Shown piece after piece: positions 1-64,000 of a DNA stretch of 64,000 nucleotides (positions are counted from its first letter, which is position 1; each line of letters starts with the position of its first letter). The DNA comes from Bacillota bacterium (GTDB lineage: Bacteria > Bacillota > UBA4882 > UBA10575). A model generated the notes under the pieces. It did not search any database and was not told the DNA's origin. It saw only the letters and a program-made list of their open reading frames with translations. The DNA is taken from positions 10,301 to 74,300 of the forward strand of contig DUQR01000035.1 in the NCBI GenBank assembly GCA_012837715.1, given 5' to 3'. A program made the translations under genes and the position numbers.

Positions 1-1
1 T

Positions 2-2296
2 TTGGTGCTAGTGGAGGCTGGCTACCGGGTACCGGCCGATTTGCGTCTCGTGGAGGGTAACAGCTTGGAAGTGGACGAGTCACCGTTGACCGGCGAATCC
101 ATACCCGTCCCCAAAGAACAGAAAGCAATTGCCACTTCCTCCTTGGAACTTGGTGACCGTAAAAACATGCTTTTTGCCGGTACTACGATTACCAGGGGAC
201 GGGGGAGGGGAGTAGTAGTAGCAACCGGTATGGATACGGAGTTGGGAAAAATTGCCGGCATGTTAGCCAAAAGCGAAGCCGGGCCCACACCACTCCAGCA
301 ACGTTTGGATCATTTGGGCAAAATTTTGGTCTTTATCTGTGTGGGAATTTGTCTTGTGGTTGCCATCAGCGGATTGGCCCGTGGCGAGAATTTCCGATTA
401 ATGTTTCTCTCGGCTGTAAGCTTAGCCGTGGCGGCAATCCCGGAAGGTTTGCCGGCTATTGTGACCATCGCTTTAGCGTTAGGGGTCCAAAGGATGATTA
501 AGCGGTCGGTCATCATCCGGCGGTTGCCGGCGGTGGAAACTTTAGGTTGCGCCACGGTAATCTGCTCGGACAAAACCGGAACTTTAACCCAAAACCAAAT
601 GATGGTAACGGCTTGTTATTTCAGCGGTGAGCACCTGGAGGTTACCGGGAACGGCTTTAACCCTAGTGGTCAATTTTTTTGGCGCGGAAATAAAATCCCA
701 CCACTGGCTGGGGGAAGCGGTTTTCCCGATCATCAAGGTTTAAAAATGCTCTTTTCTGCCGGTTTTTATTGTAATAACGCGGATCTACGGTTGGAAGATC
801 AAACCCAACAATGGCGACTGACCGGCGACCCAACCGAAGGGGCTCTGCTGGCCTTAGGTTTAAAGGCCGGTTTAGAAAGGGGAAGGGTAAAACGGCTCGC
901 CGAAATAGATTTCACCTCCGAACGGAAACGAATGGCAGTATTGGTCGAGGAAGAGGGGAGACGCATCCTTTATCTGAAAGGAGCGGCCGATGTGCTTTTG
1001 GAACGTTCAACCAAAATTCGCTGGGCGGGGCAAGAGCTTCCTCTGCAAACCCGGGAGCAACAAAAGGTGACCCGGGCCATGGAAGCGATGGCGCGCCGTT
1101 CTTTACGGGTTTTAGCCCTCGCTTACCGGCCGATGACGCCGACCAGCAGGATTGTCCGGGAAGAAGACGAAGAAGATTTGGTCTTTCTGGGCTTAGTCGG
1201 GATCAAAGACCCGGTACGGCCGGGAGTTAAAGAAGCGATTAGTCTTTGTCGTCGGGCTGGAATCAGAACAGTGATGATTACCGGTGATTTTCCTGTAACC
1301 GCCCGGGCAATTGGGGAGGAATTGGGTTTACTCCGCCCCGATGGTTTAGTGCTGACCGGGAAAGAACTTGATACTTTATCCCAAGCCCAACTGAAGAAGA
1401 TCATTGACAAAGTGGATATTTATGCCCGCGTTAATCCCTATCATAAACTAACCATCGTTAAAGCCCTAAAAGAACAGGGAGAAGTGGTGGCTATGACCGG
1501 CGACGGTGTGAATGATGCGCCGGCGGTTAAAGAAGCCGACATCGGGGTAGCGATGGGAATTATGGGCACCGATGTAACCAAAGAGGCTTCGGCCATGATT
1601 ATTACTGATGATAATTTCGCTAGTATCGTAGCAGCAATCGAGGAAGGACGGGGGATCTATAGTAATATTAGAAAATTCATCCGTTATTTGTTAGGCTGCA
1701 ATATAGGGGAGATTTTTACCATGTTTATGGCCATCGTTACCGGTAGTCCCTTTCCCCTTTTGCCCATCCAGATTCTTTGGATTAATTTAGTGACCGACGG
1801 TTTACCGGCGATCGCCCTTGGGGTTGAACCGGTGGAACAGGAGTTAATGCACGAGCCTCCCCGTCCGCCGCAAGAAGGAATTTTCAGCCGTGGTTTGGGC
1901 TATAAAGTACTGATTCAAGGGGTAAGTATCGGCTTGATTACCTTGGGGGTTTTTATCTTTGCCTTAAAAACCGGGGCGAACTTAGTAACCGCCCGAACCA
2001 TGGCTTTTTCGACCTTGGTTTTTTCGCAATTAAGTTATGTTTTTGCTTGTCGCTCGGAGACGCAGCCTTTAGTCAAAATGCGATTAACCGCTAACCCTTA
2101 TCTCCTGGGCGCGGTGGCTGTTTCCGGAATGATGCAATTTATGGTTGTTTCAAACCCCTTCGCTCGCAAACTCTTCCAAACAACAGCCTTATCACTTAGG
2201 GCTTGGGGGATTGTTTTCTTTGGAGCAATCTGTTCGGTGTTGGTTGCCGAGAACGTCTCCTGGATTGGGCGTTTTCTGAAAAGAAAACTATCCTAA
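2..2296 (+). CDS. P-type cation-transporting ATPase (Ca2+/SERCA-like P2A type), 5' end cut by window edge
   Basis: ORF is open to the window start. It carries the phosphorylation motif CSDKTGTLT, the hinge motif TGDGVNDAPA, the TM4 motif PEGLP, and multiple C-terminal TM helices. Confidence 0.9.
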   Translation: MVLVEAGYRVPADLRLVEGNSLEVDESPLTGESIPVPKEQKAIATSSLELGDRKNMLFAGTTITRGRGRGVVVATGMDTELGKIAGMLAKSEAGPTPLQQRLDHLGKILVFICVGICLVVAISGLARGENFRLMFLSAVSLAVAAIPEGLPAIVTIALALGVQRMIKRSVIIRRLPAVETLGCATVICSDKTGTLTQNQMMVTACYFSGEHLEVTGNGFNPSGQFFWRGNKIPPLAGGSGFPDHQGLKMLFSAGFYCNNADLRLEDQTQQWRLTGDPTEGALLALGLKAGLERGRVKRLAEIDFTSERKRMAVLVEEEGRRILYLKGAADVLLERSTKIRWAGQELPLQTREQQKVTRAMEAMARRSLRVLALAYRPMTPTSRIVREEDEEDLVFLGLVGIKDPVRPGVKEAISLCRRAGIRTVMITGDFPVTARAIGEELGLLRPDGLVLTGKELDTLSQAQLKKIIDKVDIYARVNPYHKLTIVKALKEQGEVVAMTGDGVNDAPAVKEADIGVAMGIMGTDVTKEASAMIITDDNFASIVAAIEEGRGIYSNIRKFIRYLLGCNIGEIFTMFMAIVTGSPFPLLPIQILWINLVTDGLPAIALGVEPVEQELMHEPPRPPQEGIFSRGLGYKVLIQGVSIGLITLGVFIFALKTGANLVTARTMAFSTLVFSQLSYVFACRSETQPLVKMRLTANPYLLGAVAVSGMMQFMVVSNPFARKLFQTTALSLRAWGIVFFGAICSVLVAENVSWIGRFLKRKLS

Positions 2297-2357
2297 AGCA
2301 TAGATTATCGGCTCAATGTGGTAAACTATTCCCAAGTTACAAAGAGGTGGAATTGTT

Positions 2358-3047
2358 TTGTCCACATTGATCCCGCTCTTGGTCCTCTTAGCACTGGGCC
2401 TTTTTCCCGTTCAGTTTCATCTTCATTATCACCGTCAAGGGAAAGCCGATCATTTCTTCCTTGAGCTTCGCATTCACCCCTTTTATCGCTGGCGTTACCA
2501 AATTCCTGTTCTGGAGAGGGAAGGGTTTAATACAGTCCACCAAAAAACGGTGGAATCAGTGGAGCGGATGAATGGTGAAGAGATAAAAGTTGGAGAAAGC
2601 CGAATCAGGGCCGACACTTTTCTCGCTAGTCTGGCGCAGATTGGCGGGGCAATCAAAAAATACGGCTTGGGAGGAACTTTCTTCTATTATTTTCTGCCCA
2701 AAAATTACCGCAAGTGGGTTACGGTTACGGAAAGACTGGAAAGGAAGGGTTGTTTTAAACGCTTTTTTTGGCGGACCACCTTTGGCGGTCTGGAACCAGC
2801 ACTGCTGGGTCCGACCGTTGGCCTGATTTGGAATGCGAAAGGGGTCATTGTCGGTTTCCTGACAAACGAATATCTTTTTAAGAAACTCCCCCGCATACTT
2901 GTTGTTCCCTGTTTTACGGAGCCAACTTGGGAGACCATGCTAGACTGTATATTTGAGATCAAGTTAGGACATATTATCGTTGCCGGGATCAAGGATTACC
3001 TAATCCAACTAGTAGGAGGTAAAAAGCATGCAGGGACACCCGATTGA
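2358..3047 (+). CDS. YtfI-like sporulation protein (DUF2953-like), membrane anchored
   Basis: TTG start 9 nt after AGAGGTGG. It has an N-terminal TM helix and lies immediately upstream of, and overlapping, a ytfJ-like gene, as in the Bacillus ytfI-ytfJ pair. Confidence 0.5.
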   Translation: MSTLIPLLVLLALGLFPVQFHLHYHRQGKADHFFLELRIHPFYRWRYQIPVLEREGFNTVHQKTVESVERMNGEEIKVGESRIRADTFLASLAQIGGAIKKYGLGGTFFYYFLPKNYRKWVTVTERLERKGCFKRFFWRTTFGGLEPALLGPTVGLIWNAKGVIVGFLTNEYLFKKLPRILVVPCFTEPTWETMLDCIFEIKLGHIIVAGIKDYLIQLVGGKKHAGTPD

Positions 3048-3465
3048 GGGGTTAATGAAGACAGCAATGGAGAGCATAAAAGATATGGTGGATGTCAACA
3101 CCATTCTTGGTGATCCGGTGGAAACTCCAGATGGTAGTGTGATTATCCCCGTCTCCAGAGTCTCATTCGGGTTTGCTGCCGGAGGAAGCGAATTTTCCGG
3201 ACAACAGAAAGAGGAGCGGAATTATGAAAATGGGAATCAAGGAGGGCTTCCTTTCGGTGGAGGGAGTGGAGCGGGAATCACGCTGAATCCGGTGGCGTTT
3301 TTAGTCGTCAATAAAGAACAGACCCGTCTGCTGCCAGTGGAAAGCAATATTCTCGTCGATCGGTTGCTCGATGCTGCTCCACAGATCATTGATAAAGTCC
3401 AGACGCTCATGGGGAAACCGAACACGGAAAAGAAGGTTACGGAAGAAGTAGTAATAACCCAATAG
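3028..3465 (+). CDS. ytfJ: Sporulation protein YtfJ/GerW family
   Basis: AGGAGG RBS 8 nt upstream of the ATG. Characteristic stretch GDPVETPDGSVIIPVSRVSFGFAAGGSEF plus a Gly-rich loop, about 145 aa. Confidence 0.8.
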   Translation: MQGHPIEGLMKTAMESIKDMVDVNTILGDPVETPDGSVIIPVSRVSFGFAAGGSEFSGQQKEERNYENGNQGGLPFGGGSGAGITLNPVAFLVVNKEQTRLLPVESNILVDRLLDAAPQIIDKVQTLMGKPNTEKKVTEEVVITQ

Positions 3466-3505
3466 ATCCTGTTGGCCAGGGAAACCCAGGGGGAACTACG
3501 CTCGA

Positions 3506-3952
3506 TTACTCAAAGATTAAATAACGAGGATACTGGTGAATGATCGTCTGTCCGAGCAGTAGTTTGTTGACAACAGTCTGAACCTGTTCCTTACGGAAAG
3601 GTTTAACCAAGAAATCAGAGGCCCCTGCTTTTAAGGCACGGGAGACATAAAATTTATGCTGCATTGATGAACAGATCACAATATTGACCTTTGGATCGTA
3701 GGTGAATAGTTTTTCCATCGTACTGAATCCATCCATCACTGGCATAATAAGGTCAAGAAGTACCACCTTGGGTTTGAGTTGAACATAAAGCTCTAAGGCT
3801 TCCAGACCATTTGCGGCTTGGCCAAGGATGGGGATTCCGGCGTCAGTAAGCATGGACGCCAACACTAAACGCATAATCCGTTGATCATCAACGATCAAAA
3901 CGCCGTGGCCTTTTGGTTGCCTCGTGTCGCTAATGGGTGAAATCGTACCCAT
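3506..3952 (-). CDS. Single-domain response regulator (CheY-like receiver)
   Basis: Receiver motifs VLIVDD, LLDLIMPVMDG and KP are present. I chose the start at the internal ATG (MGTISP...) because it is preceded by GGAGGG. The ORF track start at 3973 is also possible. Confidence 0.85.
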   Translation of the reverse strand: MGTISPISDTRQPKGHGVLIVDDQRIMRLVLASMLTDAGIPILGQAANGLEALELYVQLKPKVVLLDLIMPVMDGFSTMEKLFTYDPKVNIVICSSMQHKFYVSRALKAGASDFLVKPFRKEQVQTVVNKLLLGQTIIHQYPRYLIFE

Positions 3953-4013
3953 CTTATCCCTCCTCTCACTCATTTGTTTCGTAAGCGGGCGGTCATATGA
4001 AGGGGGTGATCAT

Positions 4014-4202
4014 CTGAAAACGAAAGTCGATCCCGATCTCTGTATTGCCTGCGGGTTATGTGTCAGCGCTTGTCCGGACCTTTATTCCTGGGATGACGAT
4101 GGAAAAGCCAAGGCCATTGATGGTCCGGTTCCGGAAGAGCAGGAATCCTGTGCGGAAGAAGCAGCGGAAAACTGCCCGACGGATGCCATTAGCACGGACT
4201 AG
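4014..4202 (+). CDS. Small ferredoxin (single [3Fe-4S]/[4Fe-4S] cluster type)
   Basis: Motif CIACGLCVSACP ... CP is typical of ~60-aa ferredoxins. The track ORF begins at GTG 3924 but would then overlap the divergent regulator's 5' end. A strong RBS GAAGGGGGTGA sits 5 nt upstream of an in-frame CTG at 4014. The start is uncertain; the stop is firm. Confidence 0.7.
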   Translation: MKTKVDPDLCIACGLCVSACPDLYSWDDDGKAKAIDGPVPEEQESCAEEAAENCPTDAISTD

Positions 4203-7200
4203 GCGGTCCCATCTTTAATCGAAAATAGGGAACGGAGATCAGCGGATTAGGGAAAAACGCTTGATCGCCGTTTTTTAATTTAACGACAAATCTGTATTTA
4301 AGTAGGGAAGGGGGTAACAGTTGCGCGCCGCTAAGATCAAGATCAACTCTATATTCATCATCGGCATCTCCGCGCTCCATCATTACCTGATTTGTCAAAT
4401 TTTTTTCGTTTATGTAATAAATAATAACCTTTTCCACTTCGGTGGTCGGACGGACCGTACATTTTAAGGTGATCAAATCCTCTCCATCAGCGGGGGATGG
4501 CGGAAAGTGAAACAAAGTTGGGGATAGAGCGCCGGTTTGCCGGACCGGTACGGAAAAGGGCTGATCAAAACTGCCCAAGGATCCTTCTTTACCGCGGTTG
4601 TCCAAGGCGGTTATGTAATAATTGATTAAGTGACCTTGTTCTAAATAGGCGGCCGGAATAGTGGCAAGATACCCGTTGTTACCGACCGGCGTCATAATCA
4701 ACATGTGATAACCCCGCTCATTTTCGGTCTGATAGTTTAAGATCACTTGTCCGATGGGATTAACTCCCGTGACCGAGGCACGGATCGATAATGGTTCTTC
4801 CCGAATCCAACCGTTTAAGGGGATATGTCGAATCAGTGGCGCAACCGGATGAATTGTTAACGCTGAAATAAACCAATCTTGGTCCGGTGGGCAAGAGAAA
4901 GAAAAGATTAGTTTTCCGTCGGTCACTTCAATGGTTTCCCGCAAGTCAACCCTTTTACCGGGCGAAACCACCAATTCGTCGGCAAGAATCCGATCATTAA
5001 CGGTAACGCGCATCGGCCCATGTCGACGGGCTTCCGGAGAATGATCGCTAAAGGTTAACTGGACCTGATAAGCGCCGGGATTTAGATCAACCTGGAAAGA
5101 AGCGGGCTGGCGCGACCAGATCAATTTATTCAAGAGCTGGTTTTCGTAGGGGTGAAACTGGTTAATTCCTGCCGCTTTCGCCAGGAATAGATCCCGTTCG
5201 GAAAGGCGAACGGCTGGAGCAGGAGTAGCTTGTAAATCCCTGGTATTAAGCCAGCCATAGCCGATCTCCGGATCATAGGCGGCTTGAGCATGGAGAAAAG
5301 TAAAACCCTCTTCTATATAATAATCGGGGTATATATTCTTTTCTTCCTCACCGTCGGTAGAGACCGGTTGGCCACCAAAATCAAAACCAACAAGAAAAGC
5401 CCCTCGCTTTCGGTATTCGGCCAGGAGGATTTGGAGTCTTTTTTCATCTTCCATCAGTAATAGACGGCTATCAGCCGAACGGGCGGTAAAGGGTAACCTT
5501 TCCCAGCACAAACGGGCCTCTTTCAAGAAATGTAAAGCCTTCTCCAGGCAAAAGGGATCTTTCGTCTCCATGAAGAGGGCCAGTTCCATTGCGGCCTGTA
5601 ACTTTGCACTGTGGAAGAGGGCAAAACCACCGATCATCTCTGCCTGCTCTAGAGTTTGTTTCCACTCGGTGACATATTCGTCACTGGTATACAGGGTGAG
5701 ATTCTGAAGTTCCTGTGCTTTTTGGCGGATCTCTTGGCCCAAACAGGCAAGTTCCTTTACGACAACCGGAGGGGGAATTTTGGTCGATTCAGTGCGCTCA
5801 AGGATGGTCCGGATGTACTCCCGGCAGTCGGCAAAAAGCGCCGGATCTCCACTGGGCGTCCGGAGATAAGAGGCAAGCAAGCCGCCAGTATCAAATTGCG
5901 ACCCGGGGATTGGCTTTTTATGTATGGTATGGAAGAGCGGTAAGACTTTACCGGTAAGACGGTATAATTCAGCCAGATCATTTCCTTTTTCCCCAAACCG
6001 GCGGTGAAAATCGCGGATTAAAACTTCACCGCTGGTCCCAGGGTGGTAAGCGAGACGACCACAAAGGATGTACCGGTACCAATGGCGGGCGAATTCCCAT
6101 TGCCCAAAGGGTTTACCCCCTACCGGCAATGCCGGGACAAGCTCACTTCCAGTGGAGGTGGGTGCGATTAACTGAAGACAATCGTACCCGTGGTTTTTCA
6201 AGACCGGAAGCAACTGATGAAAATAATCCGGATCCCCCCAGATCAAGGAGGCGGGTGTGGTCAGTTGATAAGCGGGAATAATTTTGGGACCATAATCGGT
6301 GAACAAATCATTTCCTTCTTCTTCAGTTCTTAAATAAGGCAGACCACAGTTACCGTCCCATCCTTCCCTTGTTAAGAAGGTGTTTACCTCGCTAACCTGA
6401 AGCAGATCAATAACGTCAGTGGTTAACTGGTTGGTGTAAAACTTCAGGGTAAGCTTGTTTCCGGTATCTAAAACCGCTTGAACAATGCTATTAAAGGCAA
6501 AATCCGGTTCTAAAGGGGCGCGTTGGAATTTAAATTCCAGTCCCTTAATTTCCGGACAAGCAAAAATTAATTGTTTCAAAGAACGGTAGAGATAAGCCCC
6601 AATATTCTCCGGATTTACCCCGGGTACCCGGAAAGGGAGGGGGGGATAGCCAGGATAATAATTCCATAAACCGAGGTGGAAATCTAATCCGGAATCGCTG
6701 GCCAGTTCGGATAATTCTTTCAAAACCTGTAAATTTCCGGCCCGAACTGCTTCGGGGAGAGGGAAAAGGTTTACTTCTGGATGTTCCGGCACGGAAAGCA
6801 GATAAGGGAAGACCGGTGTGCCGGAAGAAGAATTGAAGACTAACGTGAAACAGTTGAAACGGTTCCGAATCAGCATGGCAAAAAAGGACTGCCAGTAGTC
6901 ACGCTCAAGCGTCCATCCGTTTTTCAGGCGTTCCGAGGGGATAAAATCGAGAACTCCCCGGAGTTTAATCGCGGGCTCTTCTTGCGTGGGTTTGTATAAA
7001 GCAGGAACGGACTGGGCAGTGATGCGTTCCGTCAATTCGTAAAGAACATAGAGGAGCCCTCTGCTATCATAAGCACAGGCCCAAAGGGGGGTTTGATCCC
7101 CTATGGTTAATTCCTGAATCAGGATAGCTTCCGGAGCCGGGGTGAGGGGAACTTGTCCTTGATCAACAAGGTCTCTTAAAATCGGACTTTTTGTGTAGGT

Positions 7201-7365
7201 GCCAATGAGTAAATCTGCCTTGGGGATTTGGTCTGTATATAAGCATAAGTGGACTTTAATATTTTGTTGGCTAAAAGCATGAACCAAACAATCTAAAGCC
7301 TTTTGCGCGCTCAATTCCAAACCATTCGGATTAAGGATCCCGATTTTAATGGCCACTCGTTGCAC
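4189..7365 (-). CDS. Large (1058 aa) multidomain hypothetical protein; glycoside-hydrolase-like N-terminal/TIM-barrel region, malectin/CBM-like and Ig-like beta-sandwich C-terminal domains; no signal peptide
   Basis: Long uninterrupted ORF with a GAGAGG RBS. The domain guess comes from sequence texture only: an alpha/beta N-domain followed by AIKLRGVLDF..., the segment YQVQLTFSDHS...RVTVNDRILADELVV...GKLIFSF, and repeated beta-rich modules. Function is not established. Confidence 0.8.
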   Translation of the reverse strand: MQRVAIKIGILNPNGLELSAQKALDCLVHAFSQQNIKVHLCLYTDQIPKADLLIGTYTKSPILRDLVDQGQVPLTPAPEAILIQELTIGDQTPLWACAYDSRGLLYVLYELTERITAQSVPALYKPTQEEPAIKLRGVLDFIPSERLKNGWTLERDYWQSFFAMLIRNRFNCFTLVFNSSSGTPVFPYLLSVPEHPEVNLFPLPEAVRAGNLQVLKELSELASDSGLDFHLGLWNYYPGYPPLPFRVPGVNPENIGAYLYRSLKQLIFACPEIKGLEFKFQRAPLEPDFAFNSIVQAVLDTGNKLTLKFYTNQLTTDVIDLLQVSEVNTFLTREGWDGNCGLPYLRTEEEGNDLFTDYGPKIIPAYQLTTPASLIWGDPDYFHQLLPVLKNHGYDCLQLIAPTSTGSELVPALPVGGKPFGQWEFARHWYRYILCGRLAYHPGTSGEVLIRDFHRRFGEKGNDLAELYRLTGKVLPLFHTIHKKPIPGSQFDTGGLLASYLRTPSGDPALFADCREYIRTILERTESTKIPPPVVVKELACLGQEIRQKAQELQNLTLYTSDEYVTEWKQTLEQAEMIGGFALFHSAKLQAAMELALFMETKDPFCLEKALHFLKEARLCWERLPFTARSADSRLLLMEDEKRLQILLAEYRKRGAFLVGFDFGGQPVSTDGEEEKNIYPDYYIEEGFTFLHAQAAYDPEIGYGWLNTRDLQATPAPAVRLSERDLFLAKAAGINQFHPYENQLLNKLIWSRQPASFQVDLNPGAYQVQLTFSDHSPEARRHGPMRVTVNDRILADELVVSPGKRVDLRETIEVTDGKLIFSFSCPPDQDWFISALTIHPVAPLIRHIPLNGWIREEPLSIRASVTGVNPIGQVILNYQTENERGYHMLIMTPVGNNGYLATIPAAYLEQGHLINYYITALDNRGKEGSLGSFDQPFSVPVRQTGALSPTLFHFPPSPADGEDLITLKCTVRPTTEVEKVIIYYINEKNLTNQVMMERGDADDEYRVDLDLSGAQLLPPSLLKYRFVVKLKNGDQAFFPNPLISVPYFRLKMGPPSPC

Positions 7366-7507
7366 CTCTCAAAATAAAAGTTAAATTAAGACTAAATTCG
7401 ATTTTAACCGGTATTTTCCTCTTTAATTAGCAATTATTTGTTGTATTTAATCTTCCTGAAGGTGGCTTGTTCTAGAATGATCGAAAATTCCATATAACTG
7501 TGATAGA

Positions 7508-7595
7508 GGGCTTTTTGCGTTGTCTTTGGATTCAACCATTCCCAATATGATATTGTTATTGAAATCCTTTTTCTTGGTTGCAACACAAAAAGCTT
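7508..7595 (-). repeat. Intergenic repeat family, copy A (short form, inverted orientation)
   Basis: GGGCTTTTTGCGTTGTCTTTGGATTCAACC...GGTTGCAACACAAAAAGCTT. The terminal inverted repeat matches at 12 of 13 positions, and there is an internal hairpin GGATTCAA/TTGAAATCC. It ends about 30 nt before the spoIVFA start. Confidence 0.8.
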
Positions 7596-7624
7596 GATAT
7601 AAGGATAAAATGAGGAGAGAACCA

Positions 7625-8344
7625 ATGGAACGGAGTGAAGAAAGGGAGAACCAGTTTGAGCTGGATCTTCAAGCGCGAGAAGAACCGGTGACCGAAGATG
7701 AAGAAAAAAAAGGGCTGCCCAATAATAACTTTCCCGTTTTACAATGGGAAAGGGTACTGCTAAGACAGGTTGCTGTTTGTACGCTGATTATCCTTTTGCT
7801 TTGGCTGATTGGGAAAGTGCCCCGCTTCGGTCCAGGGCTGGTTGACCGTTTTCGTTATGTTTTGCGATATGGGGAAAGCAACCGGACGGAGGAGAAACTA
7901 ACGGCTTTTGCCCGTGATCAGTGGCAGAAGATCAAAGACGAGGTCTCTTCCTGGTTTATTACGGCCGAATTACAACCGGTATTCGCCCCCTCTAGTCGTA
8001 GCATTGAATTGACAGCCCCCATCTACTATTATGAAGAACGGGAGCTCTCTCCCCAACGGATCCGCTTTCTTCTTTCCTCCGGTTCCTCGGTTTATGCCTC
8101 CGGGTCAGGTATCATTACGGAGATTACCGGGGAAAAAGGGGGGTGGAAACTTTGTTTGGATCATGGTGAAGGGTGGTATAGCATCTATTATCCCTGTCCC
8201 CGGGTTTACGTCAAGGTTGGACAATGGGTTAAGCATGGAGAGGAAATGGCCAGCACCGGTCGGGAATTTTATTGGGAAATTACCAATAGTGGTATCCCGG
8301 TAGACCCTCGACCTTTTATTGAAGAAGCGGGTTCATGGCATTGA
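7625..8344 (+). CDS. spoIVFA: Stage IV sporulation protein FA (M23/LytM-domain regulator of SpoIVFB)
   Basis: Acidic N-terminus, one TM helix and a C-terminal degenerate M23 fold (VYASGSGIITEI...GWYSIYYPC...VKVGQWVKHGEEMA). It sits directly upstream of and overlaps spoIVFB. The start at 7625 follows AGGAGAG; 7610 is an alternative. Confidence 0.7.
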   Translation: MERSEERENQFELDLQAREEPVTEDEEKKGLPNNNFPVLQWERVLLRQVAVCTLIILLLWLIGKVPRFGPGLVDRFRYVLRYGESNRTEEKLTAFARDQWQKIKDEVSSWFITAELQPVFAPSSRSIELTAPIYYYEERELSPQRIRFLLSSGSSVYASGSGIITEITGEKGGWKLCLDHGEGWYSIYYPCPRVYVKVGQWVKHGEEMASTGREFYWEITNSGIPVDPRPFIEEAGSWH

Positions 8345-9231
8345 TGTTCAACCTTAAAATTCACCCCGCAGTCTATCTTCTTTTTTTTCTGTCCGGTTTA
8401 ACCGGGAAGTTCACTCCTGTACTCCTCTCCTTTTGCGCTGTCTTACTTCATGAAGCCGCCCATCTGGTCACCGCCCTTGGCTTTGGTTATCACACTTTAT
8501 GTATTGAACTTTTTCCCTTTGGTGGGGTCGCCCGGATGGAAGCCTCCTTGTTTAACGATCCGGTGGCCGAAGCCGTAACTGCCTTCGCCGGACCACTTGA
8601 AAGTCTCACTGTAGCTCTTCTCCTCTGGAGCTTCGTTCCCTTTCTGAAATTAACGGTGTTGGAGGATTTCGCCCGGATTAACTTAGGAATCGGTCTTTTT
8701 AATCTTCTTCCCCTTTTCCCCCTGGACGGGGGAAGAATTTTGCGCTCGCTTTTAATCCGGAAACAAGGTTATAAGCGGGCAACGCGCTTGACCCTCCGCT
8801 GGACAAGAAGGGTAATTTTTATTACGGGCCTTCCCTTGACCGCTTTAGTCTTAAAAAAGGTGGTCCCGGTTCATCTTCCTTTGCTCCTTTTTTTTCTTTT
8901 GCTCGCAACAGGTGAACAAAATCATACCTATGCTTATTTGGCCCAACACACGAAAAAAAAGGCCCGCCTCGATGAAAAAGGTCTTCTGCTCGGGAAAGTT
9001 TGGGTTGTCGAAGAAAAAAGGACAATTGGTGAGGTTCTTCCTTTTTTAACCGGTAAAAACTATCATCTCTTCTTTTTAGTTGACAAACATGGTAAAATTT
9101 TAGGTGAAGTGACCGAAGACGAAGTGGTTAACATGATAAACCGGGATAATCTGTTTAACCTAAGGATCGGAGAGCTTCGGAAAAGAAGCGGCCGCAGATT
9201 GACTCAAGCAGGAGGGAAAGAAGATCGCTAG
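8335..9231 (+). CDS. spoIVFB: Stage IV sporulation pro-sigma-K processing metalloprotease SpoIVFB (site-2 protease M50 with C-terminal CBS domain)
   Basis: HEAAH (HExxH) lies in a TM helix, NLLPLFPLDGGRIL matches the NxxPxxxLDG motif, and the C-terminal region is CBS-like. Confidence 0.85.
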   Translation: MALMFNLKIHPAVYLLFFLSGLTGKFTPVLLSFCAVLLHEAAHLVTALGFGYHTLCIELFPFGGVARMEASLFNDPVAEAVTAFAGPLESLTVALLLWSFVPFLKLTVLEDFARINLGIGLFNLLPLFPLDGGRILRSLLIRKQGYKRATRLTLRWTRRVIFITGLPLTALVLKKVVPVHLPLLLFFLLLATGEQNHTYAYLAQHTKKKARLDEKGLLLGKVWVVEEKRTIGEVLPFLTGKNYHLFFLVDKHGKILGEVTEDEVVNMINRDNLFNLRIGELRKRSGRRLTQAGGKEDR

Positions 9232-9244
9232 TTACGAAAAGATC

Positions 9245-11065
9245 TTGGAAAGGGTAGAAAAGCCAGCTCGTTATATTGGGGGCGAATTAAACGCCGTAAC
9301 TAAACCATGGACTGAGGTCCGGCTCCGGGTTGCCCTGGCCTTTCCCGATATTTATGAGATTGGCTTCTCCCATCTGGGCTTACGCCTATTATACCAGAGG
9401 ATCAACGACCATCCGGCCTATTTAGCCGAGCGGGTCTACGCTCCGGCCAAAGATATGGAGGAGGAATTACGAAAAACGGGATTACCCCTTTTTTCTTTGG
9501 AAACCCGTCATCCGCTAAACCAATTTGACGTGGTCGGTTTCACCTTACAATATGAATTGAGTTATACGAATATCTTGAATATGATGAATCTGGCGGGAAT
9601 ACCATTAAAAAGAGAAGAGCGGGGAGAAGCCGACCCGCTAATCATCGGGGGCGGCCCCGGTAGCTTTAATCCCGAACCCTTAACCGCTTTTTTTGATCTT
9701 TTCCTCTTGGGAGAGGGAGAAGACGCCATCCTGGAGATCCTGGCGTCGATGGCGAAGGCGAAAGAGAACGCTTTATCCAAGCAAGAGATGAAAAAGGAAC
9801 TCCTCAAGATCGAAGGGGTGTATGTACCGGAATTTTATACCGTCGAATATGAGCAAGAAGGGAAAATTGCCGCGCTTTACCCGGTGCCTCCGGCTCCGCC
9901 GGTTGTCGCGAAAAGAATTCTCCCCGATTTGACCACCGCTTATCTTCCCGAAAAAGACCTGGTGCCCTGGGTAGAGCCCGTCCATGACCGGGCGATGGTT
10001 GAATTGTTCCGTGGCTGTACGCGGGGCTGCCGTTTCTGCCAGGCGGGCATGATCTACCGGCCGGTCCGTGAACGCGCGCCAGCGGTGCTCAAAGATTATT
10101 TAGAAAAGATAATCGCGCAAACCGGTTATGAAGAGGCCTCGCTTACTTCGTTAAGTAGCGCCGATTATTCTCAAATCAATGAACTGCTAAGCGCCCTGAC
10201 GGATTGCTTTTCTCCGCAGGGGGTCAGATTGTCGCTCCCGTCGTTACGGATTGACTCCTTCTCCCCGGAACTAGCCGCCCGTTTTCAGGGTGGACGGAAA
10301 GTGGGTCTGACCTTCGCCCCGGAAGCCGGAACCGAACGGTTACGGCGGGTGATCAATAAAAACCTCACTGATGCGGAGATTTTAACCACGGCCCGTGAAG
10401 CCTTTGCCGCCGGATGGCAACGGCTAAAGCTCTATTTTATGATTGGCTTGCCGACCGAAACCGATCCTGATCTAGAAGGAATCGTTACTTTAGCCCGCCA
10501 GGTTCTGACCATCGGCCGCGACCTCAACGGTAAGAAGGCCGGACGGGTCCAGGTTACCGTGAGCGTTTCCACCTTTGTACCCAAACCCCATACCCCTTTT
10601 CAGTGGCGTCCCCAAATTTCGCTAGCCGAAACCGAACGCCGCCAGAATTTCCTCAGGGAACGGCTTGTTGGTCGTGGGCTTAATTTTTCCTGGCATGACC
10701 CGAGGTTAAGCCAGATGGAAGGGGTTTTATCCCGGGGTGACCGTCGTCTGGGAAATGCCCTTGCCAAAGCCTGGGAACTTGGTTGCTCCTTTGATTCTTG
10801 GCCGGACCAATTTCGCTGGGACCTTTGGCAGGAGGCGATGGCCGTTACCGGGTTAAAGATGGAGGAATATACACGGGCTCGCGCCTATGATGAGATCTTG
10901 CCCTGGGATCATTTAAGCGCCGGACTCAAGAAAGCCTATTTACAAAGTGAAGACCAAAGGGCGGAGCAGGGGCAGACCACCCCCGATTGTCGCCCCCGAC
11001 AAAACTGTTCCACCTGTGGGGTTTGTGCGTCCCTCAACATCCACCCCCAACTACTGAGGAGGTGA
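9245..11065 (+). CDS. B12-binding-domain radical SAM protein (TIGR03960-like family, function unknown)
   Basis: Family-typical N-terminus VEKPARYIGGELN and radical SAM cluster CTRGCRFCQAG (CX3CX2C). It is followed by its usual DUF2344 partner. Confidence 0.85.
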   Translation: MERVEKPARYIGGELNAVTKPWTEVRLRVALAFPDIYEIGFSHLGLRLLYQRINDHPAYLAERVYAPAKDMEEELRKTGLPLFSLETRHPLNQFDVVGFTLQYELSYTNILNMMNLAGIPLKREERGEADPLIIGGGPGSFNPEPLTAFFDLFLLGEGEDAILEILASMAKAKENALSKQEMKKELLKIEGVYVPEFYTVEYEQEGKIAALYPVPPAPPVVAKRILPDLTTAYLPEKDLVPWVEPVHDRAMVELFRGCTRGCRFCQAGMIYRPVRERAPAVLKDYLEKIIAQTGYEEASLTSLSSADYSQINELLSALTDCFSPQGVRLSLPSLRIDSFSPELAARFQGGRKVGLTFAPEAGTERLRRVINKNLTDAEILTTAREAFAAGWQRLKLYFMIGLPTETDPDLEGIVTLARQVLTIGRDLNGKKAGRVQVTVSVSTFVPKPHTPFQWRPQISLAETERRQNFLRERLVGRGLNFSWHDPRLSQMEGVLSRGDRRLGNALAKAWELGCSFDSWPDQFRWDLWQEAMAVTGLKMEEYTRARAYDEILPWDHLSAGLKKAYLQSEDQRAEQGQTTPDCRPRQNCSTCGVCASLNIHPQLLRR

Positions 11066-11742
11066 AAAAGATTAAATATCGAATAAGATACAGTAAGACC
11101 GGTGTCGCCCGTTTTACCTCTCATTTGGATGTCTTGCGGGCATTGAGCCGAACGCTTCGTCGGGCTGGCCTTCCGGTGGCCCTGTCTTCCGGGTTTAACC
11201 CCAAACCACAGATGGCTTTCGGTCCTCCTCTTCCTTTGGGTGTGGAAAGTGAAGCCGAATATTTTGATTTGGTGCTAACCACTTCTTTACCAGAAGAAGA
11301 GGTAGCGCAAGCCCTAAAGCAAAACCTCCCTCCAGGCCTTACCGTTTTGAACGTCCACAAGATAGCGCCCAAGACGCCTTCCTTAATGAGCCAAATTACC
11401 AGTATTTACTACCGGTTTCTTTTAAAGCGGAAAAGACCTCTTACCGATGGGCAGGTGGAAGAATGGTTTATGGCTTTATGGTCCCGTCCGCAATTAATCG
11501 TGACCAAAAAGACCAAAGCGGGCGAGAAAGAAGTAGATATTAGAAGCCTCTGGCAAGGTTATGAACTGACAGTACAAACCGATGGTTTGATTATTTTCCG
11601 GGTTAAAGTGGCCTTCGGACCGGAGGGGACAATTCGTCCCGACGATTTTGGTTCCTTATTGGCCACTACTTTCCAGATTGAACAGGCACGACGAACAGCG
11701 GTAGTCCTTGAGGCCAAAGGAAGCCGACAAAAGGTGCTTTAG
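11062..11742 (+). CDS. DUF2344 / radical-SAM-associated protein (TIGR03936-like)
   Basis: Family-typical N-terminus KIKYRIRYSKTGVARFTSHLDVLRALSRTLRRAGLP. The GTG start forms a GTGA overlap with the upstream stop. The track start at 10987 would overlap by 79 nt. Confidence 0.75.
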   Translation: MKKIKYRIRYSKTGVARFTSHLDVLRALSRTLRRAGLPVALSSGFNPKPQMAFGPPLPLGVESEAEYFDLVLTTSLPEEEVAQALKQNLPPGLTVLNVHKIAPKTPSLMSQITSIYYRFLLKRKRPLTDGQVEEWFMALWSRPQLIVTKKTKAGEKEVDIRSLWQGYELTVQTDGLIIFRVKVAFGPEGTIRPDDFGSLLATTFQIEQARRTAVVLEAKGSRQKVL

Positions 11743-11753
11743 GATGTGTTAGG

Positions 11754-13421
11754 ATGGAGAAAGAATTTTTAATTAATGTCAGCCCCAGTGAAACCAGAAT
11801 GGCCGTTTTGGAAGATGGTAGATTGGTCGAACTTTCAATCGAAAGTTTTACAGCACAACGGCAAATCGGTAATATTTACCGGGGTAAAGTTGAAAACGTT
11901 TTACCGGGTATGCAAGCCGCTTTTATCGATATTGGAATGGAAAAGAATGCCTTTCTTTTTATTGATGATCTCCAACAGGAACGGGGAGAGAACGGTTTCA
12001 CCTCGATCAGTGATTTATTACGGGAAGGACAAGAAATTATTGTCCAGTTGGTCAAGGAACCAATGGGCAATAAAGGAGCAAGAGTCGTTACCAACTTGAC
12101 TATACCTGGACGTTATCTGGTCTTGATGCCGACCGTGGACTACATCGGGATTTCCCGCCGGATTGAAGATGAAAAGGAACGGGAACGCCTGAAGAAGATT
12201 GCCACCCATTTGAAACCGGAAGGGATGGGGTTGATTATCCGGACGGCGGCTGAGGGTTTGCAGGAGGAAGATTTAGAAGCCGACCGCGATTTTCTCTTTA
12301 ATTTATGGCAAAAAATACTAAAAAAAGCAAGAAAGGGTCCGACCCCGTCCCTTCTCTTTCATGATCATGATTTGCTCTACCGGATCCTCCGGGATCTTTT
12401 TACGAAAGAAGTAGATCGACTCATTATCGACGATCGTTCGACTTATGAAAAAGCTTTAGATTTATTGAGCGGGTTAAGTCCCCATTTAAAGAATAAAGTA
12501 AAATTATTCACCGGAAATTCCTTGTTTTCGGTTTATGGCGTGGAACACCAAATCGAACAGGCTTTACAACGGAAAATTTGGCTTGACACCGGTGCTTACC
12601 TTGTTTTTGACCAGACCGAAGCGCTCACCGTGGTTGATGTCAATACCGGGAAATTCACCGGATCAACCTGTTTGGAAGATACGGTTTTTTATACGAATTT
12701 AACTGCCGCCAAGGAAATCGCCCGTCAAGTCCGGTTGCGAAATATCGGCGGCATCATTATCATTGACTTCATAGATATGTCCGATGAAAGTAGTAGGAAG
12801 CAGGTGTTGGAGTGTCTCGCGGCCGAACTACAGAAGGATAAAGTCAAAACCAACATCCTTGGTTTTACGTCCTTGGGTTTATTGGAGATGACCAGAAAAA
12901 AAACCCGTCCTAGTCTCCGCGAACAATTACAACAGGCCTGTTCTTGCTGTGAAGGAACGGGGTATAAATATTCGCTTGAAACCCAAACCGCCCGTACGGA
13001 ACGGCGGATCATGGAATTAGGTTGCGAATACCCCAAGGCCGAAGCCTTATTGATTGGGGTTAATACCGCCATTGCCGCCCTGTTGATTGGCCCCGGCGGC
13101 GCCCGGTTGGCTTTACTCGAGAAAATGACCAAGAAATCCCTTTTTATCAGGGGCAAAGAGGAGATTCCCTTAGCTGAAGCCCGGATCATTGCCACCGGAG
13201 ACAAGGAATATATTCAAACTACAGCTTTACCGGTTAAAGAAGGGGAGGAGTTGGAAGTGGAAATCCTCGAACCCCACTTAAACAACCCGTTGGACGGGAT
13301 AGCCCGTTTGGAAGGGTATATTATTGATATTGAAAACGGCGGCTGTCATGTCGGACAGCGTGTTACAGTAAAGATTGAAAAGTTGTTTAAGACCTATGCC
13401 AAAGCCACGATCGCTCATTGA
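11754..13421 (+). CDS. rng: Ribonuclease G/E family endoribonuclease (Rne/Rng), with C-terminal TRAM-like domain
   Basis: S1 domain (GNIYRGKVENVLPGMQAAFIDIG), catalytic core (VVDVNTGKF, IIIIDFIDM) and a Zn-link CxxC (CSCCEG). Confidence 0.9.
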   Translation: MEKEFLINVSPSETRMAVLEDGRLVELSIESFTAQRQIGNIYRGKVENVLPGMQAAFIDIGMEKNAFLFIDDLQQERGENGFTSISDLLREGQEIIVQLVKEPMGNKGARVVTNLTIPGRYLVLMPTVDYIGISRRIEDEKERERLKKIATHLKPEGMGLIIRTAAEGLQEEDLEADRDFLFNLWQKILKKARKGPTPSLLFHDHDLLYRILRDLFTKEVDRLIIDDRSTYEKALDLLSGLSPHLKNKVKLFTGNSLFSVYGVEHQIEQALQRKIWLDTGAYLVFDQTEALTVVDVNTGKFTGSTCLEDTVFYTNLTAAKEIARQVRLRNIGGIIIIDFIDMSDESSRKQVLECLAAELQKDKVKTNILGFTSLGLLEMTRKKTRPSLREQLQQACSCCEGTGYKYSLETQTARTERRIMELGCEYPKAEALLIGVNTAIAALLIGPGGARLALLEKMTKKSLFIRGKEEIPLAEARIIATGDKEYIQTTALPVKEGEELEVEILEPHLNNPLDGIARLEGYIIDIENGGCHVGQRVTVKIEKLFKTYAKATIAH

Positions 13422-13446
13422 CATGAAGCTACGCGAATGGTATTAT
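13418..13446 (+). promoter_or_regulatory. Sigma-A promoter of rplU-prp-rpmA operon
   Basis: TTGACA, 17-nt spacer, TATTAT, with an extended -10 TG. The -35 overlaps the rng stop codon (caTTGACA). Confidence 0.7.
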
Positions 13447-13452
13447 ATTTGT

Positions 13453-13540
13453 TGTGGGTTTTCGAACCCGTTGTTACCGCACAGTTTTGGCTTTGAAAAA
13501 CCAACCAAATGGTGCCACAACTGGCGAGTCTAAACGGAGG
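13453..13540 (+). ncRNA. L21-leader-like structured 5'UTR upstream of rplU
   Basis: About 90-nt untranslated leader between the promoter and the RBS. It contains hairpins (GGGTT-TTCG-AACCC; TTGG...CCAA). A ribosomal-protein L21 leader is known at this position in Firmicutes. I did not verify the structure against a covariance model. Confidence 0.4.
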
Positions 13541-13547
13541 TGTTTTT

Positions 13548-13856
13548 ATGTATGCAATTGTCGAAACCGGCGGAAAACAATATCGGGTTATGGCCGGGGA
13601 TCAGTTCAATGTCGAGAAATTACCAGGTGAGGTTGGTTCCGAAGTAGTGTTAGACCGGGTTTTACTCATCGGTGGAGATGAGACTAAAGTTGGAACCCCC
13701 TATCTCGAAGGGGCCAAAGTAAAAACGGTGATTGTACAACAAGACAAAGCCCGGAAAATTTTGGTCTTTCGTTACAAAGCAAAGAAAAATATTAGAAAAA
13801 GGTATGGACACCGGCAACCTTTTACCCGACTACAAGTTGTTGCCATCGAAGCCTAA
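13548..13856 (+). CDS. rplU: 50S ribosomal protein L21
   Basis: MYAIVETGGKQYRV N-terminus with a GGAGG RBS 7 nt upstream. The track ORF carries a spurious 13-codon extension. Confidence 0.95.
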   Translation: MYAIVETGGKQYRVMAGDQFNVEKLPGEVGSEVVLDRVLLIGGDETKVGTPYLEGAKVKTVIVQQDKARKILVFRYKAKKNIRKRYGHRQPFTRLQVVAIEA

Positions 13857-14206
13857 TGACTCTGGTCCAAGTTCTGCGTTCGGGTGGGCGCCTGGTCGGT
13901 TTTAAGGCCAAAGGACACACTGGTTATGCTCAGGCGGGACAAGATATTGTTTGCGCCGGTGTATCAACCCTGATTCAAACCGCTGTTCTCGGCTTACAAG
14001 AACTGGCTGGCTTGGATTTGGAAATTAAGCAAGAACAGAAGAGTGGTTTCTTCAGTTGTTTCATCGTCACCACCGACGACGAAACTAAATTAGCCAAAGC
14101 CGATTTAATCTTGAACCTTATGTATCTTGGTTTACAACAGATCGCTTTGGATTATCAAAAATATGTACAAATTGTCCTTAAGGAGGTGCAAAAAGATGAA
14201 TTTTGA
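13856..14206 (+). CDS. prp: Ribosomal-processing cysteine protease Prp (YsxB family)
   Basis: Located between rplU and rpmA, with the GHTGYA...DIVCAGVS motif (catalytic His/Cys). Confidence 0.9.
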
Positions 14207-14486
14207 TCTGCAATTTTTTGCGCATAAAAAGGGAATGGGTAGTACCAGAAATGGCCGTGATAGTCAAGCCCAACGGTTAGGAGTAAAGAGGTTTGCCGGG
14301 CAACAAGTCCAGGCCGGCAATATCCTTGTCCGTCAACGGGGAACCAAATTTCATCCTGGCAATAATGTGGGGATCGGTAAAGATGATACCCTTTTTGCGT
14401 TAATCGACGGCTTTGTTGCTTTTGAACGTAAAGGGAAAAACGATAAAAAAGTCAGTGTTTACGCTGAGCCGGTCATCACGGCTTAA
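14196..14486 (+). CDS. rpmA: 50S ribosomal protein L27 (with cleavable N-terminal extension MNFDLQFFA)
   Basis: AAGGAGG RBS. N-terminus MNFDLQFFA|[14 protein letters not shown]. The start lies 11 nt inside the prp 3' end. Confidence 0.95.
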
Positions 14487-14488
14487 GG

Positions 14489-14518
14489 TAAAAAAACCGC
14501 CGAACGGCGGTTTTTTTC
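14489..14518. terminator. Intrinsic terminator after rpmA (A-tract/T-tract flanked, potentially bidirectional)
   Basis: AAAAAAA-CCGCCG-AA-CGGCGG-TTTTTTT. Confidence 0.85.
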
Positions 14519-14649
14519 AAATCCGTCCTTCGGATGAACAAGTGCCTTTGCCCGCGTTTAACCGGGGCCGAAGGTTTGGGCGAGACTTCACCTTTATCCG
14601 GTTGAGAGGATAATCTTAATTTCCGGTAGAATAATATGTAAAAACGTAA

Positions 14650-15951
<1,302 letters not shown>

Positions 15952-15980
15952 TTAATCTTTTTTTAGGAGGTTTATGGAGC

Positions 15981-16172
15981 ATGTCCTGCTTGGAGTGCGG
16001 GAACTGTAAAAAAGACACCGACCTTTATTTTTGTCCCGCCCAAAATGAATTCATCATCCGGGAAAAGACCATTGTCAGAGAACGAGAAACCCGATGGAAA
16101 AAAGGGGACCCCCGTTATGAATCACAGCGCCGCAGGCAAAGAAAAGACCGGGAAGATTTAAAAATAAGTTAA
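15981..16172 (+). CDS. Small (63 aa) Cys-rich, highly basic hypothetical protein
   Basis: AGGAGG RBS 9 nt upstream of the ATG. It has a CLECGNC...FC motif followed by an Arg/Lys-rich tail, and an intrinsic terminator follows immediately. Confidence 0.5.
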   Translation: MSCLECGNCKKDTDLYFCPAQNEFIIREKTIVRERETRWKKGDPRYESQRRRQRKDREDLKIS

Positions 16173-16183
16173 TTTTTTGGATC

Positions 16184-16210
16184 AGACACTGTAACCCCAG
16201 TGTCTTTTTT
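16184..16210 (+). terminator. Intrinsic terminator after obg/small ORF
   Basis: AGACACTG-TAACCC-CAGTGTCT followed by TTTTT. Confidence 0.85.
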
Positions 16211-16223
16211 ATATTATGGAAAT

Positions 16224-16284
16224 TGACGAAGGGCGGCCATTTATTGGATTTTGAAACATAAAGCGAAGGACAACGTTAAAAGCC
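16224..16284 (+). repeat. Intergenic repeat family, copy D (3' half only)
   Basis: ...TTGGATTTTGAAACATAAAGCGAAGGACAACGTTAAAAGCC aligns with the 3' halves of copies B and C. It lies upstream of proB. Confidence 0.65.
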
Positions 16285-16362
16285 AATTCTAAGTGGAGCA
16301 AAACCAGTATCTTGTAGTATAATTGAGAAAATAAGTTAATTCATCCGGGAAGTGGGGGTTTT

Positions 16363-17502
16363 TTGTTGGATCATCGAAACCGGCTTAAAGAAGTCCAAAA
16401 AATTGTGGTGAAGATTGGGACTAGTAGTTTAACTTATCCTTCAGGACGGCTCAATCTAAATAACATGGAACTGATCGTCCGGCAAATCGCCAATTTACAT
16501 AATTCCGGAAAAGAAGTGGTGTTAGTCTCCTCCGGTGCGGTGAGCGCCGGCATTGGTGAACTTGGCCTCACCAGTAAACCACGGACCATTCCGGAACGGC
16601 AAGCGGTGGCAGCCGTCGGACAGAGTTTTTTGATGCAGGTCTACAACCGTTTATTTCTACAATACGGGATCATTACCGCTCAGATTCTGCTTACGCGGGA
16701 TGATATGAGCGAGCGACGACGCTATTTAAACGCCCGCAACACCCTATTAATGCTTACTAAAGAATACCATGCCTTACCCATTATCAATGAAAACGATACG
16801 GTGGCGACGGAAGAATTACAACTCCGGTTTGGGGATAATGATACTTTAGCGGCTTTGGTCGCCGGACTGATCGGCGCCGACCTTTTAATCCTTCTTTCCG
16901 ACATCAGTGGTTTATACACTGGAGATCCCCGGAAGGATAAAACGGCAACCCTGATCCGGGAAGTCAGGGATCTCTCCCCGGCTATTTGGGCTGCCGCAGG
17001 GGAAGCCGGTACAGTGCGGGGCACCGGTGGGATGATCACCAAACTGGAAGCGGCGCGGATCGCCACCCGTTCCGGGATTATGATGGTTTTAGCCTCCAGC
17101 GCAGATGGAGATATCTTAAACCGGATTCTCTCCGGCGAGGAAGTGGGGACCATCTTTCTCCCCAACCACGATACTTTAGTCCAGCGGGAAAGGTGGATTG
17201 CCTTTGCCGGTCAACCGCAAGGCGCAGTAATCATCGATCCGGGCGCGGTCACCGCTTTGCTGGTGGGGAAGAAAAGTCTACTCCCTTCCGGTGTGATTGG
17301 CGTCAAGGGTAAATTTGGGGTTGGTGATCTAATCCGGGTCCTCGATCCGACGGAGAAAGAGATTGCCCGCGGTTTATCTAATTTTACTGCGGAGGAGATT
17401 GATAAGATCAAAGGGGCAAACACCGTAAATCTGCCCACATTACTTGGCTATAAAACCTTTGATGAAGTCATCCACCGTGATAACCTAGTATGTTTGGAAT
17501 AG
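16363..17502 (+). CDS. proB: Glutamate 5-kinase (with PUA domain)
   Basis: VVKIGTSSL, VLVSSGAV, INENDTV and GTGGM motifs, with a C-terminal PUA domain. Confidence 0.95.
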   Translation: MLDHRNRLKEVQKIVVKIGTSSLTYPSGRLNLNNMELIVRQIANLHNSGKEVVLVSSGAVSAGIGELGLTSKPRTIPERQAVAAVGQSFLMQVYNRLFLQYGIITAQILLTRDDMSERRRYLNARNTLLMLTKEYHALPIINENDTVATEELQLRFGDNDTLAALVAGLIGADLLILLSDISGLYTGDPRKDKTATLIREVRDLSPAIWAAAGEAGTVRGTGGMITKLEAARIATRSGIMMVLASSADGDILNRILSGEEVGTIFLPNHDTLVQRERWIAFAGQPQGAVIIDPGAVTALLVGKKSLLPSGVIGVKGKFGVGDLIRVLDPTEKEIARGLSNFTAEEIDKIKGANTVNLPTLLGYKTFDEVIHRDNLVCLE

Positions 17503-17514
17503 GAGGTAATTGGG

Positions 17515-18771
17515 TTGAACATTGAAGAATATGTCTTTTCTCTGGGACAAAAGGCAAAAGCGGCCGCTTCTACCATGGCCAAACTGGATACTACGGCAAA
17601 AAACCAAGCTTTGCTGGCGATCGCCGACGAGTTAATTGCCAATCAAGAGGAAATTCTGGTGGTGAACGAAAAAGAGGTAGAGACGGCGCAAAGAGCGGGC
17701 TTAAAAAGTAGCTTTATCGAGCGGTTAACCTTAAATCCAGAACGGATTGGTGGAATTGTCGAGGGACTGCGCGAGATTGTTCGGTTGGAGGACCCGGTGG
17801 GGAACGTGGAAAAAATGTGGCGTCGTCCCAATGGCCTGGAGATCGGTCAAGTCCGGACGCCCCTTGGTGTGGTGGCCATGATCTATGAAGCCCGACCCAA
17901 TGTCACGGTGGATGCGGCTGCTTTATGCCTAAAAACAGGCAATGCTGTATTGCTCCGCGGAGGTTCGGAAGCCCTCAAGACCAATGAGGTTCTCGTCGAA
18001 GTGATGCGGAAAGCATTAAACCGTACCACTGTTCCCCAAGATGCGGTCCAATTAGTAGCTTCCACCGAACGGGAGGCCGCTGTTACCCTCATGAAAATGC
18101 GGGAATACGTGGATATCCTCATTCCCCGGGGTGGCGCCGGTTTAATCAAAACCGTGGTCAATAATGCGCAAGTGCCGGTCATCGAAACCGGCGTCGGTAA
18201 TTGCCATCTGTACGTTGATGTTAACGCCCAGTTGGAGACGGCGATTAAGCTTGTCATTAACGCAAAAACGCAACGGCCTGCGGTCTGCAACGCCCTGGAA
18301 ACCCTTTTGGTTCACCAGGAGATCGCCCCCAGTTTTCTTCCCCGTTGTGGAGAAGAACTCCGTCACGCCGGGGTGGAAATCCGGGGCTGTCCCCTAACCC
18401 GATCTTACTTGCCCTGGGCGGAGAAAGCGACCGCCACCGATTGGGCCACCGAGTACTTGGATCTAGTTTTAGCCGTGAAAGTAGTTCCGGATTTTGCGGC
18501 TGCTGTCGCCCACATCAACCAGTACGGTACCGGTCATTCGGAGAGTATTCTGACCACTGATTATGCGACCGCCCGTCGCTTTCTACAAGAAGTGGACGCC
18601 GCTGCTGTCTATGTCAATGCTTCCACCCGCTTTACCGATGGTTATGAATTCGGTTTGGGCGCCGAGTTAGGAATTTCCACCCAAAAGTTACACGCGCGGG
18701 GACCCATGGGCCTTCAAGCACTAACCACAATTAAATATATAATCTACGGGGACGGACAAATTCGAAAATGA
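17515..18771 (+). CDS. proA: Glutamate-5-semialdehyde dehydrogenase
   Basis: Sits after proB, has the aldehyde dehydrogenase catalytic Cys context (RPAVCNALETLLVH), and is 418 aa long. Confidence 0.95.
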   Translation: MNIEEYVFSLGQKAKAAASTMAKLDTTAKNQALLAIADELIANQEEILVVNEKEVETAQRAGLKSSFIERLTLNPERIGGIVEGLREIVRLEDPVGNVEKMWRRPNGLEIGQVRTPLGVVAMIYEARPNVTVDAAALCLKTGNAVLLRGGSEALKTNEVLVEVMRKALNRTTVPQDAVQLVASTEREAAVTLMKMREYVDILIPRGGAGLIKTVVNNAQVPVIETGVGNCHLYVDVNAQLETAIKLVINAKTQRPAVCNALETLLVHQEIAPSFLPRCGEELRHAGVEIRGCPLTRSYLPWAEKATATDWATEYLDLVLAVKVVPDFAAAVAHINQYGTGHSESILTTDYATARRFLQEVDAAAVYVNASTRFTDGYEFGLGAELGISTQKLHARGPMGLQALTTIKYIIYGDGQIRK

Positions 18772-19373
18772 AGGGAATCGGCATATACGGGGGAAGCTTC
18801 GATCCAATCCACCTCGGCCATCTGCTGCTGGCTGAAGCAGCCCGGGAAGAGCTTGATTTGGAGCAAGTAATTTTTGTCCCCGCTTTACAATCACCCTTAA
18901 AAGGCCATACCCCCGCGGTGACGAACGAAGACCGGATCGCCCTAGTTAAACTGGCAATTATCGATAATCCCTTTTTTACCCTTTCTGAAGTGGAACTCAC
19001 GCGGGAACCGCCTTCATATACTGTTGACACTTTACTTTATTTTCGCCGGGTTTATCCCAATCGGAGATTATTTTTCTTAATGGGTCAGGATGCCTTGGAC
19101 ACGCTGCCCGCCTGGCATCAATTCCGGACCCTTTTGACCTTAGCCTGTTTAGCGGTGGGCACCCGTCCCGGCTTTCCACCCAGTGTGCCATCGTCCCTCG
19201 AAAAGTACCGCTACCCGACAGAGGAAAGCCAAGGTATCGTCTTTTTTCACAACCCACAGGTCGAGGTCTCCTCTAGTCGAATCCGGGAACGCCTCCGGCG
19301 CGGAAAATCGGTCCGGTATTGGTTGGAACCAAAGGTCCTCGACTATATTCTGGCGAAAAAACTCTATACCTAA
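18768..19373 (+). CDS. nadD: Nicotinate-nucleotide adenylyltransferase
   Basis: GGSFDPIHLGH (HxGH) and SSSRIR (ISSTxxR) motifs. The start forms an ATGA overlap with the proA stop. Confidence 0.95.
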   Translation: MKGIGIYGGSFDPIHLGHLLLAEAAREELDLEQVIFVPALQSPLKGHTPAVTNEDRIALVKLAIIDNPFFTLSEVELTREPPSYTVDTLLYFRRVYPNRRLFFLMGQDALDTLPAWHQFRTLLTLACLAVGTRPGFPPSVPSSLEKYRYPTEESQGIVFFHNPQVEVSSSRIRERLRRGKSVRYWLEPKVLDYILAKKLYT

Positions 19374-19492
19374 GTAATAAGCCAAACCTGAACTAGATTT
19401 CTTCCTAGCTTCAATAATATTTTTTCCCGCGGGCAAAATAAGATGGAGCCTGCAAAGATTATGATTCATAGGCCGGAAACGAGGTGAAGTTG

Positions 19493-19750
19493 GTGAGCAA
19501 AACTCTATATGTCGGCAATTTGCCCTGGGCTACTACAGAAAAGGATTTGGCTGAACTCTTTTCCGATTCCACCCAAGTATTGGCCAGTAGGGTAATTATA
19601 GACCGGGCAACCGGGCGCTCGAAAGGGTTTGGGTTTGTGGAAGTTCCTGATGACCAAGCCGATCAAGTAATTGCCGCAATGAACGGAAAAGAATATGGTG
19701 GACGAGAGATTATCGTAAACGAAGCGAGACCACTGAATTCAACGAGTTAA
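19493..19750 (+). CDS. RRM-type RNA-binding protein
   Basis: RNP2 motif LYVGNL and RNP1 motif KGFGFVEV. The GTG start at 19493 lies 5 nt after GAGGTGA; the track start is 19484. Confidence 0.85.
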   Translation: MSKTLYVGNLPWATTEKDLAELFSDSTQVLASRVIIDRATGRSKGFGFVEVPDDQADQVIAAMNGKEYGGREIIVNEARPLNSTS

Positions 19751-19752
19751 AA

Positions 19753-19776
19753 GGGGTGCGTGGCGCCCCTTTTTTA
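19753..19776 (+). terminator. Intrinsic terminator after RRM-protein gene
   Basis: GGGGTGC-GTG-GCGCCCC followed by TTTTTT. Confidence 0.8.
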
Positions 19777-19849
19777 ATTCTTTAATAAAATGTAAAGCGC
19801 CGGTTTTAACCAGCCTTTTCCTCTCCGAGAAGCAGGGAAAAAGGAAGCT

Positions 19850-19878
19850 TTGTGGAAGAAGATTCAATATACTATAAT
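19850..19878 (+). promoter_or_regulatory. Sigma-A promoter of yqeK-rsfS
   Basis: TTGTGG, 17-nt spacer, TATAAT. This places repeat copy B entirely inside the 5'UTR. Confidence 0.55.
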
Positions 19879-19898
19879 ATTAGCGATCAATTGATGAA

Positions 19899-20016
19899 GC
19901 TTTTTGCGTTACAAACCATTGAAAAGAATTCCAAGACAAAATATCGTATTTAACTTGAGCTTTGCGAAGAATATCATGTATTTGAGATTGTTAAAGCAAA
20001 GGACAACGCAAAAAGC
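19899..20016 (+). repeat. Intergenic repeat family, copy B (full length, 118 nt)
   Basis: GCTTTTTGCGTT (19899-19910) and AACGCAAAAAGC (20005-20016) form a perfect 12-nt terminal inverted repeat. It abuts the yqeK start region. Confidence 0.85.
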
Positions 20017-20028
20017 ATGGGGGTAGAA

Positions 20029-20604
20029 ATGAACCTGGAAGCACTCCGCCACAAACTAGCTTCGAACCTTTCCCCGCCCCGGTATGAGCATTCCTTAAGA
20101 GTAATGGCTTTAGCCTGTAAATTAGCTCGGCACTACCAAACTCCGGAAGAACCGGTCGCTATTGCCGCTCTCTTGCACGATGTAGCCCGGGAGAAAAATG
20201 GGGCGGAACTCCTTTCTTTAGCCGAAAACTACGGCTTGACCATCGAATCCACGGATCAAAAGGCCCCTGTTTTACTCCACGGAAAGGTAGGGGCAGAAAT
20301 TTTAAGACGCGAATGGGCAATTACCACCCCGTCGATCCTAGAAGCGGTGGCTGTGCATGTGACCGGTGCGCCCAGGATGGGAATGATCAGTGAATTAACT
20401 TTGTTGGCTGATTTTGCCGAACCGGGGAGAACCTTTTACAGTGCGCATATTGCACGGGAATTGGCTTTTGTCCACCGGCCAACCGCTTTAAAGTATATTT
20501 TTACGCAAAAAATCCGGTATATCCTGGACGCCGGTTATCTCCTTCATCCCCTGACGATTGAAGCCCGCAATCAACTATTAATGGGGGAGACCGGAAGCGA
20601 ATAG
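20029..20604 (+). CDS. yqeK: HD-domain bis(5'-nucleosyl)-tetraphosphatase YqeK
   Basis: HS..V ... LLHD HD-domain motifs and the conserved nadD-yqeK-rsfS synteny. The ATG at 20029 follows GGGGG; ATG 20017 is an alternative. Confidence 0.85.
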   Translation: MNLEALRHKLASNLSPPRYEHSLRVMALACKLARHYQTPEEPVAIAALLHDVAREKNGAELLSLAENYGLTIESTDQKAPVLLHGKVGAEILRREWAITTPSILEAVAVHVTGAPRMGMISELTLLADFAEPGRTFYSAHIARELAFVHRPTALKYIFTQKIRYILDAGYLLHPLTIEARNQLLMGETGSE

Positions 20605-20642
20605 CGATGCATAGTTATATTATTAGCTCGGAGGTTTCGTGA

Positions 20643-20990
20643 ATGGAGTATGAAAAGATTTTGTCCGCCGCCTATGAGGCAGTAACGGAAGCTAAGGGGG
20701 AAGATCCGGTTGTTTTGGATCTACGGAGACTAACAGTAATTACCGATTATTTCCTCGTGGCCACCGGACGGAATCCTAACCATCTTAACGCCCTTACCGA
20801 GGCTGTTCTGGAAAAGATGGCCGCTTTAGAATTAACCCCACTCCGCCGCGAAGGAGATCAAAACACCCGTTGGATTCTACTTGATTATGGTTTTTTCGTA
20901 ATCCATCTCCTCGGCGCCGACGAAAGGAAATTCTATCGCCTGGAGGAACTCTGGCATGGGGCAATAAGATTAACTCCTACCATTGCTTGA
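20643..20990 (+). CDS. rsfS: Ribosome silencing factor RsfS
   Basis: About 115 aa with DYFLVATGRN, WILLDYGFFVIHL and YRLEELW motifs. Confidence 0.9.
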   Translation: MEYEKILSAAYEAVTEAKGEDPVVLDLRRLTVITDYFLVATGRNPNHLNALTEAVLEKMAALELTPLRREGDQNTRWILLDYGFFVIHLLGADERKFYRLEELWHGAIRLTPTIA

Positions 20991-21015
20991 CAATTATTGC
21001 ACTCTAGTTTATACT
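20987..21015 (+). promoter_or_regulatory. Sigma-A promoter of leuS leader
   Basis: TTGACA, 17-nt spacer, TATACT. The -35 overlaps the rsfS stop codon. Confidence 0.75.
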
Positions 21016-21021
21016 CATAAA

Positions 21022-21290
21022 AGGATTTTTGATCAATGGCATAAATTTGCTTTATCCAATTACTGATGACGGGGAATAGTAGATTTAGATCCGGGTATAG
21101 AGAACCGGTGGACGGTGCAAACCGGTCCCGGGATCGAATTGAACTCACCCCTGAAGATCGGGAATGAAAGTTCCTGACCCACCAGGGTTAAACGGGAAGA
21201 GGGTTTTCCATCAGGAGAACCGAAACAGGGTGGTACCGCGACAGTTCATCGCCCCTGGTCAACGTATTGACCAGGGGTTTAAATTTTAGT
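21022..21290 (+). promoter_or_regulatory. T-box riboswitch (tRNA-Leu, specifier CUC) controlling leuS
   Basis: Stem I elements are present (TGATGA K-turn, AGAGA bulge, distal GGTGGA...GGTGCAAACC). The specifier loop is GAACTCA, with CTC at 21144-21146. The T-box core AAACAGGGTGGTACCGCG is at 21223-21240. The terminator CCCCTGGTCAA-CGT-ATTGACCAGGGG plus a T-run is at 21252-21287. Confidence 0.9.
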
Positions 21291-21306
21291 ATGGAGGGAT
21301 TGGCAA

Positions 21307-23760
21307 ATGACAACCAAATATGACCGCTATCAACCCCATAAAATTGAACCCTGCTGGCGGCAACGATGGGAAGAGACCGGCCTTTACCGCTCGGTGATTA
21401 AACCGGACAAACCTAAATACTATGCCTTGACCATGCTGCCTTATCCCAGCGGTGATCTGCATATCGGCCACTGGTACGCGATGGTGCCTTCCGATGCGCA
21501 AGCCCGCTTTATGCGGATGAAAGGGTACAATGTACTTTTCCCCATTGGTTTTGACGCTTTTGGGCTTCCCGCGGAGAATGCCGCAATTAAGCGGAATATC
21601 CACCCGCAAAACTGGACAATGAATAATGTCCAGCGTATGCGGGAGCAGTTAAAATCAATGGGTGCCATTTTCGACTGGCAACGAGAGATCGTCACTTGCT
21701 TACCCGGTTATTACAAGTGGAGCCAATGGCTTTTCCTCAAATTTTACGAACGGGGCTTGGCTTATAAGAAATTATCCCCGGTGGACTTTTGTCCCACCTG
21801 CAATACAACCTTAGCCCGGGAACAAGTCTGGGGTGAGGATCGCCATTGTGAGCGATGCGAGACCCCGGTCGTCAAAAAAGAGCTGAACCAATGGTTTTTC
21901 AAGATTACCGATTACGCCGAAGAGTTATTGGATTTTTCCCAAATTGACTGGCCGGAACGGGTGGTTTCCATGCAACGGAATTGGATCGGCAAGAGCGAGG
22001 GCGCAGAGGTCAATTTTCCTTTAGCTAATGGGGAAGAAGTGACCGTCTTTACAACCCGGCCCGATACCTTATGGGGAGTAACCTTTATGGTGCTGGCCCC
22101 GGAACATCCTTTAGTGGATAAGATCACCACCGAAGACTGTAAAGAGCAAGTCAAAGCCTACCAATTTCAGGCCAGTCGGCAAAGTGAAATTGAACGGCTT
22201 GCCGTTGATAAAGAGAAAACCGGTGTTTTTACCGGTAGTTATGCCACTAATCCGGTTAATGGAGAGAAAATTCCGGTTTGGATCGCCGATTATGTGATGA
22301 TGGGGTACGGGACCGGTGCAATTATGGCCGTTCCAGCCCATGACGAACGGGACTTTAGCTTTGCCCGGAAGTATAATCTTCCAATCAAAGTGGTCATTGC
22401 TCCCCCGGAAGGTCTGGCCGAACCCTTATCCGAAGCCTATACCGCAGTGGAGGAGGGGAGGATGGTTAATTCCGGTCCTTTTAGCGGTTTACCTTCCGCG
22501 GAAGGGAAAGCAAAAGTAACCTCCTACCTTACCGAGCAGGGCATTGGCCGCAAGGCTGTTAACTACCGTTTACGGGATTGGTTGATTAGCCGACAACGTT
22601 ATTGGGGCACGCCCATCCCCATCATCTATTGTGAAAAATGCGGAACCGTTCCTGTTCCCGAAGAGGATCTACCGGTGCTGCTCCCGGATGATGCGGAATT
22701 CAAGCCGACGGGTGAATCTCCCCTTAAACACCATGCAGCTTTTCTGCATACTGTCTGTCCCCGTTGTGGCGGCCCGGCGCAAAGAGAAACGGATACCATG
22801 GATACCTTTATCTGTTCCTCTTGGTATCAATACGCCTATTTAAGCCCGTATTATCAAGGACCGACACCCTTTGATCCGCAAGAAGCCGCCTACTGGTTGC
22901 CGGTGGACCTTTACACCGGTGGCGTCGAACACGCTTGTATGCACTTAATTTATACCCGGTTCTTCACCAAAGCCCTGCGCGACCTTGGGCTGGTCAACTT
23001 CGACGAACCAATGCTTACCTTAAGAAACCAAGGGATTATCCTCGGTGAAGATAGTGAAAAAATGAGTAAATCCAGGGGTAATGTAATTGCCCCCGACGAG
23101 CTGGTCAACGCCTATGGTTCGGACACGGTCCGGGTCTATCTCATGTTCGGCTGGCGTTGGGAATTGGGCGGCCCCTGGGACAGTAGGGGGATCGAAGGAA
23201 GTTACCGTTTCTTAAACCGGGTGTGGGAGATCCTATTATTCCCGGTCGAGAAGGCAGGCACGCCAACAAAGGAATTAACGGAAACCCTTCAAAGAAAGCT
23301 TCACCAGACAATTAAACGAGCGACCCAGGATCTTAACGCCTTTGCTTTCAATACCTATATTGCAACTTTGATGGAATTTTCCAATCTGCTGGCTAAGGTG
23401 AAACCGGAGCTTTGGGCCACTGACTGCTGGCGGGAAGCGGCGAAAACCTTTACTTTACTTTTGGCCCCGGCTGCTCCCCACCTGGCCGAAGAGCTCTGGG
23501 CCCAACTGGGTGAGGATTATTCGGTTCACGATCAAACCTGGCCTCAGTGGAACGAAGAACTCGTCCATGAACAAGAGGTCGAAATTGTCATCCAAATTAA
23601 TGGAAAGATCAAGGATCGTTTAGTTATTCCGGTTGATGCTGATGAGGAGATGGTGAAAGAAAAGGCTTTTACCTTAACAACCATTCAAACTGCTTTAGGT
23701 GGAAAAGCACCCAGAAAAGTCATTTACGTTCCCGGCCGACTCTTGAATATTGTGGTTTGA
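21307..23760 (+). CDS. leuS: Leucine--tRNA ligase
   Basis: Class I motifs PYPSGDLHIGH (HIGH) and KMSKS, 817 aa, preceded by a Leu T-box. Confidence 0.97.
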   Translation: MTTKYDRYQPHKIEPCWRQRWEETGLYRSVIKPDKPKYYALTMLPYPSGDLHIGHWYAMVPSDAQARFMRMKGYNVLFPIGFDAFGLPAENAAIKRNIHPQNWTMNNVQRMREQLKSMGAIFDWQREIVTCLPGYYKWSQWLFLKFYERGLAYKKLSPVDFCPTCNTTLAREQVWGEDRHCERCETPVVKKELNQWFFKITDYAEELLDFSQIDWPERVVSMQRNWIGKSEGAEVNFPLANGEEVTVFTTRPDTLWGVTFMVLAPEHPLVDKITTEDCKEQVKAYQFQASRQSEIERLAVDKEKTGVFTGSYATNPVNGEKIPVWIADYVMMGYGTGAIMAVPAHDERDFSFARKYNLPIKVVIAPPEGLAEPLSEAYTAVEEGRMVNSGPFSGLPSAEGKAKVTSYLTEQGIGRKAVNYRLRDWLISRQRYWGTPIPIIYCEKCGTVPVPEEDLPVLLPDDAEFKPTGESPLKHHAAFLHTVCPRCGGPAQRETDTMDTFICSSWYQYAYLSPYYQGPTPFDPQEAAYWLPVDLYTGGVEHACMHLIYTRFFTKALRDLGLVNFDEPMLTLRNQGIILGEDSEKMSKSRGNVIAPDELVNAYGSDTVRVYLMFGWRWELGGPWDSRGIEGSYRFLNRVWEILLFPVEKAGTPTKELTETLQRKLHQTIKRATQDLNAFAFNTYIATLMEFSNLLAKVKPELWATDCWREAAKTFTLLLAPAAPHLAEELWAQLGEDYSVHDQTWPQWNEELVHEQEVEIVIQINGKIKDRLVIPVDADEEMVKEKAFTLTTIQTALGGKAPRKVIYVPGRLLNIVV

Positions 23761-23770
23761 GAGAAAAGGG

Positions 23771-23797
23771 GCATAGGCCGATGGCCTATGCTCTTTC
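23771..23797 (+). terminator. Hairpin terminator after leuS (weak T-tract)
   Basis: GCATAGGCC-GAT-GGCCTATGC followed by TCTTTCC. Confidence 0.55.
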
Positions 23798-23819
23798 CAA
23801 ACCCGCTTGTTTTTTCTTC

Positions 23820-23849
23820 GTATAAAGGCTAATTTGAACGGGGATTTTA
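23820..23849 (+). promoter_or_regulatory. Possible forespore (sigma-F/G type) promoter of spoIVB
   Basis: GTATA, 15-nt spacer, GGGGATTTTA roughly fits the sigma-F/G pattern recalled from B. subtilis, where spoIVB is sigma-F/G dependent. Confidence 0.3.
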
Positions 23850-23892
23850 TCAATAAAAGTACTATATAGCTGCTGTTTTATTGGAGGAAGAT

Positions 23893-25248
23893 ATGATGTC
23901 ACCCCGTCACCGAAAGCCTTTTACCAGTGGAATTCTTTTTTGTGTTGGCCTCTGTCTACTGTTCATTCTACCCCAGGCGATCAAGGTTCAACTTCTTCCC
24001 ACTCGTTTACGCATCACCCCTGGACAAAACCTCGAGATTTCGCTACAAAAACCCTTTAGCATTTATTTAGAAGCTGATCGTTTAGAAGGTATTATTGGCG
24101 CCAATGGCCAAGACCGACTGGAAAAAGGAGAAAGCGGTAGTTGCTCACAAGTGATGGTCTGCCCCGAACGGGAGGGAACCCAAACTTTGGAGATCCGTTT
24201 TCTGGGCATTCCTATTCGCCGGGTCAACCTTCTGGTCGAGAAGATGCCCGAGGTGATTCCCGGTGGCCACGCCATCGGGGTTTTAGTCGCCTCCGAAGGG
24301 GTGATCATCTCCGGTCATCTTCCCGTCCGCGACGACCAAGGGAAAGAATTTTATCCCGCTGAAGAAGCCGGAATAAAAGTTGGTGATCTCTTAATCGCCA
24401 TTAATGGACAGGTTATCCACCGCTTGAATCAAGTGGATCCTTTAATTCAATTGGAAGCAGCAAAGGGGGGCCCGTTAACCCTGACCCTTCTACGTGACGG
24501 CCAAACTATCCAACGGAAAATCCAGCCCGTCAAACGGAGTAATTCCCAAAATGGTACCGACCGTTATCTACTCGGCCTTTACGTGGAGGATCCAGCGGCA
24601 GGAGTAGGGACTTTGACTTACTATAACCCGCAATCAAAGATGTATGGCGCCCTCGGCCACAAAATTGTCGGTTTTAGCAACCGGGAAATCCCCTTGACCA
24701 ACGGAAAACTTGTGGCGGCGCGGATCACCGGGATCAACCAGGGTAACCGGGGTGAACCGGGGGAGAAAATTGGGATTTTTTCCGGACATACCGACATTAT
24801 CGGCGATATTACCGCCAATACATCAATTGGGATTTATGGTTCGTTATTTAATGGTATAACCAACCAGTGGTATCCGCGGTTAATTTCCGTCGCGACCATT
24901 TCAGAGGTGCGTCCCGGACCAGCGGAGATCCTGACCGTTCTGACCGGGAATGAAATTTGCCGTTTTACCATCGAAATCCAGAAGGTTTACCATCAAACCA
25001 GTCTCCGCGATAAAGGGATGGTTATTCGGGTCACTGATCCGGAATTATTAAGCCGCACCGGCGGTATCATTCAGGGAATGAGTGGAAGCCCGATCATCCA
25101 AAACGGAAAATTGATCGGCGCCATCACTCATGTTTTTGTCAATGATCCCACCCGCGGTTACGGCGTTTTTGCTGAATGGATGCTACAAATGGAAGAAAGT
25201 CTTCATCAAAACCGGGCAGCAATAGAAAACAGCGATTTTGCCGCTTAG
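23893..25248 (+). CDS. spoIVB: SpoIVB signalling serine peptidase (S55) with PDZ domain
   Basis: PDZ segment (GIKVGDLLIAINGQ), S55 catalytic region (GIIQGMSGSPII), and position directly upstream of spo0A. The start follows GGAGG. Confidence 0.9.
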   Translation: MMSPRHRKPFTSGILFCVGLCLLFILPQAIKVQLLPTRLRITPGQNLEISLQKPFSIYLEADRLEGIIGANGQDRLEKGESGSCSQVMVCPEREGTQTLEIRFLGIPIRRVNLLVEKMPEVIPGGHAIGVLVASEGVIISGHLPVRDDQGKEFYPAEEAGIKVGDLLIAINGQVIHRLNQVDPLIQLEAAKGGPLTLTLLRDGQTIQRKIQPVKRSNSQNGTDRYLLGLYVEDPAAGVGTLTYYNPQSKMYGALGHKIVGFSNREIPLTNGKLVAARITGINQGNRGEPGEKIGIFSGHTDIIGDITANTSIGIYGSLFNGITNQWYPRLISVATISEVRPGPAEILTVLTGNEICRFTIEIQKVYHQTSLRDKGMVIRVTDPELLSRTGGIIQGMSGSPIIQNGKLIGAITHVFVNDPTRGYGVFAEWMLQMEESLHQNRAAIENSDFAA

Positions 25249-25263
25249 GGATCAAAGGTTTTT

Positions 25264-25292
25264 GGAGGAATTTCTTTTTATTTCACGAATTT
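25264..25292 (+). promoter_or_regulatory. Sigma-H-type promoter of spo0A
   Basis: GGAGGAATT, 11-nt spacer, CACGAATTT matches the recalled consensus RNAGGAWWW-N11/12-RNNGAATWW at all but one position. spo0A Ps is sigma-H dependent in Bacillus. Confidence 0.45.
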
Positions 25293-25325
25293 TAAGATAA
25301 AGAGTTGCGAACGGAGGCGGACTTA

Positions 25326-26105
25326 TTGGCACCATCAGGGAAGATTAATATCGGGCTCGCGGAAGACAACCTGGAATTTTGTCAAGTCTTACGCGATTAT
25401 CTCACATCTTATCCGGATCTGGACGTTACCGCTGTTGCCAATGACGGACTGCAAACTCTGGAAATGGTAAGAACAATCCCGCTCGACCTCTTACTCTTAG
25501 ATCTGGTAATGCCAAAATTAGATGGTATTGCAGTGTTAGAACGAATTAAAATGATGAATAATAAACCTAAGATCATAATTCTTTCCGCATTTGGCCATGA
25601 AGAAATGACGAGAAAAGCAGTAGAGTTAGGAGCCGACTATTTTATCGTTAAACCTTTCGACCTACAAATATTGGTTCAACGGATCCGACAAGTATGTGGC
25701 AGTGAGCATTCGACCCAAGCCCAGAGTAATTACTATTCACCGGCAACCCGACGGGAAGTGCAGACCGAACGGGAAGTCACGGAGATCTTACAGAAACTAA
25801 GGATTCCCCCCCACTTTAAGGGTTATACCTATCTGCGCAAAGCCATCATGCTTTGTGTGCAGGAGCCAACCCTGATCAATGAGGTAACGAAGAAATTATA
25901 TCCGCGTATTGCCGAAGAGTTTAATTCCACACCCAACCGGGTGGAACGTTCGATGCGTTTTGCTATTGAAACCGCCTGGAGTAAAGGGGAGATTGAATAC
26001 CTCCATGAACTAATGGGGCATTTAGTCGACGAAAAAAAAGGAAAGCCAACTAATGTTAGTTTTATCGCGAAAATTGCGGATAAGATTCGTTTAAATTTCA
26101 ACTAA
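25326..26105 (+). CDS. spo0A: Sporulation master regulator Spo0A
   Basis: Receiver domain (LLLDLVMPKLDG) and the Spo0A-specific C-terminal DNA-binding domain (HFKGYTYLRKAI..., VERSMRFAIETAW, SFIAKIADKIRL). The TTG start at 25326 lies 8 nt after GGAGG and downstream of the predicted sigma-H promoter. Confidence 0.95.
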   Translation: MAPSGKINIGLAEDNLEFCQVLRDYLTSYPDLDVTAVANDGLQTLEMVRTIPLDLLLLDLVMPKLDGIAVLERIKMMNNKPKIIILSAFGHEEMTRKAVELGADYFIVKPFDLQILVQRIRQVCGSEHSTQAQSNYYSPATRREVQTEREVTEILQKLRIPPHFKGYTYLRKAIMLCVQEPTLINEVTKKLYPRIAEEFNSTPNRVERSMRFAIETAWSKGEIEYLHELMGHLVDEKKGKPTNVSFIAKIADKIRLNFN

Positions 26106-26123
26106 GAGATTAAAGGTGAAAAA

Positions 26124-27245
26124 GTGGAGATTCGGGGCACAGCACGAAAAGACCGGAAAACGAAGGACTTAGTTAAAAAATTGCAGCCGGGAGAGATTGC
26201 TGTTATTAACCATCCCGATCTCGACCAAGTGGCAGCCGAATCTTTAATCAAAGCCCATGTTCGTTGCGTAGTTAACGCGAGCCCTTCCATTACCGGACGC
26301 TACCCCAATTTAGGCCCAGAGCTTTTACTTAAAGCGGGAATTCCCCTTCTTGACCAGGTAGGAGCGGATTGTTTTGACGCTCTGCCGGAGGTGGGGGAGG
26401 TCCTCATCAAAGCGGGTGGGGTTTATCACCAAGATCAATTGTTGGGGACCGGCCCAATGCTCACCGCGGAACGGATTGAACAGGCGACAGCAGAGGCGAA
26501 AAAGAACTTAAATCAAGAACTGGCTAAATTTATCCAAAACACCTTGGAATATGCCTTAGTGGAGAAAGACTTGGTGCTGGGCGGATTACCTTTACCGCCC
26601 ATTCGTACTGATCTTGAGAAAAAACAAGTTTTGATCGTGGTGCGGGGCCAGAATTACCGGGACGATTTAAAAATTATTCGCTCTTACATTCATGAAGTAA
26701 AACCCGTGTTGATTGGGGTTGACGGAGGGGCCGACGCCCTACGGGAATTTTGTCTCCAACCCGACCTCATTATCGGTGATATGGATAGTGTCTCCGACCA
26801 GGCTTTACTTTCTGGCGCCGAATTGGTGGTTCATGCTTACCCCGATGGTAACGCTCCCGGCCTCAAAAGGCTGCAGGAATTGAACTTAGAAGCGGTTACC
26901 TTTCCCGCCCCGGGCACCAGTGAAGATATTGCCATGATTTTGGCTTACGAAAAGGGGGCTGATTTGATCGTCGCGGTGGGGACCCATTCCAATATGATCG
27001 ATTTCCTGGAAAAGGGTAGAAAAGGAATGGCCAGCACGTTTCTGGTCAGACTAAAGGTAGGATCCATCCTGGTTGACGCCAGGGGGGTCAGTAAACTTTA
27101 CCATCGTGGAATTAAAGGCGGGCAGATCTTCTTGATCTGCTTAGCTGCTTTTATCCCCCTCTTTCTGGTTTTATCCTTAAATAAGTTTTTTTGGGATTGG
27201 ATTCGTCTCCTCTGGCTTAAACTACGCTTTTTACTGAAAATATAG
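26124..27245 (+). CDS. SteA-like protein (thiamine-pyrophosphokinase-like fold, putative cytokinetic-ring associated)
   Basis: N-terminus RGTARKDRKTKDLVKKLQPGEIAVINHPDLD...VVNASPSITGRYPN is as I recall for the SteA family. It has a C-terminal TM helix and is followed by an MctB/DUF3186-like partner, as in actinobacterial steA-steB. Confidence 0.7.
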   Translation: MEIRGTARKDRKTKDLVKKLQPGEIAVINHPDLDQVAAESLIKAHVRCVVNASPSITGRYPNLGPELLLKAGIPLLDQVGADCFDALPEVGEVLIKAGGVYHQDQLLGTGPMLTAERIEQATAEAKKNLNQELAKFIQNTLEYALVEKDLVLGGLPLPPIRTDLEKKQVLIVVRGQNYRDDLKIIRSYIHEVKPVLIGVDGGADALREFCLQPDLIIGDMDSVSDQALLSGAELVVHAYPDGNAPGLKRLQELNLEAVTFPAPGTSEDIAMILAYEKGADLIVAVGTHSNMIDFLEKGRKGMASTFLVRLKVGSILVDARGVSKLYHRGIKGGQIFLICLAAFIPLFLVLSLNKFFWDWIRLLWLKLRFLLKI

Positions 27246-27256
27246 GAGCGTTTGGC

Positions 27257-28165
27257 ATGCTTCTTGATTTCCGGTACTATATTTCTTCTTTAGCCGCTAT
27301 CTTTTTCGCCCTCGGCATCGGAATTGTGATCGGCGGAGCATTGATGAATGATGATCAGCTCAGTAAAGGCCAGGAACAATTGATTCTTAATTTAGAACGG
27401 GAATTCGACCAACTGCGGAAGGAGAAAAAAGCTTTACAAGCCGGGTTGACCGAGCGCGAAGTGGAATTGGAAGTTCTCCGCCAGTTTAACCGGGAAATCC
27501 TCCCTTTATTGGTCAGTGGTTTGCTCCAAGACCGGCAGATCGGCATCATTAAAACCAATTACACGGTTCCTACCGCGCTCAGCGCAAGCTTGACCCGGGT
27601 GCTTAAACTGGCCGGCGCGCAAGTCCCAAAGGTGATTGCCTTTAATGCCTGGCCTGATCCGATAACCGAAAATAAAGTGTTAGCCACTCGTCTCGGTTTT
27701 GAAGAGGATGCCCTCTGGTTCCATCGTCTCCTGACCGTCTTGACGACGGAGGTCGTATCTGGGGAAGACCAGGGGTTACTCTCTTCCCTTCAAGCCGATA
27801 ATTTAATCCAGATCAATGAAGGAGTTCAAAAACCCCTCGACACCCTTATTTTATTAGGTGGGAGCTTTGAGGAGAAAACCAATTGGGCCGAGCAGATCGA
27901 TCTGGTCCTGGTCAAAGAGGCCAAACGGCTTGGAGTGGAGGTCGTTGGAGTAGAACCGTTGGCCGCCAAACTTTCTTATATTCCAAAATACAAAAATTCC
28001 GGATTACTTACGATTGATAATATTGATACCCTCCCGGGTCAAGTTGCGTTAGTCTTAGCTTTGGCCGGTGGCGAGCAAGGTCATTTTGGCGTTAAAGAGT
28101 CAGCCCGGAACTTACTCCCAAAACTCACCGGTTTAGGGTTAACCTCTGGAATGGGAGCGAGGTGA
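27257..28165 (+). CDS. MctB/DUF3186-like membrane-anchored protein (SteB-like partner)
   Basis: N-terminus MLLDFRYYISSLAAIFFALGIGIVIG is typical of the family. A coiled-coil segment follows the TM helix. Confidence 0.6.
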   Translation: MLLDFRYYISSLAAIFFALGIGIVIGGALMNDDQLSKGQEQLILNLEREFDQLRKEKKALQAGLTEREVELEVLRQFNREILPLLVSGLLQDRQIGIIKTNYTVPTALSASLTRVLKLAGAQVPKVIAFNAWPDPITENKVLATRLGFEEDALWFHRLLTVLTTEVVSGEDQGLLSSLQADNLIQINEGVQKPLDTLILLGGSFEEKTNWAEQIDLVLVKEAKRLGVEVVGVEPLAAKLSYIPKYKNSGLLTIDNIDTLPGQVALVLALAGGEQGHFGVKESARNLLPKLTGLGLTSGMGAR

Positions 28166-28174
28166 ACGTAAACC

Positions 28175-28861
28175 TTGGATGAGCTTACGGCTACCGTGCT
28201 GATTCCCGCCTTCAATGAAGAGGAGAGCATTGCTGCGACGGTGAAAGCGGCACAAAGCATCTCTGGAGTAAGGCAGGTCATTGTGGTTGATGATGGTTCG
28301 GACGACCAAACAAGCGAACAAGCAAGAAAAGCTGGGGCACATGTCATCAAAACCGAAAAAAACCTGGGAAAAGGGGGCGCCTTAAACCGCGGGCTGCCTC
28401 TGGTCAAAGGGGATTACTTACTATTATTGGATGCGGACTTAGGGGCTACCGCCGCGGAAGGAAAGAAATTATTAGCAGCGGTAGTAAAGGGACAAGCCGA
28501 TTTGGTAATTGGCCGCTTTCCAACGGGCCAAAAAAAAAGTGGCCTTGGTTTCCTCTTGTTTTTTGCCCAGAGCATCATTAGAAAGTTTACCGGCTTATCT
28601 TTGTCAGCTCCTCTTTCCGGGCAACGGGCTTTAAACCAAAGGGCCCGCCAAGCACTGGGAGGCAAATTCGAGGAAGGCTTCGGGGTAGAAGTGGCGATGA
28701 TTATCGATCTAGCCCGGAAAGGACTGGTGATCAAAGAAATACCGGTCGTGATGGCGCACCGGAAAACAAAGCGGGATTTTTCCGGTTTCCGGCACCGGGG
28801 ACGCCAGTTTTTGCATGTTTGCGCAGTAGTGGTTAAAAGATTGCTGCAGGTGGAAAAATGA
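28175..28861 (+). CDS. Family 2 glycosyltransferase
   Basis: GT-A signature LIPAFNEEESI...VVDDGSDD...LLLDADL (DxD). Confidence 0.85.
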   Translation: MDELTATVLIPAFNEEESIAATVKAAQSISGVRQVIVVDDGSDDQTSEQARKAGAHVIKTEKNLGKGGALNRGLPLVKGDYLLLLDADLGATAAEGKKLLAAVVKGQADLVIGRFPTGQKKSGLGFLLFFAQSIIRKFTGLSLSAPLSGQRALNQRARQALGGKFEEGFGVEVAMIIDLARKGLVIKEIPVVMAHRKTKRDFSGFRHRGRQFLHVCAVVVKRLLQVEK

Positions 28862-29712
28862 CCCTTTTCTTGCTTTTAATCAGTAGTTATCTGCTGGTCC
28901 AAGCTACATTACCCCTTATTGCCCGTCTGCTCACGAAGGCAGGAATGCTTAAGGAAAACTACCGGCAAGAGTTAATTCCGGCCACACTAGGACTGATCTT
29001 TCCTTTGGTCCTTCCCGTTTTTTTCCTAATGGAGCAGGGTTTAGAGCTCCTTGGTTTTGCTCTGGGACTGAACTGGGGACTCTTTTATGCTTTCCTGTTT
29101 TATACCACCGGCTTTGGTCTTCTGGGGTTAGCCGATGACCTCTTAAAAAACGATGAAGCGAAAGGCATCCGCCAACATCTATCCGTACTCTGTCGGGGTG
29201 AATTAACCTCCGGCGGGGTAAAAGCCCTTTTCGGTTTGGTCTTCAGCATAATGTTTAGCCTTGGGGTCCACTTAATCAGGGACGGAAGTTGGTGGCTGCT
29301 CATCCCGCAAATCTTGGTGGCTGCTCTGGCTCCGAATATCCTTAATCTGTTTGACCTGCGTCCAGGAAGAGCAGTCAAAGTTTTCCTTGCCGGAATGCTC
29401 CTCCTAATGGTAAACTCTTATTTAGACAAAGGATTGAATACCACCTTATATCTTGGAATTCCTATTTTGGGGGCCGTTCTTTCCTACTTACCTTTCGATC
29501 TTAAAGGCCAAGCTATGCTCGGTGATACGGGGGCAAATTTTTTAGGAGGAGCCTTCGGTTCTTTGGTGGTTTTAGATGGTGATCCTCTTTTTTTAGGGTT
29601 AACCCTTTTAATTTTTATCGGTTTACAACTAATGGCGGAAAAAATCTCTTTTACTCAGTTAATTGAGAAAAACCGGATTTTAAAGTTTTTAGATGATATG
29701 GGGCGGGAATAG
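28858..29712 (+). CDS. Polytopic membrane protein, MraY/WecA-like (GT4 polyprenyl-phosphate sugar-1-P transferase family, divergent)
   Basis: About 9 TM helices with GLADDL and GDTGANFLGGAFG motifs resembling MraY/WecA. The start forms a 4-nt overlap with the upstream GT2 gene. Confidence 0.6.
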   Translation: MTLFLLLISSYLLVQATLPLIARLLTKAGMLKENYRQELIPATLGLIFPLVLPVFFLMEQGLELLGFALGLNWGLFYAFLFYTTGFGLLGLADDLLKNDEAKGIRQHLSVLCRGELTSGGVKALFGLVFSIMFSLGVHLIRDGSWWLLIPQILVAALAPNILNLFDLRPGRAVKVFLAGMLLLMVNSYLDKGLNTTLYLGIPILGAVLSYLPFDLKGQAMLGDTGANFLGGAFGSLVVLDGDPLFLGLTLLIFIGLQLMAEKISFTQLIEKNRILKFLDDMGRE

Positions 29713-30564
29713 ATGCGCATTGGAGTACATGTTTCAATTGGGAAAGGACTGCGCCAAGCAGTACAAACGGCTAAACATTTGGGGTGCGATGCTTTTCAAA
29801 TTTTTATTGGTAACCCGCGCGGCTGGAAAAAGAAACCTTTAGCCGACCAGGAAGTCGTAGAATTTCGCCAAGCAGTGCAGGAAACCGGCTTAGGCCCGGT
29901 AGTGGTTCACCTTTCTTACTTACCCAATCCGGCCGCCGAAGATGAGGCTTTATACGAAAAATCCATCTTGGGAATGGCCGAAGAGTACCAGCGGGCGGTG
30001 ATGATTGGGGCCGATTATTTTGTGGTCCATCCAGGTAAAAGAGGCCGACAGGATCAGGAAAAAGCCCTACTCAAAGTGGCGCGCGGCGTAAGAGAAATCC
30101 TTAAACAAGTGGAAGGTCCTACCCTTTTCCTCCTGGAAAACCAGGCGGGGGCCGGGACCGAGGTTGGTGGAAACCTATCTCAATTGGTCCGGATTTTAAA
30201 GGAGATCGATCATCCGGAGCGGACCGGAATCTGTTTTGATACCTGTCATGCATTTGCCGCCGGCTATGAACTTCGAACCAAAGAGGGAATCGACTGCTTA
30301 CTTAAGGAAGTGGAATCCACGGTTGGCCTGAAGCGGATGCCTTTGCTCCATCTCAATGACGCCCTGGGTGCGCTAGGCTCCCATCTGGACCGCCATACCC
30401 ACATTGGTCAGGGGCAGATCGGGACCGAAGGGTTCCGACTTTTATTAACAGATCCGCGGCTTTCCGGCTTAACGGGGATCCTGGAGACCCCGCAGCAAAC
30501 ACCGGATGATGATCTGAAGAACATGGCGCTGCTTCGCCAATTAGCCTGTGGAGAAGCACGATGA
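29713..30564 (+). CDS. nfo: Endonuclease IV (deoxyribonuclease IV)
   Basis: AP endonuclease family 2 TIM-barrel motifs (FQIF, VVHLSYL, HPG, LENQAG, CFDTCH, HLND). Confidence 0.9.
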   Translation: MRIGVHVSIGKGLRQAVQTAKHLGCDAFQIFIGNPRGWKKKPLADQEVVEFRQAVQETGLGPVVVHLSYLPNPAAEDEALYEKSILGMAEEYQRAVMIGADYFVVHPGKRGRQDQEKALLKVARGVREILKQVEGPTLFLLENQAGAGTEVGGNLSQLVRILKEIDHPERTGICFDTCHAFAAGYELRTKEGIDCLLKEVESTVGLKRMPLLHLNDALGALGSHLDRHTHIGQGQIGTEGFRLLLTDPRLSGLTGILETPQQTPDDDLKNMALLRQLACGEAR

Positions 30565-32699
30565 ACCCGGAATTAGACCCCAAGCGAGCGTTAAGCCCCC
30601 ATGGGGTTTTTGCCGCCCGTTGGCCGCAGTTTGAGTACCGTCCGGCTCAGGAAGAAATGGCGGCTTTGGTCTGGAGCATCTGCCAAAAAGGCGGCTATGC
30701 TTTAATCGAAGCTGGCACCGGGACCGGAAAATCCTTGGCCTATCTTTACCCGGTCTTTTACGGGAACATCGAAAAGACTGGAATTAGCGGCCCGGTGATC
30801 ATTTCCACCCATACAATTAACCTTCAACAACAGCTATTTGAAAAAGAAATCCCGTTCTTGAACGAAACCTTAGGCGTCCCGATCCAAGCTGCTCTTTTAC
30901 TAGGGAGAGGTAACTATTTGTGCCTTCGAAAATTGCATTATTTTCGGCAAAACCCCCGCCTTTTAGAGGACGGTCTCCACAGTTGCTTTACACGGGTCTG
31001 GACTTCCGCCCAAAGGCAAGTGGGTTCGGTTGAACAATTGGGTTACGCTCTACCGTTAGCTTTAAAAGAAAAAATAACATCCGAAGGGGCAACTTGTTTA
31101 CGCAAACATTGCCCTTTTCAGCAACGATGCTTTTGGATGGCGGCGCGGAAAAAAGCCTTCGCCGCGCAAGTAGTGATTGTTAACCATCATTTATTCTTTA
31201 CCGATCTGGCTGTCCGGCGCCAACGGGAATTTAACGATGAAGGCTTAGTGCTGCCCCCTTACCAACTGGTGATCTTTGATGAAGCCCACCATTTGGCGGA
31301 GGTGGCGGCAGAACATTTAGGCACCCGGATCGACCAAAAAGAAATTAACCATTTTTGTCACCGTTTGTTACATCAAGAGGGAAAATGGGGGCGGGGTTGG
31401 CTTCCTTCTCTCCGGCAACGGCTAATCGGTGCCGTAAAAGATTTAGCATTAATGCAGAGATTGATCGGGATCATGGACGGTGGACTAATGCCCGGTTTGC
31501 GAAAGCTGGAAACCCTCTTTAACGGTTTTTTTCTCTCTTTAGCCTCCCATGAAGGGCTAGCGGCTTCCTTATTTCAGGGCAACGATATTAAACGCCGTTT
31601 TACCTCTAATCTGTTAGCGAATCCCGATCTGAATGGTCAAGTTACCCGTCTGTTGGCAACCCTTGACGAATGGACCGGGCAGCTTTCCCGTTTTGTTGAT
31701 GGTTTACCCGAGGAGGAAGCATTACGGGAAGACTTTATTTTTCTGGCGGAGGCGGGACATTTCTTTACTGGCATTGCCGCAAACCTACCACTCCTGCTGG
31801 ATGGTAGAGATGACCACTTTGTTTTTTGGTTGGAAGGGCGACCGGAGGGCGAGTTGGCAGTCTGTGCCACTTTGCAGCGGGTTCCTCTAAACTTAGGTGA
31901 GCTCTTGTCCCGAGAATTATTTACTCAACTTCAAGGAGGAGTCTTAACTTCAGCCACCTTAGCGGTGGAAGGAGAATTTAGTTACATTAAAGAGAATTTA
32001 GGTTTGTCATTGTTACCGACCGGTACTTGCCGGGAAGTGATCCTCCCATCGCCCTTCAACTATCAAGAGCATGTATTAGTCATCGTGCCCTCCGATTTAC
32101 CTTCGCTGGAAGATCCCAACTATCTAAAAGCCGTTTCGCTACTGCTCCCCTCAATCATCGAGGCCGCCGGAGGCCGTAGCCTTCTTCTTTTCACCAACCG
32201 GCAACAGATGAATCAGATTTATGCCCGGATCTCCTGCCCCTTAAAAGCTGCTGGAATCCAACTCCTGCGCCAAGGCGAAGAGCCCCGTCATCATCTCTTA
32301 AGCAAGTTTATCCGCTCCCCCAAAACTGTGTTGATGGGGATGGATAGTTTCTGGGAAGGGGTAGATATTCCGGGACCCCAATTATCAAACGTGATCATTA
32401 TGCGTTTACCTTTCCGGGTACCGACGGAACCCCTCTTTCAAGCCCAATGGGAAGCCTTGGCCAAGGAAGGGAAAGATCCCTTTCTCCATCTGAGCCTCCC
32501 TGAGGCCGTAATCAAATTTAAGCAAGGATTTGGCCGCTTGATTCGTACCCAAACCGACCGGGGGGTAGTAGTTGTTCTCGACCAAAGAATCAAGACGAAA
32601 AGATATGGCCGGGTCTTTCTCCGCTCGATTCCCGGCGGGAAATTAATCACTGCTCCCCAGACCGAACTGGCGTCGCTGATCCAAAAATGGCTGACTTGA
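30561..32699 (+). CDS. dinG: DinG/XPD-like ATP-dependent DNA helicase
   Basis: Walker A AGTGTGKS, DEAH box (IFDEAHHL), Cys residues in the Fe-S-like insert, and a C-terminal helicase domain. The start forms an ATGA overlap with nfo. Confidence 0.85.
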   Translation: MNPELDPKRALSPHGVFAARWPQFEYRPAQEEMAALVWSICQKGGYALIEAGTGTGKSLAYLYPVFYGNIEKTGISGPVIISTHTINLQQQLFEKEIPFLNETLGVPIQAALLLGRGNYLCLRKLHYFRQNPRLLEDGLHSCFTRVWTSAQRQVGSVEQLGYALPLALKEKITSEGATCLRKHCPFQQRCFWMAARKKAFAAQVVIVNHHLFFTDLAVRRQREFNDEGLVLPPYQLVIFDEAHHLAEVAAEHLGTRIDQKEINHFCHRLLHQEGKWGRGWLPSLRQRLIGAVKDLALMQRLIGIMDGGLMPGLRKLETLFNGFFLSLASHEGLAASLFQGNDIKRRFTSNLLANPDLNGQVTRLLATLDEWTGQLSRFVDGLPEEEALREDFIFLAEAGHFFTGIAANLPLLLDGRDDHFVFWLEGRPEGELAVCATLQRVPLNLGELLSRELFTQLQGGVLTSATLAVEGEFSYIKENLGLSLLPTGTCREVILPSPFNYQEHVLVIVPSDLPSLEDPNYLKAVSLLLPSIIEAAGGRSLLLFTNRQQMNQIYARISCPLKAAGIQLLRQGEEPRHHLLSKFIRSPKTVLMGMDSFWEGVDIPGPQLSNVIIMRLPFRVPTEPLFQAQWEALAKEGKDPFLHLSLPEAVIKFKQGFGRLIRTQTDRGVVVVLDQRIKTKRYGRVFLRSIPGGKLITAPQTELASLIQKWLT

Positions 32700-32757
32700 C
32701 CGTTTCCGATTTAGCCAGCGCCGGTCAGACCATTGGTTTCTAGCTATTTTGTACAAG

Positions 32758-32785
32758 AAAAGGAAGCGTTGCGCTTCCTTTTTTG
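32758..32785. terminator. Bidirectional intrinsic terminator between convergent dinG and potD
   Basis: AGAAAA-GGAAGCG-TTG-CGCTTCC-TTTTTT. Confidence 0.8.
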
Positions 32786-32874
32786 TCTTTTAGGTATTTA
32801 TAATGCATCGTTATGGCCGAAAGGCGTTTCAACCGAAAATCAACTAAGAGAATAGGTGATTCTTCCCTTTGCCT

Positions 32875-33921
32875 TTAATGGGCTTTTACTTCGGTCCAGA
32901 TCCGGTCATAGACCTTTAAATAATCGCCCAGATCTTTAAAGATGTCATAATTGACCAAATCTTCTTCCTTAGGATAAGCAGCCGGATCATTGAGCAGAGC
33001 AGGATCGAGCATCTTCTTCACTTCCCGGTGGGGACTGGAGTAATCGATATAATCCGCATTCTTAAAGGCGATCTCCGGCTCACACATGAAGTTGATGAAT
33101 TTTTCCGCTTCCGCTTTGTGTTTGCTGGTTTTCGGCACCACCATCGCGTCGAACCAAAGGTTGCTTCCTTCCCGGGGAAGAGCATACTCCAGATCGGAAC
33201 TTTCCTGCTTCATATTGACAGCATCTCCCGACCACACCACGGCCAAAGCCGCTTCCCCGGCGATCATTTTGTCTTTAACATCATCCCCAACGTAAGCCAA
33301 GACCAATGGTTTTTGTTGAATCAAGGCCTCTTTGGCTGCTTCCAGTTCCTCTAGATTACGGGTGTTCATATCGTAGCCTAACATTTTGAGGGCGACACCG
33401 ATGGAATCCCGTTGGCTGTCCAGCATGAGAATCTGCTTATTGTACTTTTGGTCCCAGAGGATCCGCCAACTGGTGACCGGTTCGTCGACCATGGTTTTAT
33501 TATAAAGAATCCCGACGGTACCCCACATATACGGGACAGAATATTCATTTTGGGGATCGTAATCCAGGTTTTTAAACCTTTCCTCGATGTATTTATAGTT
33601 AGGAATATTGTTAAAATCCAACTTCGCCAACATGTCTTCCTTGATCATCCGCTCGATCGTGTAATCGGAGGGGAAAAGGACATCATAATTGGCGCCTCCC
33701 GATTTAATCTTAACATACATATCTTCATTGGTACTGAAGGTATCATAGTTGACGCGGATGTTGTATTTTTTCTCAAAGGTATCAATGACTGACTCATCGA
33801 TATAATCTCCCCAGTTGTAGACATTCAAGACGACCCGTTTGTCCTGGCCACAGGAACTTAGCACCAAAACCACCAGCATTAACATGATTACCCCCAGGAA
33901 GAGGCGGCCTTTTTTGTTCAT
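32875..33921 (-). CDS. potD: Spermidine/putrescine ABC transporter substrate-binding lipoprotein
   Basis: Lipobox LSSCG, a PotD-like sequence (NVYNWGDYID..., PYMWGTVGI), and last position in a potABCD-order operon. Confidence 0.9.
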   Translation of the reverse strand: MNKKGRLFLGVIMLMLVVLVLSSCGQDKRVVLNVYNWGDYIDESVIDTFEKKYNIRVNYDTFSTNEDMYVKIKSGGANYDVLFPSDYTIERMIKEDMLAKLDFNNIPNYKYIEERFKNLDYDPQNEYSVPYMWGTVGILYNKTMVDEPVTSWRILWDQKYNKQILMLDSQRDSIGVALKMLGYDMNTRNLEELEAAKEALIQQKPLVLAYVGDDVKDKMIAGEAALAVVWSGDAVNMKQESSDLEYALPREGSNLWFDAMVVPKTSKHKAEAEKFINFMCEPEIAFKNADYIDYSSPHREVKKMLDPALLNDPAAYPKEEDLVNYDIFKDLGDYLKVYDRIWTEVKAH

Positions 33922-33927
33922 TATTCT

Positions 33928-34707
33928 TCACTCCTTTTTTTTATTTTCACCGGACATCCTGAGATTAACAATTATTAATAAAAGTAAAACCGTTAGGAAC
34001 AAAAGACTGGACAAGGCGTTAATTTTGGGATTAATCCCTCTCCGGGCCATGGAGTAAATAATGATGGATAGGGTGGAAACCCCGGAACCGGTGGTAAAGA
34101 AACTAATGACGAAATCATCAACGGAAAGGGTGAAGGCAAGTAGAAGTCCGGTGAACACCCCAGGCATAATCTCGGGAAGAATAACTTTCCGGTAGGCTTC
34201 AAAGGGGGTCGCCCCCAGATCCAATGCTGCTTCATACAGATGTTTATCCAATTGTTTGAGTTTAGGCATCACCGAAAGAATGACATAGGGAATGTTAAAA
34301 GTAATATGGGCCAAAAGGAGCGAGACGAAGCCTAGTTGAAAATTGGAAAAAACAAACAATAGCATCAAAGAGAGCCCGGTCACAATATCAGGGTTAACCA
34401 CTGGAATATAGGTCAGGTTCATCACGATCGTTTTCTTCAAGCGCTTCATATTATGAATGCCAATGGCGGCTGCTGTACCAATCACCGTCGCGATCACCGC
34501 AGAGAGAACGGCAATAATCATCGTGTTGGACAAGGCTTTCATAATCTGCCGATCCTTGAATAATTGCAGATACCAGTTGAAGGTAAAGCCTGCCCAAGTA
34601 CCCCTTGACTTGGAAGCGTTAAAGGAAAAAACGATCAGGATGAGGATGGGCGCGTATAAAAACAGATAGATTAAAGCCGCATAACCTTTTTTTAAAAACC
34701 GTTTCAC
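33928..34707 (-). CDS. potC: Spermidine/putrescine ABC transporter permease
   Basis: Six TM helices and the EAA loop (EAALDLGATPFEAYRKVILP). Confidence 0.9.
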   Translation of the reverse strand: MKRFLKKGYAALIYLFLYAPILILIVFSFNASKSRGTWAGFTFNWYLQLFKDRQIMKALSNTMIIAVLSAVIATVIGTAAAIGIHNMKRLKKTIVMNLTYIPVVNPDIVTGLSLMLLFVFSNFQLGFVSLLLAHITFNIPYVILSVMPKLKQLDKHLYEAALDLGATPFEAYRKVILPEIMPGVFTGLLLAFTLSVDDFVISFFTTGSGVSTLSIIIYSMARRGINPKINALSSLLFLTVLLLLIIVNLRMSGENKKKE

Positions 34708-35528
34708 AAGAGCCCACCCCCTTCATTTTCCTTTTCGTACTTGGACATCACACCGATACTTAAGAGGATAACCGCCATCATGACCATAGAAATCGCCGAA
34801 CCGAAACTCCAATCGCCGACCAGTAAAAATTGTTGTTCAATTAGATTTCCGATTAAGGTAAATTGTCCTCCCCCCAACAGCCGGGAGATGACAAAGGTAG
34901 TCACGGCGGGCATAAAAACCATGGTGATTCCGGAGATGACGCCCGGGAGACTTAAGGGGATAATCACTTTCCGGAAAACCGTAAACCCGTCGGCGCCCAG
35001 GTCCTCAGCAGCTTCAATCAGATTTTTATCGATTTTACTGAGGACGGAATAGATCGGGAGAACCATAAAAGGAAGAAAATTATAGACCATCCCTAAAATA
35101 ACGGCCTCTTCTGTATAAAGGAGATTTAAGGGCGAAAGGCCAAGCCAAGAAAGGAAGGTATTGATCAGACCGGTCTTTTCCAATAAGGTCATCCAAGCGT
35201 AAGTGCGGAGTAAAAAATTCATCCACATTGGCACCACAAAAAGAAAAACCATGATGTTCTTCTGTTTAAAGTGATTACCGGCTAAAATCATCGCCATCGG
35301 GTAGCCTAAAAGCAAACAAAGAAGTGTACTGATCAAGGCCAATTTAACCGACCGGAAAAGTACTCTTAGGTAGATCGGTTCCAGAAACCGGCGAAAATGC
35401 TCCATCGTAAAACTGATTCCTTCCTCCGTCCGGACGGTAATGCTGTAGAAAAGGACAAGGAGAAGAGGAAGGAAGATGAAAAGCAGCATCCAAAGAAGAT
35501 AAGGATAACTCAGCCAGTTTCTCTTCAT
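34704..35528 (-). CDS. potB: Spermidine/putrescine ABC transporter permease
   Basis: EAA loop ([20 protein letters not shown]). The start at MKRNW forms an ATGA overlap with the potA stop. The track ORF carries a spurious 33-codon extension. Confidence 0.9.
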
Positions 35529-36571
35529 TTCGCGGCCACCTTTTTCATAATGTGAATAGCTTCCGGTTCTATTTTCAAGCCGACGTTTGCGCCAACCGGG
35601 GCCATATCTGTGCTTTGGATCTTCCAACGAATGGCATTAGCGCCGACAATCATCTCGTAGTGTACCCCTTTAAAGGTTACTGCGATTACTTCACCCTGTA
35701 ACTGGCTTTCCGCTGCGGCAACGACCTGAATATCTTCCGGACGGATGACCACATCGACCAGCTCTTGCTCGTTAAAGCCCCGATCAACGCATTTAAACTC
35801 GATACCGGCAAATTTGACCAAATAATCCCGGAGCATCGTGCCGCCGATGATATTGCTTTCACCGATAAAATCAGCCACAAAAGCATTCTTCGGTTCATTA
35901 TAAATATCAATGGGCGTTCCGATCTGTTGTATTCTTCCATCCTTCATCACGACGATCGTGTCAGACATGGAAAGGGCTTCTTCTTGATCATGGGTGACAT
36001 AGATAAAGGTGATCCCCAGTCTTTGTTGCATATTCTTTAGCTCAATCTGCATTTCTTGGCGTAATTTTAGATCAAGGGCGCCCAGGGGTTCGTCCAAGAG
36101 CAAAACTTCGGGCTCATTGACTAAGGCGCGGGCAATCGCCACCCTTTGTTGTTGTCCACCACTTAAGGAATCAATTTCCCGTTTTTCATAACCGGCCAGG
36201 TTAACCAAGGCGAGAATGTTCCGGACTTTTTGGGCAATCATCTTTTTATCCATTTTTTTGATCTTTAATCCGAAAGCCACGTTTTCAAAGACGTTCATAT
36301 GCGGAAAGAGGGCGTATTTTTGGAAAACCGTATTTACCTTCCGCTTATAGGGAGGAAGATCATTAATTTTAACTCCGTTGAAAAGAACTTCTCCCCGGCT
36401 GGGCGCTTCAAAGCCGCCAATAATCCGGAGGGTAGTGGTTTTTCCACACCCACTGGGCCCAAGGAGGGTCAGAAACTCGTTTTTTCGGATATAAAGATTG
36501 ATGTTGTTTAGTGCTTCCGTACCGTTATAGTCCTTTGAGACATTGACTAAATTAATGATATGTCCCTGCAT
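35525..36571 (-). CDS. potA: Spermidine/putrescine ABC transporter ATP-binding protein
   Basis: Walker [10 protein letters not shown], signature LSGGQQQR, Walker B LLLDEP, and a C-terminal TOBE-like domain. The start at MQGHIINL follows a G-rich RBS. Confidence 0.92.
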
Positions 36572-36614
36572 TCTACTACCCCCCGCGCTATAATCTTTGT
36601 CGAGAAAGCCCCCG

Positions 36615-37163
36615 TTAAAAACTTGGTGGTGTTGAAACCCATAGAACTTTAGCCTTTGTTGAACCGGGATTAGAAAGATAATGGCTAACAACCGCCTTAA
36701 AGTAAAAACTCTCGTTCTTCCTTACTTTAAAGACCTGGTTACCCAGGTGGAGATTGATGCTACCGGCTAAGATAAAACCAAACTCTTCCCCTTCATGGGG
36801 ATCATCCATTTTCGTGGCTCCTCCGGGTTCCACATTGAGTAAAATCGGCTCCATATGGTTTTTTTGGGAATTGGGGACAATCCACTGGACCTCGTATTTA
36901 AAATCGGGGTTCGCACGGATAAAAATATCATCTTTCTTAAATACGATCTTTTCATCAATAGCTTCGTTAAAAAAGTCTTTAATATTTGTTCCTAAACATT
37001 CCAAAATGTCGAGGAGAGTAGTAATAGAAGGTGAGGTTAAGTCCCTTTCCACCTGTGAAATAAAACCTTTTGACAATTCACAACGGTTGGCTAGTTCTTC
37101 TTGGGTAAGCTGGTTCCTGATCCGTAAACGTTTAATTTTATCCCCGATTTTCATACCTCTCAT
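36615..37163 (-). CDS. XRE-family HTH + cupin domain transcriptional regulator (PuuR-like)
   Basis: N-terminal HTH ([30 protein letters not shown]) and a C-terminal cupin ([10 protein letters not shown]...). It is the first gene of the pot operon. Confidence 0.85.
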
Positions 37164-37194
37164 CCTATCCGTTTTTTAATTAAATTAAACTTTA

Positions 37195-37213
37195 AGTTTA
37201 CCATAGCTAAACT
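37195..37213. promoter_or_regulatory. Candidate operator palindrome in XRE-regulator/pot operon leader
   Basis: AGTTTA-N7-TAAACT inverted repeat lies between the predicted TSS and the regulator start codon. Confidence 0.3.
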
Positions 37214-37227
37214 CAATAACGAACAAT

Positions 37228-37256
37228 ATTATAAGCAGATCAGGAAGGAGAGTCAA
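37228..37256 (-). promoter_or_regulatory. Sigma-A promoter of XRE-regulator-potABCD operon
   Basis: On the minus strand: TTGACT, 17-nt spacer, TATAAT. Confidence 0.7.
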
Positions 37257-37313
37257 GAGCTTTTTTTATTTTTTTTTGGAAGATTAGAAACCATTAATTG
37301 AAACGGTAATGAC

Positions 37314-37427
37314 GAGGCTAAAGACAAGCATTAAAAAGAATTGCCTACAGTATGTCGTGTTTACCTTGGATCAAGCGATCAATATCTTGGATTAGAATTG
37401 TTAAAGCCAAGGAGAACGCAAAAAGCC
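37314..37427 (+). repeat. Intergenic repeat family, copy C (near full length, 5' terminus diverged)
   Basis: ...CATTAAAAAGAATTGCC...TTACCTTGGATCAAGCGATCAATATCTTGGATTAGAATTGTTAAAGCCAAGGAGAACGCAAAAAGCC aligns along most of copy B. Confidence 0.8.
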
Positions 37428-37674
37428 TAAAACCGGGATTAGCTGGGGATTTTTGAGCGTAAGGGGGAACGATGGGAATAATCATTACGTGGGGAAGTGA
37501 GAGAAGGTATAATTGAATTTTCAACGAATTAATATTGTAGTGAAGGGAATTGCATATTGATCGCATCGCTCCATGGCCGATATAAAGGCTTCTATCGTGT
37601 CTTGCTTCAGCTTTGCTTCTCTTGGCTGTCGTATGCGTTTCCTTGACAAAATTACCGGAAAAAGGGGTGTCAAA

Positions 37675-38100
37675 ATGAAAGGGGCAGAATTCCGTGGTTT
37701 GATTGCTACCATCTTATTCAGCGCCTTTGCCGTGATGGCCGTCTTTTCTCTCTTGGACCCATTCATTGCGGATACTACTGAAACGTTAACCGTGAACACA
37801 GAAAAATATTATATTAACCTTGGGTGGCTCCAGCTATATTTTGCTACTTTACTTATCACATTCGTCCTGATCATCTTTTTTATGGAAAAAAACCAAGTGT
37901 GGGCTTTAATTCTGGGACTAGTTTTAGGATCCATCCCTCTGCTTGAGCACTATCGGCTTCCCAGTGTGGTTCAGGTTTTGAACCTTTTTGAACAAGGCGC
38001 GGCGAAGAATATCCAAACCTACATACCTTATCTGGCCATTCTCCTTGGTGCGCTTGTAGTTTTTGGGCTACTTAAAATCACCAATCGTATTCTCAGGTAG
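37675..38100 (+). CDS. Small hypothetical membrane protein (about 4 TM helices)
   Basis: AAGGGGTG RBS 6 nt before the ATG, hydrophobic segments throughout, and a terminator hairpin downstream. No family recognised. Confidence 0.55.
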   Translation: MKGAEFRGLIATILFSAFAVMAVFSLLDPFIADTTETLTVNTEKYYINLGWLQLYFATLLITFVLIIFFMEKNQVWALILGLVLGSIPLLEHYRLPSVVQVLNLFEQGAAKNIQTYIPYLAILLGALVVFGLLKITNRILR

Positions 38101-38145
38101 TCGCTCACGCTACTACCACTTTATGTTTCTTCCTAACCAAAAAGC

Positions 38146-38178
38146 GGTGCGCGACTTTCTGTCGTGCGACCCGTTTTC
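38146..38178. terminator. Hairpin terminator after small membrane-protein gene (usable in both directions)
   Basis: GGTGCGCGAC-TTTCT-GTCGTGCGACC followed by CGTTTT. The opposite strand has GCTTTTT after the same hairpin. Confidence 0.6.
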
Positions 38179-38411
38179 GAACCCCACTTAAAATTAAGGT
38201 AGTGACTTGAAACGGTTTCTGCAAGCGCAATGAAGTGAAGAAATAATAAAGCCGGGTGAGTCGACAAGCATCAAAGGCGTTTGGGTAGCAAAGAGCGCTT
38301 CTAGCCCCGGCTGGGTAAATGCGGGTCAAGATCCCCTTTCATCCGAGGAACGAGCGACGAGGGTATTTTCCAGATCCGATTCGGGTGTAGGTGGAAAGAG
38401 GAAACCGGAAC

Positions 38412-38470
38412 AAAAAAGAGGAGGAGCGTTTTCGCTGCCCAAAGGCAGGTAGCTCTCCTCTTCTTTATTT
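38412..38470. terminator. Strong bidirectional hairpin in non-coding gap
   Basis: AAAAAA-GAGGAGGAGC-[nested CTGCC-CAAA-GGCAG]-GCTCTCCTC-TTCTTTATTT. In the minus orientation the hairpin is followed by TTTTTTG. Confidence 0.6.
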
Positions 38471-38546
38471 GGGTAATAACGGAAAAAGTAAAGTATTTCC
38501 CGGTTGGGAGCTTCATAACCCAAACGCAGATCGGGTTAATTTATTA

Positions 38547-38575
38547 TTGACATCTAGTAGATAACCATTTACAAT
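38547..38575 (+). promoter_or_regulatory. Sigma-A promoter of GntR-family regulator gene
   Basis: TTGACA, 17-nt spacer, TACAAT. Confidence 0.75.
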
Positions 38576-38585
38576 TAGGATAAAT

Positions 38586-38596
38586 TTGTAATACAA
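38586..38596. promoter_or_regulatory. Candidate GntR-type autoregulatory operator
   Basis: Perfect palindrome TTGTA-A-TACAA lies just downstream of the -10. It fits the GT-N-AC core typical of GntR/FadR operators. Confidence 0.35.
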
Positions 38597-38612
38597 CTAA
38601 CAACTAGGAAGA

Positions 38613-39299
38613 GTGCATAAATTGAAACCAATCGAAAAAAGAGCAAGTTTAAGTCGTCAGGTTTTTGAACAGTTAAAAGAGCAGATTATTACACACAAGT
38701 GGAAACCGGGAGAAAAAATCCCCTCGGAAAACAAATTATCAGAAATGTTCAATGTTAGTCGCGTAACCATCAGAGAAGCATTACAGACCTTAGTTGCTTT
38801 GAACCTGTTAGAAAAAAGGCAGGGCGATGGGACTTTTGTCAAAGAATCATCCGTAGAAGGATATATTGATGCACTCATACCAACGATCATCAATATACAA
38901 CCGAGGCAAGCAATGGCTGTCCATGAATATCGAAAAATTATCGAAGTTGGGGCCATTGAATTAGCGGTTGAGAGAGCTACTGATGAGGATATAGAAGAAT
39001 TAAAGAAAACATTCCACAAAATGGAAGCGTGTCAAGATAACTTAGAAGAATTTGCCTTAGAAGATTTAAATTTTCATTTACTATTATGCCAAATTACCAA
39101 AAATCCCATCATTGAGAAAGCCAATTCATTCCTGAAAGATTATTTACGAGAGAGTATGACCGAGGTGATCAAAGCAATGGGTTCCGAAGGCGGACTGTAT
39201 TACCATGGAAAAATCATTGAGGCTATTGAAGAAAGGGATAAGGAAAAGGCGAAAGAATTAATCAATGCTCATCTTGATAATAATCTAAATTATATTTGA
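38613..39299 (+). CDS. GntR-family (FadR/FCD subfamily) transcriptional regulator
   Basis: Winged-HTH signature G.KIPSENKLSEMFNVSRVTIREALQTL plus a helical FCD-like C-terminus. A consensus sigma-A promoter and a palindrome lie upstream. The gene is markedly AT-rich. Confidence 0.85.
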   Translation: MHKLKPIEKRASLSRQVFEQLKEQIITHKWKPGEKIPSENKLSEMFNVSRVTIREALQTLVALNLLEKRQGDGTFVKESSVEGYIDALIPTIINIQPRQAMAVHEYRKIIEVGAIELAVERATDEDIEELKKTFHKMEACQDNLEEFALEDLNFHLLLCQITKNPIIEKANSFLKDYLRESMTEVIKAMGSEGGLYYHGKIIEAIEERDKEKAKELINAHLDNNLNYI

Positions 39300-39416
39300 A
39301 CCAATTATTTACCATGTTCCTTTTGGTTTATACGTCAACTGGCAACTAACTTCAGAGCATCTCGCTTACTAGATAAAGATTACAGCTCCTAAAGGGATAA
39401 AACCATCGAAGATGAA

Positions 39417-39462
39417 AAGAGGAGAGCTCATTCCGCGCTCCAGGAATAAGCTCTCCTTTAGG
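39417..39462. terminator. Bidirectional terminator between convergent GntR and GH18 genes
   Basis: Long hairpin AGGAGAGCT-C-ATTCC-loop-GGAAT-A-AGCTCTCCT flanked by A-rich and T-rich tracts. Confidence 0.65.
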
Positions 39463-39479
39463 TTTATGCCGACGGATGG

Positions 39480-40772
39480 TCAGAGAACATTCCAGATGCC
39501 GGGGTCTTCATATCCTAAGCGCCAGATGGCTACCCCGCGTAGGTTATACTTATCGATCAATTCCAGTTTGGCAGCGGTGCTTTGGCGGTTTTCATACCAT
39601 ACTTCGTGTTTCACACCGGATTTTGTATAGCTAAAATAAGGTGTTTTATAATGCTCATGCCACTTGGGAACGATCTTATATTTATTGAGCAAGGACTGAA
39701 TCGCCGAATAGTTCAGAGCTTTACCGGAACGATCACTCCAGTCATACCCATAAGCAGCCACTCCCATAACCAACTTTTGGGGGGAAAAATGACGGAGCGA
39801 ATAGTTGATTACTTGTTCCACCCAAGGTTGAGCAGCGACCGGACCCGCCGGACCATTGGCATAGTGTTGATCGTAGCTCATGATCACCGCTAAATCCAGA
39901 TAAGGGGCGATTGCTTGATAATCATAAGCTCCTGACCAAGCCGACCATTCTTCCTTGGCCGTTTTAGCAGGGAGAGCAGCGGTAACCAGCAGATTATTGG
40001 CGTGTAACGTAGCGGACAATTCCCGAAAAAAGGCGGTCAAGTAAGGCCGGTCGGCGACCGGAACCGCTTCAAAGTCAATATTTACTCCGGAATACCCGTT
40101 TTCTTTTAGTAAATTAAGGATCTCCGTAATCGCCTTGCTCCGGGCAGTTTTACTTCTTAACAAGGAACTAACGGTTTCTTTACTAAAGGTGGAAGAGTCA
40201 ATATTCGTTACCACTGCTAAGATCTTGACACCGGCACTTTTGGCAAGCTGTATTAATTGGGGCTTATGCTGTCCGTTAATTTCCCCGTGCTTATTGACAC
40301 GAAATAAAAAGGGAGCAATAGAAGTGATTTTCTTCGTATTCTGAGCAAAAGACTTTAACGCCCTGGAATCACCGGAATAGCTTTCCGCATAGTAACCAAA
40401 AACTTCCCGTTGTTGAAAGGTAGAAGGCACTGTCACATAACCGGGTTTGGCGGCCCACTTCACAATCCAACCGGAATTACCTTGCCCGTCAGTGATTTGG
40501 TACCAGCCGTCCTTTTCTTTCTGCAGGGTAACGGCGGTTCCTTTCGTCAACTGCCGGATCACGTTAGCTTGCGTAACCGGTTCGGAACGCATACTAACCA
40601 CTTCCGCCGAGATTACCGCCGTTGAAAGGGTGGTGGTCTGGTTGGATTGGAACTGCTCACCCCCGGCTACCGGCGGAAATTTTTGATCTGCCCCGTTATT
40701 TCCACCGCCAAATAGAGTTGATGAGAGGTAAACCAGTAGCGCCAGTACAGTGGTAAGAATGTTTTGCTCCAT
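39480..40772 (-). CDS. Secreted/anchored SH3b-domain glycoside hydrolase family 18 (YaaH/YdhD-like peptidoglycan/chitin-type hydrolase)
   Basis: N-terminal hydrophobic anchor, SH3b segment (VVSMRSEP...GWYQITDGQGNSGWI), and a GH18 catalytic strand (GVNIDFE). Confidence 0.8.
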   Translation of the reverse strand: MEQNILTTVLALLVYLSSTLFGGGNNGADQKFPPVAGGEQFQSNQTTTLSTAVISAEVVSMRSEPVTQANVIRQLTKGTAVTLQKEKDGWYQITDGQGNSGWIVKWAAKPGYVTVPSTFQQREVFGYYAESYSGDSRALKSFAQNTKKITSIAPFLFRVNKHGEINGQHKPQLIQLAKSAGVKILAVVTNIDSSTFSKETVSSLLRSKTARSKAITEILNLLKENGYSGVNIDFEAVPVADRPYLTAFFRELSATLHANNLLVTAALPAKTAKEEWSAWSGAYDYQAIAPYLDLAVIMSYDQHYANGPAGPVAAQPWVEQVINYSLRHFSPQKLVMGVAAYGYDWSDRSGKALNYSAIQSLLNKYKIVPKWHEHYKTPYFSYTKSGVKHEVWYENRQSTAAKLELIDKYNLRGVAIWRLGYEDPGIWNVL

Positions 40773-40930
40773 AATTAACTATCCCTCATGTTAACATAAT
40801 TTACGTTACTTTACTCAACATTCGGCTTTCAGCTTGGAAAACCTTTATGTAGATAAAACCAGATTAGTATAGGATTACAAAATCTCTGACCAATTACTCA
40901 GCCGGGGCCGAATGTTATCCGCTTCGTTTA

Positions 40931-41047
40931 GGCTTTTTGCGTTTCTCTTTGCATCAATAATTCCAACACAATATATTAATCGTCCGATTGAGGATAAACA
41001 CTATATATTGTAATGAAAGCCAATCGAACGGTGCAACGCAAAAAGCT
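40931..41047 (-). repeat. Intergenic repeat family, copy E (full length, inverted orientation)
   Basis: GGCTTTTTGCGTTTCTCTTTGCATCAATAATTCC...GGTGCAACGCAAAAAGCT. It has a perfect 12-nt terminal inverted repeat (40932-40943 and 41035-41046). Confidence 0.85.
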
Positions 41048-41288
41048 TTGCCCCGAATCCTCTGGCAGGAAATTCAGGTCGAATGGAGAATACCGTTTGG
41101 CCCGAGCGAAAGATGGAACAGGCTTCAATTTTTCATTCTTTATTGTGCGGGCCGTGGCTAGCGCGCGACTTTTTAGTAAAGAATTGATTTCATAATCGAG
41201 TAAAGAAAGGGGTTTTCTTTCCCGATCGCGAATAGGCGAATAATATCGGTTTCTTGACCGTCGAAACAACAATCAAGGCCCGCCGTGT

Positions 41289-42638
41289 ATGATCGAAGAA
41301 CCGATCATGAAAAATAAGTTATACAAGAAGAGAATGGGGAGTTTTCAACAGATGCTTAGTCGGACAAAATTGGATAACGGCTTAACGGTGGTTTATGAAC
41401 AGATCCCAAACGTCCGTTCCGTGGCGATTGGTTTTTGGGTTACCTGTGGTTCTCGGAACGAAGCCCATGATGAACAAGGAATCTCTCATCTGATCGAACA
41501 TATGCTTTTTAAAGGAACAAAACAGCGGTCGGCACGGAAAATCGCCGAAACCATTGATGCGGTTGGTGGAATTTTAAATGCTTTTACCACTAAAGAATAT
41601 ACTTGTTATTATGTGAAAATCTTGGACCAGCATTTACGTCTGGGCTTGGATTTACTGGCCGATATGGTGATAAATTCCTTGTTTGCCGAAGAAGAACTGG
41701 AAAAAGAGAAAAATGTCATTTTGGAAGAGCTTCGGATGTATGAAGACAATCCCGATGAATTAATCTATGATTTGTTAGTTGAAGCCTTACTCAAAGATCA
41801 CCCCTTAGGCCACCCGATTCTAGGAACGCCGGAAAGTATCGCCCAGATTGACCGAAATAAGTTAATCCACTATAAAGAAGGTTATTATACAGCGGAAAAT
41901 TCCTGTTTGGCAATCGCCGGCAATTTCGAGGTCAGCCAGCTTCTGGAGGAGAGTAATCATTTTTGGCAGCAGCTACCCAAGAATCTTCCACTAGTCCAAA
42001 ATTGCCCGGTCCAGACAAGGGGGACCACTTGTTTACGACGGAAAGAAACCGAACAGGTTCATCTTTGTGTTGGGGTTCCCGGTTTTCACCGGCATCATCA
42101 AGATCGCTATCCTTTGTTGGTGCTCAACAACATCCTGGGTGGAAGCTCATCCTCCCGTTTATTCCAGGAGTTAAGGGAAGAAAGGGGCTTGGTCTATTCG
42201 ACCGGAGCTTACTATGGGGCCTTTCGTGATACCGGTATCTTCTCCATCTACGCCGGAACCAGTATTAAGAATTTCCCACAAGTGCTCTCTTTAATCCGGG
42301 AAGAATTGAACCGGCTCCAAAAAGAAGCGGTTCCGGCCGAAGAATTAGCTCGAGCGAAAGAACAGATCAAAGGTAACCTCTGGCTGAGTCTGGAAAACAC
42401 GATTAACCGGATGAGTCGGTTAGCCAAATCAGAGTTATTTTATGGCCGTTTTCTCCCTCCAGAAGAAGTTTTAGCGAAAGTAGAAAAGGTAACAGCGGAA
42501 GATATAATCCGTCTTTCCCGGCTCCTTTTTGAAAAAGACCAGTTAACACTAATGGCGCTCGGCCCTTTCCAAAAAAATAAGACCGAAGAATATTTAAAAG
42601 GATGGAAGTTAAATGTCCCTTCTGCAAGTAAAAGTTAA
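41289..42638 (+). CDS. M16-family zinc peptidase (insulinase-like, YmxG/MlpA-like)
   Basis: Inverted zinc motif [11 protein letters not shown] (HxxEH) with two M16 halves. The exact start is uncertain because there are several in-frame ATGs. Confidence 0.85.
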
Positions 42639-43062
42639 GCAGTTGGCCCATGCGGCCGACTTACCTTTACCCCGGTATATGACGGCCGGCGCTTCAGGAA
42701 TGGATCTGTTGGCTGCGGTTAACGAAGAGGTGTCGATTCCCACCGGGGGGGTTGCTTTAATCCCAACCGGATTGACGATCGCCCTTCCAGTCGGATATGA
42801 AGCCCAAATCCGCCCCAGAAGCGGATTAGCTGCCAAGTATGGGGTGACCCTCTTAAATACACCAGGAACCATCGATCAGGATTACCGGGGTGAGATCAAG
42901 GCTCTTCTGATTAACCATGGCCCCAACTGTTTTAAAGTTAAGCGGGGTGACCGCATTGCTCAGCTGGTCATCGCACCAGTGGCGCGGGTGGAGTTGATCC
43001 CCAGTTCCGACTTGGAAGAGACAGCTAGAGGCGCAGGGGGGTTCGGCCATACCGGCCGTTGA
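42613..43062 (+). CDS. dut: dUTP diphosphatase
   Basis: Motifs [25 protein letters not shown] and [10 protein letters not shown]. Confidence 0.93.
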
Positions 43063-43083
43063 CGAATAGGAAGATCAGCTCTT

Positions 43084-43413
43084 TTACTTAAGGGTTGAGG
43101 GCATAATAAGATCGACTAAGCCTATGAGCAAGGCCGCAAGGATCAGACCTAACCAAGAAAGATTAATCTTCAAAAACACTTTAATGAAGATTAGGCCGCC
43201 CAAGGATAGAAAAAAGCTGATCAGGCCGGAGGTAAAAGGTAATATTTCTTTTTTAAGAACTAAGGTTTCCACCAGACAACTAAGGCTGGCAATGATCAAC
43301 CCGGCGAGGGCGGCCGTAGAAACCGGAAGCACCGAAAAGACTGGCAAGAGATAACCAAGGCCAAAGACGACCAAGAAAACGTTGATCAACCGAAACGCTA
43401 AACGCCAGAACAA
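43084..43413 (-). CDS. Small hypothetical membrane protein (3-4 TM helices)
   Basis: Entirely hydrophobic 109-aa ORF. No family confidently recognised. Confidence 0.55.
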   Translation of the reverse strand: MFWRLAFRLINVFLVVFGLGYLLPVFSVLPVSTAALAGLIIASLSCLVETLVLKKEILPFTSGLISFFLSLGGLIFIKVFLKINLSWLGLILAALLIGLVDLIMPSTLK

Positions 43414-43568
43414 AGTCGAATCCTCCCTTCGACTCTATTCTCTCCGCTTTTTTCTATTAAGGTTGGCTTAAAAATTATCCATTTATTCAATTCAGCAATT
43501 CTCTCCGCGAGGAAGGAAAGGGGAAACTATATCGATGCCAATTATCTTTGCCAAAGTAAGGATTCGCT

Positions 43569-44927
43569 GTGCCTAAAAAGAATCCAGGAGCGGTTATTGC
43601 TTCCGTCGCCCCCCGTAGTTTAGGGGAGCGTCTTGGGTTGCAGGCCGGTGACGTGATCGTTAAACTGAACGGGAAGCAGATCCCCGATCTCATCGCTTAT
43701 GAGCTAGAAGAAGCCCAAGAAAACCTGGTCATCGAAGTAGAGAAAGTAAACGGGGAATATTGGGAGTACGAAGTGGAGAAAAACGAGACAGAAGGCTTGG
43801 GGATAACCTTTACGACCGCAGTTTTTGATGGGATTAGACCCTGCCGCAACCACTGTCTATTCTGCTTTGTCGATCAAATGCCACGGGGGCAACGACCGTC
43901 TTTATACATAAAAGATGATGATTACCGTCTTTCTTTCTTACAAGGAAGTTATATCACGTTGACCAATCTGACCGATGCCGATTGGGAACGGATTCACCGC
44001 CTCCGTTTAAGCCCGCTTTACATTTCAGTACATGCCACCGATCCGCAGGTGAGAAAGGAACTCTTAGGTAACGACCGAGCCGGTGATGTTCTTGCGCAAC
44101 TACGTCAACTGGCGGCGTGGGGAGGATACTTCCATACTCAAGCCGTTCTTTGTCCCGGACTTAATGATGGCTTGGTCCTGGAGCATACCATCACCGAGCT
44201 GGGCGAGTTTTGGCCCAACTTACGCAGTATCGCCATCGTTCCGGTGGGACTGACCGGCCACCGCGCCCACTTAACCCCTTTACGGAAGTTTCAGCCGGGG
44301 GAGGCAAAAGCGGTATTACGGATCGTCCATCGTGCTCAAGAGCGTTTTATGTCAGCCTATGGCAGTCGGCTGGTCTTTCCTGCCGATGAATTTTATCTCC
44401 AGGCCATGGAGGAATTCCCACCAGTGGAAGCCTATGAAGATCTACTTCAACTGGAAAATGGGATTGGATTATGGCCCTTATTCAAAGCCCAATTTATCAA
44501 CGCATTGGAAAAATTCCGTAGGGAAGGGCCGCGGAGAGGGAAACCCAGTCACTTTCTGGTTATTACCGGAACCGATGCGGCCAAATTATGGCAAGAGCTC
44601 CGGGCCTTAATCGAACCCGTTTTTCCCTGGGTCAAGATCCATATATTACCGGTAACCAATTATTTTTTTGGCCCGGAAGTTACCGTTACGGGACTGGTCA
44701 CGGGGGAGGATATCTGCCGCGCCCTCACCAGGACAGATCTGAAAAACAGTCCCCTTCTTTTACTACCCAGGGTAATGTTACGCCACCCGGAAAACGTTTT
44801 TTTAGACGGCATGACCCTGCAGCAATTGCAGGCAAAAGTTCCCCTTCCGATTAAAGTAATCGATGTCGATGGGGAGGAAGTTGTCAAGACCTTACTTGGA
44901 ATAAGCTTTTTCCGTTCTGACCAATAA
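43569..44927 (+). CDS. PDZ-domain radical SAM protein (DUF512 family, function unknown)
   Basis: N-terminal PDZ (LGLQAGDVIVKLNGKQI) and cluster motif CRNHCLFCF (CX3CX2C). It sits immediately upstream of der, as in many Firmicutes. Confidence 0.8.
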   Translation: MPKKNPGAVIASVAPRSLGERLGLQAGDVIVKLNGKQIPDLIAYELEEAQENLVIEVEKVNGEYWEYEVEKNETEGLGITFTTAVFDGIRPCRNHCLFCFVDQMPRGQRPSLYIKDDDYRLSFLQGSYITLTNLTDADWERIHRLRLSPLYISVHATDPQVRKELLGNDRAGDVLAQLRQLAAWGGYFHTQAVLCPGLNDGLVLEHTITELGEFWPNLRSIAIVPVGLTGHRAHLTPLRKFQPGEAKAVLRIVHRAQERFMSAYGSRLVFPADEFYLQAMEEFPPVEAYEDLLQLENGIGLWPLFKAQFINALEKFRREGPRRGKPSHFLVITGTDAAKLWQELRALIEPVFPWVKIHILPVTNYFFGPEVTVTGLVTGEDICRALTRTDLKNSPLLLLPRVMLRHPENVFLDGMTLQQLQAKVPLPIKVIDVDGEEVVKTLLGISFFRSDQ

Positions 44928-44957
44928 AAAAGAGTCCTATCCAATATATAGTGTTCA

Positions 44958-45019
44958 GCTTAACTTGGGCGATCAATTATTGTATTGGAATTATTTGAGC
45001 AAAAAGAACGCAAAAAGCC
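44958..45019 (+). repeat. Intergenic repeat family, copy F (3' half)
   Basis: GCTTAACTTGGGCGATCAATTATTGTATTGGAATTATTTGAGCAAAAAGAACGCAAAAAGCC. It ends 20 nt before the der start codon. Confidence 0.75.
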
Positions 45020-45038
45020 CTGGAATGGAGGAGGAGTA

Positions 45039-46349
45039 ATGCCCAAACCCATTGTGGCGATTGTTGGTCGGCCTAACGTTGGTAAATCCACCTTATTCAA
45101 CCGGATTATTGGCGAAAGGGTCGCCATCGTGGAAGGGACCCCGGGAATTACCAGGGATCGTCTGTACCGGGAAACCCAGTGGTTGGAAAGATCCTTTTTA
45201 CTGGTAGATACCGGTGGAATTAGCGGCAACAAAAACGACCCTTTCACCGTCAAAGTATATAACCAGGCGAAAATAGCGATCGAAGAAGCCGATGTTATTT
45301 GGTTTGTAGTTGATGCCCGGGAGGGTCTTCACCCCTTGGATCAAGAGATTGCCGAGATCCTGCGTAAAACCAAAAAACCCTTAATTTTAGTGGGAAACAA
45401 AGCCGATACTTATGACCCGGCACTGGCCAGTGATTTTTATCCCCTCGGGTTCGGACCGCCCATCTTAATCTCGGCTGAACATGGGTTAAACCTTGGTGAT
45501 CTTCTGGAGCGAACCGTAGCCGAATTCCCGGACGGGCAAGAGGAAGAGGAAGAAGCAATCCGGGTCGCCTTGATTGGCCGTCCAAACAGTGGAAAGTCTT
45601 CACTCCTCAACGCCTTGTTGGGTGAAGAAAGGACCATTGTGAGCTCGATTCCGGGTACTACACGCGATGCGATTGATACTCCCCTTCAACACGAAGGGAT
45701 CAATTACATTCTGGTCGATACAGCCGGAATCCGCCGGAAAGCGAGGGTCGAAGAAGCTGTCGAGTATTATAGTGTGCTCCGGGCTATTCGGGCAGTCGAA
45801 AGGGCTGATGTGGCCCTTGTGATCCTCGATGCCACCGACTTCTTGGCCGAACAGGACAAAAAAGTGGCCGGAATTGCCCATGAGGCCGGAAAGGCGGTCG
45901 TAATCGCGGTCAATAAGTGGGATCTAGTGGAGAAAGACGACCGGACCGCCCAAGACTATTTGGAAAAAATCCGCCGGGAACTCTCTTTTTTAGATTATGC
46001 TCCGGTCCTCTTTATTTCGGCGAAAACTGGGCAAAGAATCACCCGAATTTTACCTGAGGTTTTTACGGTCGCTAATGAATATACCAAGCGGATTCCGACG
46101 CGGGTTTTAAACGAACTGCTGCGGGAAGCCCTTCTTCGACACCAACCACCGGCCCATAAAGGTAAACAACTAAAAGTCTATTATGCAACGCAAATTAAGG
46201 TCAAGCCGCCCACGTTTCAACTATGGGTGAATGATCCAGCGTTAATGCATTTTTCTTTTCGCCGGTTTTTAGAGAACCAACTGAGATCGGCTTTTGGTTT
46301 CACCGGATCGCCCATACATTTTTTAGTCAGAAAAAGAACAAAGGCTTGA
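45039..46349 (+). CDS. der: Ribosome-associated GTPase Der/EngA (double G domain + KH-like)
   Basis: Two P-loops (GRPNVGKST and GRPNSGKSS) and a GGAGGAGG RBS. The track's 18-codon N-terminal extension is translated repeat sequence. Confidence 0.95.
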   Translation: MPKPIVAIVGRPNVGKSTLFNRIIGERVAIVEGTPGITRDRLYRETQWLERSFLLVDTGGISGNKNDPFTVKVYNQAKIAIEEADVIWFVVDAREGLHPLDQEIAEILRKTKKPLILVGNKADTYDPALASDFYPLGFGPPILISAEHGLNLGDLLERTVAEFPDGQEEEEEAIRVALIGRPNSGKSSLLNALLGEERTIVSSIPGTTRDAIDTPLQHEGINYILVDTAGIRRKARVEEAVEYYSVLRAIRAVERADVALVILDATDFLAEQDKKVAGIAHEAGKAVVIAVNKWDLVEKDDRTAQDYLEKIRRELSFLDYAPVLFISAKTGQRITRILPEVFTVANEYTKRIPTRVLNELLREALLRHQPPAHKGKQLKVYYATQIKVKPPTFQLWVNDPALMHFSFRRFLENQLRSAFGFTGSPIHFLVRKRTKA

Positions 46350-46364
46350 CAATAAAGAGCGGGA

Positions 46365-46979
46365 GTGGACATGATGCGGACAGGATTGATACTCTTCTCC
46401 AGTTATTTGATCGGGGGAACGTTGTTCGGCGAAGTGATCGCGCTTATTTCCCGGGTCGACCTACGTAAAAAGGGCAGCGGTAACCCAGGGGCTACCAATG
46501 TCTATCGTATCTTAGGACCGATCTTCGGGATCTTAGTTTTAATTGGTGATACTATAAAGGGCATTGCCGGAACTCTGATCAGCGGTTGGCTGGGGCAACC
46601 AGAAATTGCTCCCTGGTGCGGTTTGGCGGTGATTGGCGGCCACAATTGGCCTTTACAATTTAAATTTCAGGGTGGAAAGGGCATTGCCACCTCTTTTGGC
46701 GTCATTATCGTCTTGGTTCCCGAGACTTTATTCATCCTAGCCCCCCTTTGGCTTCTCACTTTAGTGCTCTCGGGTTATGTTTCCCTTGCTTCAATGGTTG
46801 CCGCTTTTGCCCTCCCCTGGAGTTGTCTCCTTTTTTATCCGGGAGAACCCAATATCTTGATCTTTGCCACGTTGGTCGGCGCTTTGGCTATTTTTCGGCA
46901 TCGGGCTAATATCCAACGCATCATTAATGGAACCGAAAACCGTATTTTTCGGAAAAAAGCTAGGGAGGAAAAGGAATGA
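46365..46979 (+). CDS. plsY: Acyl-phosphate glycerol-3-phosphate acyltransferase PlsY
   Basis: GSGNPGATNV and HNWP..F.GGKG motifs in a polytopic protein. Confidence 0.92.
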   Translation: MDMMRTGLILFSSYLIGGTLFGEVIALISRVDLRKKGSGNPGATNVYRILGPIFGILVLIGDTIKGIAGTLISGWLGQPEIAPWCGLAVIGGHNWPLQFKFQGGKGIATSFGVIIVLVPETLFILAPLWLLTLVLSGYVSLASMVAAFALPWSCLLFYPGEPNILIFATLVGALAIFRHRANIQRIINGTENRIFRKKAREEKE

Positions 46980-47983
46980 AAGTCGGAGTAGTCGGAGCAG
47001 GAGGTTGGGGTACCGCCCTTGCTAAACTATTAGCGGAAAACGGACATCAGGTTAAAATTTGGGCCTACGAACGGGAAACAAAAGAAGAGATTAACCGTTT
47101 ACATACCAATGAACAGTTTCTTTCCGGAGTAGTATTGCCGCCGACTTTAACGGCCAGTAACGATCCGGCAGAAGTAGCCAGTGAAGCAGAGGTGCTTACT
47201 TTTGTCGTTCCTTCGCAGTGGTTACGGCACACGGTCAAACTTTTTAAAGATTATCTCTCCCCCGAAGTAGTAGTGGTGAATGCGGGAAAAGGGATCGAAA
47301 TCCAGACTTTAAAAACCTTATCCCAAGTCATAAAAGATGAATTGCCCGGACTTCACCACGAAATTGTCACGCTGTCGGGGCCTAATCATTCTGAAGAAGT
47401 CGGCCGCCGCCAACCCTCAGCCACCGTTGTTGCCGCCCCTGATTTAAAAGTAGCCGAATTTGTGCAAGATGTCTTTATTTCACCCTACTTACGTGTTTAT
47501 ACCAATTTAGACCGGTTAGGGGTAGAAATTGGGGGCGCATTAAAGAATATTTTCTCCATGGCCGCAGGCATTTGCGAAGGGTTAAACTATGGCGATAATA
47601 CAAAAGCCGCTCTGGTCACTAGAGCCTTGGCGGAAATGCGCCGTTTAGGGGTGATGATGGGGGCGGAAGCCTTAACCTTTTCCGGCTTATCAGGCCTAGG
47701 CGATCTCTTTGTCACCGCGGCTAGTCGGCATAGCCGGAACGCCTGGGCCGGTCGGGAACTCGGGAAAGGACGTTCCCTCGAGGAAATTTTGGCTTCAACA
47801 CCAATGGTGGTGGAAGGGGTGCCAACGACCAAGGCCGCCTATACACTAAGCCAAAAATTCCAGGTTGAATTACCAATTATCGAGAAAATGTATCAGGTTT
47901 TGTTTGAAAACTACCCCGCCCGGCAAGGGGTGGAGGATCTAATGATCCGGGAACGCCGATCGGAAATTGAAGCTATTTTCTGA
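46976..47983 (+). CDS. gpsA: NAD(P)H-dependent glycerol-3-phosphate dehydrogenase
   Basis: GAGGWGTALA Rossmann motif and GALKN motif. The start forms an ATGA overlap with plsY. Confidence 0.95.
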   Translation: MKVGVVGAGGWGTALAKLLAENGHQVKIWAYERETKEEINRLHTNEQFLSGVVLPPTLTASNDPAEVASEAEVLTFVVPSQWLRHTVKLFKDYLSPEVVVVNAGKGIEIQTLKTLSQVIKDELPGLHHEIVTLSGPNHSEEVGRRQPSATVVAAPDLKVAEFVQDVFISPYLRVYTNLDRLGVEIGGALKNIFSMAAGICEGLNYGDNTKAALVTRALAEMRRLGVMMGAEALTFSGLSGLGDLFVTAASRHSRNAWAGRELGKGRSLEEILASTPMVVEGVPTTKAAYTLSQKFQVELPIIEKMYQVLFENYPARQGVEDLMIRERRSEIEAIF

Positions 47984-48078
47984 CCAATTCTACGGTTTCC
48001 AGCAATTACGCAAAAGGATTCCCTTTCTCCTCTGGCGAATAAGAGAGTAAATCCTGCGATAGGAAGGGGAGGTAAGGA

Positions 48079-48711
48079 TTGAAAAAGAAATCGGTTACCA
48101 CCAGCTTCCTTCTGGTCCTTCTGCTCCTAGTGCTGGTTACCCCTATGGCAACAGCGGAAGAACGCTTACCGGTGGTTCAGATTGAGACTGCCCCAAACGG
48201 AGTGTTCACCACCGAAGCTTGGGCACAGACCACTTCCCCTTATCTTTATAGTTTTCCTGGTAATTTAGCTATAAACTTATACGCAGCCTCCGATGGAAAA
48301 AAGCTATATTTAGGCTTTCAGGTGGAAGACTCCTTTTTATCCTTTACCGATGATTTCTCCTTGAATTTTAAGGGGAGTGATCATCTACGGCTTTATTTTT
48401 TCCCCGAAGGACAACAGCAACCCCCGGTGACTCTATATTTATTGCCTAACAGTAAAATTAAGGAGCCCCTGCTCAATATTGAGGGCGCCTCATGGCGGCA
48501 AACTAGTGTTACGGTGCGTTCCCTGCCGACAACAGAAGGTTATTTTTTAACCGTCACGATCGATTTAGCTAATCTGAAAACCGCCCCGCGGCAACGGGAA
48601 ATACCGCTGCAAATTATGGTTAATGAGATCAACAAAGAAGGAAAGACCAAAACCTACTGGCTATTTGGAATGGGGTTACAGGACTATGGCACCTTAGTGC
48701 TTGCTCGGTAA
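48079..48711 (+). CDS. Secreted hypothetical protein (beta-rich, possibly CBM9/DOMON-like)
   Basis: GGGAGG RBS with a TTG start, a signal peptide (LLVLLLLVLVTPMATA/EE), and a terminator downstream. The family guess is weak. Confidence 0.6.
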   Translation: MKKKSVTTSFLLVLLLLVLVTPMATAEERLPVVQIETAPNGVFTTEAWAQTTSPYLYSFPGNLAINLYAASDGKKLYLGFQVEDSFLSFTDDFSLNFKGSDHLRLYFFPEGQQQPPVTLYLLPNSKIKEPLLNIEGASWRQTSVTVRSLPTTEGYFLTVTIDLANLKTAPRQREIPLQIMVNEINKEGKTKTYWLFGMGLQDYGTLVLAR

Positions 48712-48737
48712 GGAATAAAACAACCAGTTGGTGACTG

Positions 48738-48764
48738 AAACAACCCAGAAGGGTTGTTTTTTTT
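48738..48764 (+). terminator. Intrinsic terminator after secreted-protein gene
   Basis: AAACAACCC-AGAA-GGGTTGTTT followed by TTTTT. Confidence 0.85.
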
Positions 48765-48905
48765 GTCCTATTTTGGGTTGAGCATTCATATAGATAAGCA
48801 GATAGTCGCTCAGCCAACAGCGGCCACCACCACGCGGTAGCCAGTCTGGGCGACGGAGCGGGTATGGGCAAATCCACCCGTCCAAATATGGAAAAAAAGG
48901 CATAA

Positions 48906-49014
48906 CTGGTAAGCTTCTCTTGTATATATTGAGATGAACACAGCTTGCTTGACAACGGAAGAATTTGCATAAATCTTGCGCGTTTGGGAGGTGTTGAAAA
49001 AAGAAGCTTACCAG
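48906..49014. repeat. 13-bp perfect inverted repeat bracketing the spoIVA upstream region
   Basis: CTGGTAAGCTTCT (48906-48918) and AGAAGCTTACCAG (49002-49014) are separated by 83 nt. The downstream arm lies about 20 nt before the spoIVA RBS. Confidence 0.6.
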
Positions 49015-49048
49015 TGAGGTTAGGTTAAAAGAAAAGGGGGGAGGAAGA

Positions 49049-50524
49049 TTGGAACGGTTTGATATCTTCAAAGATATCGCCGAACGTACAGATGGAAACA
49101 TCTATATAGGAGTTGTTGGACCGGTACGGACAGGGAAGTCAACATTTATTAAACGCTTCATGGAATTAATGGTATTACCGAAGATCACCGATTTACACCA
49201 TCGGGAACGAACCCAGGATGAAATGCCCCAAAGTGGCGCAGGCAAAACAATTATGACGACGGAACCAAAATTTATACCGGATGAAGCCATTCCGCTTTGT
49301 TTTGACCAAGTTGAATTAAAGGTACGCATGGTAGATTGTGTGGGTTATACGGTCACCGGCGCCAGGGGGTATGAAGATGAAACGGGCCCCAGAATGGTGA
49401 TCACCCCCTGGAGCACAACCCCGGTCCCATTTCAAACCGCAGCGGAAATGGGCACCAAAAAGGTGATTCAAGACCACTCCACGATCGGTTTGGTCATCAC
49501 CACCGACGGGAGTATTACGGAGATTCCGCGGGAGAACTACATCCCGGCTGAAGAAAAAGTCATCGCCGAATTGGCCGCCCTTGGCAAACCCTTTATTGTT
49601 CTGGTTAATTCCGTCCACCCGGAGGCCGAGGAGACCTTAGCCCTTGTTAACGAGTTACATGAAAAATATAATGTCCCGGTGCTGTCTGTTGACTGCCTGC
49701 GTATGGGAGAAGATGAAGTTAACCGGATGATGCAGAATGTCTTAAAGATGTTCCCAGTCTTGGAGATTCAAGTTAATTTTGTGGATTGGATTGAAGAACT
49801 ACCCGCCGACCACTGGCTGCGTTGCGCCTATGAAGAAGCGGTCTTGACTGCGGTCGCCACGGTAGAAAAAGTCAAGGATATTGAGGGAACCCTGTCCGAA
49901 CTAGAAAACAACGAATATATGGAAGAAGTATCCTTGGAAAAGGTGGATCTCGGTCAAGGAACAGTGAGTATTCGGATTAAGACGGCGGAGTCCCTCTTTT
50001 ACCAAGTACTTCAAGAAATCACCGGTCTTTCATTACAGAACAATGGTGACTTAATGCGGCATATTCAAGAACTGGTTATTGTAAAAAAAGAATACCAAAA
50101 GGTTTCCGGCGCCTTGGAGCAGGTAAAAGAGGTAGGATATGGTCTGGTGATGCCACAAATGGATGAGATTGAATTTGCCGAACCTCAGCTCATTCAGCAG
50201 GGTAGTCGGTGCGGTGTCCGGATTAAGGCATCCGCCCCGTCCTATCACTTTATCAAGGCTAACATCCAAACCGAAGTCATTCCGGTCGTTGGCACCGAGA
50301 AACAAGGGGAGGAGTTTGTCCGCTTTTTAAGTGAAGAATTTGAAAAAAATCCGGAAGGGATCTGGAAAACCGAATTCTTTGGTAAAACCCTACACGACTT
50401 GGTAAAAGAAGGGATCCAAGCCAAACTAAGCCGGATGCCAGCTCACGCCCAGGAAAAATTACAAGAAACCTTGACGAAAATTTTAAATGAGGGTAGCGGT
50501 GGGTTAATCTGCATTATAATTTAA
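49049..50524 (+). CDS. spoIVA: Stage IV sporulation protein A (spore coat basement-layer ATPase)
   Basis: N-terminus FDIFKDIAERTDGNIYIGVVGPVRTGKSTFIKRFM (Walker A), 491 aa, and a conserved C-terminus ...GGLICIII. Confidence 0.95.
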   Translation: MERFDIFKDIAERTDGNIYIGVVGPVRTGKSTFIKRFMELMVLPKITDLHHRERTQDEMPQSGAGKTIMTTEPKFIPDEAIPLCFDQVELKVRMVDCVGYTVTGARGYEDETGPRMVITPWSTTPVPFQTAAEMGTKKVIQDHSTIGLVITTDGSITEIPRENYIPAEEKVIAELAALGKPFIVLVNSVHPEAEETLALVNELHEKYNVPVLSVDCLRMGEDEVNRMMQNVLKMFPVLEIQVNFVDWIEELPADHWLRCAYEEAVLTAVATVEKVKDIEGTLSELENNEYMEEVSLEKVDLGQGTVSIRIKTAESLFYQVLQEITGLSLQNNGDLMRHIQELVIVKKEYQKVSGALEQVKEVGYGLVMPQMDEIEFAEPQLIQQGSRCGVRIKASAPSYHFIKANIQTEVIPVVGTEKQGEEFVRFLSEEFEKNPEGIWKTEFFGKTLHDLVKEGIQAKLSRMPAHAQEKLQETLTKILNEGSGGLICIII

Positions 50525-50544
50525 AACAAGCCGTTAATCTGGGA

Positions 50545-50574
50545 AAGCCGTGTAATGCACGGCTTAATTTTTTC
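50545..50574 (+). terminator. Intrinsic terminator after spoIVA
   Basis: AAGCCGTG-TAATG-CACGGCTT followed by AATTTTTT. Confidence 0.8.
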
Positions 50575-50601
50575 TCCTAACCGGTAAAAACCAATGATCA
50601 C

Positions 50602-50652
50602 AAGGTTTAATTGAAGATTTTTAGATTAGACAGAAGGAGAACGGGGAATTAT
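50602..50652 (+). repeat. Possible degenerate copy of the intergenic repeat (H)
   Basis: TTAGATTAGA...AAGGAGAACG shares the GATTAGA and AAGGAGAACG blocks with copy C but lacks the CAAAAAGC terminus. Confidence 0.25.
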
Positions 50653-50740
50653 CTAGAATAGATAATTGCAAATTACAAGGTAAGTATTGAAAGCTACTTT
50701 CCATAATGCGCTGGTAAGGCGCTAGAAGGAGGTGAAGTTA

Positions 50741-51016
50741 GTGACAAAGACCGAATTAATCGATCAAGTTGCGGAAAAAAGTGGTTTGACCAAGAAAGAC
50801 TCAGGGAAAGCGGTTGACGCTGTTTTTTCGGCGATGACCGAAGCTTTATCGAAAGGAGATAAAATTTTACTCGTTGGTTTCGGTAGTTTTGAGGTGAAGG
50901 AAAGAAGCGCCCGGACGGGACGTAACCCACAAACCGGAGCTACGATCGAAATTAAAGCGAGGAAAGTACCTGTATTTAAACCGGGTAAGGCCTTAAAAGA
51001 GGCTGTTGACCGGTAA
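50741..51016 (+). CDS. hup: DNA-binding protein HU
   Basis: [12 protein letters not shown]...[21 protein letters not shown] motif. The GTG start lies 5 nt after GGAGGTGA. Confidence 0.92.
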
Positions 51017-51074
51017 TTGTCTTGAAAAGAAACTGTCTTACTGTCTACGGAGAAGGCTCCGTTGCACGTACTAC

Positions 51075-51105
51075 AAGGCCCTCCCTTTAGTTGGGGGCCT
51101 TTTCT
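51075..51105 (+). terminator. Hairpin terminator after hup
   Basis: AAGGCCC...GGGCCTT followed by TTC. The inner stem is imperfect. Confidence 0.55.
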
Positions 51106-51379
51106 GATATGAGGGAACCCCATCCTTACCTGCAATCTATTGTTTTAACTTCAATTAAGCGCTCTTCCCTCCGTATTTTTTTGCAACCATACGGAACTGT
51201 CTTCCTCTTTTTACGTTTCAATCTTATATGCGGGAATTAAGTAATACCTGAAGCTTTTATTTGGACACAATAGATCATCTCCAACCCAAGGCGGCGGCTC
51301 ATAGAGAGTGCTTAAGCTTAAATTAAGAGAAAAAAACATTCCTTAAATAAGTGCTAATTGCGATCTGGAGGGGATTATT

Positions 51380-51949
51380 TTGAAAGGAAAAGCGATTCTA
51401 CGGGAGATCTTAGAGGTTGTCCTCCCTGCTTTAGTCCTCTTTCTGGTTCTCCGGGCCTTTATTGTTGAAGCCAGGTATGTGCCGAGTCCGTCCATGCGCC
51501 CGACGATCATCGAATGGGATCGATTTTTGGTCGAGAAGGTTTCTTACCGCTTTCGTGAACCAAAACGCGGCGATATAGTGGTTTTTCATCCTACGGAAGA
51601 AGCAAATGCCTTAGCCAATGAAGAACAATTACGGCGGGGAGAACACCAGGTCAAGCTGGACGATTTTATTAAAAGGATCATTGGACTACCGGGAGAGACT
51701 ATAGAGATCACCGCAGGGAAAGTCTGGGTTAACGGTGAACCCCTTCCGGAAGAGTATATTTCACCCGATCGACGTCCCATATACGAATTTGGACCAGTAA
51801 CCATTGGTGAAGATGAGTATTTTGTTTTGGGGGATAATAGGAACCAAAGCTGGGATAGTCACTATTGGGGGTTCCTCCCCCGGAAGAATATTGTGGGCCG
51901 GGCTTTCTGGCGTTTTTGGCCTCTCAAGCGGATGGGCTTGATCCGTTAA
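51380..51949 (+). CDS. lepB: Signal peptidase I
   Basis: Catalytic boxes SPSMRPT, KRIIGLPGE and GDNRNQSWDSHYWG. Confidence 0.9.
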   Translation: MKGKAILREILEVVLPALVLFLVLRAFIVEARYVPSPSMRPTIIEWDRFLVEKVSYRFREPKRGDIVVFHPTEEANALANEEQLRRGEHQVKLDDFIKRIIGLPGETIEITAGKVWVNGEPLPEEYISPDRRPIYEFGPVTIGEDEYFVLGDNRNQSWDSHYWGFLPRKNIVGRAFWRFWPLKRMGLIR

Positions 51950-51967
51950 GAAAAAGGAGTTGCACCA

Positions 51968-52597
51968 ATGAAATTACAACAGTTTATCTTGGGTGAACTG
52001 AAAGTAAACACCTATCTTCTCTCCGATGAAGAAACAAGGGAAACCGTTTGTCTGGACCCGGGGGGGCCGCCCCAAGAGATTTTAGCGGAGTTGGCCAGCC
52101 ACAATTTAAAGTTAAAATATATCCTGCTTACCCATGGGCATTACGACCATATTGCCGGCGTCAATGAATTAAAAGCAACAACCGACGCGGTGGTGGCGGT
52201 CCATGTCAGCGATGCCGACTGGTTAGCCAACCCGGCGCTCAATTTATCGACCCTCTTCGGCACCGAAATAGTAGTGAAAGCGGATCAATTGTTAAACGAC
52301 GGCGATATCCTTTGCCTGGGTTCAAATATGTTGACTATTCACCATACCCCCGGACATACTCCGGGCGGCATTTCCATCACCACTCCCTCTCTGTTATTTA
52401 GTGGGGATACCCTTTTTGCTGGCAGCATCGGCCGGACCGATTTACCGGGGGGTGATCCGATCGCTTTAGACAACAGTCTGCGTAAACTGCTCAAGCTCCC
52501 TGCCGAAACCCGGGTCTTTCCCGGTCATGGTCCCGGGACCTTCCTCGGCCGGGAAAAACAGCACAATCCCTTTCTTCAGCAATTGGTGGGGAAATAA
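51968..52597 (+). CDS. MBL-fold metallo-hydrolase (glyoxalase II-like)
   Basis: THGHYDH motif with downstream His/Asp ligands (HTPGHTPG, GDTLF). Confidence 0.85.
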   Translation: MKLQQFILGELKVNTYLLSDEETRETVCLDPGGPPQEILAELASHNLKLKYILLTHGHYDHIAGVNELKATTDAVVAVHVSDADWLANPALNLSTLFGTEIVVKADQLLNDGDILCLGSNMLTIHHTPGHTPGGISITTPSLLFSGDTLFAGSIGRTDLPGGDPIALDNSLRKLLKLPAETRVFPGHGPGTFLGREKQHNPFLQQLVGK

Positions 52598-54073
52598 ATG
52601 GCATCATATGTGTTGAACTGCAATTTACAGGGAAACCAACGGAATATGGAAAATATGGTCCGTGCCGTCGATCCCGAAGCGGTCTTTATCGAAAAAGGTC
52701 AGGCCGACTACAGGATCGATCTTCTAGTCAGCACGGAAGAAAAGCATCTTGTTTGCCAAGGCGTAATTATCGGCAACCGGACTGGCGTTATCTCCTTTAC
52801 CGACCAGGAGATTACCGACCCCCGCTATGAAGCCAACGCTTACAGGCAACGCCTAAAGGAAGTGGTACGCAAAGCAATTCTAATTCTACTCAAGAAAGTT
52901 GGCTTCGCCCAACCACCCTGGGGCATCCTAACCGGCGTCCGCCCCAGTAAAATTTATCATTATTTCCGCGATTTACACTTTGAACCCGGTGAGATAAAGC
53001 AGAAATTAGAAACCCTTTTTCTGCTGCCACCGGATAAAGCCAAGCTCTTAACCGAGGTGGGGGAGGTCCAAAGACCCTTTTTCAATAAGGTTGGGGAAAG
53101 CATCAGCATCTATGTGGGCATTCCTTTTTGTCCAACCAAGTGTCACTATTGTTCCTTTGCTTCCTATCCATTAACAACCCATGCCCACTTAGTGGAGGGG
53201 TTCTTAGGAGCCCTCAGATATGAAGTGCGGGAAATCGGCCAGACGCTCAGCCGGACGGGTTTACTCCCGGTCACCCTTTATATCGGTGGCGGAACCCCAA
53301 CGGTTCTGACGACAGTCCAACTAAAGCAGCTGCTGGAGTTGATCGACCAATATATACCCCGCAGGGCGCTTTTGGAATTTTCGGTGGAAGCGGGCCGGCC
53401 TGATACTTTGGACCGGGAGAAACTAATCCTCCTCCGGGATTACGGGGTTAACCGCGTGAGTGTCAACCCGCAGACCATTAACCCCCGAACTTTAAAACGG
53501 ATCGGTCGGAAGCACACGGTTGCCCAGTGGGAAAAGGCTGTAGAAATGGTCAGAGCGATTGGCTTTCCTTGCTTAAATATGGATATGATCATCGGCTTAC
53601 CGGGTGAAGGGGAAGAAGATTGGGACCAAACCCTCCAAAAACTGTTGGTTTATGGCGCGGAAAATATCACCCTGCATACTTTAGCACCAAAAAAAGCGGC
53701 AACCTGGGATTTTACCCAAGTTAAAGCGGAGATTAGCGCCGAAAAAGTCGCCCGTTGGTTAGGAGGGAGCGCCCTCCGGTTACGGACCGAAGGTTACTAC
53801 CCCTATTATCTTTACCGGCAAAGAAGAAGTGTGGCGGAACAAGAAAATTGCGGTTATACCCTTCCGGGTTGGGAAGGCATCTACAACATCATTATGATGG
53901 AAGAACGCTCTACGGTCTTAGGTTTGGGAGGGGGAGGGATGAGTAAATGGGTTGACCCGGTAACAACAAAGATAACCCGGACCCCCAACCCCAAATGTCC
54001 GGCTACTTACCGGGGCCGAATTAAGGAATTAGTGGCGGAAAAAGTCAAGAACCTATTGGCGATGGTGAATTGA
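52598..54073 (+). CDS. Radical SAM coproporphyrinogen-dehydrogenase-like protein (HemZ/HemN family)
   Basis: GIPFCPTKCHYCSF cluster motif, GGGTP motif and a HemN-like C-terminus. Confidence 0.8.
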   Translation: MASYVLNCNLQGNQRNMENMVRAVDPEAVFIEKGQADYRIDLLVSTEEKHLVCQGVIIGNRTGVISFTDQEITDPRYEANAYRQRLKEVVRKAILILLKKVGFAQPPWGILTGVRPSKIYHYFRDLHFEPGEIKQKLETLFLLPPDKAKLLTEVGEVQRPFFNKVGESISIYVGIPFCPTKCHYCSFASYPLTTHAHLVEGFLGALRYEVREIGQTLSRTGLLPVTLYIGGGTPTVLTTVQLKQLLELIDQYIPRRALLEFSVEAGRPDTLDREKLILLRDYGVNRVSVNPQTINPRTLKRIGRKHTVAQWEKAVEMVRAIGFPCLNMDMIIGLPGEGEEDWDQTLQKLLVYGAENITLHTLAPKKAATWDFTQVKAEISAEKVARWLGGSALRLRTEGYYPYYLYRQRRSVAEQENCGYTLPGWEGIYNIIMMEERSTVLGLGGGGMSKWVDPVTTKITRTPNPKCPATYRGRIKELVAEKVKNLLAMVN

Positions 54074-54098
54074 CAACGGAAGAGGCTTTAGGTACAAT
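54070..54098 (+). promoter_or_regulatory. Sigma-A promoter of PPIase gene
   Basis: TTGACA, 17-nt spacer, TACAAT. The -35 overlaps the hemZ-like stop codon. Confidence 0.7.
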
Positions 54099-54171
54099 TA
54101 GATAAGATGTTCCCTTGGAAGGTGTGGATTATTTCTTTACCGAAAGTAAAACCAATGATTAAGGAGGAATT

Positions 54172-55698
54172 TTGTTGGCTGGAATATTAAATATTCGCCG
54201 GTTATCCAAGACCTTTCTGAAACCGGTTGTCATTATTATAGTATTAGCGATGCTCGTCGGTGTATTTTATGCCTTTCCACGTTTAGGTGGCGTTAACCAG
54301 CAGGTTCTTTACCAAGGACCTTCCGCCCGGGTGAATGGGGTAAAAATTGAGGATCGGGATTTTAACGAAATTTTCCTTCGTTACTTGCAGCAATATGGAG
54401 CTTATTTAAGCGAAGACCAGATGAAAGCAAGTACTTTGGAATACTTGATCGAAAAGGAACTGATTAAGCAGGAGATTAAGAAAAGAAAAATCAGCGTTTC
54501 CGACCAGGAAGTCGAGGCTCTATTAAACGAAATCAAAGCCTACAACCAGATTGACAGCGAAGAAGAGATGGAGATGTTGATCTACCAGACCGGAGCCGGC
54601 GATCTGAAAGGCCTTCAGAAGATGCTCCATGAGATCCTGGCCGAACAGAAACTCTACACAGTTCTGGGGAAAGAAGCCAACCTTGAAGTCCCCGAAGAAG
54701 AGATCATTGCCAGTTATGAACAGCTGGAAGCAGCCCATATTTTGATTGCGACCAGTTCCGACGTGAGCGAGGAGCCCCTTTCCGATAAGGAAGCTTTAAA
54801 GAAAGCGGAAGAAATATATGAAAAGTTGCAAGCAGGCGCTAATTTCGCGGACTTAGCCAAAGAATACTCGGATGACCTAGGTAATAAGGATCAAGGTGGA
54901 CGGTTAGGCCGTGCCCCGATCGAGTATTTTAAAAATGCTTTTGTCCCCGAATTTGTAGAAGCCGCGCTCCAACTTAATGTGGGTGAATACAGCGCTCCAG
55001 TGAAAACCCAGTTTGGCTACCATCTGATCACCCTGCTGGAGAAGAAGTTAGCCCAGGGCGAAAAGTGGGAACAGGAGAAAGAAAAGATCAAAGAAGATCT
55101 GTTGGCCAATAAATTTTTGACCACTAAAAAGAATGAATGGGTTCAAGACCAGCGGCAAAAACACGCCAAAATCGAAATTTTAGATCCTTCCCTTTTAGGT
55201 TACCACTTAGTCCAAGAAGGAAAGTGGGCCGAAGCAACCATCGCCTATGAAAATGCCTTAAAAGATAAAAGGTATAAGAAGAATTTAAATACTTTCCTCG
55301 CCTTGGCGGAAGCCTATAAAGAAACAAACCAGTACGAGGCTGCCCTTGGTGTCTTTGAGCGTTTACCCAAAGATTTGAAAGATAATTACAATGTAGATTT
55401 AGCCAAAGCCGATGTCTACCAAAGTAAGGGCGACAAAGATGGGCTAAAAGCGGCCTTATCCGCTGCCGAAGCTAAAGCGGGAGAAGACATTACTTTGCTC
55501 AATCAAATATTGAACAAGATGAAAGCCGCTGAACTGACTGAGGAAACAGAAGCCTTAGCGGAAAAAATTGCCGCTCTTCAGCGGAAAATCCAAGAAGAAC
55601 AGGAAGCATTAAACAGAAAACTTGAAGAAGAGCAGAATAGACTCCAGGCTGAACTGAATCAGGAGGGAATTATCGAAACTCCGGAAGATGAGGAGTAA
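54172..55698 (+). CDS. Membrane-anchored parvulin-type peptidyl-prolyl isomerase (PrsA/SurA-like) with C-terminal TPR/coiled-coil
   Basis: N-terminal TM helix, a PpiC domain (AAHILI...FGYHLI), and a coiled-coil tail. Confidence 0.8.
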   Translation: MLAGILNIRRLSKTFLKPVVIIIVLAMLVGVFYAFPRLGGVNQQVLYQGPSARVNGVKIEDRDFNEIFLRYLQQYGAYLSEDQMKASTLEYLIEKELIKQEIKKRKISVSDQEVEALLNEIKAYNQIDSEEEMEMLIYQTGAGDLKGLQKMLHEILAEQKLYTVLGKEANLEVPEEEIIASYEQLEAAHILIATSSDVSEEPLSDKEALKKAEEIYEKLQAGANFADLAKEYSDDLGNKDQGGRLGRAPIEYFKNAFVPEFVEAALQLNVGEYSAPVKTQFGYHLITLLEKKLAQGEKWEQEKEKIKEDLLANKFLTTKKNEWVQDQRQKHAKIEILDPSLLGYHLVQEGKWAEATIAYENALKDKRYKKNLNTFLALAEAYKETNQYEAALGVFERLPKDLKDNYNVDLAKADVYQSKGDKDGLKAALSAAEAKAGEDITLLNQILNKMKAAELTEETEALAEKIAALQRKIQEEQEALNRKLEEEQNRLQAELNQEGIIETPEDEE

Positions 55699-55721
55699 CT
55701 TCTAGTCATAAAGGAGTGTGG

Positions 55722-55753
55722 GGGTGGAGGGCTGGTCCTTTCACCCTTTCTTT
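55722..55753 (+). terminator. Intrinsic terminator after PPIase gene
   Basis: GGGTGGAGGG-CTGGT-CCTTTCACCC (10 bp including G-U pairs) followed by TTTCTTT. Confidence 0.7.
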
Positions 55754-55820
55754 CCGTCACGATCAGAATGATGGGTTAAATCTGAGGTAAATTTTGCTAA
55801 TTATTTGTGAGGAACGGGGG

Positions 55821-57116
55821 ATGACTTTGATCACTGTACCACGGGGTACCTATGACATTATGCCGAAGCAAGCCTTGGCTTGGCAATGGCTGGAAAAAAA
55901 GATACGTCAAGTTTTCCTCTCCTACGGTTATGGGGAGATCCGTACCCCCATCTTTGAACACACCGAGCTCTTCCAACGGGGGATCGGCGCCACCACTGAT
56001 ATTGTGGAAAAAGAGATGTACACCTTTACGGATAAAGGGGGCAGAAGCATCACGCTCCGTCCGGAAGGGACAGCCCCAGTTGTCCGGGCTTACATTGAAC
56101 ATAAGCTCTACGGTCAAACTCCAGTGACGAAACTCTTTTACATAGGTCCGATGTTCCGACAAGAACGGCCTCAGGCTGGTCGTTTTCGCCAATTCCACCA
56201 GTTTGGGGTCGAAATGATTGGTGACGCCAGTCCGGTGGCGGATGCGGAAGTCATTCTGCTGGCCCATGACCTCTATCATCAACTGGGTTTGACCGATTTG
56301 GAAATTCATCTGAATTCAGTTGGTTGTCCCCACTGCCGACAAGAGTATAAAACGGCCCTTACTGCAGCCTTAAAGGCGGCCGCCGCTAAGCTATGTACGA
56401 CTTGCCAGTTACGCTTGGATCGTAATCCTTTACGCTTGTTGGACTGCAAAAATGCGTCCTGTCAAGAAATTATTAGTCAGGTTCCCCCGATCCAAAACTA
56501 TCATTGTGCAGACTGTCGCCACCATTTCGACCAGGTGGTTGCCTTGCTGGCAGAGGTCGATGTTAAATATAAACTCTCCCCCAAATTGGTGCGGGGGTTA
56601 GATTATTACTCCCGGACCGTTTTTGAGATTATCAATAATGAGCTCGGCGCGCAAAACGCCCTTTGTGGCGGAGGTCGTTATGATGGACTGGTCGAAGAAT
56701 GTGGCGGCCCCTCGGTGCCGGGAGTCGGTTTTGCTTCGGGAATCGAAAGGGTCCTGACTACGCTGGAGCAAAAAGGAATATTAGCGGATTTTCCCAACCA
56801 TCCCCAATTTTACCTTTTGCCTTTAGGTGAAGAGTTAACCACCATTGCCTTTTCCTTAGCAACGCAATTACGCCGGGCTGGTTATATCGTTGAATTGGGG
56901 AATGGGGCCAAAAGTCTAAAATCCCAACTCAAAACCGCGCATAAATCAGGAGCTGCTTTTGCCGTCATCATCGGAGAAGATGAATGGCAAGCGCGGGAGG
57001 TTACCCTCAAAACAATGGCGGATGGGAACCAAAAACGGTACTCCGTTGACGATCTGTTGGCACAACTTCCCCAGTTGGTCATCGCCCTTGAAAAAAGCGC
57101 TAGTAAGGAGGAATAA
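55821..57116 (+). CDS. hisS: Histidine--tRNA ligase
   Basis: Class II motifs ([38 protein letters not shown]). The start at MTLIT follows GGGGG. Confidence 0.95.
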
Positions 57117-57118
57117 AC

Positions 57119-58924
57119 TTGTCCTCATGGATCCGTACCCATAATTGTGGCATGATTGGTCTACCGGAAGTCGGGACCACTGTTTCTTTGAACGGCTGGG
57201 TTAACCGTTACCGTAACCTCGGTGGACTTTTATTTATTGACCTTCGGGACCGGACTGGAATCGTCCAGGTTGTTTTTAATCCGGAACAGAACCGGGAACT
57301 CTTCAAAACCGCCGAAAGGATCAGGAATGAATATGTCTTGATGGTGAGAGGGCGGGTGGAAAAGCGGCCGGAAGCTACAATGAACCAGGAAATGGCTACC
57401 GGAGCGGTGGAAGTGCACGCGGAAGAACTGCTTATTATCAATTCGGCAAAAACACCCCCGATCTACGTGAATGAAGACGCAGCAGAAGAGGAGACCCTGC
57501 GTTTACGTTACCGGTATCTTGATTTGCGCCGTCCGGAGATGCAAAACAAAATTGCCCTCCGCCACCGGATCGTAAAACTAATCCGGGATTTCCTGGATGA
57601 AAAAGGTTTTTGGGAGATTGAGACCCCCATGTTAACCCGGAGTACACCGGAAGGGGCCCGTGATTTTTTGGTCCCAAGCCGGGTGAACCCGGGGAAATTT
57701 TACGCCCTCCCGCAATCGCCGCAGATTTTCAAACAATTATTGATGGTTAGTGGGGTAGAGAAATATTTCCAGATCGCCCGTTGTTTCCGGGATGAAGATC
57801 TACGGGCCGACCGTCAGCCCGAATTCACCCAGATCGATCTGGAACTCTCTTTTGTCGAACGGGAAATGATCCTCGCTTTAATGGAAGAGATGATGGTTAT
57901 TCTCCTTAAAGAAATAAAAGGCATTGAGCTTCACCGTCCTTTTCCCCGCCTGGAATACACCGCAGCAATGAACAGATACGGCAGTGATAAACCGGACACC
58001 CGGTTTGGCATGGAACTGGAAGATATCTCGGCTCTCGTGGCGGATAGTCAATTTGCGGTTTTTCGTAAGATTCTGGAGCAAGGAGGAAAAGTGGTTGCCT
58101 TTACCGCCCCGGGATGTGGCCATTATACCCGCCGGGAGCTTGACGCTTTGTCGCCGTTGGCTGCCAAATATGGCGCAAAAGGGGTCGCCTATTTTGCCCT
58201 GACGGAAGGGAAAGTAAAATCGCCGATTAGTAAGTTCTTCACCACGGAACAATTGGCAAAAATCACGGCTAAACTAGAAGCGAAAGACGGTGACTTAGTC
58301 CTTATTATTGCCGACCAGAATCCCAACCAGGCCTTGACCGCCCTTGGCGCTTTACGGTTAGAGTTTGGACGCCGCTTAAATTTGATCCGGGACGACCAGT
58401 ATAATTTGTTATGGGTCGTGAATTTTCCCCTCTTTGAATATGATCCCGTCGCGCAGCGCCTGGTCTCTGTCCACCACCCATTTACCGCGCCTCTACGCGA
58501 AGACGAGGATTTAATTGCAACCGATCCACTCAAGGTCCGTTCTAATTCCTATGATTTGGTATTGAACGGAACCGAACTGGGGGGCGGGAGTATCCGGATC
58601 CACCAGCCAAACCTCCAAGAAAAGATCTTTCAGACCCTGGGCTTAACCCCGGAGGTAATCAAGGATAAATTTGGCTTTTTACTGGAGGCGTTTGAGTATG
58701 GGACCCCTCCCCACGGGGGTATTGCCCTTGGTTTAGACCGTTTAGTAATGTTATTGACCGGAGCAGCCAGTCTTCGTGATGTGATCGCCTTTCCGAAGAC
58801 GACCAGTGCCACCTGTTTGATGACGATGGCTCCATCTGCTGTGAGTGAAGAACAACTGCAAGAGGCTCATTTGGTTACCAATTATAGGCAAAAAGAGTCC
58901 TCCAGCGAACCCTTGCACGAATAA
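57119..58924 (+). CDS. aspS: Aspartate--tRNA ligase
   Basis: OB-fold N-domain, [29 protein letters not shown] and GGGSIRIH motifs. AAGGAGG RBS with a TTG start. Confidence 0.95.
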
Positions 58925-58942
58925 GCTTTCCTATGGTATCAT
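58913..58942 (+). promoter_or_regulatory. Sigma-A promoter (extended -10) of candidate 6S RNA
   Basis: TTGCAC, 18-nt spacer, TGgTATCAT. The -35 lies inside the last codons of aspS. Confidence 0.6.
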
Positions 58943-58947
58943 CATAG

Positions 58948-59120
58948 TAGAGCGAAGGTAAACCCTGCTGTGCGCGTGACGAAGCTGATGTATTGAACCA
59001 ACACATTTACCTAGGGAGCTGTACTCTGGTTGTCGGCATGTAAGCCTTTCCAAGAGAAGGACACATAAAGCATCCGGGAGGCACCCACCTGTGAGAGCGG
59101 GTTCAGGTAATCTTCAGCCG
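58948..59120 (+). ncRNA. ssrS: Candidate 6S RNA (SsrS)
   Basis: About 170-nt non-coding transcript with its own promoter. The ends pair: 5' GAAGGTA/AACCC/GCT with 3' AGC/GGGTT/TAATCTTC. The 3' arm CACCTGTGAGAGCGGGTTCAGGTAATCTTCAGCC resembles the conserved 3' arm of E. coli 6S as I recall it (CACCUUGAACCAAGGGUUCAAGGGUUACAGCC). Its position downstream of aspS matches Bacillus 6S-1, and its position upstream of 5-formyl-THF cyclo-ligase matches the ssrS-ygfA synteny of proteobacteria. Confidence 0.6.
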
Positions 59121-59147
59121 TAAACGACATGGCGGGGTTTTATTACG

Positions 59148-59215
59148 GGTTTTTTCCGTTGTCCTTTGCTTTAACCATCCCCATCAATTATTATCTTGTA
59201 TAAACTTTTCTGGTC
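59148..59215 (-). repeat. Intergenic repeat family, copy G (3' half, inverted orientation)
   Basis: GGTTTTTTCCGTTGTCCTTTGCTTTAACCATCCCCATCAATTATTATC... is the reverse complement of ...TTAAAGCAAAGGACAACGGAAAAAACC. It lies between the candidate 6S RNA and the 5-FCL gene. Confidence 0.7.
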
Positions 59216-59266
59216 TGCAAGTCAGGGGAACCTGTTGGCAAAGGGGAAAGAGAACGGAGGTTCAAT

Positions 59267-59836
59267 ATGGAAATTGCCCAACAAAAAAAGGAACTCCGTA
59301 AAATGTGCCAGATTAAGCTGGAACAACTTCCGCTTACGGAAGTAAAGCGACGGAGCGAAATAATCTGTACATATGCGCTAACCTTACCGATCCTCCAAAA
59401 CAAACCAACGGTTGCCGCCTATGCTTCTATTCACCATGAAGTAAAGACCGATCGGCTCTTGGCTAGTCTTTTGGCCAAAGGTTTTTGTTTAACCCTTCCT
59501 GTCGTCCGGAAAGAAACCCGGACCATGGAGTTCCGGCAAGTCGACAGCATAAAAGCGTTAACCCCAGGCCCCTTTGGCATCTTGGAACCACAAACGGGCC
59601 GACTATGTCCCCCCGAGGAGATTGGAGTCTTCTTCATTCCGGGGTTAGCCTTTGACCGGCAGGGTAACCGTTTGGGGAAAGGCGGTGGGTATTACGACCG
59701 TTACCTGAAGACCGTTAAACATACCGCCGTCAAAGTTGGTTTAGCTTTTCAGCTCCAACTGATCGAAGCCCTCCCGGTTACGACTACTGATCTCAAGGTC
59801 GATTCCCTCATTACGGAGGAAGGTTTTATTTATTAA
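59267..59836 (+). CDS. 5-formyltetrahydrofolate cyclo-ligase
   Basis: About 189 aa with the GKGGGYYDRYL motif and a GGAGG RBS. Confidence 0.85.
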   Translation: MEIAQQKKELRKMCQIKLEQLPLTEVKRRSEIICTYALTLPILQNKPTVAAYASIHHEVKTDRLLASLLAKGFCLTLPVVRKETRTMEFRQVDSIKALTPGPFGILEPQTGRLCPPEEIGVFFIPGLAFDRQGNRLGKGGGYYDRYLKTVKHTAVKVGLAFQLQLIEALPVTTTDLKVDSLITEEGFIY

Positions 59837-60255
59837 CCTTGTTTGTTACTTTTAAAACCATTAAACAGGATGAATAACCCGACAACAATGAGAGCAACGG
59901 GAAGCAAATTGCGGCCCAATAGACGCCAGGGGAGGATTTCGCGCAAGAGAAAGATTAATCCGGCCACGATTAAGACCAGTCCGCCGAAGCGCCAGCGTTT
60001 ATCCAGTTCTTCCTGGTTTTCGGCCCTTTCGTCCAGATCAATTGTGGACTGGTCTTCGGCGCTTAACTCTGTGGGTCGTTCCGGAATAACAAACCAGGCC
60101 AGCAGATAAGCGATAAAACCTCCCCCCATAAAAAAAGTAATGAGCCATAATAGTCGGATCAAAGCTACATCAACCTCAAAATATTCGGCTAAACCACCGG
60201 CGACCCCGGCGATCATCCGTTCTTGCCGAGAACGGTACAAACGTCCACGTTTCAT
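59833..60255 (-). CDS. PspC-domain membrane protein
   Basis: LYRSRQERMIAGVAGGLAEYFEVDVALIRLLWLI matches the PspC domain, followed by TM helices. Confidence 0.8.
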   Translation of the reverse strand: MKRGRLYRSRQERMIAGVAGGLAEYFEVDVALIRLLWLITFFMGGGFIAYLLAWFVIPERPTELSAEDQSTIDLDERAENQEELDKRWRFGGLVLIVAGLIFLLREILPWRLLGRNLLPVALIVVGLFILFNGFKSNKQG

Positions 60256-60472
60256 CGGATCAACCTCCTTTATTTTGCGGCAGGTAATTGCTTTCCAAAG
60301 ATTATCTTACACGATGTTAAAGGGACAAGCAATCTTATGTTCGAAAATTTGACCAGGTAGTCCCCCACGCTGGCTACCGCCCGCACCACGAAGGGGTGAA
60401 TCTTTGCCGCCGGGTGAAGAAACTTGAGCTATTTTTGTAAGTTGGTAAAGGAGAAAAGAGGGGTGCCATACA

Positions 60473-63400
60473 ATGTTACAGATTATCCGTGATCCGGAAC
60501 TTTACCGGAATCCAGTGGCTTTTGTTAAAGACTGCATCGGGGTTGAATGGCGAAAGCCCGGTGCAAAAAAACCGGTTTTTCTTTTTCCTACCCAAACCCT
60601 CTTGGAATACTGGGAAGAACAGTTACTCCCGGCTTTCGGAAGTTGGGGTGGCGCCCGCTTTCTGTTGATGGATGCTTTAGTCCGGGATATATTAGCGGAA
60701 ACTCGTCCCGAATTAACCGAACTATCCCCCGGAAACAGTATTTTACTGTTACGTTTGGTCATTGATGACTTAGGCCGGGAAGGGAAAATCCCCTATCTAG
60801 CCCAAGCCTTTCCCGCTCCCGGTTTTTATGAAGATCTCCGTCAGGAGATTATTCTGCTGAAGCGGGCCGCGCTTGATCCCCCTGCTTTCGCCCAACTAGT
60901 GAAGGATGCCAACCAGCCGCTGCAAGAATTGGCTTTGGTTTTTGGCAAGTACCAAGAAACCTTAAAACACCATCATCTAGCCGATCCGGAAGAAAAAATA
61001 CGCCTGGCGACCATTGAGAGCCAAAAGGCGTTTTGTTGGCAGAAAATTGAACAGTTGTGGGTGATTGGTTTTACCGATTTCACTGCCCAACAGGAAGCCT
61101 TTTTAAAGCAAATCAGCAGCCTAATCTCAGTTAATATCGTTTTTGACCATCGGATCGCCGCCCATAAAGGCCTACCGCTTCCAACTATTCGCCACGGGCA
61201 AAAGAAAGCGGAAATTCGAAAACGGTATCCGCAGGAAGGAGTAAAGTCCGGCTCGACTTTGGCCTATCTCCAACAGGCGTTATGGGCGAAAGATCCTCTT
61301 CCCTCAGAGGTTAAGGCCGACACCAGTGTCAAATTACTCAAGATCAAAGGGGGGTACCGTTATGAGCTAGCGGCGATCGCTTGTGAGATCCAACGGTCCC
61401 TGGCAGCCGATCCCACCCTAACCCCCGATCAAATCGGGATCATTACCGCTTATCCGGTGGACAAGGTCTACCAAATCCTCTCCGCCACCGGCCTACCTTT
61501 GACCGTCCAAATTAGCACTCCTTTAGTGGATGAACCGGCTGCCCAAGCCTTGTTGCAGCCTTTCCGGGTGATCCTGGCCGACTTGGAATGGGCAGAGATG
61601 ATTAAATATCTCCGCTGGGGAGGGATTATCCCCGGTCCCAAACTCTACCAGATTGAACCAACGACTTCCTTGGCGGGATGGCAGGAAACCTTATCCAATC
61701 TTTATGCGGAGGAAGAAGAAAAAAAGAACCATGTTAAATCCTTGCTCGATTTATTAGCCCAGATCCCAACCACCGGAACCTATGAGCAATTTTTCCAATT
61801 AGGACTGGCCTGGTTGGATCAACCTTTTTTGTTAAACAACTTCCTTCCAGAGACAAAAACCGCCGAACCTTCGCTGCAAGCCCGGTTGCTCCAAACTTCC
61901 TTCCTGGGCAAACTGCGTAGGCTAATCCAAAAAAGCCTGGCCTTAGTCCCGACTCTCCCGGCCAAGGAGATCAGTCTTCATGAGTTCTATTTAATGCTCG
62001 AAGCCATCCTGACCCGGGAGCAATGTCCAAAACCGACCTCTTGGGCTAATGGAATCAGACTATTATCCCCCGCAGAAGCTCGGGGAGTCAATTTTCGCCT
62101 TACCTTTGTCGCCGGACTTAATGAAGGACTGATCCCTCATCTCTCCGTAGAGAGGTGGCTCTTGCGGGAAGAGACAATCCAAAACTGGCCAGCGGATAAC
62201 CTTTTTCCCACCAACCGCCAACAGTTGTTACGAGAACGCCTCCTCTTTTACTACACCATCAATACGGCCCGGGAAAAACTGATTCTTTCCTGTTGCCAGA
62301 GCAATGAAGAAGGAAAACCGGTTAACCCTTGCTCTTTTTGGAATGACCTGGAACGGCTGCTCCCGCCCGACTGCCTCATCCAAGCAGACGTCGAAAGCAA
62401 AGGGGAAGATCTGCTCCTTAACTTCCGACCGGCGGTAAGCAACGCCTTAAGCGATGAAATCCGCCAAAAAATCCAGACTGAACTGGCCCGGCGCCGAGAC
62501 GGCCGGAGCCGCAACGGACTTTTAGGGTCGCAGGAGGCCCGGCTGCTGCAAGCGAAGATAAGTGCGGCGCCGATGAGTATCTCCGCTTTAGAGGAGTACG
62601 CCTCCTGTCCCTTCAGCTATTTTTGTCGGCGGTGGTTGAAAGTAAAACCCCTCACCGAACCGGAGATCATTCCATCCCGGACCGAAGAGGGCAGTATTGC
62701 CCATTTGGTTTTAAGTAATTTTTTCCGCCGCTACCGGGGCAAAGTTTTAATCCGCAACGACTTCAGCAAATATACCAAAGAAATTCGGGATCTTGTAGAG
62801 CGCTACTATCCGCCAATCAAAGCCTCCTCCAGCGGGCTGCAAAAAAATTTCTTGGTTTTGGGCAAGGAGAACTTAACTACTACCTTAACCCGGATGCTGA
62901 AAGAAGAAATCGTATGGGGAGAGAAGACCGGAAGCCGTTTTACCCCCCGTTATTTAGAACTCGGTTTTGGGGGAGTGGAAAAAGAAGCGGACGGTGAATC
63001 GACCCCATACCCATTGGTGCTAACAACGGAGAACCAAACTCCGGACCAACCGGTGCTGCGACTTTGGGGAAAAATCGATCGGGTCGATACCGACGGAAGC
63101 GACAATTTTATTGTTTATGATTATAAAACAGGAAATGCGCCGGCCAAAGCGGAGATTATTAAAGGGAAATACCTGCAGCTTCCCCTTTATCTATTGGCGG
63201 TGAGCCGTCTTTTTCTTCCGGCGGGACAACCGGTGGGCGCTACATATTACAGTTTACGCCAGACCTATCGTTTACGGGGGATCTGGCGCCGGGAAGCCCT
63301 TGATTTCGGCATCAACATCAAAGGGGCTTGCGCGGAGGAAGAATGGAGCGTGGTTCTGGGTAACGCCGAACAGGTAGCGGTCAATCTTTTTGTCGGCATC

Positions 63401-63514
63401 CTCCGGGGTGAATTCCCTTTTGCCCCCCCGGGTGAATGCCCTCACTACTGTGAATATCGGTCCATCTGCCGACAACAAATCTGGGGGAGAGAAGGTGAAG
63501 AGCATGCTGAATGA
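60473..63514 (+). CDS. addB: Helicase-nuclease AddAB subunit B (PD-(D/E)XK nuclease with Fe-S cluster)
   Basis: 1013 aa. The C-terminal nuclease region has DYKTG, and four Cys (CPFSYFC ... CPHYCEYRSIC) are typical of the AddB Fe-S staple. It sits directly upstream of addA. Confidence 0.85.
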   Translation: MLQIIRDPELYRNPVAFVKDCIGVEWRKPGAKKPVFLFPTQTLLEYWEEQLLPAFGSWGGARFLLMDALVRDILAETRPELTELSPGNSILLLRLVIDDLGREGKIPYLAQAFPAPGFYEDLRQEIILLKRAALDPPAFAQLVKDANQPLQELALVFGKYQETLKHHHLADPEEKIRLATIESQKAFCWQKIEQLWVIGFTDFTAQQEAFLKQISSLISVNIVFDHRIAAHKGLPLPTIRHGQKKAEIRKRYPQEGVKSGSTLAYLQQALWAKDPLPSEVKADTSVKLLKIKGGYRYELAAIACEIQRSLAADPTLTPDQIGIITAYPVDKVYQILSATGLPLTVQISTPLVDEPAAQALLQPFRVILADLEWAEMIKYLRWGGIIPGPKLYQIEPTTSLAGWQETLSNLYAEEEEKKNHVKSLLDLLAQIPTTGTYEQFFQLGLAWLDQPFLLNNFLPETKTAEPSLQARLLQTSFLGKLRRLIQKSLALVPTLPAKEISLHEFYLMLEAILTREQCPKPTSWANGIRLLSPAEARGVNFRLTFVAGLNEGLIPHLSVERWLLREETIQNWPADNLFPTNRQQLLRERLLFYYTINTAREKLILSCCQSNEEGKPVNPCSFWNDLERLLPPDCLIQADVESKGEDLLLNFRPAVSNALSDEIRQKIQTELARRRDGRSRNGLLGSQEARLLQAKISAAPMSISALEEYASCPFSYFCRRWLKVKPLTEPEIIPSRTEEGSIAHLVLSNFFRRYRGKVLIRNDFSKYTKEIRDLVERYYPPIKASSSGLQKNFLVLGKENLTTTLTRMLKEEIVWGEKTGSRFTPRYLELGFGGVEKEADGESTPYPLVLTTENQTPDQPVLRLWGKIDRVDTDGSDNFIVYDYKTGNAPAKAEIIKGKYLQLPLYLLAVSRLFLPAGQPVGATYYSLRQTYRLRGIWRREALDFGINIKGACAEEEWSVVLGNAEQVAVNLFVGILRGEFPFAPPGECPHYCEYRSICRQQIWGREGEEHAE

Positions 63515-64000
63515 GGAACAAAAAAGGGCCGTTGAGGAGTTTTCCACAGATCTATTGGTCATGGCCGGCGCCGGTACGGGTAAAACTAGGGTCCTGACCC
63601 ATAAATATCTCCATTTACTAAAGGCTAAAATAGCCCAAGTACCCCAGATTGTCGCCGTCACTTTTACCAACAAAGCCGCCGATGAAATGCGCAGCCGCAT
63701 TAGGCAAGAGCTAGAAACGGCTTACTATAACAGCGATGGTCCGGAAGGGGAATATTGGTTGAGACAGTTGGAACTCTTGGAAGTTTCTGCCAAGATCACG
63801 ACCATTCATGGCCTTTGTTTTACCCTCTTAAAGCAACATCCGGTCGAGGCGGGCATCGCACCCCGGCTTGCGATCCTCAACGAAGGTGAGGAGTACCTCT
63901 TTAAGGCAAAAGCAGCGAAAAGGAGTTTAAGCAACCTACTGGCGGAAGATGTGACGGGCGCCAACCTTTCCGTGGTTCTCGCCTTGGGAACCAGGTTCTT
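63504..64000 (+). CDS. addA: Helicase-nuclease AddAB subunit A (UvrD-like helicase), 3' end cut by window edge
   Basis: This ORF is not in the supplied track; I read it manually. ATG at 63504 gives MLNEEQKRAVEEFSTDLLVMAGAGTGKTRVL...VTFTNKAADEM...TIHGLC with no stop to the window end. It overlaps addB by 11 nt. Confidence 0.8.
   Translation, partial: MLNEEQKRAVEEFSTDLLVMAGAGTGKTRVLTHKYLHLLKAKIAQVPQIVAVTFTNKAADEMRSRIRQELETAYYNSDGPEGEYWLRQLELLEVSAKITTIHGLCFTLLKQHPVEAGIAPRLAILNEGEEYLFKAKAAKRSLSNLLAEDVTGANLSVVLALGTRF

Follow-up and report, generated by a model that had tools for sequence, protein, structure and literature searches.

A dispersed 118-bp repeat of an uncultured Bacillota clade, very probably a MITE family

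The window, by which is meant the whole stretch of 64,000 nucleotides that was analysed, derives from the genome of a spore-forming member of the Bacillota whose genes include those for Spo0A, SpoIVB, SpoIVA, Obg, Der, LeuS (behind a T-box) and 6S RNA. The closest named relative is Capillibacterium thermochitinicola, with 72% identity in the DUF512 protein and 68% in YqeK. Leaders are found in front of two genes, an L21 leader before rplU (window 13465-13541) and the T-box leader before leuS (window 21057-21259). The segment under study, 19899-20016, is located in the leader of yqeK. It is preceded by a gene for an 88-aa RRM_1-domain protein that is followed by a strong terminator-like hairpin (window 19484-19773, with the hairpin at 19749-19773), and by a block upstream of yqeK that is conserved in four species (window 19830-19875, GCAGGGAAA...GCTTTGTGGAA.AAGAT.TAATATACTAT). 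The segment has GCTTTTTGCGTT at its 5' end and the exact reverse complement of GCTTTTTGCGTT at its 3' end.

With at most one mismatch, GCTTTTTGCGTT occurs ten times in the window, where 0.93 occurrences are expected, and the paired-terminus pattern is found in copies B, E and F against an expectation of 0.00. An nhmmer profile made from the window copies and run on the window returned seven matches, which are given below with the profile interval and the E-value of each copy; the two copies of the target duplication at F are included.

7508..7595, minus strand: copy A, short form of 88 nt with about 30 nt of the core deleted (window profile 7507-7596, E=2e-16)
16233..16284, plus strand: relic D, right-end fragment of about 50 nt upstream of proB, marginal (window profile 16233-16284, E=0.02)
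19897..20016, plus strand: copy B, the copy flagged at the outset, full length, 120 nt, perfect 12-bp termini at 19899-19910 and 20005-20016 (window profile 19896-20019, E=5e-30)
37314..37427, plus strand: copy C, right terminus intact (37415-37426), left terminus lost or degenerate (window profile 37302-37429, E=4e-29)
40931..41048, minus strand: copy E, full length, 118 nt, perfect termini at 40932-40943 and 41035-41046, in the divergent intergenic region from a GH18/SH3 gene to a peptidase M16 gene (window profile 40929-41050, E=4e-32)
44897..44902, plus strand: left duplication copy of F, TGGAAT, by direct reading; the relative L122 has a single CTTGGATTGGAGG at the site
44903..45020, plus strand: copy F, full length, 118 nt, termini at 44905-44916 (GCTTTTTCCGTT) and 45007-45018 (window profile 44902-45022, E=3e-30)
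45021..45026, plus strand: right duplication copy of F, TGGAAT, by direct reading
59147..59192, minus strand: relic G, right-end fragment of about 45 nt, E=3e-4 with the family profile (window profile 59146-59192, E=4e-5)

A second profile, composed mostly of copies from other genomes, returned the same seven window matches and none beyond. The repeat is thus confirmed as a real family with five solid copies that align over their whole length (A, B, C, E and F) and two right-end relics (D and G). This agrees with the sequence-only reading in that a dispersed family is present with copies in both orientations, nhmmer having recovered it on both strands, and in that B and E carry a perfect 12-bp terminal inverted repeat, as read directly from their termini. 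The proposed number of seven copies stands insofar as both profiles recover seven, but D and G are mere marginal fragments of about 45-50 nt from the right end: D reaches E=0.004 with the family profile and shares 77% identity with the right end of B over a stretch of 30 nt, and for G the complementarity to that end is 93% over 29 nt. The description of A as a short form with the same termini holds for its 88 nt and for the presence of both ends, of which 7510-7521 is perfect but 7582-7593 carries one mismatch (GTGTT); a profile built without copy A still detects it at E=4e-9. Copy F had been placed at 44958-45019, which has to be corrected since it is full length (44903-45020) and has both termini. 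The loss of the left terminus of C, whose alignment with the family profile starts at 37331 (E=1e-20), is a point missing from that earlier account. The statement that the repeat is confined to intergenic DNA needs one small qualification, namely that 25 nt at the left end of F are now coding and form the end of the upstream DUF512 gene.

Two neighbours of these copies may be described in passing. Downstream of copy A lies an ORF of 1058 aa on the minus strand (window 4189-7365) that has no Pfam match at E<=1e-5 and that recurs in the conspecific metagenome contigs. Relic G lies on the strand opposite the 6S RNA gene and directly adjoins the 3' end of that gene (window 58959-59192); its terminus reads ACGGGTTTTTTCCGT on the plus strand, directly following 6S, where it might add a T-run or a small hairpin to the end of the gene.

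The element is about 118 bp long (copies range from 88 to 124 nt), non-coding and devoid of an ORF of its own. Its ends are AAGCTTTTTGCGTTG...CAACGCAAAAAGCCC and the family consensus is AAGCTTTTTGCGTTGTATCCTTTTTAAAAGGTCCCAATACAATATATAGTGTTTGACTTGTATTAGGCTATCAATATATTGTATnGGGATAGTTAAATCAAATGACAACGCAAAAAGCCC. The terminal inverted repeats of 12-16 bp, for which the family motif is GGGCTTTTTGCGTTG, extend imperfectly to about 47 bp, so that the arms form a three-part inverted repeat made up of a near-perfect terminus of 14-16 bp, a variable middle and an inner arm of 15 bp, in which CCCAATACAATATAT pairs with ATATATTGTATTGGG in the consensus. In 50 copies the outer helix, which has 14 pairs, is 97.3% paired. 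At the very ends the dinucleotides differ, with AA on the left and CC on the right, an asymmetry that is unusual among terminal repeats and counts against an assignment to the MITEs. Other elements of the clade have common termini and unrelated cores, as in the pairs L048/L077 and L037/L051. These sister subfamily copies are located as follows.

L048, 4085-4195: sister subfamily copy
L077, 4322-4435: sister subfamily copy
L037, 5314-5420: sister subfamily copy
L051, 3880-3986: sister subfamily copy
L039, 6359-6394: 36-nt form consisting of the termini alone

The common termini of the sister subfamilies read GCTTTTTG(C/T)GTTGT, and one of the cores is GC-rich. Since subfamilies combine common termini with unrelated cores, and a form with termini alone exists, the termini are the unit that matters, as expected for recognition by a transposase. 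The copies in L037 and L051 are orthologous and their two species are about 83% identical. A further copy, L072 1478-1620, carries a compensated change in both termini (GCTTTTTCCGTT ... AACGGAAAAAGC); 5 bp further on (TTGAA, the same 5-mer that precedes the copy) a second copy starts and is followed by a scaffold gap, an arrangement that may represent a tandem or nested insertion.

Target-site duplications were counted in 48 non-redundant copies from several uncultured Bacillota genomes with the ends fixed at AAGC...GCCC. A perfect 5-mer abuts both ends in 17 of the 48 copies, where 0.65 are expected, and 1000 shuffles of the flank pairing gave a maximum of 4; the presence of target-site duplications is therefore established beyond what the shuffles produce. 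The flanking 5-mers agree at four of five positions in five more copies, and in roughly half of the copies no duplication can be recognised. Most duplications measure 5 bp, that of F measures 6 bp, and the target consensus, approximately C-T-[T-A-N-T-A]-R-G, is AT-rich and palindromic. A duplication of 9 or 8 bp, ISL3- or IS6-like, was considered and rejected, as the flanks match at the central five positions only and the adjacent AA and CC are fixed and thus belong to the element.

Empty sites were found in relatives at the same loci for B, C, E and F, and together with the target-site duplications they show mobility of the element. Copy F inserted near the very end of the DUF512 gene, among its last codons, and lies immediately upstream of der, 18 nt from the der start codon. 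In L122 (GCA_012735135.1), whose DUF512 protein is 78% identical to that of the window, the locus reads ...CTTGGATTGGAGGAGGAGTAATG... and the DUF512 stop overlaps the der start, where the window has ...CTTGGAAT-[118-nt element]-TGGAATGGAGGAGGAGTAATG... instead. DUF512 homologues end in ...TLLGLEEE* or ...LLGMEEK; the window protein, a radical-SAM protein (region 43569-45041), ends in ...TLLGISFFRSDQ*, its tail ...LLGISFFRSDQ* being encoded by the left terminus of F, of which the left 25 nt supply the last eight codons and the stop of the gene. When F and one TGGAAT are taken out in silico, the ancestral tail LLGMEEE* is restored, and so is the overlap with the der start. By this comparison the insertion of F exchanged the final four codons of DUF512 for others and broke the TAATG stop/start overlap with der. 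The separation of the two genes made by F amounts to 111 nt (they are 13 nt apart in L037), and the old GGAGGAGGAG is left serving only as the ribosome-binding site of der.

In the 5' UTR of yqeK, copy B separates a promoter-like block from the ribosome-binding site and lies 12 nt from the start codon. L123, L124 (Capillibacterium) and L125 lack it in the corresponding intergenic region, in which both flanks align and the block GCTTTGTGGAA.AAGAT.TAATATACTAT is conserved upstream of yqeK; in these relatives the block is followed by a spacer of about 15-25 nt, a TGGGGGT ribosome-binding site and the start codon. The block looks like the native promoter (TTGTGG-17-TATACT), and B, just downstream of it, has added 120 nt capable of forming a hairpin to the 5' UTR of yqeK. 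Copies E and C lie within window-specific blocks that are absent from L122, where the flanks are well aligned.

For the distribution of the family, the paired termini were scanned in one genome per species and the 108 returned stretches were searched with the profile, which separated members from chance palindromes in unrelated phyla. At least about 55 true members exist outside the window, so that the search of related genomes did yield further copies; the MAGs were sampled as 8-kb stretches and copy numbers are lower bounds. Among the matches listed, members come mostly from the MAGs UBA5388, UBA5486 and UBA11021, with a few in CTOTU40321 and some in other genomes, and variants with the same termini and different cores are found in OH_CBB_75, JPNG_maxbin.050 and AS09scLD_265. 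The Obg protein of UBA11021 is 78% identical to that of the window, which places the UBA5388, UBA5486 and UBA11021 genomes and the window genome in one clade, and the family appears to be confined to this uncultured Bacillota clade. None of 56 copies is located inside a long ORF. In UBA11021 a truncated copy (L064 5226-5310, the left terminus plus ...AAAAAGCCCC) sits directly upstream of the obg start codon, with a full copy 1 kb further upstream, and is another insertion promoter-proximal to a housekeeping gene.

The copies differ greatly in age. Mean pairwise identity within a genome is 93% in UBA5486, 89% in UBA5388 and 82% in UBA11021, whereas the window copies share a mean of 63% (range 59-69%), a contrast which implies that the family is old and decayed in the window genome and was recently active elsewhere. 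Many of the UBA5486 copies are found almost directly at contig ends, a few bases away at most, as is typical of a high-copy repeat that breaks short-read assemblies. Decay in the window takes the form of one internal deletion, one lost terminus and two fragments, and the family is probably inactive or immobile in this genome. Metagenome contigs of the same species carry identical copies of B and A and keep the 111-nt DUF512-der spacer of F, and B and F are present in all such contigs that were checked; B, A and F are therefore fixed.

Taken together, the element very probably represents a MITE family, whose members, DNA transposons of about 118 bp, have inverted-repeat arms, lack coding capacity and would be moved in trans. 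It has every structural feature of a MITE, being well under 1 kb, non-coding, bounded by terminal inverted repeats, flanked by target-site duplications and dispersed in copies with insertion polymorphism; an identified helper is the one feature that is lacking. The first of the two options in the sequence-only reading, a MITE-like non-autonomous mobile element, is borne out by the termini, the 5-bp duplications, the empty sites and the near-identical, contig-breaking copies in relatives. It is proposed that a transposase encoded elsewhere would bind the common termini, that the bound element would be excised or copied, and that insertion would take place at staggered cuts 5 bp, or sometimes 6 bp, apart in AT-rich targets (about CT-TANTA-RG), the repair of which would leave the flanking direct repeats. 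What has been observed of this scheme comprises termini, duplications, empty sites, spread in multiple copies and restriction to one lineage; mobilisation in trans would be the work of a DDE-type transposase.

No transposase was found in the window, for which 20 ORFs were scanned and the remainder was covered by gene calls on syntenic contigs, and on this point both lines agree with what had been read from the sequence. No IS-like long repeats were found among 112 loci in an all-against-all BLAST, the MAGs being covered by 8-kb samples, and the search for a full-length parent at termini outside the known copies returned short forms, scaffold-gapped copies and fragments only. A BLAST search of the consensus against 72,556 plasmids gave nothing at E<=1, by a method that is blind to similarity restricted to the termini, and no relative was found in phages by the same means apart from one chance match of 46 nt (E=0.1). 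The 16-mer terminus has 104 single matches in viral contigs, none of which is a family member by profile search, and the element is not phage-borne in the viral-contig collection searched. A literature search for the terminal 12-mers, which did not extend to the supplements of the 2024 MITE census, returned unrelated primers only. The sequence-only reading had recognised no named family in the repeat, and none was matched here in Rfam, plasmids, phages or the literature.

An alternative reading of the same palindrome is that the repeats are structured cis-regulatory or small RNA modules, the stems of which act as a functional RNA hairpin, for instance in regulation from the 5' UTR, in processing or in termination. 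Single copies do fold better than shuffled sequences (z -2.3 to -4.0), many of them lie just upstream of start codons (B at 12 nt, F at 18 nt), and a two-helix model, for which RNAalifold gave the outer stem only and the inner arm was specified by hand, has 93.8% of its cells paired. The compensatory changes that had been looked for in the stem exist at nine pairs with double-sided changes, six in the inner arm and three in the outer arm, and between subfamilies the covarying pairs CCCAAT/ATTGGG, TCCGGT/ACCGGA, TCGAT/ATCGA and CCTGT/ACAGG are found. The arm covariation is real, but with a palindromic element the two strands fold about equally well, and G:U-type mismatches (26) are not commoner than A:C-type mismatches (34; p=0.37), which points to symmetry at the DNA level and not to selection on the RNA of one strand. 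The copies occur in both orientations, and in tandem intergenic regions 21 are co-directional and 12 opposite (two-sided p=0.16, with crude ORF calls). A gathering-score scan of the window with Rfam has no match at the copies, and in an E-value scan of three consensus-bearing loci the sole overlap is a match to a microRNA model at E=0.17, so that Rfam offers nothing relevant at either. The duplications and empty sites moreover indicate DNA insertion, and B and C in the window show a decayed inner stem. RNA modules, which the sequence-only reading had offered as its other option, are on this evidence very improbable. The covarying arms are better explained by both ends having to fit one transposase, or by a hairpin-forming DNA intermediate, and in the inner arm the covariation could reflect a hairpin requirement rather than pure protein recognition.

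A different possibility is that mobile elements were later domesticated as portable promoters or operators, with an internal TTGACT-16-TATATT driving the gene beyond the right end and old copies being retained for this reason. The consensus does contain this sequence as a 10/12 sigma-70-like match that faces the right end, B keeps TTAACT-16-TATCAT, in the window each of the five strong copies is oriented toward the 5' end of the closest gene downstream, and functional promoters have been reported in Correia elements and TIMEs (PMC3184786, PMC4133298). The scan nevertheless amounts to a consensus match and is no evidence of function; promoter-like matches occur on both strands of an AT-rich palindrome, the -35 differs between subfamilies (TTGACT, TTCAAC, TTGGGC), the orientation bias across genomes is not significant (21:12), and yqeK would have needed no new promoter since the promoter-like block is kept in relatives without B. 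Promoter activity of the element is possible, but its domestication as a promoter or operator is highly unlikely. In a broader form, in which old copies would be retained as a portable regulatory cassette, either through an outward promoter or through a 5' UTR hairpin that is processed or modulates the translation of yqeK-rsfS and der, the idea is still unlikely, and if it were true the covarying inner arms would reflect selection on the hairpin. REP/BIME-like palindromes, spread by RAYT or by an IS200/IS605-type single-strand (Y1) transposase and not by DDE cut-and-paste, would likewise account for a long hairpin-forming palindrome with covarying arms and for the failure to find a DDE transposase. 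REPs are short (about 20-40 nt), GC-rich palindromes without target duplication, and Y1 transposases are not known to make target-site duplications. The element at hand is by contrast AT-rich and about 118 nt long with 5-bp duplications at a palindromic target, and no tnpA/RAYT-like gene was seen among the window ORFs, which makes this origin exceedingly improbable; the term REP-like in the sequence-only reading does not fit.

The value of the family lies in annotation and assembly, as it accounts for broken contigs in the MAGs of an uncultured Bacillota clade, marks lineage-specific insertions, and separates old activity from recent bursts by the divergence of its copies. It also explains the changed C-terminus of the DUF512 protein and the 120-nt insert in the yqeK leader. 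Knowledge of mobile elements in general is unchanged by it, and the point of some interest is which transposase moves the element, none having been found. MITEs occur in 56.5% of prokaryotic genomes and form more than 100,000 clusters (2024 census, PMC11602168), a frequency that makes a new MITE family ordinary; the present one appears to be new to description and yet an ordinary kind of element.

Among known systems, the bacterial MITEs Correia/CREE of Neisseria, RUP of Streptococcus pneumoniae and ERIC resemble the element in being non-coding and about 100-160 bp long, with terminal inverted repeats and flanking direct repeats, and in being intergenic, often 5' of genes, with a long hairpin and possible promoter-like sequence (PMC3184786). 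They differ in that no sequence relationship was detected, in that the duplication here is 5 bp and TANTA-like and not TA as in the Correia/ERIC type, and in their hosts, which here are an uncultured Bacillota clade related to Capillibacterium. Correia elements have a TA target duplication and 26-bp Neisseria-specific termini (PMC3184786), and membership in that family was rejected on the 5-bp TANTA-like duplication and the different termini; membership among the REP/BIME sequences was rejected on size, base composition and the 5-bp duplications. The bcr1 repeat of the Bacillus cereus group is, like the present element, a Firmicute intergenic repeat (about 155 bp) with 5-bp direct repeats, a distribution that is not conserved between related strains, and compensatory changes that keep a hairpin or cruciform (PMC3184786). 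It is set apart by its description as specific to the B. cereus group and cruciform-like with two independent stem loops, whereas the element described here is shorter and forms one long hairpin. TIMEs are likewise non-autonomous; their termini are long (38 bp, where the arms here extend to about 47 bp), their core is less conserved and promoters may be present (PMC4133298), and the 5- or 6-bp duplications in AT-rich targets are shared between them and the element. Unlike the element, which is 118 bp long and present in high copy, TIMEs measure 262 bp, are usually single-copy, reside on Pseudomonas plasmids and have termini homologous to Tn3-family repeats. By their descriptions TIMEs and bcr1 are the closest to the element in behaviour, and membership in neither is claimed.
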